Assembly (NCBI GenBank): GCA_964252035.1
Contig: OZ176206.1
Length of the DNA: 64,000 nucleotides
Origin: Podarcis erhardii
Taxonomy: Eukaryota
Direction: 5' to 3' (one strand)
Below the pieces are notes generated by a model. It saw only the letters and a program-made list of their open reading frames with translations, searched no databases and was not told the DNA's origin. Position 1 is the stretch's first letter. Every line of letters begins with the position of its first letter. The translations under genes were made by a program, and so were the position numbers. Of the stretch, positions 1 through 64,000 are shown one piece after another.

Positions 1-839
1 ATTGTTGGTTCCTTGATGTGGTCACTTACTCTGACTAATTCAGCTAATTGCTCTCCCTTGCAATTTTACGTTTGTTCTGCATATGTCCTATTTGAATGTT
101 TTCTGGGGGTGTTTTCTCTCTCTCCCTCTGCTCCCAAACAACATAGAACTTTAGTGCATGAGGAAAACAGCTGCGGCTCTTTGCTGCTTTTGTGAGCGGA
201 AGGCACAAATCAGTGGAAGAAGAAATAAAAGACACCCCTACCCACTTGTAGGCTCATAATTACTCTTCTGAATGCTCCTAAATTAAATAAGTGTTTTAGC
301 CACATGACTTTTAAAGGTTTGGGTCTTTTTGTTTTCTCTGCAGAGAATAGATCTGAAATAGTTCCTGAAGGGCTCTGTTTGTAAGCGGATTATGAATCTA
401 TTTTTCTGCAGCCATTAAACCGAGAGGCACATTTCCACCACCCTGCCGTAACCCAGGATTCAATCACAGGCAAACCTTCTTCCTGATGTGAAGGGTTTTG
501 TTTTTTTTTAATCGAGTAATATGTACACTGCAGTGGAGAGACGAGTTTAACTTCAGTCGTATATCTAGCTAGCTAGCTCCCGGTTTCTTTTTGACAAATT
601 CCTATCCGTCAGCTTATTAACCCAACCTGCTGTATTGAATGAAATTAGATTCAGGGTCAAAAAGCCAATTTTCATTGAACTCAGTACCTTTCCATGACAG
701 TTCTGCAGCCCAGGTCCTTTACCAAACCTTTGACTTACCTACTCAGTTTCTACGTTAGCCGTCGAACCGCCACATTCAGGACTAGTTGCAACTTCTGGGT
801 TAACCTCAAGGGCAGTCCCACATAGAGCGCATTGCAGCA

Positions 840-1038
840 ATGCTTGCAAAAATGCATATACCAGGGTAAAGTGTGCACATAAAAACATATGTTGGTGAAG
901 ATAACATACCAGAATGCATTATATTAGTGCAAATTGCTTTGTGAAACTGTGTATATTTGGCAAAATTGCTACCTACCTACCTACCTATCTGTGTTTTCCC
1001 ACTAAAATTCTGATGAATTTTCACAAGGACTTTTCATT

Positions 1039-1081
<43 letters not shown>

Positions 1082-1165
1082 ATGTGGAGATGTGGAGAAA
1101 TGAGCTTATAATTAGAACAATAAGTAACTGAGATAAACTAAAACGGAAACGTTCACCTATCCCTA
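840..1165. mobile_element. Partial copy of AT-rich ~450-bp dispersed repeat with TAGGGATG-like ends (hAT/Ac-like non-autonomous element), with internal (CA)n
   Basis: Shares blocks (AAAATGCAT..., GGCAAAATTGC, ATGTGGAGAA, ...CCTATCCCTA end) with copies near 16270, 17170, 29501, 38865, 47745 and 54362. Confidence 0.5.
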
Positions 1166-1997
1166 CATCTGAGTACAGTTGTGCATATGCTGGTGATGCT
1201 ATTGTGTTGAAGGAGAAACTGTTCTCTATGGCTTGCCGAGCAGGGCATAAAAGTGAGAGGCATGGTTTCAAGGGCAGGTTGGCTGCTCACCTCCTTTTGA
1301 GTTACTCACTGAACCAGATCCAGACATGGATTTTGAATGGCGTCTGTGGCCAAGCCTGAACTGCGGGTGGCATGGTTATACTACAGGAACATGGTAGGAC
1401 TATAACATTGTTGGGGGAGATGGAGAGAGAGAGAGGGAGGCATATTTTTTTTTGAACAACTTTCCTCAATAAAGGAATATGTACGGTACTTTTCCCAGTA
1501 ACTTTACAAAGATGAGCTGCTTGTGACTCAGGAATTGCCATTGCTTGCATAAAATAAACATGGCCTTACATAGTTCACTCAGATGCACACATCTTGGCCT
1601 GCGAAGCTGATATATGCATAGCTTTTGCTTTGCTAAAATACATAGAAATATTAGAGGGAAATAGTAAATGTAGCACACTGTCCCCATGTGTTCCTTGCTT
1701 AAATTCATCCCTAGCCTTACCCTTATTCTCAGACCCTTGGTCTACACTGACTGGCAGAGGCTCTCCAGGGGTTCAGGAAGGGGACATTCCCATCCTTACT
1801 TGGAGATGATGGGACCTTCCACATGAAAAACTTGGTCCTTTCCATCTCTTTAAACAATGTCAGTGGTTGATAGAGTCAACAGAATCTTCAACTAGCATTT
1901 TTTAAACCATTATTTAGTGAATTTATATACTGCCCTATACCCACAGGTCTCAGGACAGTTCACAGGATAAAATATAAAAGCACAAAAAACATAACAC

Positions 1998-2247
1998 AAG
2001 AGTTGCCATTTTTCAAAAAATAAAAAACCAGGACACCCCAAAATTTGTTGAGCTTTTTGTGTAGGAAGATCCCCAAGTTGTTGTGCTTTTCTTTTTAACA
2101 AAAATGCCAAAAACAGACAATTTTTCCATTGACTTGCCTAAGATCCAGGGCAAAGCACCACCTTTTAGAAATCCCCCCTCCCCAATGTCAATTCCGCCTT
2201 TGAAATCCTGGTCATGTCCGGGGAAATACAGACATATGGCGGCTCTA
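1998..2247. mobile_element. hAT-like MITE
   Basis: Imperfect TIRs AAGAGTTGCCA ... TGGCGGCTCTA; approximate 8-bp flanks ACATAACA/AAATAACA. Confidence 0.45.
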
Positions 2248-2482
2248 AAATAACAATAACACACACACCCCAACACATTTTAAAAGGGCATAAGAAGCAG
2301 TATTCTCTGCTGGGCAGCAGCAGTCCTTATGAAGCTGTCAGGTCCTCCCCTGGTTCCACAGAGGCCTGTTTCTGAGGCTAATCTCACTGCCTTGGTACGC
2401 AGGGAGTGCTTGACTATTCCCTTTGCCCAAGAGAAGAGGATCTCACTGCTTATCCCTTTCTGTTTGTGTGTGTGTTTTCAAG

Positions 2483-2832
2483 GTGACAACGAGATTGTGA
2501 ACAACATGTACGAAACCGAGGCAGACCTCCTAGCAGGCGAGAGCGGGGAGGAGGAGACCGAGGACAGCATCATGTCCCCCATCCCCGTGGGGCCGCCATC
2601 CCCTTTCCCCGCCGGAGAGGACTTCAACCCCAAGGAAGGCTCTCCGTATGAAGCTCCCGTCTACATCCCCGATGACATTCCAATCCCGCCCGACTTTGAG
2701 CTGAGGGAGTCTTCCATTCCAGGGGCAGGGCTGGGCATCTGGACCAAAAAGAAGATTGAAACTGGGGAAAGATTCGGGCCTTACATGACCTTTCCAAGGA
2801 CGACGTTGAAAGAAGCAAACTTTGGATGGGAG
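2483..2832 (+). CDS. PRDM16: PRDM16 coding exon 2 (N-terminal region and first half of PR/SET domain), internal exon
   Basis: Translation (S)DNEIVNNMYETEADLLAGESGEEETEDSIMSPIPVGPPSPFPAGEDFNPKEGSPYEAPVYIPDDIPIPPDFELRESSIPGAGLGIWTKKKIETGERFGPYMTFPRTTLKEANFGWE aligns without gaps to human PRDM16 as I recall it. VNNMYE and MSPIPVGPPSPFP are PRDM16-specific, not MECOM. Acceptor ttttcaag|GTGAC, donor GAG|gtaaga; 350 nt, phase 1 to phase 0, as in the human exon. Confidence 0.95.
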
Positions 2833-3264
2833 GTAAGAAGGCTTTTGACTAATACGATGGTGATTGGTTTGGCTTTGGAGGAAGGTGCAGCCTTTGTTTT
2901 TGGATGACCTCCAGGACCGGGAAGAAGAGTGGCTTTGTTGATTTCATGTCTTTGTGGATATTCTGATTTTTATTGTGCAATGATTATTTATTGTTATGAA
3001 GGATTCGGTTTCAGTCCCACAAACACACTTTTTGGAAGCTCCACAGCCATTCTTTATAGGGTCCATGGCCTCATAAGATTGAATTATTGAGAAATGGCTT
3101 TTTTTAAGGGCTTTGTGGGAAATTCAAAGTTCAGCACTGATGGGAATGCTGGTTTAAAAGGAGGGTAGTGGTCAGGGGTTGGGCTTGCTGGCATTTGGGG
3201 GTGGGGAAGCAAATGTCCACTTGCTAGCATCAGACCCTTGAGAACCTCCCCCTTTTATTTGTTT

Positions 3265-4149
3265 GAGAGCCAGTGTGGTATAGTGGTTAAGAGCGGTAGA
3301 CTCGTAATCTGGTGAACCGGGTTCAATTCCCTGCTCCTCCACATGCAGCTGCTGGGTGACCTTGGGCTAGTCACACTTCTCTGAAGTCTCTCAGCCCCAT
3401 TCACCTCACAGAGTGTTTAGAATCATAGAATCATAGAGTTGGAAGAGACCACAAGGGCCATCGAGTCCAACCCCCTGCCAAGCAGGAAACACCATCAGAG
3501 CACTCCTGACATATGGTTGTCAAGCCTCTGCTTAAAGACCTCCAAAGAAGGAGACTCCACCACACTCCTTGGCAGCAAATTCCACTGTCGAACAGCTCTT
3601 ACTGTCAGGAAGTTCTTCCTAATGTTTAGGTGGAATCTTCTTTCTTGTAGTTTGGAACCATTGCTCCGTGTCCGCTTCTCTGGAGCAGCAGAAAACAACC
3701 TTTCTCCCTCCTCTATGTGACATCCTTTTATATATTTGAACATGGCTATCATATCACCCCTTAACCTCCTCTTCTCCAGGCTAAACATGCCCAGCTCCCT
3801 TAGCCATTCTTCATAAGGCATCATTTCCAGGCCTTTGACCATTTTGGTTGCCCTCCTCTGGACACGTTCCAGTTTGTCTGTGTCCTTCTTGAACTGTGGT
3901 GCCCAGAACTGGACACAGTACTCCAGGTGAGGTCTGACCAGAGCAGAATACAGTGGCACTATTACTTCCCTTGATCTAGATGCAATACTCCTATTGATGC
4001 AGCCCAGAATTGCATTGGCTTTTTTAGCTGCCGCGTCACACTGTTGGCTCATGTGGAGGAGGAAGGGAAAGGAGAATGTTAGCCACTTTGAGACTCCTTC
4101 AGGTAGTGATAAAGCAGGATATCAAATCCAAACTCTTCTTCTTCTTCTT
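3265..4149 (+). mobile_element. Squam3-type SINE (3265-3418 plus ~4053-4149) interrupted by CR1
   Basis: tRNA-like head GAGAGCCAGTGTGGTATAGTGGTTAAGAGCGGTAGACTCG; body resumes after the CR1 with GGAGGAAGGGAAAGGAGAATGTTAGCC; (CTT)n tail; colinear with copies at 27987 and 32196. Confidence 0.85.
3419..4052 (-). mobile_element. CR1 LINE 3' fragment, young, ORF2 C-terminus still open
   Basis: ORF 3495-4052 reads [48 protein letters not shown]...[14 protein letters not shown], typical CR1 ORF2; 3' UTR ends in (ATTCTATG)n. Confidence 0.95.
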
Positions 4150-4199
4150 TACTGTTTTGCATCTCTATCCCACCATTTCTCCTAGGTGGCTACGTGGTT

Positions 4200-4353
4200 C
4201 TGCCCCTCCCCATCACAACAACCCTGTGAGGTAGGTGAAGCAGAGGGACTGTGGCTGGCCCCTGGTCACCCCAGTGAGCTTCATGGCTGAGCAGGGATTT
4301 GAACCCTAGTTCCCCGGTCCTATGCTGACATTCTGAGTACTCTGTACCATGCT
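4200..4353 (-). mobile_element. Old MIR/Ther1-like CORE SINE
   Basis: ACAACAACCCTGTGAGGTAGG core, GGTCACCC(C)AGTGAGCTTCATGG, and B-box complement GGATTTGAACC. Confidence 0.55.
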
Positions 4354-5045
4354 AGCAGGAGGGCTGAGAAACTCTTGCAAAGGAAGACAGGTTTTCTCTG
4401 TTTTTCCAGATGCATAGAATCTGAATATACTTGGAACAGAATGTGTGGGTGTCGTAAGAACACCAACACTGCATAGAATGCTGTGCCCACAGGCCTAGTT
4501 ATATGTTCAGTTTCTGACAGCAAAGCTTTTAAAACCTGATTTTGTAAACAGTCTTCGTACAGTTATTGAACTCACTGCTAAATATCTCTAGCAGTATGAG
4601 AAGTCCTGCTCCCCTCTCCTCACAAAATATAAACATGATGGACAGTTTTCTCTTAACTTTGACAGGAAAACTGGAACTAGAAAAGCAGCTCACTTTCTAG
4701 GAACATTTTTGAGAGCTCCTCTTTTTTTTTTGGTCAGGCAATAAATGGAACTGCTGGTGTTTTTGCTTCCTGTCCTGGGTGAGAGTCAAGGCAAACACGT
4801 GATGTAGCTGCTTGACAGGTTGCATTTGCTTCCCACTAAACCTGTCGGAAAGGCACTGCTAGTTTTAGGAACTTCTTCTCTCAACAGGCAGGGAAGCCGT
4901 CCAAAAGCAAAACTGACTGGGACCTGTGTTAACCTCAAAAAACACACAAATAAACCAAAACTCACACAGCAGGGCTTTCTTAAGCAGGGGACTCTTGTCA
5001 CCATGCTGAGACCTCTGTATCCTGGCCATTCTGCGTGGATAAGTA

Positions 5046-5287
5046 CAGTGGTACCTTGGGTTACATACGCTTCAGGTTACATACACTTCAGGTTACAGAC
5101 TCCGCTAATCCAGAAATAGTATCTCGGGTTAAGAACTTTGCTTCAGGATGAGAACAGAAATCGTGCTCCAGCGGTGCAGCGGCAGCAGGAGGCCCCATTA
5201 GCTAAAGTGGTGCTTCAGGTTAAGAACAGTTTCAGGTTAAGAACAGACCTCCAGAATGAATTAGGTTCTTAACCCGAGGTACCACTG
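5046..5287 (+). mobile_element. Tc1/mariner-type MITE (CAGTGGTACCT family)
   Basis: TIRs CAGTGGTACCT...AGGTACCACTG; TA on both sides; internal CTTCAGGTTA repeats. Confidence 0.9.
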
Positions 5288-5406
5288 TACCTTCTTAGCT
5301 AGGTATGGGAATCTATGGGAAGCTACCACTTTCTCACCCCCCAAAAAACCTCTGTTGGGCTGCTTCATAGAAAACACTTTTTAAAGCAAAGGTAGGAAAC
5401 CTGCCT

Positions 5407-5762
5407 GGGGACGCAGGTGGCGCTGTGGGTTAAACCACAGAGCCTAGGACTTGCCGATCAGAAGGTCAGCGGTTCGAATCCCTGCGACGGGGTGAGCTCC
5501 CATTGCTCGGTCCCAGCTCCTGCCAACCTAGCAGTTCGAAAGCATGTCAAAGTGCAAGTAGGTAAATAGGTACCGCTCTGGCAGGAAGGTAAACGGCGTT
5601 TCCATGTGCTGCTCTGGTTCACCAGAAGCGGCTTAGTCATGCTGGCCACATGACCCGGAAGCTGTACGCCGGCTCCCTTGGCCAGTAAAGCGAGATGAGC
5701 GCCGCAACCCCAGAGTCGGTCATGACTGGACTTAATGGTCAGGGGTCCCTTTACCTTTACTT
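5407..5762 (+). mobile_element. Sauria SINE (Squam1), full length
   Basis: GGGGACGCAGGTGGCGCTGTGG head, GGTTCGAATCC B box, TTTACCTTTAC tail; 12-bp TSD TAGGAAACCTGC (5393-5404, 5763-5774). Confidence 0.92.
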
Positions 5763-7144
5763 TAGGAAACCTGCAGCCAACTAGATGTTATTGGACTCTA
5801 ACCCACATCAGCCCTGGCCAGCATGACTGATGACCAGGGATGATGGAAATTGTAGGGCCACAGCTTCACCACCACCCCATTTTAAAGCATCGGCTGACGC
5901 ACTCTTGCAGCCCAGTGCCTCCTGAACCCCTTTTTCCCCAAGGGGGGGCTGTACTTCAGAGAGGGAGAGAAGGAAGAAGGAACAGAGCAGGCAGCACCAT
6001 TCAGCTCCTGCATTTCCTGGGCTGAATGGAGCGGTCCTTTACAGGCGGGAGTTGTGAGGCTGGTAGACCCCTTGATAGAAGTGCAAGCTGTGGTTCGAGT
6101 CTCTGCAAGCTCAACAGGTGGTCTGTGCCTACCTTGGATGAGGCCACCTCTGCATCGAGCATAGATGCTCACATTTTTGAGCACCTCTGTTTTGAATAGT
6201 GATTCCATATATCCACAGGAAGCTGGTCCATTAGAGCACAGTGGCAACTGCCCCAGCAACGCCAGTCTGCTCTCATCTCAGCCAGGTCCTCTCATCTCAT
6301 GCGAAAGGTTAGAATCCACATGATCTGCCATGGAGGGCTTGCAAACTTGCACGGGCTGGGAGGAAGCAATGGTTTTGTCCATCATTGGCTCTGGCTCCCC
6401 TTACTGTTGAGCTCCCTGCCTTCCAGCCTATCAGTCCCAGTGAGCACCAGCCACCATTGCATGTATCTACTGCTGACTGTCATTGGTGATGTCTTCGTAT
6501 ATAGTACTTGATCTGCAAGGATAGACATCTTCCCGCTTGGCACTTGTGGTGGTCCTCTTCACCTGCGATGATAAATAATTTTCCTGGCAATCACCGGATG
6601 CTGCTCTTCTCCTAATCTGAGCATTGTTAAAAGAATCTGGCTAGAAACCAGATCATCTCCCAACCTTCCTTCCTCTTATATGTGTGACTTTCCGTGTTCT
6701 TAGGCTGGCATTCCTGTTGCCATTGTACATCTCGCCTTCCTCCTTCCTTGTACCCCAAAGGTGTTGGGAGGGTGGAGGATTTCCTCTTCACAAGGCAAAA
6801 GTGTGATGCTTTCCATGGGGATAGATTCCAGAAGAGCGGCCTTGTTAGCGAGGTGCCGGTGGAAAAGGCATTGAGAGCTGTGGCATGTAAAAGATCTGGC
6901 TGATTTATTGTCGAGCCAAGTGTCAGATGCATGAAGTGGCAAGGGTTTTTCACATCCTGAATGCGATGCATAAACAGTTTACTTTGGACACTTCCAGAGG
7001 CATCTGGCTATGGCGTGGCCCCAGTCTCATGCATGGAAAAAGGATGGGGCAGCCAAGTCTTAAGACTCCTGTGCCACTGGCTGAGGAATTCATGGAGGGG
7101 AGAAAGAAGGCAGAGAAAAGCATTTCTCCCTGTTTGATTAGACT

Positions 7145-7670
7145 ATAACTCATGGGCATCCAGTGAAGCTGGGCATTGGAAGGTTCAGGACAAGCATAAA
7201 ACGACAGAATTTTGCATGGTTAAGCTACTGTCACAAAAGGGAGTGACAGACACCAGCTTGGGTGGGTCTGAAAGCGTATTAGGCAAATTCCCAGAGGATA
7301 AAGCTATCAGTGGCTACTTTCCACGTTAGGTGTGTTAAACCACCACTATCAGAGGCAGCAGTCCTCTGAAGACCAGTTGCTGGGAATCACAGGTGAGGGG
7401 AGAGCATTTCATTTATTTCGTATTTATTTCATAAAATTAATATACCACGAACACAAAGCGACAACTGCAAAGTGGTTTGCAAAAAGGGTAAAACCACATA
7501 TCAATGAAAAAGAGTTTGGAACAGCAATTCAAAACATTTTAAACTGCTGCGCTCAAGTCCTGCTGTCAGCCTTTCCCATAATGGGTATCTGGTTGGCCAC
7601 TGTGAGAAAAGGCTGCTGGACCAGATGGGCTTTTGACCTGATGCAGCTGCAGGGCTCTCCTTACGCTCTA
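7145..7670 (+). mobile_element. Degraded CR1 3' end with internal AT-rich insertion
   Basis: GGAAGGTTCAGGACA, CAGAGGATAAAGCTATCAGTGGCTAC and TCTGGTTGGCCACTGTGAGAAAAGGCTGCTGGAC resemble the CR1 3' UTR; same UTR at 33200 and 42105. Confidence 0.6.
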
Positions 7671-7863
7671 TCTACTTGTGAATTAGAGTGGGTTTGTAAT
7701 AATCCACCTGTGCTTTGGAATGCGAGACAGGACCCCAACAGGTGAGTTCCCCTAAGGCCAAGTCACCTGAAGGTTTAAGTACTTCCTGCTCTACTATGCT
7801 TGCCCAGTGGCAAAGGGGGAGGTTAGGAGAAGAAGTGCTTGGGTTGGGGAGCAGCCTTTAAGG

Positions 7864-8001
7864 CAGTGGTTCTCAACCTGTGAGTCCCCAGATGTTGTTG
7901 GACTACAACTCCCATCACTCCTAGCCAGCATGACCAGTGGTCAGGGATGATGGGAGTTGTAGTCCAACAACATCTGGGGACCCACAGGTTGAGAACCACT
8001 G
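7864..8001. mobile_element. Palindromic hAT MITE (138 bp)
   Basis: Arms CAGTGGTTCTCAACCTGTG...GGACTACAACTCCCATCA and its complement; 8-bp TSD CTTTAAGG/ATTTAAGG. Confidence 0.88.
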
Positions 8002-8480
8002 ATTTAAGGGCTCACACTCTTCAGGTGGGTGGGAGGGCATGAGAAAGCCTTTGTTGGAGCAAGTTGCTCACCTGGAGCTTTCCATAGTCCTGCAGCCCCT
8101 CACCCACTGCATCACTTGGCCCTTTGAGTGCCTGTTGTGGATGGATCAGGACATGGGATACTGAACTGGGTGAATGTTTGTTCAAGCAAAGCAAATGTCC
8201 CATCATTTCATGCTGAAGCCTGCCCACCCCAATATACAAAACCATGCATGTTTAATTCAACAACAAATCAGCTCCTTACCCATTCTCCACTACTACCACT
8301 TATGACTTCATCAAATACTCAACACAAATGGAAATCCATTCAGTGGTTGTTGCGCCTTCAGTTCCCACCATTTATGAGTATGGGCCATGCTGGCTGGGGC
8401 TGATGGGAGATGAAGTCTGAGAGGGCCACAGGCTTCCCATCAGTCATTTAATCAGATGACAGGTTTAACTAGCCAAATCT

Positions 8481-8599
8481 GGGTTCGTATCCAATATAAT
8501 CCTACTCAGAGTGAGCCTGTTGAAATTAATAGGCATGGTTAACTTAGGTCCATTCATTCCAGCCAGTTTCCTCTAAGTAGACCTTAGATGGCTGCAATC
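8481..8599. mobile_element. Palindromic ~120-bp MITE (GGTTGTATCCAA/CCTACTCAGAGTAG family), degraded
   Basis: Same arms as copies at 10790, 27189 and 59216. Confidence 0.55.
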
Positions 8600-9481
8600 T
8601 CTGGAATTTTACACACCAACCCTAACCTTCCCACCATCTGTCAATAAATCAGGACTTCTGCTCAGGTTGCCCAAGAAGAACCAATCACACGCAACGCAGC
8701 CACCCCACACATGTGAATGGATTACTGAATGGAGGAATCAATATGAATAACCTATCAAAACTACCTCCTCCCACTCCCCCCCCAAAAAAAATGGTTGGGG
8801 GGGAAAAAGGATCATTTGCCAAATCTCTCAACAGCTTTCCACTGCATTTAACAAAGGTGCCTCAGAAGATCTTCCTGCCCTGGGATACTTCAACCATGAA
8901 TCTCATAACTTTCGGAATGTTTGATTAGCACCACCTTACGGAGTTGCTTGCAGAAACATCCTCCTTCCCACCTCCTCTTTTTTTTTCAGCCTTGGAAATA
9001 TCAGGCCATTCCAAGCAGGGTGTGGACATGAAGGCAGGCCTGGATTTGCACACATTAAAATATACATTTTATGAGCTAAACGGAAACACCTTGTGGAATG
9101 AAGGAAAACATTCCTTAAGGAGCGCAGCACGTCAGTTGTATGTGTGTGGGGGGGAGAGTGTTGGTTGGCTGCTAAACAGAGGCAACTTCTGAAGGCCGCA
9201 TATGCAACCCCTTTAGAGACTTACTGTAGCTTTAGTCCAGCTTTCCCCTTCGGTAGACTAAATCACCCACCATTCCCAGCCAGCATTGGCAGTGGTCAGG
9301 GACCATAGCAGTCATAGTCCAACAACATCTAGGGATTCAAGGCTGGGAAAAGATATTCTAGGCTGCTCATTGTTCAGAGGGTTTCATGTGGAGTCAGATA
9401 CCTGGTGCATATTTTTTATAAAAAAAATTATTCTCCCTAAAACTCCTGGCTGTCTCTCAGTTTGGGATGGAGAATTTCTCA

Positions 9482-9483
9482 TG

Positions 9484-9514
<31 letters not shown>

Positions 9515-9915
9515 ATAAAACATATTAGTTATCATTCATACAACAGAACTTCACATCTTATACAATCTTTTTGGACTTCCATCAGCCCCTCTGATGGTCT
9601 TCCGTTCTTATCACTTATTCTGCATTTCTTAAATTCCTATTGCCTTTAATTATCTTATCAGTCCCCCTCATTACCTTTTTTTTGCAATATTTCAAATAGT
9701 CCACCTTACAAAACTTCTCACAAACCTACAAGCGTAATATGATCATCACAATTACTCTCCAAATAGTCCGTAAATTTATGCCAGTCTTCTGTGAATCTCT
9801 GGTCCCGCAGATTTCGAATTCTTCCTGTTAATTTATCTAATTCTGCATAGTCCAACAGTTTCATCCTCCATTCTTCTTTTGTCGGTAATTCTTCTTGTTT
9901 CCAGAAACTTAAAAC
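9482..9915 (-). mobile_element. L1-clade LINE 3' fragment with microsatellite tail
   Basis: Minus strand encodes WKQEELPTKEEWRMKLLDYAELDKLTGRIRNLRDQRFTEDWHKFTDYL (L1 ORF2 C-terminus); 18-bp TSD GGGATGGAGAATTTCTCA (9464-9481, 9916-9933). Confidence 0.85.
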
Positions 9916-10789
9916 GGGATGGAGAATTTCTCAACCTCGTGGTTCTAAAGCAAAGGTGGGTAGCCCGCCCGCCCCCAGCCCTGGGGTAGAGGCTGATCTG
10001 TCTCCCCAAGCAATTTTTCTGCCCCCATCTTCATAAGACCCCACTGATTTTGGTGGTAGTAGAAAGAAAAATAAATAAATAAATAAATAAATAAATAAGC
10101 ATTGGCGTTGCCCTTCTAGAGCTGAGGAGTAGGTTGGGGGCAAAAGAGAGGAGGTTGGGGACAAAATTAGAATGAGTTGTCTCTGCCTATCATTGGCCCT
10201 GGCTCAACCTCTCTGTTGTTCTGCCCTGCCAGTCCCAGTGGGCACCAGCAGCTGCTGTGATAACCCCTCCCTCAACTGATCTGCATGGATCAGATGAGGA
10301 GACAGGCACTGTTCACCTGTGGATACCTGTATGTGTGTGTACTGCGTTTCGGGCCTACTGTTCGATCTGGCCTCTTTTGCTCATTCTCTGGTCCTGCCCA
10401 ATTGCTCTCTAGTCCCGAATCCTAGTTCCCAGCCTTCTGACTTCGGCTCCAGACTGCTTCCCACGGCCCAGCCCTGGCAGATACTTCTAAAAATGTAAAT
10501 CATTAAATTGTCCCTGATGGATGTTGAGGCAATAAATAGTATCCATTGTGTACATGCATTTCTGACATCCCTGGGTTGCATCCAGGCTAGGTTAGCCTGG
10601 TCTTCAAAACAAATAGAACTTCCGTCATGACTAATTTGTCCTCCTGGTTTCAGCGGGACCTAAATTAGTCCTTACTCTGCCCTCTAAATCCACCAGTAAA
10701 CATTAAATTGTATATACACATAAACCTTTTTTAAAAATGCTTTTCAATGGAACATTCCAAAGTTCCAAGAAAATAACAGCAGCAACGTG

Positions 10790-10908
10790 GTGTTGTAGCC
10801 CACACTACTCCTACTCAGAGTAGACACATTAAAATTCATGGACATGTCTATTTAGGTCCATTTATTTCAATGGGTCTAGGCTGAGTAGGACTAACTTTGG
10901 ATACAACA
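10790..10908. mobile_element. Palindromic MITE (GGTTGTATCCAA family)
   Basis: CCTACTCAGAGTAGAC ... GGTCTAGGCTGAGTAGGA ... TTGGATACAAC. Confidence 0.65.
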
Positions 10909-11337
10909 TTTGAGGGTTGTTGTTTTTAATGGAAAGAGACCATAATTTATTAGGGTAACGCATGTTTCGCATGTAGAAGGTCCCATGTTTGGGGCTTGGT
11001 ACCTCTGGTTAAAAGGACAAGACAGCAGGTGGTGTACAAGTCTCTTCTCCATCTGATACCCTGGAAAGCTGCTGCCAGTTAGAGCAGAGCAGGAGTAGTT
11101 AATGTGGTGTCCTTCAGATGTTGCTGGACTCCAACTCCCATTGCTCCAAGCCTCCATCATCTGAAGGAAGCTATGTTGCCTATCCCTGGAACAGACAGCA
11201 CTGGGCACTGTCTGACTGTTGTGCCTTCATTGCCAAGCTGGTGGGCTTCTGAAAGCATATGGCGGCCACTGTGGAAAACAAGTGGTTGGACTAGGTCAGG
11301 AGTGGGGAACTGCAAGCCCAGGACCAAATGCATCCCA

Positions 11338-11467
11338 CAGGCCTGGCCAAACTTGGCCCTCTGGCTGTTTTGGGACTACAATTCCCATCATCCCTAGCTA
11401 ACAGGACCAGTGGGTGATGGGAATTGTAGTCCCAAAACAGCTGGAGGGCCAAGTTTGGCCAGGCCTG
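11338..11467. mobile_element. Palindromic hAT-like MITE
   Basis: Arms CAGGCCTGGCCAAACTTGGCCCTC...GGGACTACAATTCCCATCA and complement; no TSD recognised. Confidence 0.75.
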
Positions 11468-12884
11468 ATCTATATGGTCCTCAGGATTGTCGCCAGGTCA
11501 CACTCACTGGTCCTCCTTTGCAGCCTGAGTGTTTTTCCTGAGTGGTGTACGTCCCTGGACTCGACTCACTTGCTTGCCTGGCTAAAGGATATAGAGAGGT
11601 GTGGTTGCTGAAACTAGCCTACTATATAAAGGTCACATTTCTAGTTGTTTCTCTCTTCACTTTTGCCTCTGGCCACACCCACCATTGGCATGTGACCTTC
11701 TCCACTGCCTGCTACAAGGTAGACCAGAAAGGAATGTGGACTTTGGGTTGAAAAAGGATCCCTTGCAACTGGACAAGGCTGAGCTTCGGTCAGGTTGTCT
11801 GGAATAAGCATATATGGAAGGATTCAAGGAAGCACAGCTACCTCCCATTGATTTCAATGGAAAAAGTTAGTTACAATTATGCTTGCAAATGGGTAAGGTC
11901 ATATTGTATAAGGTTCTCAACCCATTTCCTCTTTGGGACATCTGCCATAGCAAATATATGTGGTTTTGTGTCAAGGTTGCAAAATCCTGGATGTTTGAGA
12001 TTCCCTAAATTGCTCTTAATTCTTGGAAGTTCCATACAAGCTAACAAGAGCCTATATTACTTCTCCATAACCTTGCAGCAAACTTTTGTCCTTTTCTTCT
12101 TCTGATAAAAGTCTTTGTTTATTTTCACGTACTCGGTAATGCTTCATATCTCCTTTCTTTCCTGAACGCCAGACTCGGTACAGGCCCTTTCTATTATCTG
12201 TCATAAATGTTGTTGACTTTCCAATGCTATTAATTTTTATTTTTCGCAGTGGACGTGAGAGAGCACACACTTTCCTAGGAGCACCTCACATTTCTTCAAA
12301 GCTCCTTTGTTTCTTCGGCTACTACAGAAAGCAACAAATCTTTGTCTCCTAACGCAAACAATTCTCAGCTACCCCCCCAAAAAACCATTGGACTTCCATC
12401 TTCCGTTCTCCTCATTAGCAGCGATCATTACTGGGGCTCCACCAAACGTTCACCAGATTTTATTCACTGTTTTAACAATATGTGTTGTTTGTTCACTAAT
12501 GCTGCTGCTTGAATTAAGAATCACTTAGAACAGCACAACCTATCAGGGACCACATACTGAACAGGCTGATGTCATGACACTATACCTGGCATGACAACAG
12601 TAAATATAACCAAATGGGTTGACATAACCAAATCATAATTTGGCTACATGATGCTATCACTGAGGGCAGGTGAGGGCAGTGTTTTGAACAAATGTGCACA
12701 TGTTCTTTGCACAGTATTGCACATGTTCATCCAGACATCCACTCCATCTATTTCTGAGAATCTGTGATTTATTTATTTTTTCATCTGAACAAAATCCACT
12801 TTCATATTTAAACACAATAAGATTAATGGTCATGGCTAAATCAGCACTGTTGATTTCAAGTGGACCTACTCAGAACAAGACATA

Positions 12885-13124
12885 CAGTGGTACCTCGGGT
12901 TACAGACGCTTCAGGTTACAGACCCTTCAGGTTACAGACTCCGCTAACCCAGAAATAGTACCTCGGGATGAACTTTACCTCAGGATGAGAACAGAAATTG
13001 TGTGGTAGCGGCGCGGCGGTAGCGGGAGGCCCTATTAGCTAAAGTGGTACCTCAGGTTAAGAACAGTTTCAGGTTAAGAACGGACCTCCAGAACGAATTA
13101 AGTTCTTAACCCAAGGTACCACTG
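12885..13124 (+). mobile_element. Tc1/mariner-type MITE
   Basis: TA|CAGTGGTACCTCGGG ... AAGGTACCACTG|TA. Confidence 0.9.
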
Positions 13125-14193
13125 TAGTTGGTTACAACCCAGATTTTATATGGCATTTTATGTTAAAATACACCTTCTAAAACGTATGTTTATTTTTATT
13201 TTATTTTGTCGTCACTGAGGAATGTGTTGGGGAAAGTGTGAAAGCTGATAATTAACTCCACTTCCAGTCTGCATATTAGGAAGACTTGTGGAATTTGATT
13301 TTTGCAAATTCCATTAAACAAACATGATCTGCAACTCCTGGACTGGGGTAGACAATGCAGTGTCCTTCCAATGATATTGAACTTCAGTCCCAGATGATGT
13401 GATCTGTGGTCCAACATCACCATGTTACCTACCCTTGTTCCAGGAGTGGCATGGTTTATACAGGTATTTGCAAACTGTCCCTACCTGTGAGTAATGTCTG
13501 ATTTGGCTCAAAAAGCGGCATGCATTAATGTGAGCCGATTTGGATCCCTACATTGACCTATCTTTTTCCTTGCGAAGAAAACTCAGTCCAAAATGTAGAA
13601 TGCACTCAGTTATGCTGCACGATGGGATTGCATTTTACACCCCCTCCCTCAAGCTTATTATTCCCTTGCTTGCTGACACAGAACGTCCAAGTCACGGCAC
13701 CCTGAAATAAATCACACTGTGTTTTCCCTTTATTACCCCTGGGTCCTTTGAAAACAAAACCTGGAGGGGGGGGGGCCGACACATGCATGCACAATGATCT
13801 AGATCATTTATTGAGTAAATAATGACATTAATCACAGCATTGTTTATTTTGCTAATGAAGAGCAGGCTGAGAAGTGACATCCTGGAGAGTAATATTGGCC
13901 ACAAAATCATGGAAGGCTTTGCATCACTAAAAGCCTGAAGGAAGCTGAGCATGTGATCCTCTTTGCAAAGAACATGGCTTTTGCATCATAGAGATCAGTG
14001 GGATTCACCTACTTTTAATATGTGTGCAGGATTACACCACCAGAGTGTAACTGTCTTAGGAGTCTTGCTTCCTTGGAGATATTTTTTTTAAAAAATACAA
14101 TAATTGGATCCTTTATGGGGGGGGGGATTTTCCAAGTAACTTGATTTTCTTTTTTTCTTTTACCTTTTTGTAAATCCATACATTTTTAAAATT

Positions 14194-14562
14194 GGGGTGT
14201 GGGTGGCGCTATGGTCTAAACCACAGAGCCTAGGGCTTGCCGATCGGAAGGTCGGCGGTTCAAATTCCCGCAACAGGGTGAGCTCCCATTGTTCGGTCCC
14301 AGCTCCTGCCAACCTAGCAGATCAAAAGTACGTCAAGTGCAAGTAGATAAATAGGTACCACTGTGACGGGAAGGTAAATGGCGTTTCCGTGTGCTGCTCT
14401 GGTTTCGCCAGAAGCAGCTTAGTCATGCTGGCCACATGACCCGGAAAAACTGTCTGCGGACAAACGCCGGCTTCCTCGGCCAGTACAGCGAGATGAGTGC
14501 CGCAACCCCAGAGTCATTCGCAACTGGACTTAACTGACGGGGTTCATTTACCTTTATGTTTT
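14194..14562 (+). mobile_element. Sauria SINE (Squam1), full length
   Basis: Colinear with the 5407 copy; 14-bp TSD TACATTTTTAAAAT (14179-14192, 14563-14576). Confidence 0.9.
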
Positions 14563-14949
14563 TACATTTTTAAAATGCAGGTGTTGTATAATGGAAAGTG
14601 CTGTTTATTATCTATGCTGCCTTAAATGGCACTGTCCACAGATACCCTTTGTTATCTCATAGTATGATCTGAGATCCACGTATGGGTGATGTTTAGTGAG
14701 TCAAGACTCAAAGAGAAGCACCACCTTTGACCTTTCAAAAGTGACATTGGTAGAGATCCTTAGCCAAGCGGCACTGTCTAGGGTTTATTTTAAGAGACCG
14801 GTCCTGCTTGTATCAACTCCTGATGTAATCTGTGATTTGTCTCCCATTGCCCAAAGGAATGCTGGAAGCTGCCTTACACAGTCAGCATAGTATTGTCTGT
14901 TTTGCTTGGGACTGAACCCAGAGCAGATGCCCTACTGCACAGGAATGCA

Positions 14950-15090
14950 GGGCACTGCCTATTCCAGGTCGGATCATTTGTCCATCCATCTCACTATTGT
15001 CTCTAGTGGATGGCAGTGTTTCAGACTTAGAGATGCTGAGGCCTTCTGCATGCAAGGCAGATGCTGTACCACTAAGTTATGGCCCTTCCC
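14950..15090 (-). mobile_element. tRNA-derived SINE (GGGCCATAGCTCAGTGG family; Squam2-like, name tentative), degraded
   Basis: Complement reads GGGAAGGGCCATAACTTAGTGGTACAGCATCTGCCTTGCATGCAGAAGG, as in copies at 49852, 50078 and 53811. Confidence 0.55.
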
Positions 15091-15969
15091 GACTCATTTC
15101 AAGAGAACTAGGTCTTCATCCTAGAAATGGCTATGAAATGTCCAAACTGCTGAAAGCAAATGTCTTTCCAGCTGCCTCTGTCTCTCTCTCTCTCTCTCTG
15201 ATGCTCAACCCGTGGATGACATCAGAAGCAGGCTAAGAGGTCACTCTCGGCCCCCGTGTGCCAAGAAATCCGGGACTGTGCTTGGAATGAGTTGGAAACA
15301 TGGGTATATAAGGAATAAGTGGGGAAGCAAGAGACAGACAGACAGGGAGGGGGGAGGATGTGTGCACACCCAATGAAAGAATGACTAAGAATACCTCTGT
15401 GATATTTCTCCATTTATTTCCATAAGGGGTAATAACTCATCGGTAATCCGACAGAGGGCATTTTCCTTAAAATAGAACACTCTGATTCACAAGCAGAAAT
15501 AGGAAATAAATGTTTTCTTTTCATCTTTGAGAGACATCTATGAATACCAGCCTCTGAACCTGGTATTTTATCATCTCTATTAAAAACAAAATTGAGAACG
15601 AGTGAGAGAACCAAGAATAGCCCATTTGTGACCATGGGGCTTGAAAAATAGCCTTTTCCCCTTGTCAGGGAAAGCTTGCAAGAATACAGGGCCCTGTTTT
15701 CTTTTCACTGGAATGTTATCCTTTCTACAAATGCAGTCTTCTGCACAATCTGGATTTCTTCCCCTTGGAAAGTCCGGTCAGGAAAGAACGTTGAAGTACA
15801 GAAGGGTATTTTGCCATCACGCCCTTAAAGAAGACTCAGGGCACAAACTTATGGAAGAAAGGTTCTATTTATTGAAATCGAGCGTCTCAGAGGCTCTGCA
15901 AAATAAGTAATCCATTTTAACCAAGTTAAAATATAGTCTGGGCAGAGAAGCTGCCTAATGCAAGAGGGA

Positions 15970-16096
15970 TAGAATCATAGAATTGTAGAGCTGGAAGGGA
16001 CCTTGAGGACCATCTAGTTCAACCCCCTGTAATGCAGGAATATGCAGCTGTCCCATATGGGGATCAAACCAGTGACCTTGGTGTTATCAGCACCAC
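15970..16096 (-). mobile_element. SINE with tRNA-Ile-like head and CR1-derived tail, 5'-truncated
   Basis: Complement: GTGGTGCTGATAACACCAAGGTCACTGGTTTGATCCCC...TTCCTGCATTACAGGGGGTTGAACTAG...CTACAATTCTATGATTCTA. Confidence 0.7.
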
Positions 16097-16129
16097 TATT
16101 TGTCATTTCTCAGTTCTCCTCATTTCCAT

Positions 16130-16650
16130 ATCACTTTGTGATTCTTCTTCTTCTTATTATTATTAATCAGCATTTTAATGTGGATTTCTCACAACGTACA
16201 CATTTCTGTATGCATGTTTGTTTCATATGCACACTTTGGCAATAGAATGCATTTTTGTTCCCCTTGCCTAATTTACACCTTCTGAAACAGCACATGAACA
16301 CAGCCATCTTTTGAAATTAGCACTTCTCTGGATTTTGAAGAGCAACTTTCCAGCCAAGAAATGTATGCAAAAATGCATGCGACAGGATGGCGTGTGCGTA
16401 AAATGCACATATGAATGAAAATGACCTGAAAAATGCATTTTATTGGAGAAATTTGTGTGTAAATTTGGCAAAATTGCAATCAAAAATTCGTATATTAGGA
16501 TAAATTTGCATTAACGTGCCGATCAATTTACATGGCTTTTTTTAAAAGGAAAAGGAAAATTGCACATAGATTTGTCAACGTCGGGAAATGAATTTAAGAT
16601 TGGAAAAAATGAGAAACTGAAAGAAACTGATATGAAGACATAGTGGTGTT
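16130..16650. mobile_element. AT-rich hAT/Ac-like repeat (short inverted fragment plus longer copy)
   Basis: CCTTCTGAAACAG...AAATTAGCACTTCTCTGGATTTTG...GGCAAAATTGC matches the 29501 and 38865 copies. Confidence 0.5.
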
Positions 16651-17169
16651 TGCGCCATTTTGATGAGCTTAAGAGGTTGGCTCTCCCATTTACCAAAACA
16701 TGGCAAATTTTTCCATCCTTGACAGGTTTTTTCCCCACCCCACCCCCACAGCCTCCATATCTAGTCTTTCCTGTAAGCTAAAAGCTTCCATACTGTACTC
16801 ATTTTGGGGTGGGATTCAGTCACATATTGGCAAATTCATGTCGTGCAACTTAATTTGATGGGGTGCTCTTGCACAATGCAATCTATTGTGGGGGTTTTTG
16901 TGATAAGGAAAGTGAGGGGGGTCAGTGCACTGAGAAGTGTGGACTAAATGCTTATTAGTGCAATATCATGTAACTTAATCTGTCCAAAAAATCAGAATGA
17001 GCCCCAAATAAATAGCCAGATTCATCTCACTCCTTTCCTCCAAAGACATCAGGATGAATGCTCAAAAGGCAGGTCGTCTGAAAGCAACCTGTGTCAATGT
17101 TGCAGGTGTTCATTCATTCTATGCCATTTCCTCATCAACCAGTTTATCTTAAACAAAAACAACAACTCC

Positions 17170-17420
17170 TGTAGCTAAATTTTTATTTTATCATTCAGTG
17201 CACATGTATTTTTGATGTATGCATGTATGAATTAATTTCATCATAAAATGTGTATTTTAATGCATTTGGTATATGCTTTGAGCAGAGAACTGTTATCACA
17301 GTGCAAAATTCAATGCATGATTACATCCCGATTTGTCTATTAGTTCAGGGGGTGTGAATTAGGTTCTGCTGGTTTGAAAATCCGGGCAAAACAAAATTCT
17401 TCTTCATCCCAACTAAAAAA
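17170..17420. mobile_element. AT-rich hAT/Ac-like repeat, partial, opposite orientation to the 16270 copy
   Basis: GAGAACTG...TGCAAAATTCA...GGTGTGAATTAGG...CATCCCAA end, as in the 47745 and 54362 copies. Confidence 0.45.
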
Positions 17421-19311
17421 ACCCACAGATTCATTCGCACAGCTCTTCATTCTTTTTCTTCCCTTAAACCCTCTACAAAGCAAACAGATAAGAGGTTCCT
17501 GTTCAGACCATGAGGTTAGAAGTGGATGCTGGTTAGACTTAATTAAGATCCAGACTGATAACCATTAAATTGGTTCACAATGAGTGAGGAAATGCAGGTT
17601 CAAGTGGAAAGGGTAAAAAGGGGGGAAAAAGCAGGGGCACCTCTCTGAAGAGCCCATTCCCTCACAACTCATTTCCCCCCTCCCCAATCTGTCTGGACTA
17701 TGTTACTTGCCCCAATGTTCTTGAAATTCAAAGTGTCTTTGGAGAAAGGAGAACATCTCTCTTCAAAAACGTCCCCTCATTCTCCTCCAGAGCTCGAATT
17801 TGCTTGGCCTTGTGCCCGTGAGTTATTTCTAATTTGAAATTTGGGATGGCAGGACTCTCCTGTGAAATATTGCTAGGTTTATGGAAGCAGAGTTTTTTTT
17901 TTGGGGGGGGGGACTTATCACAATATTTATCTGGCATTTTACTTGAGCAGAAACCTCCAGATTCGCTTCAAAATTTCACTCCTGCAGAATTGACAGGCAA
18001 CTGATTTTGAAAATTCATCTGTGGCCCCTCCTGCTTTGTGAAAGAGCACAGATTTATGATGAATGACAACGGTGTTTGTAAGTACTTGAGAGAAGGCCTT
18101 TGTGCTGCCTGCGGTTCTTATGTCCTGCCTCACAATAAGCTTATACGGAGGGCAGCTCATTCTGTGAAGAGAGGGAGGTTGGATTTCTTCCTACCTTTCT
18201 TTATCTGATTAGCCAGCGGTATATTTCTTCCCTTTGAGATAATGCCCAGGAAAAAAGAAATCTTTGGTTTAATTGCACATCTTATTGTGTCATCCCTGTT
18301 CAATCATGTTAGAAAAATACCGGCCTTCCCCCCCCCAAACTCACACCCACCTCCCCTTTTTCCCATTTAGATCTTACTAAAGTCCATTCTACCTTATCAG
18401 CACAGTAATTTCGCGAGCAGAGCTTAAGTTTTCTGCCATTTAGGTCTTGCCCATTGTCTGTCGCAGCTGCAGTCAAGATAAACCCTCACCCAGAACAAAG
18501 TTGGAATGACCTTTTACAAGCTGAATCTGCCTTGTTTCCCTCTAGACTAATTTATCAGCCTTCATTTCAAGCCTAGATTCTCAGCAGAGGCCTGAAAGAA
18601 CATTACGGAGAGCATGAATGAACAGGGGGATTAAGATGCTTGGCGTCTCCCCCCTCTCTTTTCTTTTTCTTCTTCTCCTTCTTGCCCCTTTCCATCAGAC
18701 ACCTTCTGGATTTACTGAGATGGATGTAAGCTGTAAACGACCATAAGTTGTGAACTGCCTTAAACTTGGGATAACAGACACTGATGACATAAGAAACACT
18801 AGACACATGTTTCGGGACAAATGTGTAAAGGAGAAGCTAACCCTCTTCTCCCCACAGCTCGGTCACCTATGCACCAAAGCATTTGAAAGAGCCAAGTTTC
18901 TCCTTATCTCATAGCGGCTCCTGACTGTTTGGCCTGAGGCAGCCTTGCACATCGTAACAAACTGAAATGGCAGGTGCATTTTTTGCAAGAGGCATAGCAC
19001 ATTTTTATAGCATGGAAACCCTGAAACAGATACCTGCTTGCCATTTCCCTTACAGACACATGCAACACCTCCCCATACTAAAGCCAGCTCACTCTTGCAT
19101 CGTTCACACAAATTGGCTATCTACCATGGCCACTCTTTTACAGATTGCCGTGCTTCCCTGGTTTGGGTGGCGTTACGGCTGAATGTTGTGTGCAGTCTGT
19201 CGAGCCTGGAAGGTGATGTATATTCTGAACTCTGATCTCCCAGGTGAAGGTCCAGCGTGCTGTCAATTCAGCCTAGAGACTACAGGGCAAAGCACAGAGT
19301 GTGGGACTGAG

Positions 19312-19502
19312 CAGGGGTGCCAACTTGAACAAAATATTGGGGGGTCTAGGTAAACCCCACCCCACCGAATCGAATGAATGATGTGGTGCATGCACACCTA
19401 TTGAATGGCAATGCCCATCTACTTGGGGGCTGGGGGCTGGCTCGCTCAAATATTTTATTGGGGGAAAGAAGACCCCTCATCCCCTAGGAGTTGGCTTCTA
19501 TG
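19312..19502. mobile_element. hAT-like MITE (CAGGGGTGCCAACTTGAA family)
   Basis: Ends CAGGGGTGCCAACT...AGTTGGCTTCTATG; degraded 8-bp flanks GGACTGAG/GTACGGAG; relatives at 34405 and 57889. Confidence 0.6.
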
Positions 19503-19565
19503 GTACGGAGTTGTATAAAATTTAGGTTCTCAAGAATCTCAGCTTGCCATATATATATATATATA

Positions 19566-19807
19566 TAGTGGTACCTCAGGTTAAGTACTTAATTCGTTCT
19601 GGAGGTCTGTTCTTAACCTGAAACTGTTCTTAACCTGAAGCATCACTTTAGCTAATGGAGCCTCCTGCTGCCACCGCGCTGCAGGAGCACGATTTCTGTT
19701 CTCATCCTGAAGCAAAGTTCTTAACTTGAAGCACTTTTTCTGGGTTAGCGGAGTCTGTAACCTGAAGCGTATGTAACCTGAAGCATATGTAACACGAGGT
19801 ACCACTG
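19566..19807 (-). mobile_element. Tc1/mariner-type MITE, inserted at the end of a (TA)n run
   Basis: TAGTGGTACCTCAGG...GAGGTACCACTG|TA; internal sequence is the reverse complement of the 5046 copy. Confidence 0.88.
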
Positions 19808-22210
19808 TAAAAGCAATTTCTAGAACTTAAGGTGGAAAATTTAGGGTTCAAAGTGTGTAGGCAATGCTAGCTGAACTCTCAGAAGCCAATGAGGTGGTTG
19901 ACTAAGATCTCCATTGGCTGGAGGAAGGGCTTCAGTCCACAAGCAGACGTGGATAAAAGAAAGATAAATGAGGGAGATTTGCTGCACTTGCATAATGCCT
20001 TACAAGGCTCAGAGTTCAGCTGTTCACCATGGTTTGTCAGAATTGAAACAAGCAATGAGTTTAAGCATTTTTTTCTTCCCTACTCCCCTTCTCATTTGCC
20101 CAGCATCAGAAGAGTCCTTGCAGTTTGTTTGAACTACAGTTACCTCTGATGTCCCAACTGGGAAACTGTGGCTTAAGCACTCCCTATAAACCAGGCTGGC
20201 AAATGGTGATTCCGGAACTCATCATCCCTCACTCCTGCAAACCATGGTTGTTGAGCAGGGAGTGTTACAGCTGAGCCAAGCCACCTCCCTCCAAGGCCAT
20301 TGCAATTGAAAAGCTGCTAGGGTTGGCATCTTACACACAAGGAGAAAAGTTTGTAATTGATGCATCAGTGGGATAAATGCGAGTGTGATAATTGTGTGGA
20401 AGGGAAATATTAAAAGGAAGGCCATTCCTTTGGTAGGCTTCTTTTTCCAAGGTTTCTGCAGCTAGCTTTTTCCTCCTTTCGTGAAACAACTCACAGAACC
20501 AAAATGTTCTGCCCCAAGGAGCTTGCAGAGTATCTAGAATCTCTGGGACCCTCGATGCTGTTTTTTCGTTAAAATCCTGTGTGCTCATTAAAATCTATGC
20601 ACAGCTGCAGTGCCCTCGAAAGCTAAGCTCCTCTCTGCTTGTTTCCCAGGAAACTGGACCCCAGCCAAAGATAACCTGTCCTATTTAGCGTATCTGTCTT
20701 TTGCCCAAAATCTTTTCTGTGACAGCCCTCTCTTTCCCCTCCTCCCCTCTGGATTTGGATTCAGCTTTGGGGGGGGGGGGAGAGAGACCTGTCAGGATCA
20801 GAAATTCTTGCACGGCGTAGAAATAGTGTTTCCTCTTTTCTTTTTAATGGATTATGGTCTTTCTTTCTCTATAATACTCTGGACAAATGGGGCACTGCCC
20901 CATCAACTTCAGCCTGCTCTCAACCAGATGTCATCTGCCTATCTTCTTACTTACAACCAGTTCAGGGGGTAGAGCTGTCTGTCAGTTTTCTCTTCTTCAG
21001 TATGGAGGACAATGGGGAAAATGTTAGATTGAGTTGACTCTGTCTTTCTTTGGCTTTGGTTCCAAGGGGCACCAGCCACCACTTTCATAATATTCCCAGT
21101 ACTGTGGAAATCCCTCCCTGTAGGTGGTCTTTGAAGATGCACCTCTTTTCTTTGGCCTCTGAAAGGTGTACAATGTACTGCTCCCCTACATTCCATTTGT
21201 TTGTTGATTCATAAATTTTGTATAGTGTTTTAGGACTGGGGTTGGGTTTTTGGGTTTTGTTGGAAGTCTGGGTGCAATTATGCAGAAGAGGGGTTTGCAT
21301 GGGTTTAAAACGGAGTGAGAAGCAATCATATTCTCAGACTATCCCTGTACCTTTAAGCTGTCAGTTTACTTCTCTACCTCCTTCTTGTCTTGACCAATAC
21401 ATCTTAGCTTTCATCCTGTTTACAACCTCCTCCTCCTCTTCCTCTTCCTGCCATTTCTCCCTTGGACCTCAAGATGAGAGGCCATCTTTAACTATTCCTT
21501 GGAGGCCCTTGTGGATTCTGCCTCCTGAAGCAATTACCTCCCCTTACCTCGTGCGTGGGCCGGCCCTGTGTCCGAGTTCTGTATTTCCTACAGTAATTGA
21601 CTGTATCATTTTCTAACCAGAAGCATTTCTCTGTTGTGTGTGATTGGATAGATCTCTGCATTTCTAGCACCTGTTTCTTATAGTATATGTTAACTCATAG
21701 TAAGTCCATCACATTCCATTTCTGGATTAACTTGTGGTTGTTTTAAAAAGTTGCGTGGAACTTTGCATTCCAACACACATTTTGTTTGTTTGTTTGGTTG
21801 AATGAGTCTTCAAACTGCTTAATAAATAATCTCTAAGCAGTATACAAAAGTAACACAAAGACTAGAAATCAGGGCACTTGCAGAAATGCATTTTTGGGGC
21901 ATTGCCTTGTGATGTGTTTTAGGGTAAATGTGTCACAGGTAAAAATATATAAATCCTGAAATGATCTAAGTGATCTTCACAGGGGTGGTTCTTCAGGTAA
22001 CATGGCCACAAGTTGTTTGTAGTTTTATACATTATTAAGAAGACCTTGAGCATAGCCTGGTGCATTATGTGTGGAGGTGTTGATCAAGTCAATTTGTCTT
22101 GGGATCACAAACACTTCCCAATATGCCTTCTAATGATAGCTCTGGCCTTTGACTCTGGGGCTGCCAGGTCCCACCAACTTTTCCCTGACACACATTTATA
22201 AGCATGAATA

Positions 22211-22212
<2 letters not shown>

Positions 22213-22257
<45 letters not shown>
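22213..22257. repeat. (TA)n microsatellite
   Basis: Uninterrupted TA run. Confidence 0.95.
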
Positions 22258-22259
<2 letters not shown>

Positions 22260-23059
22260 CAAGCTTTTATTCTTTTCATTTTTAATGATCACATTTTGAA
22301 ACTGCATGTGAATTTTCGCTCCAATGACGCCACATCTGAAAAGGTAACTTGTCAATTCAAGAATATTCACCTCTCCTTCTCCTTTAGATCCATTGGTCTG
22401 AGCAGATGAATTTAAGCTCATGCAGAGCCCTGCAGATTTTCATTTTATATTGGTTCATTTCATTTTGGTCTTGTTTATAACAATGGATATGCTCTTAATT
22501 TATAATCAGTAAAACTGCAGATGGAGTTCAGGGGATAATGTGCCTTTTAGTTTATTACCTGTATTATCACTGTTACATTTTCCACCCTGTTCCTTTATCC
22601 TTCATGATTTGTGTTTTCTCTAGACCGACATTTTCCTCCTCTGATGAATTAACTGTCAATTGAAGTTAGCGAGATAAATCAAAACAAATGGATACTATGC
22701 ACCATATTGACTTTCTTACTGACTGATTTTGAAAAACCACTTTCGGAAAACTACACCAATATTATGTTCACTTGGTCCTGAGCCAATTTGCACATGAGGG
22801 CTGGGGGTTGGGGTTTTGAGGGGCGGGCGGGCTGTCTTTTATATATTTCTGCCATCCTGTTCGACTTTTGTTCTTATTATGTCTGGGGAGAGATTTGGCT
22901 TGAATGTAGGGATTTCAAGACAATAAAATGCATGCTTAATGTTGGTTACAAGAGGTTAATTTAACGGTGTGCTGCTGTACTGGCTTATTTTTCCTCCTTT
23001 TTTATTTAAACAATTTATATTCCACTTAACTACAATTATCTCTAAGCAGTGCATGAGAA

Positions 23060-23462
23060 ATAAAATACAGAAAAGGTAAAAAAAATGGATTAAAATTATA
23101 AAACCAGCGTTCAATTAAAATTCTGCTATGGGTGGGCGGGGAGCACTCTTCAATAGGTGCCAGTGGTTCAACAGGGAGGGGGCTCATCAAATCTGAACTG
23201 GAAGGGAGTTCCACAAAATTGGGCCTACGGTACTGATCATATGAGGATATAGCCAATACAGGCTGTGCATTGAAGCCACGGGGGACCACTAACAGTGACT
23301 CCCTGCCCTCCAGACCTCAGGGATCAAGGAGGGATATAAGGAATTAGGCAGTCCTTGAGGTATCCTGGACCCAAATTTTTTAGAGCCCTGTAAATTAATA
23401 CAAAAAACATTGAGTCTGGCCCAGCAGTGTATGGGTACCCAATACAAGCTGCTGAGCACAGG
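23060..23462 (-). mobile_element. Old L2 LINE 3' fragment
   Basis: GGAAGGGAGTTCCACAAA, GACCTCAG, AGGCAGTCCTTGAGGTATCCTGGACCCAA and AGTCTGGCCCAG are typical L2 3' motifs on the minus strand. Confidence 0.6.
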
Positions 23463-23585
23463 AGTTGTGTAGGTTACTTAGGATGTGGATGTGGCTCAAA
23501 GCACACCCTGGTTCTAATTTTGTATGGGGATTTTTAAAAACAGCAACAGCAAAGATTTGGGTTTCTGCATGCCGCCATTGCACAT

Positions 23586-24126
23586 TGTCATGGACTGGCT
23601 GGATGCAGAGGAGTGGCAGGATGAATGGTCAGAGGGAGAAGAGGGGGGGAAACTGGAAGAAGGAGGTGTTGAAAGCTGGAGAGGTGGCAGGGCTTAGTGA
23701 GCAGGAAAAGTCTGTGGCAGAGAGCAGTCCAGAAGCAGAGGCTGGAGAGGAGGGGGCCAAGATCAGGCAGGCTGCTGAAGAATCCGGGGAGGGGGTCCCC
23801 ATTCTGCTGTAACCAGCTTCTCCTCCCCCCTTGGTCTCCCAGAACCAGAAGAGGCATGGAAAGGGTGGAGCAAAGATAGGCATGATGCAGAAGTCTCAGA
23901 TTGCTTGAGAAGGTCCCAGGAGAGGAGGAGACTTAAGCAACAGTGGGAAGGCGGGGACCTTCAGTCCCCACAGCTGCCTCATACAGGCAAGATCTACCAG
24001 GATGAGTGGCTGTGCTCACTAGGTCACCTGGCCTCCTGGGTTGACTTTGTTTCCTCGATTAAAGAGTTAAATTCACTGAGGCCATGCGATTTATTTCTGA
24101 CCTGCTCCTGACTCCCACTCCTGACA
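23586..24126 (+). mobile_element. Solo LTR (Gypsy-like), 541 bp
   Basis: Starts TGTCA, ends TGACA; 5-bp flanks CACAT/CAGAT; purine-rich 5' half; ATTAAA near the 3' end (24058). Confidence 0.65.
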
Positions 24127-24939
24127 CAGATTGACTGCTTGTGCATCTTCTGTTTTGGCCAAGCGGGACCCCCACAAAGGCTCAAAGCCTGGAAAGTACT
24201 TGGGGGCTCAACTGAAATTGCCCAGTGCTAGATGCAGGAAGCCAGTTCCAGGTAGACTGTAAAACAGGGGCAGCTAACTTGTAGGCTTGAAGATGTTGTT
24301 GGACTACAGCACCCACCATCCCTGACCATGGATCATGATGACTGAGGCTGGTGGGAGTTGGAGTGCCAGCAACATCAGGTTAGCTACCCTGGCTGTAAAA
24401 GGAGGAGGAGGACCAGGCTTTTCAGAACCTGGGAGAGCTCCCATACAGGGCTGATATTGATGTGATGGAGTCGGAAGCACAGGTGTGCCTTTCTGTCTCC
24501 AGGCAGAGCCTGTTAACCAGGGAGTGAGCCCCAGCTCCACCCCTGGAACAATAGGTTGTCCTGGCAACTTGTCGCACAACAAGTTGGCTAGGTAGACTCA
24601 GGCCCTGTCTCCAAGGATGTACTGTTGGGTAAGCAGACCCAACCCACTTCTGGGAGTGCCTGCTTGCTTGCCCAGTCCCAACACATGGGATGAGAACCAC
24701 CCAAATGTCTGTGCCCACCTTGCTCTTCAAAAAGGGAGGCCAGGGGGTAAATCTGGTATCATGTACCATACTGTAGAGTCCTGCTTCTGAATTTCTGAGT
24801 CATGCAACCTGCAACCTAAACTATGTTTAAACTATGCAGCAACTTCTGGAATAAAGTCTGGGGGGAATAGTTGAGTTGAGAGTCTGAGTACTGTGTCTGA
24901 GAGTGGGAACCAGGATGCAAGGAGGCAGAGTTCAGCTAA

Positions 24940-25083
24940 AGATTAGGAGAAATGTTTTAATGGCATGGATGGTTTGATGGTAGAATGGGCTGCCATGGGT
25001 GATGGCTGGACTGACATCTGTCAAGGATGCTATGGTTGCTGTGGCAGGGTTGACTAGATCCCCTCCCAACTCTGTGATTCTGT
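24940..25083 (+). mobile_element. Degraded CR1 3' end
   Basis: GATTAGGAGAAATGTTTT...GGTTGACTAGAT...CCCAACTCTGTGATTCTGTGA tail. Confidence 0.55.
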
Positions 25084-26406
25084 GAATTGCCTGAACTGAA
25101 TAAACTTTGTACTGGAAGTGATGTGGAGTAACAAGAACATTATCTGTGTTATGTGAGCGGTGTCTTATTCATGCATGTAAGCCCTCGCCTGAGTGTGACA
25201 CAGAGAGAGCCACACGCAAGCTGTCCCAAGCATCTTGAAGCAAGAGCTAGGCAAAAGTTGAATAAACAAATTGAAACACACAGTTCCACGCCATTAGGAG
25301 TGATGTTAGGAATCCTTTAACCAAGCCACTGGCTGATGGGCACTTCCATTATTTTGGAAGGTTGAGACTACAGAGCAAAATGTATCTAAAAATAGTTCAA
25401 CACTCGTCTCTGTCTTGCTCTGTTCTTTCAAAGATACTTTGCTTTCCTGACTTGATTTTACATAAGACAGTGGTGGTTTTCACTGCATTGCTTGTTTTCG
25501 AAACTATGGAACATTTTGTGATCATGACTCCAACAACTGTTTTATGCTGAGGTTTCCACTAGGGAATGGGAGTTCAGCTGGCACCATAAATTGACAGAAC
25601 AAGCTCCCCACGAGAAAGAGAACTTTCCATTATTTCTCAAGGAAGAGTTTTTAGATCTTTGTGCCATGATCTGTTTTCTGGCATTGTTTCAGAATTGGTT
25701 TCTTCAGAATTATTCTGAAAACATCTTTTTAGCGGTGCGTTGTCCATAATTTGGGGAGTGGGCATGTTTATTTCAGAAAAAAGAGAATTTTGTAGCCTCT
25801 TTTTTGTAATAAAATAAAATGAGGTGTTGGTACCTATGCTTTGATAAATTATAAAATGCCTCTCCCACCCCACTCCTCTACTGAATTTTGGCTTACAATT
25901 TGGTTTGAAAAAAATCCAAGCTGGCTACAACTTTCCATAAGGAAGCTTCTCCTCCCCAGGTCTTCAAACATCCTCTCGTCTTGCCCCCCAAACCTTTAGA
26001 GTGGCTGTAACAGGTAGGCCTAATTGTTCCAAGCAACATGGGACAGGGTGATTTTTTTTTTTAAAAAAAGAAGGATGCTGTCATAGTTTGGGCAAGAGGA
26101 ATATGCTGGCAAGCAAAACATTGTTGTTAAGAGTTAAAAGCTGGTGAGTACCCTCCTAATGCCCCTGGGGTGAAAGAAGTCTAAAGCAGGGTTTCCTCAC
26201 CACAGGCTTGCCAAGTTGTGATGCTCTCTCTGTGTGTCTTTGTGTATAAAATGAGATGTTGATGCTCTGTACCAGCACATATAATCAGATGGAAAGCAGA
26301 GCTTGTAGCAACCCAAAGACTAATAAATGTATTGGCATAACTTTTTGTGGGCATTTCTCAGATGTGTGAAGTGGCATCCTAGGTGGTTAGGGAAGAGGAC
26401 ATGGGG

Positions 26407-27043
26407 TGGGGGTTGTGTGGAGAGAGTCTCCTCCTTTAAATTCCTGGGAGTTTACGTTAGTGAAGACCTCACTTGGAAAAACAATATAACTCAGGTGCTT
26501 AGGAAGCCCCACCAGAGACTCCATTTCCTCAGGGTCTTGCGAAAGAACAATGTTAAACAACAATTGATTACCTCCTTCTACCGGTCAACAATAGAAATTG
26601 TCCTCTCATATTGTATCACAGTGTGGTATGTTGGCTTGACAGCCATGGACAGAAAGTCTTTACAGAGGGTGGTGAACACAGCACATGATATCATGGGCTG
26701 TCCCCTGAGCCCTCTAGATGACATCGCAAGGGATCAATGCCTTAGGAGAGTGAGAAATATTATCAGGAACGATTCACACCCCGGCCAGCACCTTTATAAT
26801 CTTCAACCCTCAGGTAGAAGATATAGAAGTATAATCAGTAGTACCAACAGGCTAAAAAACAGTTTCTATCTGTGGGCTGTTAGGCTGCTGAACAGAACAT
26901 AATATAGTGCAACTTACTTTCGGAGATGGTGTGTTGTGCAACAAGCACACAGAGCGCAATGAGATTGAGTGTTTGTGGGGGGGGGAGGCTCAGTTAATTT
27001 CATTGTACACAGGTTGTACATTGACAATAAAGGTATTATTATT
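26407..27043 (+). mobile_element. Rex1/Babar-clade LINE 3' fragment with open ORF2 C-terminus
   Basis: VERVSSFKFLGVYVSEDLTW...HQRLHFLRVLRK...FYRSTIE..L.YCITVWY...DRKSLQRVV...SHPG..LY.L.PSGRRYRS...TNRLKNSFY.WAVRLLN matches the Rex1-type C-terminus; stop at 26900-26902; 3' end GACAATAAAGG(TAT)n. Confidence 0.85.
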
Positions 27044-27188
27044 AAAGGGGAATAGATAGTGTGATGGGGTTTTTGTTTTTTTAAGCCAAGCAATTCAAGA
27101 GATAGAGGTAGATGCGCCACACTCCTAGGCAGAACTCAAATAGCTACCAGAATCAATCAAAATAGATTAATCCAGGGTTGCCAACATA

Positions 27189-27307
27189 GGGTTGTATCCA
27201 ATGATGCCCTGCTCAAAGTAGACCTGTTGAAATTAATGGATCAAAGTTAGTGATACTCATTAATTACAGTGGGTCTACTCTGAGTAGGACTAGCGTTGCA
27301 TACATCC
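27189..27307. mobile_element. Palindromic MITE (GGTTGTATCCAA family)
   Basis: GGGTTGTATCCAA...TGAAATTAATG...CATTAATTAC...GGGTCTACTCTGAGTAGG...GCATACATCC; ATA on both flanks. Confidence 0.65.
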
Positions 27308-27986
27308 ATAGCATTTATTTATTATCCCGTTCTTCCTCCCAAAGGAGCCCAGGGCAATGTGTATCAACCAATCTATATGTTCTAGCTCAAGTAGTAAGCA
27401 GCTGGACAAAATGCATAAAGGCTTAGGACCTGAGTGTATGTTAAGCACAGCTTAAGTCGTCCGAGATTAAGTATGCTGGACAGTCCTCTTAACAGCATTC
27501 AGGACTTTGTGGCCAACAGGTAGTCAAGGACCTGCGGAAGAGGATGTATGCACTAGAGCTCAGAGGAAATGGAAATTTGACAACGCCTCACACCTACGAC
27601 TGCATGCGATGCTAGCCCTACTCAGAGCAGCCCCAAAGAAATTAATTGACATGGCTATCATAGACCAAATAATTCCAGCAGGGATGCTCTGAGTTGGCTG
27701 CAACCCCATTCTCTCACCTGGAAAGATGTGCAAAATGCTTAATCAAAGCGATCTCTAATTATTGTACAACGAAAATGGTAAACAAAACACAGCTAAAATC
27801 CATACCTTTTTTTTTTTTTAGAAAAAAGAAACTAATATAGTTGAAATAATAATTATTAAAGCAGGAAAGAACAAATCAGTAAAACTTTGCAAATGACTAT
27901 GGGTAACTGGGTAGGCTTGCTGAAATAAATAGATTAAGGTTTCAGCAGGTGTTTAAAAGAACATAGTGTTGGCATCAGTAGCATAT

Positions 27987-28235
27987 GGGAGCCAATGTGG
28001 TGTAGTGGTTAAGAGCAGTGGACTCGTAATCTGGCGAACCGGGTTTGATTTCCTGCTCCTCCACATGCAGCTGCTGGGTGACCTTGGGCTAGTCACACTT
28101 CTCTGAAGTCTCTCAGCCTCACTCACCTCACAGAGTGTTTGTTGTGGGGGAGGGAGGGAAAGGAGATTGTTAGCCACTTTCAGACTCCTTCGGGTAGTGA
28201 TAAAGTAGGATATAAAATCCAAACTCTTCTTCTTC
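27987..28235 (+). mobile_element. Squam3-type SINE, full length
   Basis: Colinear with the 3265 and 32196 copies; (CTT)n tail. Confidence 0.88.
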
Positions 28236-28653
28236 ATTGTTGGGCAGCACCAATCACTTGACCTCCTTTTGGCTGAGTTGCAGCTGTGTGCCAGGATGCG
28301 GTGGAGGGGGAGGCAGTGGCAAATTCAAACGTGCTGTCAGAAGCACCAGATCGGCTTTGCCAGTGCATTTGCAGTATGCCCACCATGCCAGTCACCTCAC
28401 CTCTCCACCTCTCCATTCTAGTATGCACCGGTGACTCAGATGGAGGGAGTACAGTTGAGCGGCTCACTACTGGAGGGTTCCTGCCTGGTATCGGTAGGCA
28501 GGGAACAGAAAAGCCTGCTTGCTGGTCTCTGGTTGGCCCCTGGAGATAACAGGGTTGCTGGGCTAGGTGGGCCTTTGGCCTGATCCAGCAGGCTCTCCTG
28601 CTGTTCTTATGGGACAAGACTATCCCTCAAGTCCCAGTTCACACTCAGTGCAT

Positions 28654-29100
28654 TGCAATATCTGTTGCATTGCTATAAATTTGTGCCGGACTGTGGGAAC
28701 AAGTGTCTGTCTTGGCGTGCGATTTAGCCATTGCTCATCTTCATATATATGCCCGTGTCAGGGGGTCGTGCCAGGGGTGAAGGGGATGGGAAGGGATCTT
28801 GTAGAGTTGAAAAGGTTTTTTAAAAAAGAGGAAGGGGGTGGAGAGAAGAGTGCGCTGGAATGGGCAAAGGAGAGAGAGGTAAAGCCGTCTCAGCAGTAGG
28901 TTAATTGGAGAGCGGAATAGGAGCACAGATAGGAGCATGCAGCTCCCACGGACAATGCGCTAAAGAAGCTAGAGCTGAGAAGAACCAGCCGGGATTGTTA
29001 GTGAATTAACTGAAGTCAGAAACCCCTGAATGGAGCAGAGACGTAAAGGGGAAATGAAGGTTAGGGTATAATTCAGTCTAAATTAGGTGGGCCATTCACA
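28654..29100. mobile_element. Possible solo LTR (447 bp)
   Basis: TG...CA ends with near-matching 6-bp flanks GTGCAT/ATGCAT; composition differs from flanks. Boundary choice is ambiguous. Confidence 0.35.
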
Positions 29101-29500
29101 ATGCATAAAGGGGATGCTGAGCTTCCTTTCTTGGGGGAAAATGGGCAGGAAAGCTTACTTTGTTTGAATTTGGAGCTAGTGGCTGATTTAAAGGATGTAC
29201 TTACCTACAGCCAGGAGCGCTGAAAGCGCATTATCCCAGATGGATTTCGAAGAAGCATTGACAGCAATCTCCCTCCGTGTCATGAACTTGCACAGCAGAC
29301 TTTAGAAGGCAGAAATTAATTCCGTGGTGCAATGAAAGTCTGTAATTCCCTCCCCTTTGCAACCCAGTATAAAATTATTTGGCAACAAGCCTCTTCCTCT
29401 GCATTTAGAACTACTCAGATGCATGTCAGGGGCTCTGGAGTTTGAAAGGGTAAATTTTGTGCTCTCAGGTTGCGTTCCTGCATTGCAATTTACTTGAGAC

Positions 29501-29955
29501 TAAGGGGTGCTCGAGGAATTCAATCTGTGTGCATTTTAATGGGGGAGAGATTTGATTCAGTTCACACTTGAAGGCGAACCTGCATAGTTCGCCCTTTCAG
29601 AAACAAAAATGCAAACCAAAATGTAGCTGTCCTTCAAAATTAGCACTTCTTGGAGTTTTGCAGGGTAGTTCTCCAGCAAACTAATACGTACAAAAATGCA
29701 CATATTTGTGAAAATTACATACAAAATGCATCGCATTAAAGGAAATTGCTTTGCAGAAATTTGGACATTAGACAAGATTGCATGCAAGTATGTGTATATT
29801 AGAACTTGGCATGCATGTCCATGAGGAGTTTTTCTTTTTCTTTAAATGGGTTTGCAAACCCATGCTGAAATGTGGAGAACTAAACTTAATTTTTTTTTTG
29901 GGGGGGGGAATGAGAAATAGAAAGAAACCAAAATTGACAGATTCGCCCATTCCTA
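29501..29955. mobile_element. AT-rich hAT/Ac-like repeat, near complete
   Basis: GATTCAGTTCACACTTGAAGGCGAACC...AAAATTAGCACTTC...ATGTGGAGAAC...CCCATTCCTA end. Confidence 0.55.
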
Positions 29956-30207
29956 ATTCATGTATGGCTTAAATTATTGGATTCTAAGGGATGAAAGCAG
30001 GGATTGTTGTCAAAACAATGCAGGTAGGGTCCCTATTTCAGAGAACAAAATGCCTCATTGGCCTCCACTTTGGAGTGTTTTCCAGACTTCTGGGTTGAGA
30101 TCTGTGCTGCAGAAATGCTGATAGTTATAAGCAGTGCAAACTTTTGTTGTTGTTGTTCAGTCGGTTGACAAAACTGGCTCTGGGAAATGGTTCCTGTTGC
30201 CACCAGC

Positions 30208-30448
30208 AAGATTTGCTTAGAACTGGCATGGGCAGCCTCTGGCTCACAGGCCCAGTTAGCTTTGCTAGGCTTCCCGTGAGACCATCTTGACCAAACCATG
30301 CTCACCTAACCTACACCTGATGTTGTATAGGATGTCAGGTGGAGGGCAGGAGAAGGTATGGCTGGGCCAAAAGGGCTTATTCAAGACACTGGCAGTCAGT
30401 AGGTTTTTAGGTTGCCAGCAAAGTCCTGTGTTAAGACCCTGCAAAGTG
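30208..30448 (+). repeat. ~245-bp segment repeated in direct orientation at 39923-40171
   Basis: CAAGATTTGCTTAGAACTGGCATGGG...GGCTCACAGGCCCAGTTAGCTTTGCTAGGCTTCCC...GTTGCCAGCAAAG...GTTAAGA..CTGCAAAGT present at both sites, roughly 85% identical by eye. Confidence 0.85.
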
Positions 30449-30730
30449 CTTTGTAAGACCTAATGATCAGTTGATGGTTGGATCTCACAAAGCACAAGGC
30501 TATGTGTCTATGTTGACATGGTTTGGTTTCAAGCCATATGGGTAAAAAACAAGTCCTCTGACATCATTGTAATTATGGGTTTTGACAAGTGTCTTGCCCA
30601 CCTCTCCAGTATTGCCCATGGGTGTGGAAGGAATGGGATATATAGGAAACATAGAATCTGATTCATGAGTTTCACTGCCATTGTTTTTGGTATCTGCTAC
30701 TGTATTAACTGACAATATTCACATGGGCCT

Positions 30731-31164
30731 TGTCAGGGAACTACCATCGGAGCCAGAGGGAGAGGGAGGGCTCCAGAGGGATTCTGGAGAGCGTCCCGGG
30801 AGGGAGAGAAGCAGCCCATCTTCTGGGGAAGGAAATCAGCGTAGCACCAGTGGAGAAGGGAGGCAGATGGAGGAATCGGCGAGGTGGCTCCATGACTCCT
30901 CGCCGGAGACCAGCGGGGAGAGCACGGGTCCTCCGTTGCCCACACCCTCCCTGCGCAGAAGGCTTCTGCGCAGGGAGAGTAGGCGGAGACTAGGCGTCAA
31001 AGAGCTTCTTTGCTGGAAGAAGTTCAAGAAACGCCCACTGACGGATTCTGCCAGCGATTCAGGCAGCCACGGGTGAGTGGCTGTCCGGACAGAAAGGGTT
31101 CACTCAGGCAACCCAGCCAGGTGTGGCGCCGATTTACGCACAAGCAACCCCAAGAACCATTACA
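30731..31164. mobile_element. Solo LTR (Gypsy-like), 434 bp, young
   Basis: Starts TGTCA, ends TTACA; perfect 5-bp TSD GGCCT (30726-30730, 31165-31169); CpGs retained. Confidence 0.8.
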
Positions 31165-32195
31165 GGCCTCTTCCCACGGGACTTGCTTGAGGGTTTCGTT
31201 CAACTCATAAATGTGGACTGCACATGATGCATTCACACACACACTCTCTCTCACACACACAACTCAAATCTTTATCCATTTCAAAGGGTTGCATTAGAGC
31301 TGTTCATTTGCAACAAGGCTCAGAAAAGCAAGGAGTCGCTTGGTGACATTGTCTGAGAAATCGCTCAGAGCAGCCTTGCAGGTTTCAAAGTCTGTAAATG
31401 TAAGTTCTGCTTTCATTTCAAGCTAGCAAATGTGACAGGAGTGAGAGACGGGGAAAGTCAAAACAGCAGGAAAGGGGAGGAGGGAGGAGGCAGATCCTTT
31501 GATGAGATTAAAATGCCAGCAGTTTGAAGTGGTGAGCAGGTAGAAGCTTCTGGATGCCTCCCAGTACTCAGAGAGTACTTGAAAGTTTACAAAAGCAAAT
31601 ATACAGAGCAGCTTGATCATAGCATTCTTTTTTCTTCAAAAGTTGCTGCATGCAGGATCTTTGCAGGGTCTAAATTGGAATCGCACAAGAACAGCTCTTT
31701 CTGTGTCTGATGACATTGGAAATGACAGTAAATAAGAAATGATGCACTCTCCCTCATTCATTAGCAGGAAAGATTGGGAAGACTTAGCACAGGGAGGCGG
31801 AACTTAAGATTCAGGGACCAAATGCAGCCCTCAGGGTCTCTTTGTGTGACCCACATCCCTCACCAGCCCTGTGAAGGCTGCACCCTCCTGAAGTGGTTTT
31901 GCCTGGCTGGAATGGGTCCTTGAACTCTGATCATGCCTTTTGCTTGCCTGGTTAGAACAGAGAGAGAGGTACGTCTCAGCCTGGGTAGAAACTAGCCTAG
32001 CACCCAAGTTTTCCTCTGGCCTTGCCCATCACAGGCATGTGGCCCTAAGAAGGTTGCGCAGCAGGGACTTGGGCTACTCCTGTGCTAATGGAAATAGACT
32101 TAGAGGGAGATGGGGAGTTATTTTCTAACATCCCATGCCAACCACTGGGGGGAATGGGTCAGCCTGGAGATGGGACGGCTGGTCCTTGGAACCTT

Positions 32196-32473
32196 GGAGC
32201 CAGTGTAGTGTAGTGGTTAAGAGCGGTAGTCTTGTAATCTGGTGAACCGGGTTTGCTTCCCCGCTCCTCCACATGCAGCTGCTGGGTGACCTTGGGCTAG
32301 TCACACTTCTCTGAAGTCTCTCAGCCCCACTCACCTCACAGAGTGTTTGTTATGGGAGGGGGGGAGGGAAAGGAGAATGTTAGCCGCTTTGAGACTCCTT
32401 AAAGGGAGTGAAAGGCGGGATATAAAATCCAAACTCCCCCTCCTCCCCCTCTTCTTCTTCTTCTTCTTCTTCT
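32196..32473 (+). mobile_element. Squam3-type SINE, full length
   Basis: GGAGCCAGTGTAGTGTAGTGGTTAAGAGCGG head; (CTT)n tail. Confidence 0.88.
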
Positions 32474-32565
32474 GCAAGCAATGGATGTGTTGTGCCACTG
32501 AGACACAGATGCTCTCCAAATACTGAGACAGAGTAATGAATGCAAATGCTACCTTTTGCATAGAT

Positions 32566-32608
32566 GAACGATAGATGATAGCTAGATAGCTAGAGATGAT
32601 AGATAGAT

Positions 32609-32655
<47 letters not shown>

Positions 32656-32679
32656 GATAGATGATAGATAGATAGATGA
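32566..32679. repeat. (GATA)n compound microsatellite
   Basis: Interrupted GATA/GAT run of about 110 bp. Confidence 0.95.
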
Positions 32680-33199
32680 GTTACAGTCTGAAATGAAAAA
32701 TCACTACCCTTTTTCGTTCCGGGGGGGGGGGGAGCTGTATTAATATTACATTAGCAAAAATTGTTAATTTAATATATATATTAGCATATTATCTATTCCC
32801 ACACTTTCAGTCCCAAGTTCTCTTTTAATATATAGCAATCCCAGATTCCAGCTTTTCAATCTTTCTTTATAATGTCCACATTTAAAAACGTTATTGTCAG
32901 TAGAAAAATTGCCATCCGTTACCATAAGTTTCTAACTACATCTATGGTTTCTAGCTACTTTCCCAGGTTTTTGAGCACATGATTCTTGTGAAGGTTAAGA
33001 TATGCAGCACTTGAAAATGATAGCTTATTTGGAAACTTAGATTGTTTGCATGTTCAGTATGCACGACAATCAGTCTGAAAGCAGATATTTCATGTATGAT
33101 TTATGTTACCATATTCCACAAGTTTCTGGCCTCCCATACATGTATACAGCCCCCTTCCTTTCTTCACAAAACCAACATTTGCCATTGTCTTTCCTTCTT

Positions 33200-33745
33200 A
33201 CCAGTTCAGAAAAGGGCAACAAAAATGATCAGTGGGAATGAGTGACTCCTCTATAAGGAAATGTTGCAGAGTTTGGAACTGCTTAGTTTAAAGGAAAGGG
33301 GGAATAATAGGTGACATGATTGGCACATATAAAATGATGCGTGGTGTGGAGAGAGAAATAATCTCTCTCTCTCTCATATGACACTAGAACTTGGGGTTAT
33401 CCAATGCAAAGTATTTCTTCACACTGTGCATAGTTAAAACTGTGGAATTCACTCTCAAGAGGCAGTGGAGACCAGCAACTTGGATGTCTTTGAAAGGGAA
33501 TTAGACAGGTTCATGGAAGAGAAGCCTACCAAGGTCTGCTAACCTAGATGGCTACATTCTGCCTCCACTGTCAGAGGCTGGGTTCTGAATTCCAGTTGCT
33601 TGAGAATGCAAGTTTAAAAAGCACATTTGCACTCAGGTCCCGCTTGCAGGCTTCCCCACAAACATCTGGTTGGCCTCTGTGAGAAAAGAATGCTGGACTA
33701 AATTGGCCTTTAGCTGATCCAGAAGGCACTTTTTATGCTCTTATT
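33200..33745 (+). mobile_element. Old CR1 3' fragment
   Basis: Starts VQKRATKMISG; later TTCTTCACAC...CTGTGGAATTCACT...TTAGACAGGTTCATGG; 3' UTR TCTGGTTGGCCTCTGTGAG...TGCTGGACTA. Confidence 0.75.
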
Positions 33746-34404
33746 ATGACCTCTGTCAATGGATGCAACCATTTTCACATCCCTTCTACTTTGTATATGG
33801 CAGCTCCTCTCATGCAGGGTACAAATTCTTCTCCGGAAAAGCCCTTTGCTTTGTCTTGGCTTCCTTTGAGACCCATTCCACATCCTACCCCACTGCATTC
33901 CATAAGTTGAAGACATTCTACATATTTAGTGACTGTCTTTTTTGACTGTCCAAAGCCGCCTGCTATTCTATCTGATTGAGGAATACCAACGTTCAGAGTT
34001 AGGCAAGATGGTAGTATGAAGGGACCTGAGTTTCCCCTTCTTTTGTAGACAAAGAAAACGTTCTTGCCTGTGAGAGGGCCATAGCCCAGTGGGAGAGTAC
34101 ATGCTTTGGAAAGTCCAAGGTTCAGCCGCTGCCATTGTGACAGACACCCTCACTTAGAATGGGTGCTGCATAACGTGTCTGCTGGATAGGGTGTGTTATT
34201 TGTTAACTCCTCCCTGTATTGCCACAACAGAGGTTCTGGTATTAACTGGTTGTGGTAGCGTTCTTATTTACCAGCAACAAGGTATGACCACTAACCCTGA
34301 GTGTGGATGAGGCACTTGCAAAACAGAACAGGAACTTTATTTGTTTACACTCAAAGAAGTTGTAGCTCAGTGGCTATTTTCGCGAGGCGCAATATAAAGG
34401 GTGC

Positions 34405-34552
34405 GGTGCCAACTTGAATAAAATATGGGGGGGCAGGTAAGCCATGCCTCGCATAAATGATCAAGTGATGTGGTGCATACGCACCATTTGAATGGCAATG
34501 TCCATCAACTTTGGGGGTGGGGAGTGGTCAAAAGATTGGGGGGCCTCCTATG
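34405..34552. mobile_element. hAT-like MITE (same family as 19312), partial
   Basis: GGTGCCAACTTGAATAAAATATGGGGG...TTGAATGGCAATG.CCATC.ACTTTGGGGG. Confidence 0.55.
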
Positions 34553-34594
34553 CATTAGACAATTTTAACAGTGTTGTTTGATAACTGTCTTAAC

Positions 34595-34711
34595 CAGGGC
34601 TTTTTTTTCAATTGGAACTTGCTAGAACTCAGTTCTGACACCTCTCAGGTGGGCACCATTGCCATTATAAGAGAACAAGGGAGGCGTTCTTTTTCTAGAA
34701 AAATAGCACTG
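34595..34711. mobile_element. hAT MITE (CAGGGCTTTTTT family)
   Basis: TIR CAGGGCTTTTTT...AAAAATAGCACTG; perfect 8-bp TSD GTCTTAAC (34587-34594, 34712-34719). Confidence 0.85.
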
Positions 34712-35931
34712 GTCTTAACTCAATACTTTCAAGCTGTCCCTGTTCCAGGATGGCTATTGTTTAACCCTATCTGTAAAACACTTCCAGCTGCTCTCCTAGC
34801 CTTTCCCTCAGATAGATGGTACCTTACCTGGCTCCGAACAATTCCCAGTACTGATGGAGAGCCACTTCACAATCTATTTTCCCTAACACATTAATACCTA
34901 AGTCTGCTAAGATATACAGAGACTCCTTCTGCCCACCCAGAGAGCAAGTCCTTAAATCTAAAACCCAGGTCCTTGTCCAACACACAGGCAATTCTTGCCT
35001 GCTCTGTCAGACAGTCCCAGTCCCTGTCTCACTGTTAACTGTCAGGTTCCAACTCTCCCTCTCTCCTGATTGGTTGATCTACATGCTAGTCCCCGCTAGT
35101 CCCCAAGGCCTGTTGGGAAATACTGCTGCCTGAAACCTTGGAGGGTCACCACCTCTTAAGATACACCAGAGATGGAGGACCTATGCTCCTTCAATGGTGG
35201 ACTGACTATAAGTCCCATCACTCCCAGCTGGCTGGGACTAATGAGAGCCAGAGTCCACCAGTATCCGGATGTCCTCAGGTTCTCCATCCCTGGAGTAGGA
35301 AGACAAACAAATGCTCCTTCCTGCCTTTGTTGTGCTTGCCATTAGACAGGTATGAAATGATACACCCTGGGTGGAGAAATTTCCTGAGGGAAATTGAATT
35401 ATATAGCACAGACAATAATTATGCAGATGAGGATCCCTTCCGTCCATGGTTGGAGTCTTGTAGGCACGGGTAGCTAAGGGGGTACTTGTGTGGCGCATGT
35501 AAGCTCCTCATCCACCGATCCATTCTTCACTAAAAGCTTCCCTGCAGTGGGCAAAATGCATGGAATATTGTAGGAAAAGGAGAAGAGAAGGGGGGTGGAG
35601 GGAAAGACATACAATGGTGTGTGTTTTTTTAAAAAGAGGGGAAAGAAAAAAAGAAAGAAACCTTTGCTCAGCTAAAGGAAAGAGGAAAGTCCGTTAGGTT
35701 TTTTATTAATCCTTATTTCCCTTTTTGGACTGTCAGGTCTGGAGTGACAGTGAAAAAGCTCGTCACGACGTTGGCTAATTTGCGCTCCATTCAGTTTCTC
35801 CTCAAAACCCATCAGGAGGACTGAAGGGTTGCTCGGCAGTTGACCTTATTGAATGGCAGAGTGATATACTGGGAAACAAGCCAGTTTCCACAATGCCCAA
35901 AAGAGCAAATTGGACGGAATCTTTGTTCTAA

Positions 35932-35976
<45 letters not shown>

Positions 35977-36598
35977 CCTTCCCTTCTTTCTATGCCAGGC
36001 CGTGTTGTAGTTAAGCTCCAGCGTTTGTTCCCTCAATCGCATTGGGGCTCAGATCCTCCCTGGGGTGCCATTGCAAGAGGATAGCTGGAGGCCTGGCATT
36101 GCAAGCAGAAGGTGGCTGCCTCAGAAGGACCCGATTGGGGAGAGAATGGGACTTAAGGGGGTTTGAAGACTTTGTCACGACGAGAAAGGGCTGCCATCAA
36201 GCCATCACAGAGGTGCCAAACAACCAATGGGGAAGAGACTTCGGGGACAAAAGATTTACAGAAGTAGTAGGGGGAGAAAAGCCTTGCTCCGATAGTCCTG
36301 ACGAGGCAAGGCCATAATTGCAAGCCGCAGCACCCGCATCCAGACCTGGAATCTTTGCTCTCCTCCGCAGTCCTTAAGCTTCTTTGGGTCAAGCTTGCTT
36401 CATGGGGATTGGGGAAAGTTTTCAGCACCGGGGGCCACATTCCCTTCTGGGAAACTTTCCAGGGGCCACAAGCCTGGGTTGGGGGGAGAGGGGAAGCAGA
36501 ACCAGAACAAAATCAGCAAAACAATGAATGTAATTGTTACCTTTGCAGCTAGTTTACACACATACACACACACCAACATTTCTCTGATGGAAATACGG

Positions 36599-36599
36599 A

Positions 36600-36635
<36 letters not shown>

Positions 36636-36772
36636 ATCCTGCCCATCTGACCAGGTTGCCCCAGTCACTCTGATTCACTTCCAACATATATAAAAACATA
36701 ATACAGCATTAAACATTAAACAAACCTTCGAATACAGGGCTGCCTTCAGATGTCTTCTAAAGGTTGTATAGT
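36599..36772 (-). mobile_element. L2 extreme 3' end with (CAT)n tail
   Basis: CCCATCTGACCAGGTTGCCCCAGTCACTCTG...TTCCAACA...CAGGGCTGCCTTCAGATGTCTTCTAAA, shared with the 50790 copy. Confidence 0.7.
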
Positions 36773-38864
36773 TATTTATGTCCTTGGCTCGGGGGGTCAC
36801 ATAACTCCCTACCCTCCAGCATTTCTCCAATGAAAATAGGGATGTCCTAAGGAAAAGCGGGACATTCTGGGATCAAATCAGAAACCGGGACAGCTTCTGT
36901 AAATCCAAGACCCTTGGAGGCTCTGCACATACCCACACACTCCTCTCTATTTTCCACTCAGGCAAACGAAAAGCATTATCAGAATTCAAGGACAAATCCT
37001 AGCCAGGCAAAAACTTGTCATAGGATGGGGAAAATGGGTCAGTGAGGGGTGTGGCCTAGGAAGAGGAGGCGTGACCTCAGGAGAGTTCCAAGTCTCAGAG
37101 GATCTCTAGCAAGAGAACACAATACACGTGCCTAAGAGCTTGGAGGACTGCAGCCTGAGGCCTGTTGTTAGTCTGGGTTAAGCCAGTGTCAGAGTTCAGG
37201 AAATAAACCCTGATGCATTAGTTGTCTTGTCTCAGCTGCTGCTTTCTGACCCTTTTTGTTGCATTTATATCTCACTTTTGCATTATTATTTTTAAAAATA
37301 AATTTTTAATGCCACACAAATGCACCCTAATTGCTCTTCTCCCCCTGCCCAAATTAATACATGATGTTGCAAGCGGCCACAGACTCCCACATGCCACACA
37401 AAGATGCTCTTGGTGCACAGTGAGTACTGGGGAAGTTAAAAAGGTGATTCTGGGGGAGGGGATAGTGTTACCTCATCCACACCCTCGTCTCCACTGGGAT
37501 ATCTCTCAGACAACTGAAGGAAGTGAGGACACTTTTAAAAAGAGAGATTTCTATCCCTGCTCTTAGAAACAAGATACCCCCCCCCAAAAAAAAATACAAA
37601 AATGCTATTTAAATTTTTCAAAATAGTCCCTTTAAACAGGGTAGCACAGAAACCACAGTCATCACATGGTCAGAAAATGTTACATAAACAAATTTTAGAA
37701 GGCCAGTTAAAAGCTGTCCATAATCATGATCCTGAGATTAAGCATCTCATCCTCTACTGATTGAGCTATGCAGCGTTAGTTATGGAAATGTGTGGGGATA
37801 CAAGCAAATGAATTTAGCATACAGAAGCATTAATCTCTCATTCAGTTCAATTCAAGCTCTGCTAGAGCAGTGTGGATAGGTCAAAGTATGTAGCAGGGGG
37901 AGAAGAGCAGTTAGGGGGCATTTGTGTGGTGTTAAAATTTGTGAATGGAATGAAGGAACCTTTTGCCTTAGCTGGAATTTAGAAGGCCTCATCCTTCAGA
38001 AATGTTGTGCCTCTTGGATGGCAAACACAGAAGGTAGCAGCAGTTGTAGAGCAGCTGTGCCTCTCTTTGAACTCTAAGGGGAACGCTTAGGGATGTGTGT
38101 GGAATTGCCTATAAAATGGGGGCCTTTCCGACAACCTGTTGGCAATCTGACAGGTCCGATGCCTTGAATGGGCATGTAATCATCTGAAAATCACATGCCA
38201 CTTGGTCGTAGATTACAGAAGTTACAGGCAGCAGATTTCTGCATCGGTTTGCCATCGAAAGCAGAGGGAAGCAAAACAGTGCAGGAATAATGAAAACAAA
38301 TGAACTGGTTTTGAATCAGTTATGAAAGCAAATGAAAAATAAGCGAATGAGCCATGAAACAACTGACACTTTCAATAATGAAAACGAATGAAGTCACTAA
38401 ATTGTGATTGTTACTATTATTCTAGCACGTGTCTATTGCACATCCCTGAGCTTGAATAAAGCATCAAAGTATGCACAGAGGCAACCCCTGTTAGCTTACC
38501 AAACAAAGTCCTAGCCTTGGCCTATGCAGGTCCCAATTCAGTCTTTACTGGGCTGTAATGCATACCCTGAGCTCCGCACAAACAGGGGCTCTAACTTCAT
38601 TTTCAGTATGGAGCTTCATCTGCATCTGAACTGTAAGCAAGAAGCTTCCCTTTTGAATGAATGAATGACTGAATGACTGAAGTCCTCAGTACGATAGAGC
38701 TCTATGTGTGCATTAGAGCTGATGGATGGAGATTTTTTGAGTCATTACTATGTCTGATTTATCTTCTAAAGAAGCAGAGGAGCTGGCAGGCTATGGGCTT
38801 AATCTGCCACTAGAGCAGTTTTTCTTGCTAGAAATTGAGGCTGTGGGATAAATTTTGAAGGCGA

Positions 38865-39215
38865 ATTTGCCTAATTTGCACTGACCAAAACAACCGATAA
38901 AGTCAAACACAGCTGTCCTTCAAAATTCACAGTTCTCTGAATTTTGCGGTGTCGTTCTCCACCCCCCCAAAACGTGCACACATAAATGCATTTATTATGG
39001 GGAAATGTGCAACGCAATGTACATATATTTGTGAAAAGTGCCTTCTATTAGGCAGAATTGCAAGCAAACATGTGCATATTAGGGAAGATGCACATTAACT
39101 GCATTTCAGCGAGTTCTTTCTTGTGTAGTAGTAGTGATCACAATTAATAATAACAAGTGACTAATGGAGAAATGTGGAGAAGTGAACTTGAGTGGGAAAA
39201 TGAGAAACTTGAGAG
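38865..39215. mobile_element. AT-rich hAT/Ac-like repeat, partial
   Basis: GAAGGCGAATTTGCCTAATTTGCAC...CAGCTGTCCTTCAAAATTCAC...AAATGTGGAGAAGTGAAC. Confidence 0.5.
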
Positions 39216-39452
39216 GAAACAAAGTGAAGAGATTGTACATCAATGACATGTTCTTGGCTTCTTTTTTTGCAATTGCTATTGTGCCTCGTGATGCACATCA
39301 GAGGCACATTTGGCTCAATCACCCATCCATGATCCCCCGCCTTCAGAAATGTGGACCTGGCTTTATTTTGTTGTGTTCCTCATTCAAAAGCCCAAATGAA
39401 TGCCAACCTAAATGGTGGCTGCACAACTGCCTGAATTGTGCATCATCTAATG

Positions 39453-39673
39453 CAGGCACATCTAACAGGTAGATCGTGATCTACCAGTAGATCACTGGGT
39501 GTCTGTGGTAGATCACTGGTAGATCACTGGCTCCCCCAAAGAAGCTCAACGACATTGGCTTCCCTTAAAAAAATTTCAAGAACTTTGACCTGAATCCCTA
39601 AATAGGCGGTGGATCACTGCCAGTTTTTAACTCTGTGAGTAGATCGCAGTCTCTTGGGAGTTGGCCGCCCTTG
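39453..39673. mobile_element. hAT-like MITE with internal GGTAGATC repeats
   Basis: Ends CAGGCACATCTAAC...GTTGGCCGCCCTTG; several GTAGATCAC repeats. Confidence 0.55.
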
Positions 39674-39677
39674 ATTA

Positions 39678-39919
39678 CAGTGGTACCTCGGGTTAAGTAC
39701 TTAATTCGTTCCGGAGGTCTGTTCTTAACCTGAAACTGTTCTTAACCTGAAGCACCACTTTAGCTAATGGGGCCTCCCGCTGCTGCCGTGCCGCTGGAGC
39801 ACGATTTCTGTTCTCATCCTGAAGCAAAGTTCTTAACCTGAGGTACTATTTCTGGGTTAGCGGAGTCTGTAACCTGAAGCATCTGTAACCTGAAGCGTAT
39901 GTAATCTGAGGTATCACTG
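39678..39919 (-). mobile_element. Tc1/mariner-type MITE
   Basis: TA|CAGTGGTACCTCGGG...GAGGTATCACTG|TA. Confidence 0.9.
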
Positions 39920-40170
39920 TATCAAGATTTGCTTAGAACTGGCATGGGGAGCCTCTGGCTCACAGGCCCAGTTAGCTTTGCTAGGCTTCCCCATTTGGCC
40001 CGTGAGACCATCTTGGCCAAACCATGCTCACCTGCCCTACCCCTGATGTCATATAGGATATCAGGTGGAGGGCTGGCAAAGGCATGGCTGGGCCAAAAGC
40101 AGTTATTCAGACACTGGCAATCAGTAGGTTGGTAGGTTGCCAGCAAAGCCCTATGTTAAGAACCTGCAAA

Positions 40171-40231
40171 GTACTATTTCTGGGTTGGTGGAGTCTGTAA
40201 CCTGAAGCGTCTGTAACCCGAGGTACCACTG
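40171..40231 (-). mobile_element. Terminal 61-bp piece of the same Tc1/mariner MITE
   Basis: GTACTATTTCTGGGTT...CCCGAGGTACCACTG|TA; one TIR only. Confidence 0.85.
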
Positions 40232-40358
40232 TATTCTAATGCATAGAATCACCGCTTCCCCTCTGCCCAAGATCTCAGCAGGGATGGGGGGGGGGGGGAC
40301 ACACCAAGCCCTTGCTAGCTTGCAATGTGGTTGGGAGGCTTACCTATAAAATCAAGTA

Positions 40359-40563
40359 CAGTGGTACCTCAGGTTACAGACGCTTCAGGTTACCCAGAAA
40401 TAGTACCTCAGGTTAAGAACTTTGCTTCAGGATGAGAACAGAAATCGCGCAGCGGTGGCAGCAGGAGGCCCCATTAGCTAAAGTGGTACCTCAGGTTAAG
40501 AACAGTTTCAGGTTAAGAACGGACCTCCAGAACAAATTAAGTTCTTAACCCGAGGTACCACTG
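40359..40563 (+). mobile_element. Tc1/mariner-type MITE (shorter variant)
   Basis: TA|CAGTGGTACCTCAGG...CGAGGTACCACTG|TA. Confidence 0.9.
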
Positions 40564-41689
40564 TACACGGTTTTTATTTCGGGAGCAGATATTTACAACA
40601 TCTCTTTTCTGAACCCTGGAATGCTAACTGGAGAGAGCAGTGACCTCTCAGGGATAAATGCCACTCCTGCCGCGAAGTAACATCTTCAGGGCTGTGGCAA
40701 CCTTGCAGGGTGGAAGATACAGCTGGGTGACCCTCGTTTCCCTCTCTTTTTTGCCGTGCCTTTGCAATGAAGCTGGCACGGTTCTGGCACCCCGCTGTCA
40801 CCTCCTTGTCTTCCTCCTTCTGGTGCCCCCAGGTCCTCTTAATTTCCCCCTTCCCTCTCTCACATTCTGCCCATGTCCGCACCCTCATTAATCAACGTCA
40901 ACTAGCAGAGAGGACAACAAGGGCGGTATTCTTCAGCTGCCCCCTCAGTCTTCATACATCCCATTGTTCTGGAGGGCGGAGAAGAAGGGGGGGAAAACCT
41001 GATTCAAATGCCCCAAAACAGCCAATGCAGCACTTAAAAGGGATGAGACAAAAATGGAAAGAATTGAAAGTGTGTGTGTGTATGTGTGTGTGCGCACGCG
41101 GGGAGATTTATAAAATAAATAACTCAAATTAAAAAGAGAGCAGGCATTTCCCCACCCCGATCTCTCGAATAAATAACTCTGGCAATGATAATTTAAATTA
41201 TTCATACATTTCTGAAAACATCCATTGAAACGGGAAGTCTATGATGCTCTTTGTCTTTCCCCCCTCTTGTCTCTTGTTTGCGATTAACCTTTACTGTAAC
41301 TTGGGCAGGCTGTGGCGTTTTCACAAAGGCCGGCCTTTTCCTTCCATGGGAAAATATGTTTTGTCGGATCGAAATGAAAGAAGGGAGGGGAGCAACCGTT
41401 TTGAGTGGAGGTATTTTGTGCTGATGCTGCTGATTCTTAGAGATGAGCCTTTGATTGGTCCATTGCCAAAGGCCAAGATCTGCCTGTACGAGGCCGGCCA
41501 GAGGCGTACAAAGCACGCTTGCAAGCTCTTCACGTTGTCCATGCTTGGCACAAGGAATGACTCAGGCGCCAAGAGCCTGGACAGCACTTGCTAGCCAGCT
41601 GGGGTTTGCTCTGCTTAAGTGGGAATAGATGCATATTCTTAGTGAAGAGCCCATGGAGGAGAGGGAGTTACACTCAGCATATTTTAAAC

Positions 41690-41952
41690 CAGGGCCTCCC
41701 AAACTTGAGCCTCCAGCTCAGCGGTTCTCAACCTGTGGGTCCCCACATGTTATTGGACTACAACTCCCACCATCCCTAGGCCAGAGCTCAGGGATGATGG
41801 GAGTTGTAGTCCAACAACACCTGGGGACCCACAGGTTGAGAACCACTGCTCCAGCTGGTGTTTTGGGACTACAATTCCCATCACCACTGGTCCTGCTAGC
41901 TAGGAATGATGGGAGTTGTAGTCCAAATCCGATCCAAATTTGGGAAACCCTG
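41690..41952. mobile_element. hAT MITE (outer) carrying a nested MITE
   Basis: TIR CAGGGCCTCCCAAA...TTTGGGAAACCCTG; perfect 8-bp TSD TTTTAAAC (41682-41689, 41953-41960). Confidence 0.88.
41719..41848. mobile_element. Palindromic hAT MITE (inner; same family as 7864)
   Basis: CAGCGGTTCTCAACC...GGTTGAGAACCACTG; perfect 8-bp TSD CTCCAGCT (41711-41718, 41849-41856). Confidence 0.9.
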
Positions 41953-42104
41953 TTTTAAACTCAGCATCTTCTACTTTTTGGACTGCTTTTCTCTTTAGGC
42001 TTTGTGTTCTTCTGTCCGCCTTGTATTTTTTCCCAAAGGAGGTCTAAGGTCAGACAGGGAGGACCACAGTTCAGCCACAAAAACATCTGCTTTGCCTAGG
42101 TTCA

Positions 42105-42222
42105 GTCATAAAAAGTCTAAGAAGAGCCTGCTGGATCCGACCAATGGTCACTCTATCCCTGCATCCTGTTCTCACAGTGGCCAACCAGGTGCCTGTGGGA
42201 AATCCACAAGTAGGATTCAAGC

Positions 42223-42266
<44 letters not shown>

Positions 42267-42980
42267 TTCATTTGTATGCCACACATCTGAATGGGTTGCC
42301 CCAGCCACTCTTCTCTCCTGTGGCCTCAGCAACTGGTATTCAGAAGCATTGCTACCTCCTACTGCAGAGGCAAAAAAGCAGAGACATCACCTTGCCAACA
42401 AAGGCCCGTATAGTTAAAGCTATGGTTTTCCCAGTAGTGATGTATGGAAGTGAGAGCTGGACCATAAAGAAGGCTGATCGCTGAAGAATTGATGCTTTTG
42501 AATTATGGTGCTGGAGGAGACTCTTGAGAGTCCCATTCTTAAGGAAATCAGCCCTTAGTGCTCACTGGAAGGACAGATCCTGAAGCTGAGGCTCCAGTAC
42601 TTTGGCCACCTCATGAGAAGAGATGACTCCCTGGAAAAGACCCTGATGTTGGGAAAGATTGAGGGCACAAGGAGAAGGGGACGACAGAGGACGAGATTGT
42701 TGGACAGTGTTCTCAAGGCTACCAGCATGAGTTTGACCAAACTGAGGGAGGCAGCGGAAGACAGGAGTGCCTGGCGTGCTCTGGTCCACAGGGTCATGAA
42801 GAGTCGGACACAACTAAACGACTAAACAACAACAACTGCAGAGGCAGAACATCCATTGACAAGCCTTCTCCGTGAATTCATCTAATCCTCTTTTAAAGCC
42901 TAGGTTTGTGTCCCTCACTGCCTCCTGTAGGAGTGATTTCCATAGTTTAACTATGTGGTGCATGAAGACGTACTTTCTGA
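42105..42980 (-). mobile_element. Old CR1 3' end interrupted by an L2 tail ((AAT)n, ~42224-42310) and a BovB fragment
   Basis: AAGAGCCTGCTGGATC...TTCTCACAGTGGCCAACCAG...CAGCAACTGGTATTCAGA, continuing after BovB with GAATTCATCTAATCCTCTTTTAAAGCC...TTCCATAGTTTAACTATG. Confidence 0.7.
42373..42834 (+). mobile_element. BovB (RTE) LINE 3' fragment
   Basis: SRDITLPTKARIVKAMVFPVVMYGSESWT and EKTLMLGKIEG.RRRGRQR; (AAC)n tail; 12-bp TSD ACTGCAGAGGCA (42361-42372, 42835-42846). Confidence 0.92.
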
Positions 42981-43560
42981 AGAAGACCCCTGGCATCTCC
43001 AGGTGGTCCAAAGCCCTGGAGATCCACTACCAGTCAGTGTGGGAAGCAATGAGCTGCCCACTAATCAGTTCCACTCATCTAGTTTTGGACCCTGCCCATA
43101 CAGTGTGCTTCACAGCCCTAAATGGCTTAGGTCCAGGATGCCTGATCCTCCCAGTCCATTCAGTGAGGTCATTTGGAGAAGTTCTTTTACATGCCTCTCC
43201 ACTCCCCTTGCAGTGAAGGCTGGTCCATTAGGGTGAACAGGGCCCTGCCCTGCCAACCTCAGCCTGCTCTCCACCAGCTCCCACCTGCCTGCCTGCCTTC
43301 TTATATATCACTGGTCCAGGGAGGGGCATGGCCTGCCAGCCTCCTCCTTGTCAGCCCCAGAGTTGCCTCTTGTAGAACTCAGCAGAGAAAAAGATGGGGG
43401 AAGCACTATAGCTGTCTCCTCCTGTCATTGTCTGTAGTGGCACTTTCTCTTGGCATCTACCACCATTGCTCACCTCCACCCAAGGCATTCTCAGTGCATG
43501 CACCTCTGAAACTCTTTGCCCTAGGAAATCCATTCTGACCCCTCCTTGATGACATCCCAT

Positions 43561-44056
43561 NNNNNNNNNNNNNNNNNNNNNNNNNNNNNNNNNNNNNNNN
43601 NNNNNNNNNNNNNNNNNNNNNNNNNNNNNNNNNNNNNNNNNNNNNNNNNNNNNNNNNNNNNNNNNNNNNNNNNNNNNNNNNNNNNNNNNNNNNNNNNNNN
43701 NNNNNNNNNNNNNNNNNNNNNNNNNNNNNNNNNNNNNNNNNNNNNNNNNNNNNNNNNNNNNNNNNNNNNNNNNNNNNNNNNNNNNNNNNNNNNNNNNNNN
43801 NNNNNNNNNNNNNNNNNNNNNNNNNNNNNNNNNNNNNNNNNNNNNNNNNNNNNNNNNNNNNNNNNNNNNNNNNNNNNNNNNNNNNNNNNNNNNNNNNNNN
43901 NNNNNNNNNNNNNNNNNNNNNNNNNNNNNNNNNNNNNNNNNNNNNNNNNNNNNNNNNNNNNNNNNNNNNNNNNNNNNNNNNNNNNNNNNNNNNNNNNNNN
44001 NNNNNNNNNNNNNNNNNNNNNNNNNNNNNNNNNNNNNNNNNNNNNNNNNNNNNNNN
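43561..44056. other. Assembly gap (496 N)
   Basis: Run of N. Confidence 1.
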
Positions 44057-44173
44057 CAATTGGTTAAATACACCCTTTCATTGTTAAAGAATGAATCTCC
44101 CTGCCCCCAAATCCTCATTTGTTCTCAAATCTTACATAGCATCACCAATGACAAAAACAACAAAAGCGTACTA

Positions 44174-44661
44174 CAGTGGTACTTTGGGTTACAGGCACTT
44201 CAGGTTACAAACGCTTCAGGTTACAGACTCCGCTAACCCAGAAATAGTAGAATCATAGAATCATAGAATCATAGAGTTGGAAGAGACCACAAGGGCCATC
44301 GAGTCCAACCCCCTGCCAAGCAGGAAACACCATCAGAGCACTCCTGACATTTGGTTGTCAAGCCTCTGCTTAAAGACCTCCAAAGAAGGAGACTCCACCA
44401 CACTCCTTGGCAGCAAATTCCACTGTCGAACAGCTCTTACTGTCAGGAAGTTCTTCCTAATGTTTAGGTGGAATCTTTTTTCTTGTAGTTTGGAACCTCA
44501 GGTTAAGAACGTTGCTACAGGATGAGAACAGAAATCGTGCTCCAGTGGTGCAGCGGCAGCAGGAGGCCCCATTAGCTAAAGTGGTGCTTCAGGTTAAGAA
44601 CAGTTTCAGGTTAAGAACGGACCTCTGGAACAACTTAAGTACTTAACCCGAGGTACTACTG
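44174..44661 (+). mobile_element. Tc1/mariner-type MITE interrupted by CR1
   Basis: TA|CAGTGGTACTT...AGGTACTACTG|TA; body split at GAAATAGT/ACCTCAGG. Confidence 0.88.
44249..44497 (-). mobile_element. CR1 3' fragment, young (same subfamily as 3419)
   Basis: Two substitutions over about 240 nt versus 3419-3659, plus one extra tail unit. Confidence 0.93.
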
Positions 44662-44937
44662 TACTTTAGTCTTCATTACACACTACTAACTCCTACGGAC
44701 ATCAACACCAATGGGAAAGACAGTTTCCTAGAACCACTGGGAAATGTAGTTTCCTTGGTCACCTCCGCACCATGCCTTTCAAGCCACCTTATCCTACTCC
44801 AGCAACCATCGATTCCTCCAAAAGTCCTGGGAAGCATAGTTTGCTAAGGGTGCTGAGAGCTGATAGGAGACTCCACACAGAGGGACAATTCCCAGCACCT
44901 TTAACAAGCTGCAGTCCCCATAATTCTTTGCAGGAAG

Positions 44938-45072
44938 CAGGGCTTTTTTCCCAGCCAGAGTTCACCAGAGCTCAGCTCCTGCACCTCTCAGGTTGGCACT
45001 ATTGCTATTCTAAGTGAACAAGGAAGAAGTTCATGGCGACCTCAGGGACCTCTTTTTAGAAAAACAGCACTG
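44938..45072. mobile_element. hAT MITE (CAGGGCTTTTTT family)
   Basis: Same ends and internal CACCTCTCAGGT...GAACAAGG as the 34595 copy. Confidence 0.7.
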
Positions 45073-45132
45073 GGGGAAGCCACAACTACTAAAGTGAGAT
45101 GAGAGCGCTTTAAATGCATGGTGTAGATATGA

Positions 45133-45593
45133 CAACGACAAAGGTCCATATAGTTAAAGCTATGGTTTTCCCAGTAGTGATGTATGGAAGTGAAAGCTGG
45201 ACCATAAAGAAGGCTGATCGCCAAAGAATTGATGCTTTTGAATTATGGTGCTGGAGGAGACTCTTGAGAGTCTCATGGACTGCAAGAAGATCAAACCTCT
45301 CCATTCTTAAGGAAATCAGCCCTGAGTGCTCACTGGAAGGACAGATCCTGAAGCTGAGGCTCCAATACTTTGGCCACCTCATGAGAAGAGAAGACTCTCT
45401 GCAAAAGACCCTGATGTTGGGAAAGATTGAGGGCACAAGGAGAAGGGGACGTCAGCAGACGAGATGGTTGGACAGTGTTTGACCAAACTGCGAGAAGCAG
45501 TGGAAGACAGGAGTGCCTGGCGTGCTCTGCTCCATGGGGTCATGAAGAGTTAGACACTACTAAACAACTAAACAACAACAACAACAGCAGCAA
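45133..45593 (+). mobile_element. BovB (RTE) LINE 3' fragment
   Basis: IVKAMVFPVVMYGSESWTIKKADRQRIDAFELWCWRRLLRVSWTARRSN...LKLRLQYFGHLMRREDSLQKTLMLGKIEG; (AAC)n tail; 8-bp TSD AGATATGA (45125-45132, 45594-45601). Confidence 0.92.
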
Positions 45594-46134
45594 AGATATG
45601 AAGAACTGAGGTGCCCTAGAGAACTTTGTTTCTGGATAGTTTTGGTGCCCTCAAAGAATGCAGCAGCAAAACTCTTGCTTTCTTTCTTTTCTTTTTACAA
45701 AGAAAGGGAAGGGGGGCCAATTTCAGGCTGATCCCAAATTTTAGATAGGCTTGGGTTCAGCTTGAAATGAGCACAGTAGTTGCAAACAGAAAAAGTGCAT
45801 ACTCCAATTTCTCACTTCAGCTGCTTCGCTCTGTGAAACAGATTGGCACCAGGCACCCACCCACCCAAACACACACTGTGGTGTTCTGCCACCTTGCGAA
45901 TCTGAACTCAAGTTTTGTTATCATGGAGCTGTTTGTTCATAATTCGGCTTTTTTCAGTTGAACCTACATTGCAGGCAACAGTGTTTATTTAACCAAATGT
46001 GTTTCAGGCAATCTGGAAGAGCATATGTTGAAAAATGGAAAGGGCAGTAAATATCCCTAAATCATATTCCTGGCAATATGATATTTGGCTGCATGTTACT
46101 ACAATATTTTTTTATTTAAAAATTGGCTGTGAAC

Positions 46135-46139
<5 letters not shown>

Positions 46140-46220
<81 letters not shown>
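46140..46220. repeat. (CT)n(CA)n compound microsatellite
   Basis: Visible directly. Confidence 0.95.
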
Positions 46221-46223
<3 letters not shown>

Positions 46224-46793
46224 GAAGTTTTCTGGATCTTCCCTTGGCTCACGGTTTCGGATTAGTGGTAATCCAGGCTAATTTTATGTATAGTTTATAT
46301 GAAGTAATGGGCAGACTTCAGAAGGCTTGGGGGATTAATTTGAGTGCATATTAATATCCTGATTTTCTGAGGTTGTTTGCGTAAGATGCTCGCCAGGCTA
46401 CTGCTTTCCATGCTTCCTATTGGTTTGGCACAGAGAGGTTTCGTGCATATTTACCATATTATGCTGAGAATGTTTACCCATAAGTAACTTTAAGTAAGTC
46501 TCACTCCATACTATTATTCTCACCGGGGAAGTTTGAAGCATTTGATCTTTTCCTTCATTGCAATCTTTTCATTGCATCTTTTCCTGCAGTGCAAATCCAC
46601 ACCTCCTGAACTAAGGTGGATTAGAACTGCAGTTTTTTAAAAAAAAAACTCAGTGGGGCTTACATCTGAGTAGATATGCATAAAATTATAGAATTGTAGA
46701 GTTGGAAGGGACCAAAGGGTCCTCTAGTCCACCCCCTGCAATTGCACAGTTAATTACTCAGCAGCTTTCACACTTCCCAAATCTTACAGTGCA

Positions 46794-47150
46794 GTAAAGG
46801 TAAAGGACCCCTGACAGTTAAGTCCAGTCGCAAACGACTCTGGGGTTGCGGCGCTCATCTCGCTTTACTGGCCGAGGGAGCCAATGTTTGTCTGCAGACC
46901 GTTTTTCCAGGTCATGTGGCCAGCATGACTAAGCTGCTTCTGGCAAAACCAGAGCAGCGCACGGAAACGCCATTTACCTTCCCGCCGCAGCAGTACCTAT
47001 TCATCTACTTGCACTTTGATGTGCTTTCAAACTGCTAGGTTGGCAGGAGCTGGGACTGAGCAACGGGAGCTCACCCCATCACAAGGATTCGAACCGCCGA
47101 CCTTCTGATTGGCAAGCCCTAGGCTCAGTGGTTTAGACCACAGCACCACC
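46794..47150 (-). mobile_element. Sauria SINE (Squam1)
   Basis: GTAAAGGTAAAGG tail complement; GGATTCGAACC; ends CACAGCACCACC. Confidence 0.9.
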
Positions 47151-47744
47151 ATACATTATTTGGAAAGGAAACACATTTAGAAACTTTCAAGAGAAATTTT
47201 GAGAGAAGAATAGCCTTAGAAAAATGTGTTCAAGTATGATTTCCTTTCTTGTTGCTGCTTTGATGCAGGATAAAACAGACTTGAGAGTAGGGATATCAAA
47301 GAATTCAGACAAAAGTGGTAATAATAGCAGAAATCACTGGTGTTCACTTATTTGTCCATTTCCGGAAAGGAAATCAAGCTCTTTTTCTTGTTTGTCAACC
47401 AGCAAACAATTGACCCATTTAAATTGTGTTTCCTTTCCATTGAAATAATTTTGTCATTAATTACATTTAATTAATCAATTGTGCAATTGATAACATAAAT
47501 TATGTTAAATAGTGGACAGTGAGACAAATAATATAGTGCTTGGTGGAAACTGAACTGCAGCAGAACAGAAACAGTGCTAATTGTGAAGAAGACAGGGCAG
47601 AGCAGGTCAATGGCCCATCTAGTCCAACCTGCTGTTTTCACAGAAGCCAACCAGATGCCTATGAAAAACCAGGAAGTGGGACTTGACACCACTCTCCCCA
47701 CTTGTGATTCCCAGCAACTGGGTATGGCCATTGATTTCTGAGTA

Positions 47745-48095
47745 AATTTTTCCAGTTTTGCCGGTCTTCAGTTCAGCTATCTATCCACATGCCTGCATCA
47801 GTTTGCTTTTTAAAAACAACCCTCATGAAAATTTACCAGCATTTTAGTGCAAGTTTATTCTAAAGTGCACATTTTCCCCCATATATAATAAACTTTTGCA
47901 TGTTATTTTAACCAATAGATGCATTCGAATGCACACTTTACACTAATGCATACATGTTTGTACATGTTATAGAACAACACTGCAAAATTCAGAAAATTGC
48001 AGAAGAATTGCAGGAGATGACACGGATTTCATTTGTGCACTTCAGAAAATTCAGATTAGGTTGGTTTGCCATTCGGTGCAAACTAGGGGATCATA
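47745..48095. mobile_element. AT-rich hAT/Ac-like repeat, partial
   Basis: CAGTTTTGCCGGTCTTCAGTTCAGCTAT...TGCAAAATTCAGAAA...CAGATTAGGTTGGTTTGCC. Confidence 0.45.
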
Positions 48096-48118
48096 AGGAG
48101 CAACAGTTGGAACAGGGT

Positions 48119-48214
48119 GGAACCAGAAAATGTTTGCAAACCGGAACACTTACTTCTAGGTTTGGGTTCCAAGTTGTTTGAGTACCAAGGCATTTGAGAA
48201 CCAAGGTACCACTG
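48119..48214. mobile_element. One end of a related Tc1/mariner MITE
   Basis: GAGAACCAAGGTACCACTG|TA terminus; interior differs from the main family. Confidence 0.5.
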
Positions 48215-49456
48215 TACTTTAACGTTGCATTGTTGATGAACTCAAGCATGTCCGAACAAGGCTAGAACATCCAGGCACTTCTCCGAACGTAACAACAAGA
48301 TGGCAACATGTGAAGGAAACATATTGCGCCATCTGCTGGCCGGAGGTGCTCCATAGACACCCAAACATTTGAAGACTCCAGATAAAATCAGAACGGTAGC
48401 TATTTCTTTTTAGGCACTTAGTTTTTGTTGTTGTTCATGATGCCATCTGGGCCAATCTGAGTGTCCTTCCGGCATCTCTGGGATGTCTCTGAGTCATCAG
48501 AGCAGTGCTGCTGCTGCTTTTTTACTCCACTGCCCTTTCTTCTCCCCCTTCTCCCCACCCACCATCCCTTCAGTTTGCCCATACAAGGTAAATATCAAGA
48601 TTGCTTCAGTTATGGAGTCGCCTCTGCCCACTGCTCTCCCTCCCACCCAGAGCCACCAAAGCGAAGGTCTGGGATGGCAGCCAAATGCCACAGAGGACAC
48701 TGGACTCATAAATCATCCCTTTTCCAACATCTGCAGGCCCCCAAAGGCCTACCCTGATCTTCCCCTCCTCTCTCTCTCTCGCACACAACCCATTGCCCAC
48801 TTTCTGGCTTTTTTTTTTTAATCCTATCCCTCTCAGACAAAACACCTATTGTCGCAAGTCTCGGTGAAGAAGACTCCCTTTCCTCCCACCCCCCTCACAA
48901 AGCGACCTTCTGAAGCCGCCATCAAAGATGCCTGCATCACGGCAGGGAGCCTGTATCTCACTCTTTTTTTCTTCCTCCCTCTCGTACGTAGTTTTTTTAA
49001 TTTTTTCTTTCCTTTCCCCCTCGCTCGTGGGGGTCAGGCCAGTGCTTTTCATTCCAGCTTCATATTCGCATAAAGACATCAAGTTTAAAAAAGGGGAGGG
49101 GGAGAGAAGGGGAACTCACCAGAAAGAATTATTAGGCATGGCTGTCAAATGCTTTTATCGGAAGGTGGGGGTGGGTGGGTGGGTGGGTTGTGGGGGATTC
49201 AGTGCACTCCATGTCCTTGCATTGTTTCCAGAGCCAATGTACTTTTGCCTTGGCCCGGTGTGCCAGCCCTCCTTAACGAATTCCGGAAGGAGGGAAACTA
49301 AATAAAATAAGAATAAAAAATCCCTTCATGTTGATTGTCCGAAATGACTTGTCCGGTTTGCAAGTATGTTATTGTATGGAATGTTTACTGAAGAAGGGGA
49401 CTTTATTTAAAGGAAAAAATGGTGTGCCAGTGCTCAATGGTGCTGAGCAATTTATG

Positions 49457-49613
49457 GAGCAGGTTAGTCAGTAGCGCACGAGGATCTTAATCTCAGAGTT
49501 ATGGGTTCAAGCCTTGCATTGGGGAAAAGATTCCTGCATTGCAGGGGGTTGGACTAGATGGCCCTTGTGGTGCCTTCCTAGTCTAGTGTAGTCTAGTCTA
49601 GTCTAGTCTATGA
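49457..49613 (+). mobile_element. SINE with tRNA-Lys(CTT)-like head and CR1-derived tail
   Basis: TCTTAATCTCAGAGTTATGGGTTCAAGCC resembles tRNA-Lys TCTTAATCTCAGGGTCGTGGGTTCGAGCC; followed by TTCCTGCATTGCAGGGGGTTGGACTAGATGGCCCTTGTGG and (CTAGT)n. Confidence 0.7.
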
Positions 49614-49851
49614 AACAAAAATATTCCCAGCTAACTATTGTTTTGTCCCCTCCTTTGTGGGGAAAACAGTACATGAATTGCCACTGAAACATCATCAAAT
49701 ATTATATTTGAAGCGAATGTGAGGCTATCTCACTCCATAGCTGAAACGTCTGACATATTTCGAGGGGGGACTGCATTTCTTCACCTCTCACCGCTCAAAT
49801 AAAGCCCAGCTCAGTGGCAAATCCAGGTTTGCATCCAGTGTTTGTACAGCA

Positions 49852-50040
49852 AGTATTGTAGCTCAGTAGCAGAGTATCTGCTTTGCATGCAGAAGGTTCC
49901 GGCTTTAACCACCAACATCTCTGGGTAGGTTTGGCAGTGTCCCCTGCCTGAAATCTTGTAGAGCTGCCGCCGGTCAGTGTGGACAATATTGAACTAGATG
50001 TAGCAATGGCCTGCCTCAGTATAAGGCAGTTTCCCAGGAT
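49852..50040 (+). mobile_element. tRNA-derived SINE (Squam2-like, name tentative)
   Basis: TAGCTCAGTAGCAGAGTATCTGCTTTGCATGCAGAAGG...CCTGCCTGAAA...GTCAGTGTGGACAATATTGAACTAGATG...CAGTATAAGGCAG. Confidence 0.7.
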
Positions 50041-50077
50041 GCCACAATTGTCTTATCAGACAAGCACCTTCTCTGTT

Positions 50078-50245
50078 GGGGAAGGGCCATAGCTTTGTGG
50101 TAGAGGATCTGCTTTGCATGCAGAAAGTTCCAGGTTCAATCCCCAGCATCTCCAGGTAGGCTGGGGAGAGAACTCTGCCTGAAACTCTCAAGAGCCTCTG
50201 CCAGTCAGTGCAGACAACAGGGAACTAGATGGGCCTATTACCTAA
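50078..50245 (+). mobile_element. tRNA-derived SINE (Squam2-like), tandem with the previous copy
   Basis: GGGGAAGGGCCATAGCTTTGTGGTAGAG...CAGGTTCAATCCCCAGCATCTCCAGGTAGG. Confidence 0.7.
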
Positions 50246-50789
50246 CTTAAAATATTTTGCAGTTGGCCTGAAAATCTAAATCAGGATCTATGTTAGTTTG
50301 TAAGCTTTAGTAGGCCTCAAAGCTATGGCTTGGAATGACAGCTGAACTAAGATCCAGAGTTCTACCTTTTGCTCAGATGTTTTCCCCCCTCCCCTGAGGA
50401 AAAAGAAACCTATTGAAGAATTTCACCTCCCTCCCCCAAGGAAATTTGACAAAATGCCTCCTCCCCCAATCTCCCACCAATGATAATTATAGTAATAATT
50501 GAGTTTATCAATCTGTTTCCAAGCACATGCGTCAGGGTGATGTATAAAATGCAACACGGCACCTAAAACAGTTAAAAACAGCACAGAAAATAACAACAGA
50601 TTTAAAAATGCAAAAATAAATAAATAAGCGCACCGATGGCAGAGACCCATTTCTCGAGCTGAAAAGGGCTGTCAAAACAAAAAGGGCTGTCTCCAATTGG
50701 TTCTTGGAAAGTGTAGATAAGTGGTGCCCATCGTACCTTGACCGGTGTGCTATTCCACAGTACAGGGGCAGTCACCACAAAGGTCCTGT

Positions 50790-51075
50790 CCCTAGCCACT
50801 GTGGGTGGCTTCCAACACAATATTAAAATACAGTAATGCATCAAACATTAAAAGCTTCCCTAAACAGGGCTGCCTTCAGATGTCTTCTAAAAGTCTGGTA
50901 GTTGTTGTTCTCTTTGACATCTGGTGGGAGGGTGTTCCACAGGGCGGGCGCCACCACCGAGAAGGCCCTCTGCCTGGTTCCCTGTAACTTGGCTTCTCGC
51001 AGTGAGGGAACAACCAGAAGGCCCCCAGGGCTGGACCTCAGTGTCCGGGTAGAACAATGGGGGTGGAGACGCTCC
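50790..51075 (-). mobile_element. L2 LINE 3' fragment (younger), abutting an older L2-like piece at ~50640-50790
   Basis: GGGAGGGTGTTCCACAGGGCGGGCGCCACCACCGAGAAGGCCCTCTGCCTGG. Confidence 0.75.
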
Positions 51076-51083
51076 CCCTAAAT

Positions 51084-51456
51084 GTAAAGGTAAAGGACCC
51101 CTGGATGGTTAAGTCCAGTCAAAGGCGACTATGGGGGTTGCGACACTCATCTCGCTTTCAGGCCAAGGGAGCTGGCATTTGTCCACAGACAGCTTTCCAG
51201 GTCATGTGGCCAGCATGACTAAGCTGCTTTTAGTGCACTGTGATGGAAGCCGGAGTGCACGGAAACTCTGTTTACCTTCCTGCCGCAGCAGTACCTATTT
51301 ATCTACTTGCACTGGCGTGCTTTCGAACTGCTAGGTTGGCAGGAGCTGGGACAGAGCAAAGGGAGCTCACCCCGTCATGGGGATTCAAACTGCCGACCTT
51401 CTGATCGGCAAGCCCAAGAGGCTCAGTGGTTTAGACCACAGCACCACCTGTATCCC
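51084..51456 (-). mobile_element. Sauria SINE (Squam1), full length
   Basis: GTAAAGGTAAAGG tail complement through GCACCACCTGTATCCC head complement. Confidence 0.9.
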
Positions 51457-51724
51457 TACTCTGGAGACTTGCTGCCAGTCATCACACATAATGCTAGGTT
51501 AGATGGCCCCACAGTCTGACTCAGCAAAAGTAGCTTTCCATGTTCCCAATTGAAAGGGAAACAGTGATGCTAGGTGAGATTTTCAAAGTGGGATTTCCCC
51601 ACAATCTATCCGCTTGGGGAAGGTGGAACTTTGATCATGCTGTAAGTGCCAGTTTCTATCCAGAAACCAAAGCATAAGAATGTTCAGCGCCATAGCAAGC
51701 TTTCCCCTTGGATAATCTTGTTGT

Positions 51725-52320
51725 GTTTTTTAAAAATAATATTTATTAAATTTCCATTTCATATTACTAAGATATAACCACATTTACCCACAATATTTGT
51801 TCTAATAAAATATCGACCTCCTTCCCTCTCATCTCACAGTTACTTTAGTTCTTTTTTATATCATAGCATTTGTACATCTTCCTCCTTAATTATATCCCAT
51901 CATATATCAAAGTTATAACCAATATGCAAAAAGGTATATATATATATATACATTATAAGTCTTATTAATGCCAATGTTGTCAGTTGCTTGCAATTGTCCT
52001 TCAAATATTGTATAAATTTACTCCAGTCTTTCGGGTACGTTTGATCACACTGATTACTGAGTTTCCCTGTCAGCTTTGCCAGTTCAGCATATTCTATCAT
52101 CTTCATCTGCCATTCTTGTATCATTGTTATCTCCTGATGCTTCCATTTTTGAGCTAGTAAAATCTTTGCTGCAGTTGTTCCATACTTAAACAGCTTTTGG
52201 TCTTTTTTGGGGGGGGGGATTTCTTCGTCTATTATTCCTAGTAAAAATGCTTCTGGTTTTTTAACAAACATACTTTTGTACATTTTCTTTAACTCATTAT
52301 ATATCATATCCCAGTAAGCC
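51725..52320 (-). mobile_element. L1-clade LINE 3' fragment
   Basis: ORF 51900-52307 reads MIYNELKK...KPEAFLLGI...TTAAKILLAQKWK...EWQMKMIEYAELAKLTG...DWSKFIQYL; possible TSD AATCTTGT(T/G)G (51714, 52329). Confidence 0.85.
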
Positions 52321-52501
52321 CCATGGAGAATCTTGTGGTCTTGTTAGTTTTTGCCAATATCATATGTGCAGATCCCCAGCAGTCCTCCCTAAAGTGATCA
52401 GCGCTCTCCCATTCCTGCTTCTGCAGACTGTTCACAGCAAAGTGTGTGTGTATGTGAGGGGGGGAAATCAATAGAAATTTTAAGAAGCCCCCAGTGGCTT
52501 T

Positions 52502-52569
52502 TAGGAGCTAGAGATAAATGAAGAACTATAGCTAATAGGAACTGGAGATAAATGAAGAACTATAGCTAA
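52502..52569. repeat. 34-bp tandem duplication (2 copies, 2 mismatches)
   Basis: TAGGAGCTAGAGATAAATGAAGAACTATAGCTAA / TAGGAACTGGAGATAAATGAAGAACTATAGCTAA. Confidence 0.9.
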
Positions 52570-53810
52570 TCTTTTGGGAGGCTGATGCCGTGAACGTTTT
52601 AACAGTATGCTGTTAAAATGTGTGTCTCAGGGAATAAACACATGAATCTGGAAAACAATAGCATGTTTAAAAAATTAATATAATATAATATAATCTCATA
52701 CCAAAGTGCAAAGCCATTGACCTCCTCCTGCATTTCCCCCCTCCTTTTCCAAATTTGCCCCTTTGCAAAACATTTTTATTTCCAATTAGGAAAAGAAAAA
52801 TTGCTAATTTGCTGCAGTTGGACAGGGCTGATGTCTCAATCTGCAAAGTGTCAGCGCTGTGAAAGGAAATGTTTCACACTGTGCCGGAGAGACAGAGCCG
52901 TTCTAAAGAGGGTCAGGGCACCGGGCCCAGAAACCACATTGACTGGCCACAGCGCTAAATTACTCACACAAGACAGACATTGTCTGTGGTGCCAGCGATG
53001 ATGGTGGACTCACTTTCGCATTCTCCCTCTGTGCTTCCTCGGTGTGTGTCGGCGAGGGGGGAGGTGAGGAGGAGGAGGAGGAGGAGAAAGGGACAGTCCG
53101 AGTGAAAGGGTGAGCAGGGGACAAAAAAAGCTCCAGAACCCCTTTCATGCAATTCTTACTGTAGTTTGATTTTTAAGAAAACAAAACAAAACAGCAAAAC
53201 CTAAGCTGCCTGGTTAAAGGTTATCAGAGATAAGGTGTGAAATGGCCAGACGAGAGGCACATCTTAGAAGAACAAAGCACCCAGCCCAGTTTGCACAGTA
53301 GTCTTTGGGCTCGAAAGTGCGTGTGTGTGTCCGTGTGTGTTTTAATTTGGCTCTGAGTTTTTGAATCTTAGCATTCTGGTCACATTTCGAACTCTTCACT
53401 GACAAGTCCATGGATTTTATTTTTTAAAAAATAAGCTATCCCCCCCCCCCTGAAATCATGGGCATCATTTTAGAGTTGGCCACATGAAGAAGCACAATAA
53501 GATTCCTTGCTCTTGGACATAACCATAGGAAAAATGCATTAAAAAACCTCCAGCTCCCCCCCCCCATTTTGTTTGCATAACAGCATCTTCAGCTGGTGAG
53601 TGTTAACAGGGTTGTTGTCAACAAGGGACCAGTGAGGAACAAGAGAGAAGCATGAGTGGGGTTGGGGGAGACCCAAGATTTTCAGAAGGTGAAGAAAACC
53701 TTTATTTTGAGCAGGGGGGCGAAATCTAAAAGGGCAGAAAAAAACCCAAACATCCCAATGAGAACTATGCATGCCTGGTGGGCACAGAATGTCGAGTGTC
53801 TATTGGCTGG

Positions 53811-53990
53811 GAACATAGGAAGCTAACTTTTATTGGTCTATCTTGCTTAGCATTGTCTACACTGACTGGCAGCAGCCCTCCCAGGTTGCAGACAGGAGCT
53901 TGCTCCCTGCCCTGCCTGGAGATGTGGGAATTGAATCTGAAACAGTCTACCTGCAGAGCAAATGCTCTGGCACTGAGCTATGGGCCTTCC
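53811..53990 (-). mobile_element. tRNA-derived SINE (Squam2-like), full length, degraded
   Basis: Complement starts GGAAGGCCCATAGCTCAGTG and ends CTTCCTATGTTC. Confidence 0.65.
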
Positions 53991-54361
53991 ATGTGTGGGG
54001 AGGGTAATTTCGAGTCTCAAGCAGAGAAAGGTCTTTCCCATCTCTTGGGTCACAAACACGGTGCCCGTGGGCACTGATGTTTCCTCAGAGGTTCTCCTTG
54101 GCAGCCCCAGGGTCTCATCAGTCACCCTTCCCTCCCTGCACTTAGACTTTGGGAAGCTGAGTCTTGCTTCCCCAACTGATGGAAGATCAGACTCCCAATA
54201 AGCTTGAGAAAAGTGGTGATGCTTTTTCAGGAGTAAGTGTGGATGGATGTGCGTGGTCAGGGGGCATAAATGTGCAGCTGAAGCATCAGTTTTTCCAGTT
54301 TACCCAACAACTCAATGATCCAGGTGCTACCTAATCGTTTTAACTGGATATGACATGACAG

Positions 54362-54806
54362 TAGAGATAGACAAATCTACTGTGGGTTTTTTATTTCTAC
54401 CAGTTTCTCATTTTTCCATTCTTAAGTTCTGTTTTCCACATTTTCAAATCAGCTGCCCCCCCCCCCAAGTTCTCATTAAAATTCATTATTTGCATTTATG
54501 TGCAATTTTCTCCTAACGTGCACATTTTGTATGCAGTTTTCCCCTAGTGCGCACTTTTTCTGCAAATCAATTGGCCTTAATATTTGTTATTCTTCGCACA
54601 TAATGTAAATTCTTTTTGTGCACGCTTTACTCTGGTTTGTGCATTTTTGTACACAAAACTTGGCCAGAGAGCTGCATTGCAAAATTCAGATAAGTGGCGT
54701 GTTGCAAAGGATAGCTGCGCTTTAGTATGCATATTGCTTCGGAAAGTGAGAATTACATAAACAGGCCTTTAAATGTGAACTGAATTGGATTTCTACCCCA
54801 TCCCTA
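54362..54806. mobile_element. AT-rich hAT/Ac-like repeat, near complete
   Basis: Ends TAGAGATAG ... CCCATCCCTA; interior is the reverse complement of the 29501 copy. Confidence 0.55.
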
Positions 54807-55512
54807 GCCTAGGAATTGAAACTCTCATCTTCCACATGCAAGGCTTTACAGCTGAACTATATAGTCTCTCCATAAGGGCCGGATTTGGGGGCGGGGCTTT
54901 CGGAGAAATTTATTGTACTTAATGCCAGCTGCTGCCTATATCTCTCTTTAAAGAGAGATGGATTGCAAATGTTCAGCTATCTTTTTCTTTTCTTTTTCTT
55001 TTAAGCTGTGTCTAGATAGCAGTCCTGCCATATGAGAGGGTTGAAGTGTTCCATTCCATTGGAGAGAGAACAAGGATAGGTATCTGTTCTGTTTAATGCA
55101 CAGGAAGCTATGAGCCATCTGAAAAGAACTCAGCTGAGGGCTGAGGGTGTAAGGGAGACCTTAATGTGTTTGGATTGTGCAGAAGGAATTCAAGATTATC
55201 AGGAAAACAAGAGGTCCTGAGGGGACTATCAGTGGAAAGTAACCCAGAACTCTGCCATGCAAGAAGGTGGGGGGGGGGGGTTGGAGGGAAAGGTTTCTCA
55301 ATAGATGTACAAAATTATTCCATATCCAGGTGGCAATCTCAAGTAATTGCTGTAGACAGCGAAATGGCTTTGCTCCCCCCCCCTTATAAAAACACAATAT
55401 AGTTTCCGTGTCGCCATAGCTGTTTTACCAACAAGGTTATTCGTTAGTTAGTTACTACATTGTTACACCCACCCCATCGCTGACATCCAGTGAGCAATGG
55501 ATAAATAAAATA

Positions 55513-55741
55513 CAGTGGTACCTCAGGTTACAGACACTTCAGGTTACAGACTCCACTAACCCAGAAATAGTACCTCGGGTTAAGAACTTAGCTTCAGGAT
55601 GAGAACAGAAATCATGCAGCTGCGGTGCAGCGGCAGCAGTGGGAGGCCCCATTAGCTAAAGTGGTGCTTCAGGTTAAGAACAGTTTCAGGCTAAGAACAG
55701 ACCTCCGGAACGAATTAAGTTCTTAACCCGAGGTACCACTG
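55513..55741 (+). mobile_element. Tc1/mariner-type MITE
   Basis: TA|CAGTGGTACCTCAGG...CGAGGTACCACTG|TA. Confidence 0.9.
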
Positions 55742-57179
55742 TATGTTGAATTATTTTAATCAGCGTATGCCTGCCCCACCTTCACAAAACAGTGCATCAA
55801 GTGAAGATAAGCATTGTGGTACTAAAGAAATAAAAAAATTCAAAACATCCAATACATAATATGCTTTTAAAAAAGTAATTAAATGAATAAGCAAGCAGGC
55901 AAGCTCCTGGTCATCCTCCCTTAATTTGGTTGTACACAACTTCCAATGTTTTTCTTTTCGCGCCTTTTAAAAAACAAAGCATCATCTAATTAATGGAAAT
56001 GCAAGGTTGGAACAAATTATGCCATCTAAATTTGCAACTATTCACACACAAAAACACAAAGATGGTTTCTGAGCATAAATAAAAATAATAAAGCATGCAG
56101 AAAAGCCAGCACAACCCCCCCCCCAGCATTAATGAAAAGTCTGAACTGCAAATAGACATGGAGTCATCAGAGGATGAACCAAACACCACAAATGGTTGAG
56201 GACCTTGAGGAACTGGCAGGGTCCAACCTAGAACCAGCATGGAGGAGACTTGCTGAAGAACCCATGGAGATGTCAGAAGAGGTGGTGGAGCCACTTCCCT
56301 ATCTCCAAGAAGGCCAGAAAGAAAAGGTCCCAAGGGTGACATAGCATGCCTCTACTGAGCCACAGTCATTGTGTGGCTTGGGAAAAAGCAATCCCTGAAA
56401 TTCGTTCCCTACCAGTCGGGGTGGTCTAGGAGGCCAGAGTAGATTCCTCTTAAAGCTGTGCTGTTGCTGGAAGTGAAATAGGTCTCTGGCTCCTTGTTCT
56501 GGTTCCTGCAGTGCTGCACATTGCCTGAACATCCTGTAATATTGAACTCTGGGCTGCTTCCTGACCTTTTCTTTGAATCATGTTTTGGACCTAAGTAGTT
56601 CCCTGTGACTGACCTTGCTGCACCTGCAATGTTGCCCTCACTGGGAAGAGTTTTGCTAAGGGGCTTACACCTCCTGAGACTGGGCCTTTGAGGGCACCCA
56701 GTCAGGAGTGCGGTGGGTAGAACAGGTCGGTGTAAGGAGAAACTTCACCTCCTGACCTCCTGTGGCATCGAGTGGCTTCCATGTCGCTGCCACAGTTCTT
56801 TAGCTTTGATTTCTGTCGCGTCATGTTCAGCAGATTCGTGATCAGCTGAATCGTTTTCACCGTTGTGTGGCTCACGGTTGCATTGTGTTGCTGACAAAGA
56901 GGCTGTTGGCTTTGTCCCTTTTGCAGTCAATTGTTCTGCAGTCCATAAACTTCTTTGTCTGAAATTAAGAAAACGACAGCGCAGTGTTGAGTCAGAGCTC
57001 AATATTTATGTTACGGTGAACTTGTCGGGGGAAGCCTGGGATGTTCTGCTGCCTGAGGCCAAGGGCAAGATGGTGTTCCCATCTTCAAAAATCGGAAGGG
57101 CTATCATATGGAAGCAAGCTTGCTTTCCACTGTTCCAAAATGGAGGACCTGATCAAATGGATTCAAACTACAAGAAATG

Positions 57180-57386
57180 AGCTTTTGACTAAATGTTAGG
57201 AAGAACTTTCTGCAGGTACAAGCTGTTCAACACTGAAAAGAACTAGCTTAAAAGGTGGTAGACTCTCCTTTATTGGAGGTTTTCAAACAGAGGTTGGATG
57301 GCCACGTGCCAGGCATTCTTTAGCCTGCATTGAAGGCAATGGACTAGGTGGCCCTTGTGGTCCTTTCCATCTCTACAATGGTATGG
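57180..57386 (+). mobile_element. Degraded CR1 3' end
   Basis: GTTAGGAAGAACTTTCTG...CTCTCCTTTATTGGAGGTTTTCAAACAGAGGTTGGATGGCCA...GGACTAGGTGGCCCTTGTGGTCCTTTCC. Confidence 0.7.
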
Positions 57387-57505
57387 TTTTATGATTCAAT
57401 CTTAGCAGGTGCACAAAGCTCTTTTCAGGTGGCACACACTACCACTGGCCCCCACCCAAACCACATTAACCACTACCAGAGGTTACCAGAATCACTACCA
57501 GAGAT

Positions 57506-57641
57506 TCTTCGTATCTGAAGAAGTGTGCATGCACACGAAAGCTCATACCTAGAACTAACTCAGTTGGTCTTTAAGGTGCTACTGGAAGGAATTTTTTTAT
57601 TTTGTTTTGACCATGGCAGACCAACACGGCTACCTATCTGT
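57506..57641 (+). mobile_element. Penelope-like element (PLE) pseudo-LTR remnant
   Basis: CTGAAGAAG...CACGAAAGCTCATAC...GTTGGTCTTTAAGGTGCTACTGG...GCAGACCAACACGGCTAC is the characteristic reptile PLE terminal sequence; flanked by AATCACTACCAGAGAT (57490-57505) / AACCACTACCAGAGGT (57642-57657). Confidence 0.75.
57511..57548 (+). ncRNA. Minimal type I hammerhead ribozyme motif (PLE-associated)
   Basis: Stem I GUAU (57511-14) pairs with AUAC (57545-48); core CUGAAGA (57515-21); extra A (57522); stem II GUGUG-CAUG-CACAC (57523-36); GAAA (57537-40); loopless palindromic stem III AGCU (57540-43); cleavage triplet CUC ending at 57544. Confidence 0.8.
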
Positions 57642-57888
57642 AACCACTACCAGAGGTGACTGTTTCACTTTGCCTAATGGTGGGGCCGGCCCTATGCTCA
57701 CTGAGGCAGAGAAACTATGCTTGGGCTGCACTCTCACAGGCTTGCAGATTGGGAAACGTGAGGCCAAATGCTCCTCTATCCAGACAAAACAATCCCTTGA
57801 CCATAGAAAAATCATCCATGACAGGGATCCTAACCTCTGTGATCTGATGGCTTGCACCGATGAATGATACTTTTTCTTCCTCCCTGCG

Positions 57889-58080
57889 CAAAGGAGCCAA
57901 CTCCTAAGGGCCGAGGGTACTTCAGCTCCCCCCCTAAAATATTTGAGGGGGCTGGGGCCCCCAAAGTCGATGGCCATTGCCATTCAAATGGGGTGAGTGT
58001 GCCATGTCTTGTGATGGATTATGCGGGGTGGGGCTTATCTGCCTCCCCCATATTTTATTCAAGTTGCCCCCCCCCCGCGT
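57889..58080. mobile_element. hAT-like MITE (19312 family, inverted)
   Basis: GAGCCAACTCCTAAGGG...GCCATTGCCATTCAAATGG...CATATTTTATTCAAGTTG. Confidence 0.55.
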
Positions 58081-59215
58081 CCTTGCTCCAGAAGGTACAA
58101 GGTCACAATATGCTTTGCATACCTTTCCCTGGTGTAGCTTTCTATGTTCTGCACCAAACCACCAAGACTTGCAGGTCACCCAATGAAATTGATAAATGCC
58201 AACACAAACTCTGAGAGGATTCTGTTTGGATCTTTTTTAACAAGCTCACAAAACTGCATACATTAAGGAGAAAAAGATGCCTTAGACATTAAGACCTCCA
58301 AAAGCATTGTAGGCTGGGCGGCTACATTGTCAAATAGTTGCCCACCTCTTTACGCTTAACAATATGCATGCACACAACACCAAAAACAGAGACAATTTTA
58401 TTATTTCCTAAGATATGGGTCATACGATGCTGGAATCCCTTTTGTAAAATAACATAATAATAAAAAAGACCTTGAATTAATAGAAAAATCTAATCAAAGC
58501 CTCTTTATCTTTCCAAGGAGCTGGTGTGAATTCAGAGGGGCAGCTGTATATCACGGGCCTGTGTCTCTCAAATAGATAATCAATTTCCATGAAGGCATCA
58601 ATAATCATAGCCTGACGTTTATGACCCTCTGGATGGTTTATCTTTGGGGCTAAGAGGGACAGCAGGGGCAATGACAAATGCCAAGGCTGTCACAGAAGAC
58701 AATTAAATGGCACAGGGGTAAAGGATTTAATATTATAGAAATATATATGAAGCAATCCAGTCCATTCATAATTGAACAAGATAGTATAAAGTATATAGGG
58801 ATATAAATATGACATTTGCCTGCTTGAATAAACGCTGGCGGTTTAGCCAGGGGGATAGGCGGAGGGGAGGCGGGCCTGGAAATCTGCTCTGTGCTTGCCT
58901 TTCAGACTTGGAGTGAACTTCAGCTATCATGGTTATGGAGAAATGCTTGAACACGCATGAGTAGCGTCTGCCAGAGATTCAGGACTCGGCACACTCGAGC
59001 CGGCACACAAGTGGAAATGGATTTAGGGCTGTGGAATTGAAAGCATATGCAGGCTGGAGCTGAAAGAAAAATGAGAGTGGGGGATTTTCATGCTCTTGGC
59101 CAGAATGAGCTTGTTTTAAAGTTTGATTTTATCAGTCGTATCTTATGCATAGTTTGTCTAGTTTTATGTGCACGCTTGGAGGTTTTTGCTAGTTAAGTAG
59201 TAATCCGGGCAGGTA

Positions 59216-59332
59216 GGATTGTATCCAACTGAGTTAATACTCTGAGCCACATCCATTGACGTGATCAAAGCTGAGTTAGCCATGCCTATTCATCTCAATG
59301 GGTCTACGCCGAGTAGGACTAGCATACAACCC
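59216..59332. mobile_element. Palindromic MITE (GGTTGTATCCAA family)
   Basis: GGATTGTATCCAAC...CAATGGGTCTACGCCGAGTAGGACTAGCATACAACCC. Confidence 0.6.
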
Positions 59333-60179
59333 AGTGGAATTGAGGGATCCAAGTTGGCCATGCCTGTCATTTTCAAGGAGTCTTCTCTGAGGAGCACTAA
59401 CGCCATAAGCTTTGCTTTTTTAAAACAACAACAACTAACATTCTAGAGCATTTTTCTTTCCTTCCAGTATTCCCAATTATTAGTTTACAGTTAAGGATTT
59501 GGCAACACAGCACAGGAAGTGGAGAATCACTGTACATAGCTAGTTACTACTTCACATCATTGACTCTCGTTCATCCTTAAGAATTTTTTAAAGTATCCCC
59601 TGGACTCTGGTTACAAAAATGTCCTTTAAAAATTGTGATTCCAAAGGTTTGTGTGTGTGTGTGTGTGTGTGTGTTTTCATGAATTCTGGATATTTTTTTC
59701 TGCGGTGAACATGGTAGCAGCATTTCATCCCAGCTCCGAAGCAAGTTACGTAGAGAGAGAAGAGAGAAGGTAGTGGCACTTCTGGTAGAAGGTGACTTGG
59801 TCTGCATCTCCTGGACTATGTGCAGGAGACTTAGTTGTCCGCAGCCTTCCCCATTCCCCTAATGATCCAATGCTGTTTTCAGCTCAAGCAGCATATCATA
59901 TTATCTGTACTTGTTGGGTGGATGAGATCTGGATGAGCAAAAAGGTCGCAGGCAGGGGGAATGTGTCAGAAAATGAGCAGAGAGAGACCTAAAAAGAAAC
60001 AAGGTCATGGGAAGATTTTGAAGGTGAAGGCAAGAAGCTAAGGAAGGTGCGGAGGACAGAACTGGCAGCTTCTGGGAACTACAGGCGAGGAGAGTTGCTG
60101 TTGCATTGACCTATGTGAAAGCATCACAGGTTGGCACAGGCTTGGTTGCTCTCTGTAGCTGTAAGCCACCTTGGGTATG

Positions 60180-60185
<6 letters not shown>

Positions 60186-60229
<44 letters not shown>
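60186..60229. repeat. (TA)n microsatellite
   Basis: Uninterrupted TA run. Confidence 0.95.
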
Positions 60230-60232
<3 letters not shown>

Positions 60233-60246
60233 AACAAGTGGAACAC

Positions 60247-60754
60247 AAACCTAGACAGCATCTTAAAAAGCAGAGACATCACTTTGCCAACAAAGGTCCG
60301 TATAGTTAAAGCTATGGTTTTCCCGTAGTGGTGTATGTAAGTGAGAGCTGGACCATAAAGAAGGCTGATCGCCAAAGATTTGATGCTTTTGAATTATGGT
60401 GCTGGAGGAGACTCTTGAGAGTCCCATGAACTGAAAGAAGATCAAACTATCCATTCTTAAGGAAATCAGCCCTCAATGCTCACTGGAAGGACAGATCCTG
60501 AAGCTGAGGCTCCAATATTTTGGCCACCTCATGAGAAGAGAAGACTCCCTGGAAAAGACTCTGATGTTGGGAAAGATGGAGGGCACAAGGAGAAGGGGAC
60601 GACAGAGGACAAGATGGTTGGACAGTGTTCTCGAAGCTACCAGCATGAGTTTGACCAAACTGAGGGAGGCAGCGGAAGACAGGAGTGCCTGGTGTGCTCT
60701 GGTCCACAGGGTCATGAAGAGTCAGACACGACTAAACAACTAAACAACAACAAC
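60247..60754 (+). mobile_element. BovB (RTE) LINE 3' fragment
   Basis: NLDSILKSRDITLPTKVRIVKAMVF and REDSLEKTLMLGKMEGTRRRGRQRTRWLDSV; (AAC)n tail. Confidence 0.92.
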
Positions 60755-60953
60755 AGATTGTCATTTTTCAAAGGTCCCCCTGGGCTTAAATTTGGAATGG
60801 TGGTCTTGAGGAGTCTAAGCATGCCCACATTGAAGTTGTTGTATTTCTAAAGCAGCGGGTGAAGCCAATAGCAGAGCTTTGGATAAGTCCAGCAGCCTTA
60901 TTACAAGGCAGAGACTATGCTGCTATGCCTCCAAAATTCAAAACCCAAAGGCT

Positions 60954-61111
60954 TGGCTCACATGCATAGCTCAGTTGGTTAGAGCATGCTGCTAATAGCA
61001 CCAAGGTTGCAGGTTTAATCCCCGTGAGAGATAGCTGCAGATTCCTGCATCAGAGGGGGTTGGACTAGGTGATTCTCAGGATCCCTTCCAACTTTAAGAT
61101 TATATGATTCT
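60954..61111 (+). mobile_element. SINE with tRNA-Ile(AAT)-like head and CR1-derived tail
   Basis: TAGCTCAGTTGGTTAGAGCATGCTGCTAATAGCACCAAGGTTGCAGGTTTAATCCCCGT, then TTCCTGCATCAGAGGGGGTTGGACTAG...ATGATTCT. Confidence 0.75.
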
Positions 61112-61377
61112 GTTACAAGCACTTTGTTCTGCCCTTTGCTTCCAGCTCTGTGTCCAAATTGCCATTACATTCTCCTTCTTCTTTTTACTTTGGATGAGCT
61201 GGACACTGGTTTCTTTATTATTTAAATCTGTGAGCTTAAAAAAAAAAAATGCAGAGAAAATTTGGACGCAGCTACAGGGCTCGCCCTGCTGAAGACTGAA
61301 TTCCCTTGGGATAATATGGTGGGCATATCTGAAGCCAACCGTTGGCAGGGCCAGAGTAAAAAATGTTAAGGCATCCC

Positions 61378-61527
61378 CTTCTCATTCTCTCCTTCTCTTT
61401 TTGACACCCCCTTTCTCTCTTTCAATCCCTTCTCCCCTTTTATCTCATTATGTCACCCCTGCTTGCTCTCTCTCTCCCTCTCCCTCTTTGACACCCCTTT
61501 TCTTTCTGACACCTCCTTCTCTCTCCC
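61378..61527 (+). repeat. Polypyrimidine low-complexity tract with TGACACC repeats
   Basis: About 150 nt, mostly C/T; TTTGACACCCC twice and TCTGACACCTCC once. Confidence 0.8.
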
Positions 61528-63879
61528 AAATGGCTCACTCGCAGAGAGCTCTTGATATTAGGCTGAAGGTCACACACAGATCTCTGGCAGCAGGTTGCCC
61601 ATCTCTGCGTTAGGATGTCAAACACAGAGATCGAATATTCAGGAGACATGCAGCAAATGTAATATTGGACCCAAAGCTGTCCATGTGCTCTTGGGAAAGT
61701 TTTCCAACGTAGAGGGAAAGCTTTGTGGGATAAAGGCAAGGGCCGTAGCTCATTGGTAGGGCACACGACATTGTATGTTCTTGGGCTTCCAAAGGCATCT
61801 TAGTTGGTGCCAGTTGGAAACAAAAGTTCTGGATTATGAGGATGTTGGTCTCTTCTAGCAAGACACACATTAAATCCTTATTACTTTATGTTCATTGTGG
61901 AACATCTTCTACTTGGACACATGCCAGTGTTCAGATCCAACCAAACTATTGTTGTTTTCCTGTTGAATGCAACTCTTTCCAGATGAAAATTAACCTCCAG
62001 TACAATGGCTGAAAATCTTGATCAAGGGCTACAAGGTCTTCCCAGTTTGTTTGCACATTCATTCAGAGGTGCCCATCTTTCAGTGCCTTGATTAAGGCTA
62101 TTTACAATCCTGGAAAAGTAGCTGAATGTCTGTGGTTCTGCTATGTTCCTTGAATGCAGCTTTGCAGAAAATTCAACGCTGAGTTTTTATTTCAGTGCCT
62201 TTCTGACTTTGCTTCCTTCTATTATGCCAAAAGGAACATTGATGGTAAGAGATGCATCTCTCTTTCTGTCTGCACAGCGTTGCCAAAAGGCACTTCTGTT
62301 TATGTCTTAAAACTATGACCAATATTTCATGGACACCACAAATGTTCATAATGCAGCCAGACGCTAGAGAGGAAATTTCTTTACGCTGTTGAAGAGGGTT
62401 TATTAAAGTACATTTTTTGGATTGAGGCATCCAAAATAAATAATCATTTATCTGAAGGCAGCCAAATTCTATGAATGGCCAAAAACTTTGGACGCACCAC
62501 CAAGGAAACTCTTGCTAATATAGAGCTCAAAGCATAATAAAGTACTTGTGAATTTGGCAGTCTCCCAGCCCCACAGCCGAAATCTTTGCCGGCGGCAACA
62601 GCGGAAAGCAAATCCATATAAAGGAAAACCTTCTCCAAGTCTTTTCAGTAGTGCTGAACCTAAAATGGGGGGGGGGGGAGAGAGAGATTTTATGGAAATA
62701 TGTGCCAAAATCTAACCATCTTCTTTTTGAGCTGCACATACACTCCAATTTCATCTAGAAGCAATGGAGGCTAAATACTTGTTTTTTTCTATCATAGTTA
62801 TACGCAGTCTTAGATGTATTACTTTTTTTGCTCTGAAAACGCTTCCTAGAATTAGAGAAAATTGTAGAGCTTGAAGGAACCCCAAGGGCCATCTGGTCCC
62901 ACCCCCTGCAATGCAGGCATCGCAGCTCTTGAGAAACCCGTTTCGTTGCAAAAATAAAAGCACACTGTAGAGGAGTCTGCATCACCCGGCAGCGGGTCCA
63001 TTTGAAAACAGATGTAAGCAGTTCCTGCAATAGGGGCTGTATCCACACCTGCCCATTGACATATCCCTTGAGGTTAGCAAGATCTAAAATCAATCTAGCT
63101 TGAAAGCAGTATGTTGAGGACAAGTACTAGGAATTCTGGATTGGGGCAGGTGTGCCATTGCATTTTGCACTACAGACAGGTTGGTGTGCATGCAGCCTTT
63201 GGGTCACTTTTCAGAGATAATTGCAAAATAACTTTAAAAACAGAGTGCTAGAATAATCCCTGGCTGACTAGGATCACTCATGTAGTGAGCTTCATTCATC
63301 ACCTGATGCCTTTATGCAGTCTTGCAGATTCCTAGGTGGTATTAATCACACCAACATGATCACAGTTTCTGCACTGTATCTTGAAGCTGCATTCAGGGCT
63401 TCCCCCCAAAAATGTGCCCTAGCTGTTGGGCACACCAAGACTAGGGAAGGCAAACCCACCAATGTGTAAAACTGACCTATGGCTGCTTAAAATAACCACC
63501 ACAAGGACATCAAACTTCAGGAACCTGCATCTCATAAGCAGAGATGCAGATTGATGATGGAATTGGCACAATGCATACGAGCAAATGTTCAGAATCTTCT
63601 ACGCGGTTCCTAGCATAGGGCAAACGGCGTCTTGTTTTTATTTTGTGACTTTGGCTCAGTCTGGGTCAGCGGATCTTCATTATGCCTCACTTAGCTCAGC
63701 AGGGAAATCAGGTTAAAAGAATGTGGCATCATGTGCTGAAGCTCACTCTCTGAACAGAGACATTCTTCAAGGAAAAGTGAAGGGGGAAAGGGAGATTGAA
63801 ACATGGGCATGTTCGTTACTACATTAATCAGTCTTCCCTTCCAGTCCTATGATCTATCACCATCTTTGGGCTGTTGCAT

Positions 63880-63980
63880 CAAAACCCGGCCAGGGACACC
63901 TTGACCACAGTAGTCCATAACTGACAATCTCAAGGCTGGATTACTGCAATGTGCTCTATGTGCGGACTTGAGCCTGGTTA
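63880..63980 (+). mobile_element. L2 ORF2 fragment (degraded)
   Basis: Encodes DTLTTVVH.LTISRLDYCNVLY, matching the L2 LVTSRLDYCNALY motif. Confidence 0.7.
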
Positions 63981-64000
63981 GCACGGTTCAGCTAGTATAG

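What the first reader, a model, noticed from the sequence alone, without database searches (positions are those of the whole stretch)
57511..57548. Complete hammerhead ribozyme core on the sense strand of PRDM16 intron 2
Seen: GUAU-CUGAAGA-A-GUGUGCAUGCACAC-GAAA-GCUC/AUAC. Stem I (4 bp), the CUGANGA box, stem II, GAAA and an NUH triplet (CUC) are all in register. Stem III is only the palindrome AGCU, stem II is a perfect 14-nt palindrome, and an extra A follows A9. Known: Penelope-like elements carry such minimal hammerheads, which usually cleave as dimers, and an extra A after A9 is tolerated in a natural viroid hammerhead. Inference: because the motif is in sense orientation, every PRDM16 pre-mRNA would carry it. 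It is a single copy with a short stem I, so cleavage may need RNA dimerisation or may be negligible.
Basis: partly seen in the sequence, partly recalled or inferred. Interest (0 to 1): 0.72.

Follow-up and report, generated by a model that had tools for sequence, protein, structure and literature searches.

The report
Penelope retrotransposon fragment with minimal hammerhead
The hammerhead ribozyme motif is real, but it most likely arrived in this PRDM16 intron on a 157-base fragment of a Penelope-like jumping gene, whose ribozymes cut very poorly unaided, so it is probably an ordinary passenger and not a regulator of the gene.

Summary
The sequence at 57511-57548 (+) reads GUAU-CUGAAGA-A-GUGUGCAUGCACAC-GAA-AGCU-C|AUAC. 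It is the only such motif in the window, against 0.027 expected by chance per 64 kb.

It is not a free-standing intron feature. It lies in a 157-bp insertion (57484-57640) flanked by a perfect 17-bp direct repeat read as a target-site duplication, with no poly(A) and no ORF.

Every feature that Cervera and de la Peña (2014) list for metazoan Penelope-like element (PLE) minimal hammerheads is present:
- helix I of 4 bp;
- a long helix II closed by G10.1-C11.1;
- an extra base after A9;
- palindromic 15.1-16.1 with no loop 3.

The Anolis Poseidon_Ac hammerhead, tested at the bench, has the same layout. The insertion ends 120 nt after A9, close to that element's internal reverse-transcription start (111-118 nt).

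Best reading: the 5'-truncated terminal module of a lizard PLE, inert in cis. The PRDM16 gene and the sense strand are confirmed; the intron number is not.

Not tested: other copies, the orthologous site and RNA ends. Rfam hammerhead models do not score it.

Earlier notes from this scan report the same kind of element many times on other DNA of this genome. Interest is low.

The parts
57467..57483 (+). Left copy of the 17-bp target-site duplication, TAACCACTACCAGAGGT. ATT (57465-57467) overlaps its left edge.
   Evidence: this copy is 100% identical over 17 bp to 57641-57657. CACTACCAGAG occurs exactly only at 57471, 57493 and 57645 in 64 kb.
57484..57510 (+). 5' junction stretch of 27 nt: TACCAGA + ATCACTACCAGAGAT + TCTTC. 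It holds a partial copy and an imperfect third copy of the target. It is probably templated filler at the 5' join of a truncated copy. Its last bases (57505-08) can extend helix I.
   Evidence: (third copy 57489-57508, 75% identity). The origin is inferred, not shown.
57511..57548 (+). Minimal type-I hammerhead motif, with these parts: helix I GUAU/AUAC; core CUGAAGA at 57515-21; bulged A at 57522; helix II at 57523-36; GAA at 57537-39; AGCU at 57540-43; C17 at 57544.
   Evidence: The features match the metazoan PLE min-HHR consensus in PMC4209133 and the layout of the Poseidon_Ac hammerhead.
57544..57545 (+). Predicted self-cleavage site, between C17 and A1.1.
   Evidence: This follows from hammerhead numbering applied. 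It is not tested.
57549..57640 (+). The rest of the element's terminal module. It holds a T-rich tract (57594-57611) and an AC-rich stretch, CAGACCAACACGGCUACC. It ends without poly(A) at 57640, which is 120 nt after A9.
   Evidence: The distance is compared with the Poseidon_Ac reverse-transcription start at 111-118 nt after the ATG, whose A is A9. The role is inferred by analogy.
57563..57625 (+). Predicted stem-loop closed by GUUGGUCU (57563-70) pairing with AGACCAAC (57618-25). It is a candidate protein-binding or reverse-transcription-start structure.
   Evidence: minimum-free-energy fold; the z-score of the whole 149 nt is not significant, -0.37.
57641..57657 (+). Right copy of the 17-bp target-site duplication.
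2560..2835 (+). PRDM16 PR-domain exon, used only to fix the gene and the sense strand.
   Evidence: 2n1i_A PRDM16 E 2.7e-36; MECOM 1.7e-22.

Best explanation
The motif belongs to a short, 5'-truncated insertion of a lizard Penelope-like retrotransposon (PLE). The inserted DNA (57484-57640) is the element's last module. It runs from the minimal hammerhead at the pLTR/ORF junction to the internal site where the element's reverse transcriptase starts cDNA synthesis on nicked target DNA. Integration duplicated 17 bp of target.

The copy has no promoter or ORF of its own, so it is transcribed only as part of the PRDM16 intron. A lone hammerhead of this kind cannot form helix III, which is only the palindrome AGCU. 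It would need a second copy, or the element's own protein, to cut. Cleavage of PRDM16 pre-mRNA is therefore expected to be negligible, and the copy is a neutral passenger.

Shown here: the motif, the flanking duplication, the lack of poly(A) and ORF, and the strand.

Inferred: PLE parentage, from the published signature and layout; the 3' end as a reverse-transcription start; and inactivity.
For: The motif is exact and unique in the window. Chance gives 0.027 per 64 kb with the loose descriptor and 0 in 300 shuffles with the palindromic helix III.

A perfect 17-bp direct repeat flanks a 157-bp insert. The insert has no poly(A) tail.

PMC4209133 lists four features of metazoan PLE min-HHRs that were not part of its search descriptor:
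- a base between positions 9 and 10.1;
- a G10.1-C11.1 pair;
- palindromic 15.2-16.2;
- a long helix II with a helix I of 4-5 bp.
All four are present here. The same paper reports such motifs in reptiles, mostly as single truncated copies.

Poseidon_Ac of Anolis reads CCU-CUGAGGA-U-helix II-GAA-ACGU-C|AGG, which is the same architecture. Its reverse transcription starts 111-118 nt after A9 in an AC-rich stretch. Here the insert ends 120 nt after A9, just past CCAACAC.

The target is AT-rich at the nick (CATTAAC), in line with the ATT preference reported in PMC11167929.

PMC8557442 describes heavy 5' truncation as typical of PLEs.

Notes from this scan report about 130-nt hammerhead-headed PLE mini-copies elsewhere in this genome. 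From 57511 to 57640 is 130 nt. These notes are leads only.
Against: No second copy of the element could be examined:
- there is none in the window;
- there is none in the viral, metagenome or prokaryote collections;
- there are no protein-level look-alikes;
Family membership, link to an RT/GIY-YIG ORF and covariation are therefore untested here.

The sequence is not similar to Poseidon_Ac beyond its layout.

Rfam hammerhead models give no hit even at E<=10.

The 27 nt between the left duplication and the motif are unexplained. They leave open that the 17-bp repeat is a PLE 'tail' and not a target-site duplication.

The fold energies are not better than those of shuffled sequence.
Confidence: 0.8

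Rival explanations
1. It is a copy of a separate small non-autonomous element, of the retrozyme or SINE kind. Such an element would be a roughly 130-nt hammerhead-headed RNA with its own life cycle, mobilised in trans by PLE enzymes, and not a truncated copy of the autonomous element.
For: The hammerhead-to-end unit is a compact 130 nt. A 2026 preprint argues that animal non-LTR retrozymes derive from PLE pLTRs.
Against: It is a monomer, with no tandem repeat and no second hammerhead. Retrozymes are defined by tandem units. The follow-up agent on s1-234774 preferred run-off or truncated copies of the autonomous PLE (unverified). One locus cannot tell the two readings apart.
Confidence: 0.12
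2. It is an exapted intronic ribozyme that cleaves PRDM16 pre-mRNA and tunes the gene's output, like the conserved intronic hammerheads of amniotes.
For: It is in sense orientation within a PRDM16 intron, the catalytic core is complete, and the minimum-free-energy fold is compatible with a hammerhead.
Against: The perfect 17-bp flanking repeat points to a fairly recent insertion. Helix III cannot form in a monomer. Single min-HHRs show no detectable cleavage (PMC4209133). The Anolis PLE hammerhead needs its own protein, and no RNA-seq reads end at its cut site (PMC11167929). There is no second copy in the window for dimer formation. The Rfam HH9/HH10 models do not match.
Confidence: 0.03
3. 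It is a chance hammerhead-like string inside an unrelated short insertion or local duplication.
For: The loose descriptor gives about 0.027 hits per 64 kb, which means hundreds of chance hits in a genome of gigabase size. Rfam models do not score it. The fold z-scores are unremarkable.
Against: Adding the palindromic helix III gave 0 hits in 300 shuffles. The bulged base, G10.1-C11.1 and the helix lengths all agree with the PLE signature (PMC4209133). The motif sits in a 157-bp flanked insert at a PLE-like distance from the insert's 3' end. A chance motif has no reason to do that: 157 bp is about 0.25% of the window.
Confidence: 0.05

Closest known systems
Metazoan PLE minimal hammerheads (min-HHR; Cervera and de la Peña 2014, PMC4209133)
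   Same: The CUGANGA / GAA / A15.1...U16.1-H17 core is shared. So are a helix I of 4-5 bp, a long helix II, an unpaired base between A9 and G10.1, the G10.1-C11.1 pair, and palindromic 15.x-16.x with no loop 3. These motifs are mostly found as single motifs in truncated copies, and are reported in reptiles.
   Different: Helix II here is a perfect 14-nt palindrome. No RT/EN ORF or pLTR pair lies next to this copy. I could not examine family consensus or covariation.
Poseidon_Ac (PAc) hammerhead of Anolis carolinensis (Frangieh et al. 2024, PMC11167929)
   Same: It has the same order and spacing: a short helix I, CUGANGA, one extra base, helix II, GAA, a 4-nt palindrome (ACGU there, AGCU here) and C17. 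An AC-rich stretch with CAACAC lies about 80 nt after the cut site. The copy ends about 111-120 nt after A9.
   Different: There is no sequence similarity beyond the core, so this is a different PLE lineage. In PAc the ORF starts at A9. Here the ATG in the helix II loop runs into TAG after 7 codons. PAc activity was shown at the bench and needs its protein; nothing was tested here.
Non-LTR retrozymes / newt and Schistosoma hammerhead repeats
   Same: They have type-I hammerheads with an unstable palindromic helix III that act as dimers, and they are related to PLE pLTRs.
   Different: Those are tandem arrays that yield circular RNAs and have canonical helix I/II loop contacts. This is a lone monomer.
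Conserved amniote intronic hammerheads (Rfam HH9 RF02275, HH10 RF02277)
   Same: They are sense-strand hammerheads in an intron of a vertebrate gene.
   Different: Those are monomer-competent with a stable helix III and are conserved across amniotes. This one gives no Rfam match and looks like a recent insertion.

Membership tests
Metazoan PLE min-HHR (PMC4209133) | Conserved core: C3U4G5A6N7G8A9, G12A13A14, A15.1-U16.1, H17 | tested here: met
   CUGAAGA at 57515-21, GAA at 57537-39, A57540...U57543, C57544.
Metazoan PLE min-HHR (PMC4209133) | Short open helix I (4-5 bp) and long helix II closed by G10.1-C11.1 | tested here: met
   GUAU/AUAC is 4 bp, with an optional UUCU/AGAA extension. Helix II is a 14-nt palindrome, G57523-C57536.
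Metazoan PLE min-HHR (PMC4209133) | Unpaired base between A9 and G10.1 | tested here: met
   A57522.
Metazoan PLE min-HHR (PMC4209133) | Palindromic 15.2-16.2, helix III minimal or absent (dimer design) | tested here: met
   AGCU at 57540-43; 0 of 300 shuffles meet the descriptor with this requirement.
Metazoan PLE min-HHR (PMC4209133) | Belongs to a genomic family of copies with compensatory changes; some copies lie in pLTRs flanking an RT + GIY-YIG ORF | not testable with these tools
   There is no other copy in the window. The collections hold no lizard copy. No long ORF is called beside the insert, and Pfam on ten of the window's longest ORFs gave only a LINE-type ALKBH8_N hit, no RT or GIY-YIG.
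Metazoan PLE min-HHR (PMC4209133) | Self-cleavage at H17 (as a dimer or with protein help) | not testable with these tools
   This needs a bench assay or raw RNA reads.
PLE insertion (structure; PMC8557442, PMC11167929) | 5'-truncated copy, flanking target duplication, no poly(A), 3' end at an internal reverse-transcription start, AT-rich nick site | tested here: met
   One search shows the 17-bp duplication. One search shows no poly(A) and CATTAAC at the nick. The insert ends 120 nt after A9, against 111-118 nt in PAc. The last point is an analogy across lineages, not an alignment.
Rfam hammerhead families (Hammerhead_1 RF00163, Hammerhead_3, Hammerhead_II, HH9, HH10) | Covariance-model score at or above the gathering threshold | tested here: not met
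   there is no hammerhead hit even at E<=10 on a 177-nt search. This is expected for a motif with no helix III hairpin.
Non-LTR retrozyme | Two or more hammerhead units in tandem | tested here: not met
   there is one motif and one copy in 64 kb.

The most novel reading that the evidence does not exclude
In cells where an active PLE of this lineage expresses its protein, that protein might bind the stem-loop module (57563-57625) of this intronic copy and switch on its hammerhead. Alternatively, two PRDM16 transcripts might pair through the 14-nt palindrome of helix II. Either way, retrotransposon activity would cut nascent PRDM16 pre-mRNA at 57544/57545. That would be a transposon-dependent, protein-assisted ribozyme switch on a host developmental gene.
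Probability: 0.03. Interest if true: 0.55.

Novelty: new member of a known kind. Interest (0 to 1): 0.12.

Why it matters
It matters little for PRDM16 biology. The copy is best read as one of many dispersed, truncated PLE ends.

Its modest value is as a clean example:
- a minimal hammerhead-to-RT-start module with intact flanking duplications;
- support for the idea that the internal reverse-transcription start mapped in vitro for Anolis Poseidon_Ac may also fix the 3' ends of copies in another lizard PLE lineage;
- a 5' junction with reiterated target sequence that may bear on how PLE insertions are resolved.

It also shows that hammerhead 'hits' in introns of PLE-rich genomes should first be checked for flanking duplications.

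Tried and rejected
- **Rfam cmscan.** I searched 5 kb and then 177 nt at E<=10 and found no hammerhead family. The weak hits (CRISPR-DR, U4, Gl_U6, mir-322) are noise.
- **Second copies in the window.** Pattern searches with 3 mismatches, blastn with word size 7 and nhmmer found none.
- **Public reads.** No human-likeness was stated, so I went on using other tools on the same stretch and say so here.
- **Collection scans.** A 19-mer of the AC-rich end gave 0 viral hits and 8 metagenome hits. All 8 were matches of 20-30 nt; the contig I read in full (L003) is a bacterial-type contig with an inverted duplication. The hammerhead pattern gave 0 hits in prokaryote genomes and viral contigs.
- **Papers.** No paper holds three diagnostic strings of the element.
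- **Protein-level routes to other copies.** The 41-aa open frame of the element gave nothing in phmmer against 1.8 billion representatives or in the word-index search.
- **Fetching lizard DNA through a LINE ORF of the window.** ORF 26327-26899 found relatives that were 48-61% identical wherever a contig was on record, and the named ones were mostly fish. The two contigs fetched, both from GCA_977065575.1, share nothing with the window or the element.
- **Paralogous 'empty site'.** I searched the window for one and found none.
- **Double-hammerhead through AGCU as the stable dimer.** I rejected this. Cofolding prefers pairing of the helix II palindromes (-41.6 against 2 x -12.3 kcal/mol). The designed double hammerhead of the 38-mer is only -11.1 against 2 x -6.8 kcal/mol.
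- **Lünse et al. 2017 (PMC5785218).** The paper is not held. Its conclusion is taken from the review PMC6765202.

The N run at 43561-44056 was left untouched.

Full report
**Observation.** In hammerhead numbering they read:
- GUAU, helix I 5' strand, 57511-14;
- C3-A9 CUGAAGA, 57515-21;
- an extra A, 57522;
- helix II GUGUGCAUGCACAC, 57523-36, closed by G10.1-C11.1;
- G12 A13 A14, 57537-39;
- A15.1 G15.2 C16.2 U16.1 (AGCU), 57540-43;
- C17, 57544;
- AUAC, helix I 3' strand, 57545-48.

A descriptor scan of my own found this as the only hit on either strand of the window. The descriptor asked for helix I of at least 4 bp, helix II of at least 4 bp, an optional base after A9, and A...U-H. In 300 dinucleotide-preserving shuffles it gave 0.027 hits per 64 kb, and none when a palindromic helix III was required.

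The motif is therefore unusual for a window. On its own it is not decisive for a whole genome.

The monomer minimum-free-energy fold forms helices I and II. It extends helix I by UUCU/AGAA across a 2x2 internal loop. Its energy is not better than shuffled sequence, with a z-score of -0.93.

**Gene and strand.** An exon at 2560-2835 (+) matches the PR domain of PRDM16 (PDB 2n1i_A, E 2.7e-36) better than MECOM (1.7e-22). The + strand is therefore the sense strand, and the motif lies about 55 kb downstream in an intron. I did not verify that it is intron 2.

**Context: an insertion.** The motif lies inside a 157-bp stretch (57484-57640) flanked by a perfect 17-bp direct repeat, TAACCACTACCAGAGGT, at 57467-83 and 57641-57. 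The stretch has no poly(A) or simple-repeat tail. No ORF of 110 aa or more is called within the insert. The hammerhead-to-end unit (57511-57640) is 130 nt. The sequence at the left edge of the repeat is CATTAAC, which is AT-rich.

Between the left repeat and the motif are 27 nt (TACCAGA + ATCACTACCAGAGAT + TCTTC). They contain a partial copy and an imperfect third copy of the target. The 11-mer CACTACCAGAG occurs exactly only at these three places in 64 kb. I read this as templated filler at the 5' join, but one locus cannot show that.

**What the literature says about such motifs.** Cervera and de la Peña (PMC4209133) defined minimal hammerheads in the pLTRs of metazoan Penelope-like elements. 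These have a helix I of 4-5 bp, a helix II of 7-8 bp, and an unpaired base at the 5' end of helix II.

As features not imposed by their descriptor, they list:
- the base between positions 9 and 10.1;
- the G10.1-C11.1 pair;
- the palindromic 15.2-16.2.

All are present here. They found such motifs mostly as single copies in truncated elements, and in reptiles. Single motifs did not cleave detectably, and dimers cleaved poorly.

Frangieh et al. (PMC11167929) studied Poseidon_Ac of Anolis carolinensis. From their deposited consensus, its hammerhead reads CCU-CUGAGGA-U-helix II-GAA-ACGU-C|AGG. That is the same layout as here, including the extra base, the 4-nt palindrome in place of helix III, and C17.

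In that element:
- the ORF's ATG begins at A9;
- reverse transcription starts inside the RNA, 111-118 nt into the ORF, in an AC-rich stem-loop (ACAACACA);
- the hammerhead cleaves only when the element's protein is present;
- C3G and G8C abolish cleavage, and the double mutant partly restores it;
- no public RNA-seq reads end at the cut site.

Here A9 is 57521, so the insertion ends 120 nt after it. CCAACAC lies 78 nt after C17, against 83 nt in Poseidon_Ac. Craig et al. (PMC8557442) describe heavy 5' truncation, partial tandems and 30-40-bp 'tails' as typical of these elements.

**Reading.** The simplest account is a 5'-truncated insertion of a lizard Penelope-like element that keeps only its terminal module, from the hammerhead to the reverse-transcription start. 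The sequence is not similar to Poseidon_Ac outside the core, so it would be another lineage.

The predicted fold of the module has a stem-loop closed by GUUGGUCU/AGACCAAC (57563-70 with 57618-25) just before the end. By analogy it could be the protein-binding or initiation structure. This is inference, and the fold is not statistically distinctive.

**Activity.** Helix III cannot form within one molecule. Cofolding two copies does not favour the classical double hammerhead. The designed structure of the 38-mer pair is -11.1 kcal/mol, against -13.6 for two monomers. The strongly preferred dimer pairs the two helix II palindromes (-41.6 against 2 x -12.3 kcal/mol for the 66-mer).

No second motif exists in the window. 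Taken with the published data, cleavage of PRDM16 pre-mRNA by this copy should be negligible, unless the cognate protein acts on it in trans. From general knowledge, not tested here: slow ribozymes placed in introns do not disturb co-transcriptional splicing.

**What could not be done.** I could not examine any other copy of the element.
Copy number, variation between copies, expression and RNA ends are therefore untested. Because no human-likeness was stated, I continued with other tools on the same stretch.
- Scans of viral, metagenome and prokaryote collections gave only chance matches or none.
- Protein-level searches with the element's open frame found nothing.
- An attempt to reach lizard DNA through a LINE ORF of the window led to an unrelated genome.
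- Rfam hammerhead models do not score the motif. That is expected for a hammerhead without a helix III hairpin, but I record it as a failed membership test for those models.

**Earlier notes of this scan.** Notes on other pieces of the same genome describe an abundant, apparently active Penelope-like element. They report about 130-nt hammerhead-headed mini-copies and a promoter block abutting the hammerhead. They agree with my reading, which I had formed before seeing them, and with the 130-nt length measured here. They are unchecked AI notes, and I could not compare sequences. This copy has no TATA-like block in the 27 nt upstream. That fits a copy made from an RNA that began near the hammerhead, or a plain truncation.

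**Verdict.** It is an ordinary member of a known kind. Interest is low.

My confidences are:
- truncated Penelope-like copy, 0.8;
- a distinct small non-autonomous derivative, 0.12;
- chance motif, 0.05;
- exapted PRDM16 ribozyme, 0.03.

Noticed in passing
window 57484-57510: The 5' junction of the insertion carries a partial copy (TACCAGA) and an imperfect third copy (ATCACTACCAGAGAT) of the 17-bp target. CACTACCAGAG is exact only at 57471, 57493 and 57645. It may be templated filler from the 5' join of a PLE insertion, or it may relate to the PLE 'tail'.
   Followed up: partly
window 57523-57536: Helix II is a perfect 14-nt palindrome. In cofolding, two RNAs pair through it far more strongly (-41.6 against 2 x -12.3 kcal/mol) than through the helix III palindrome. 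This would be a possible domain-swapped dimer, which the papers read here do not discuss for PLE hammerheads.
   Followed up: partly
window 26327-26899 (+): A 191-aa ORF with a Pfam ALKBH8_N hit (E 7.6e-15). This is the C-terminal part of a LINE reverse transcriptase. Relatives on record with a contig are 48-61% identical, and the named ones are mostly fish. It is an old LINE fragment.
   Followed up: partly
window 57200-57397; 44250-44456 and 3418-3618 (other strand): An old dispersed repeat of about 200 bp, about 67% identical between copies, lies just upstream of the insertion site. It does not span the site.
   Followed up: no
window 55657-55743 (-): A long near-perfect hairpin (arms ...CAGUGGUACCUCGGGUUAAGAAC / GUUCUUAACCUGAAGCACCACU...) scores weakly as mir-322 (21 bits against a gathering score of 62, E 0.94). 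It is probably an inverted-repeat element, not a miRNA gene.
   Followed up: no
window 43561-44056: A run of 496 N (a gap or masked stretch) was left untouched. ORFs listed across it (43351-44118 and others) are artefacts of the N run.
   Followed up: no
L003 1074-1103 and 6130-6154: A soil-type metagenome contig fetched through a chance 19-mer match carries an inverted duplication of several hundred bases at both ends. It is unrelated to the lizard element.
   Followed up: no
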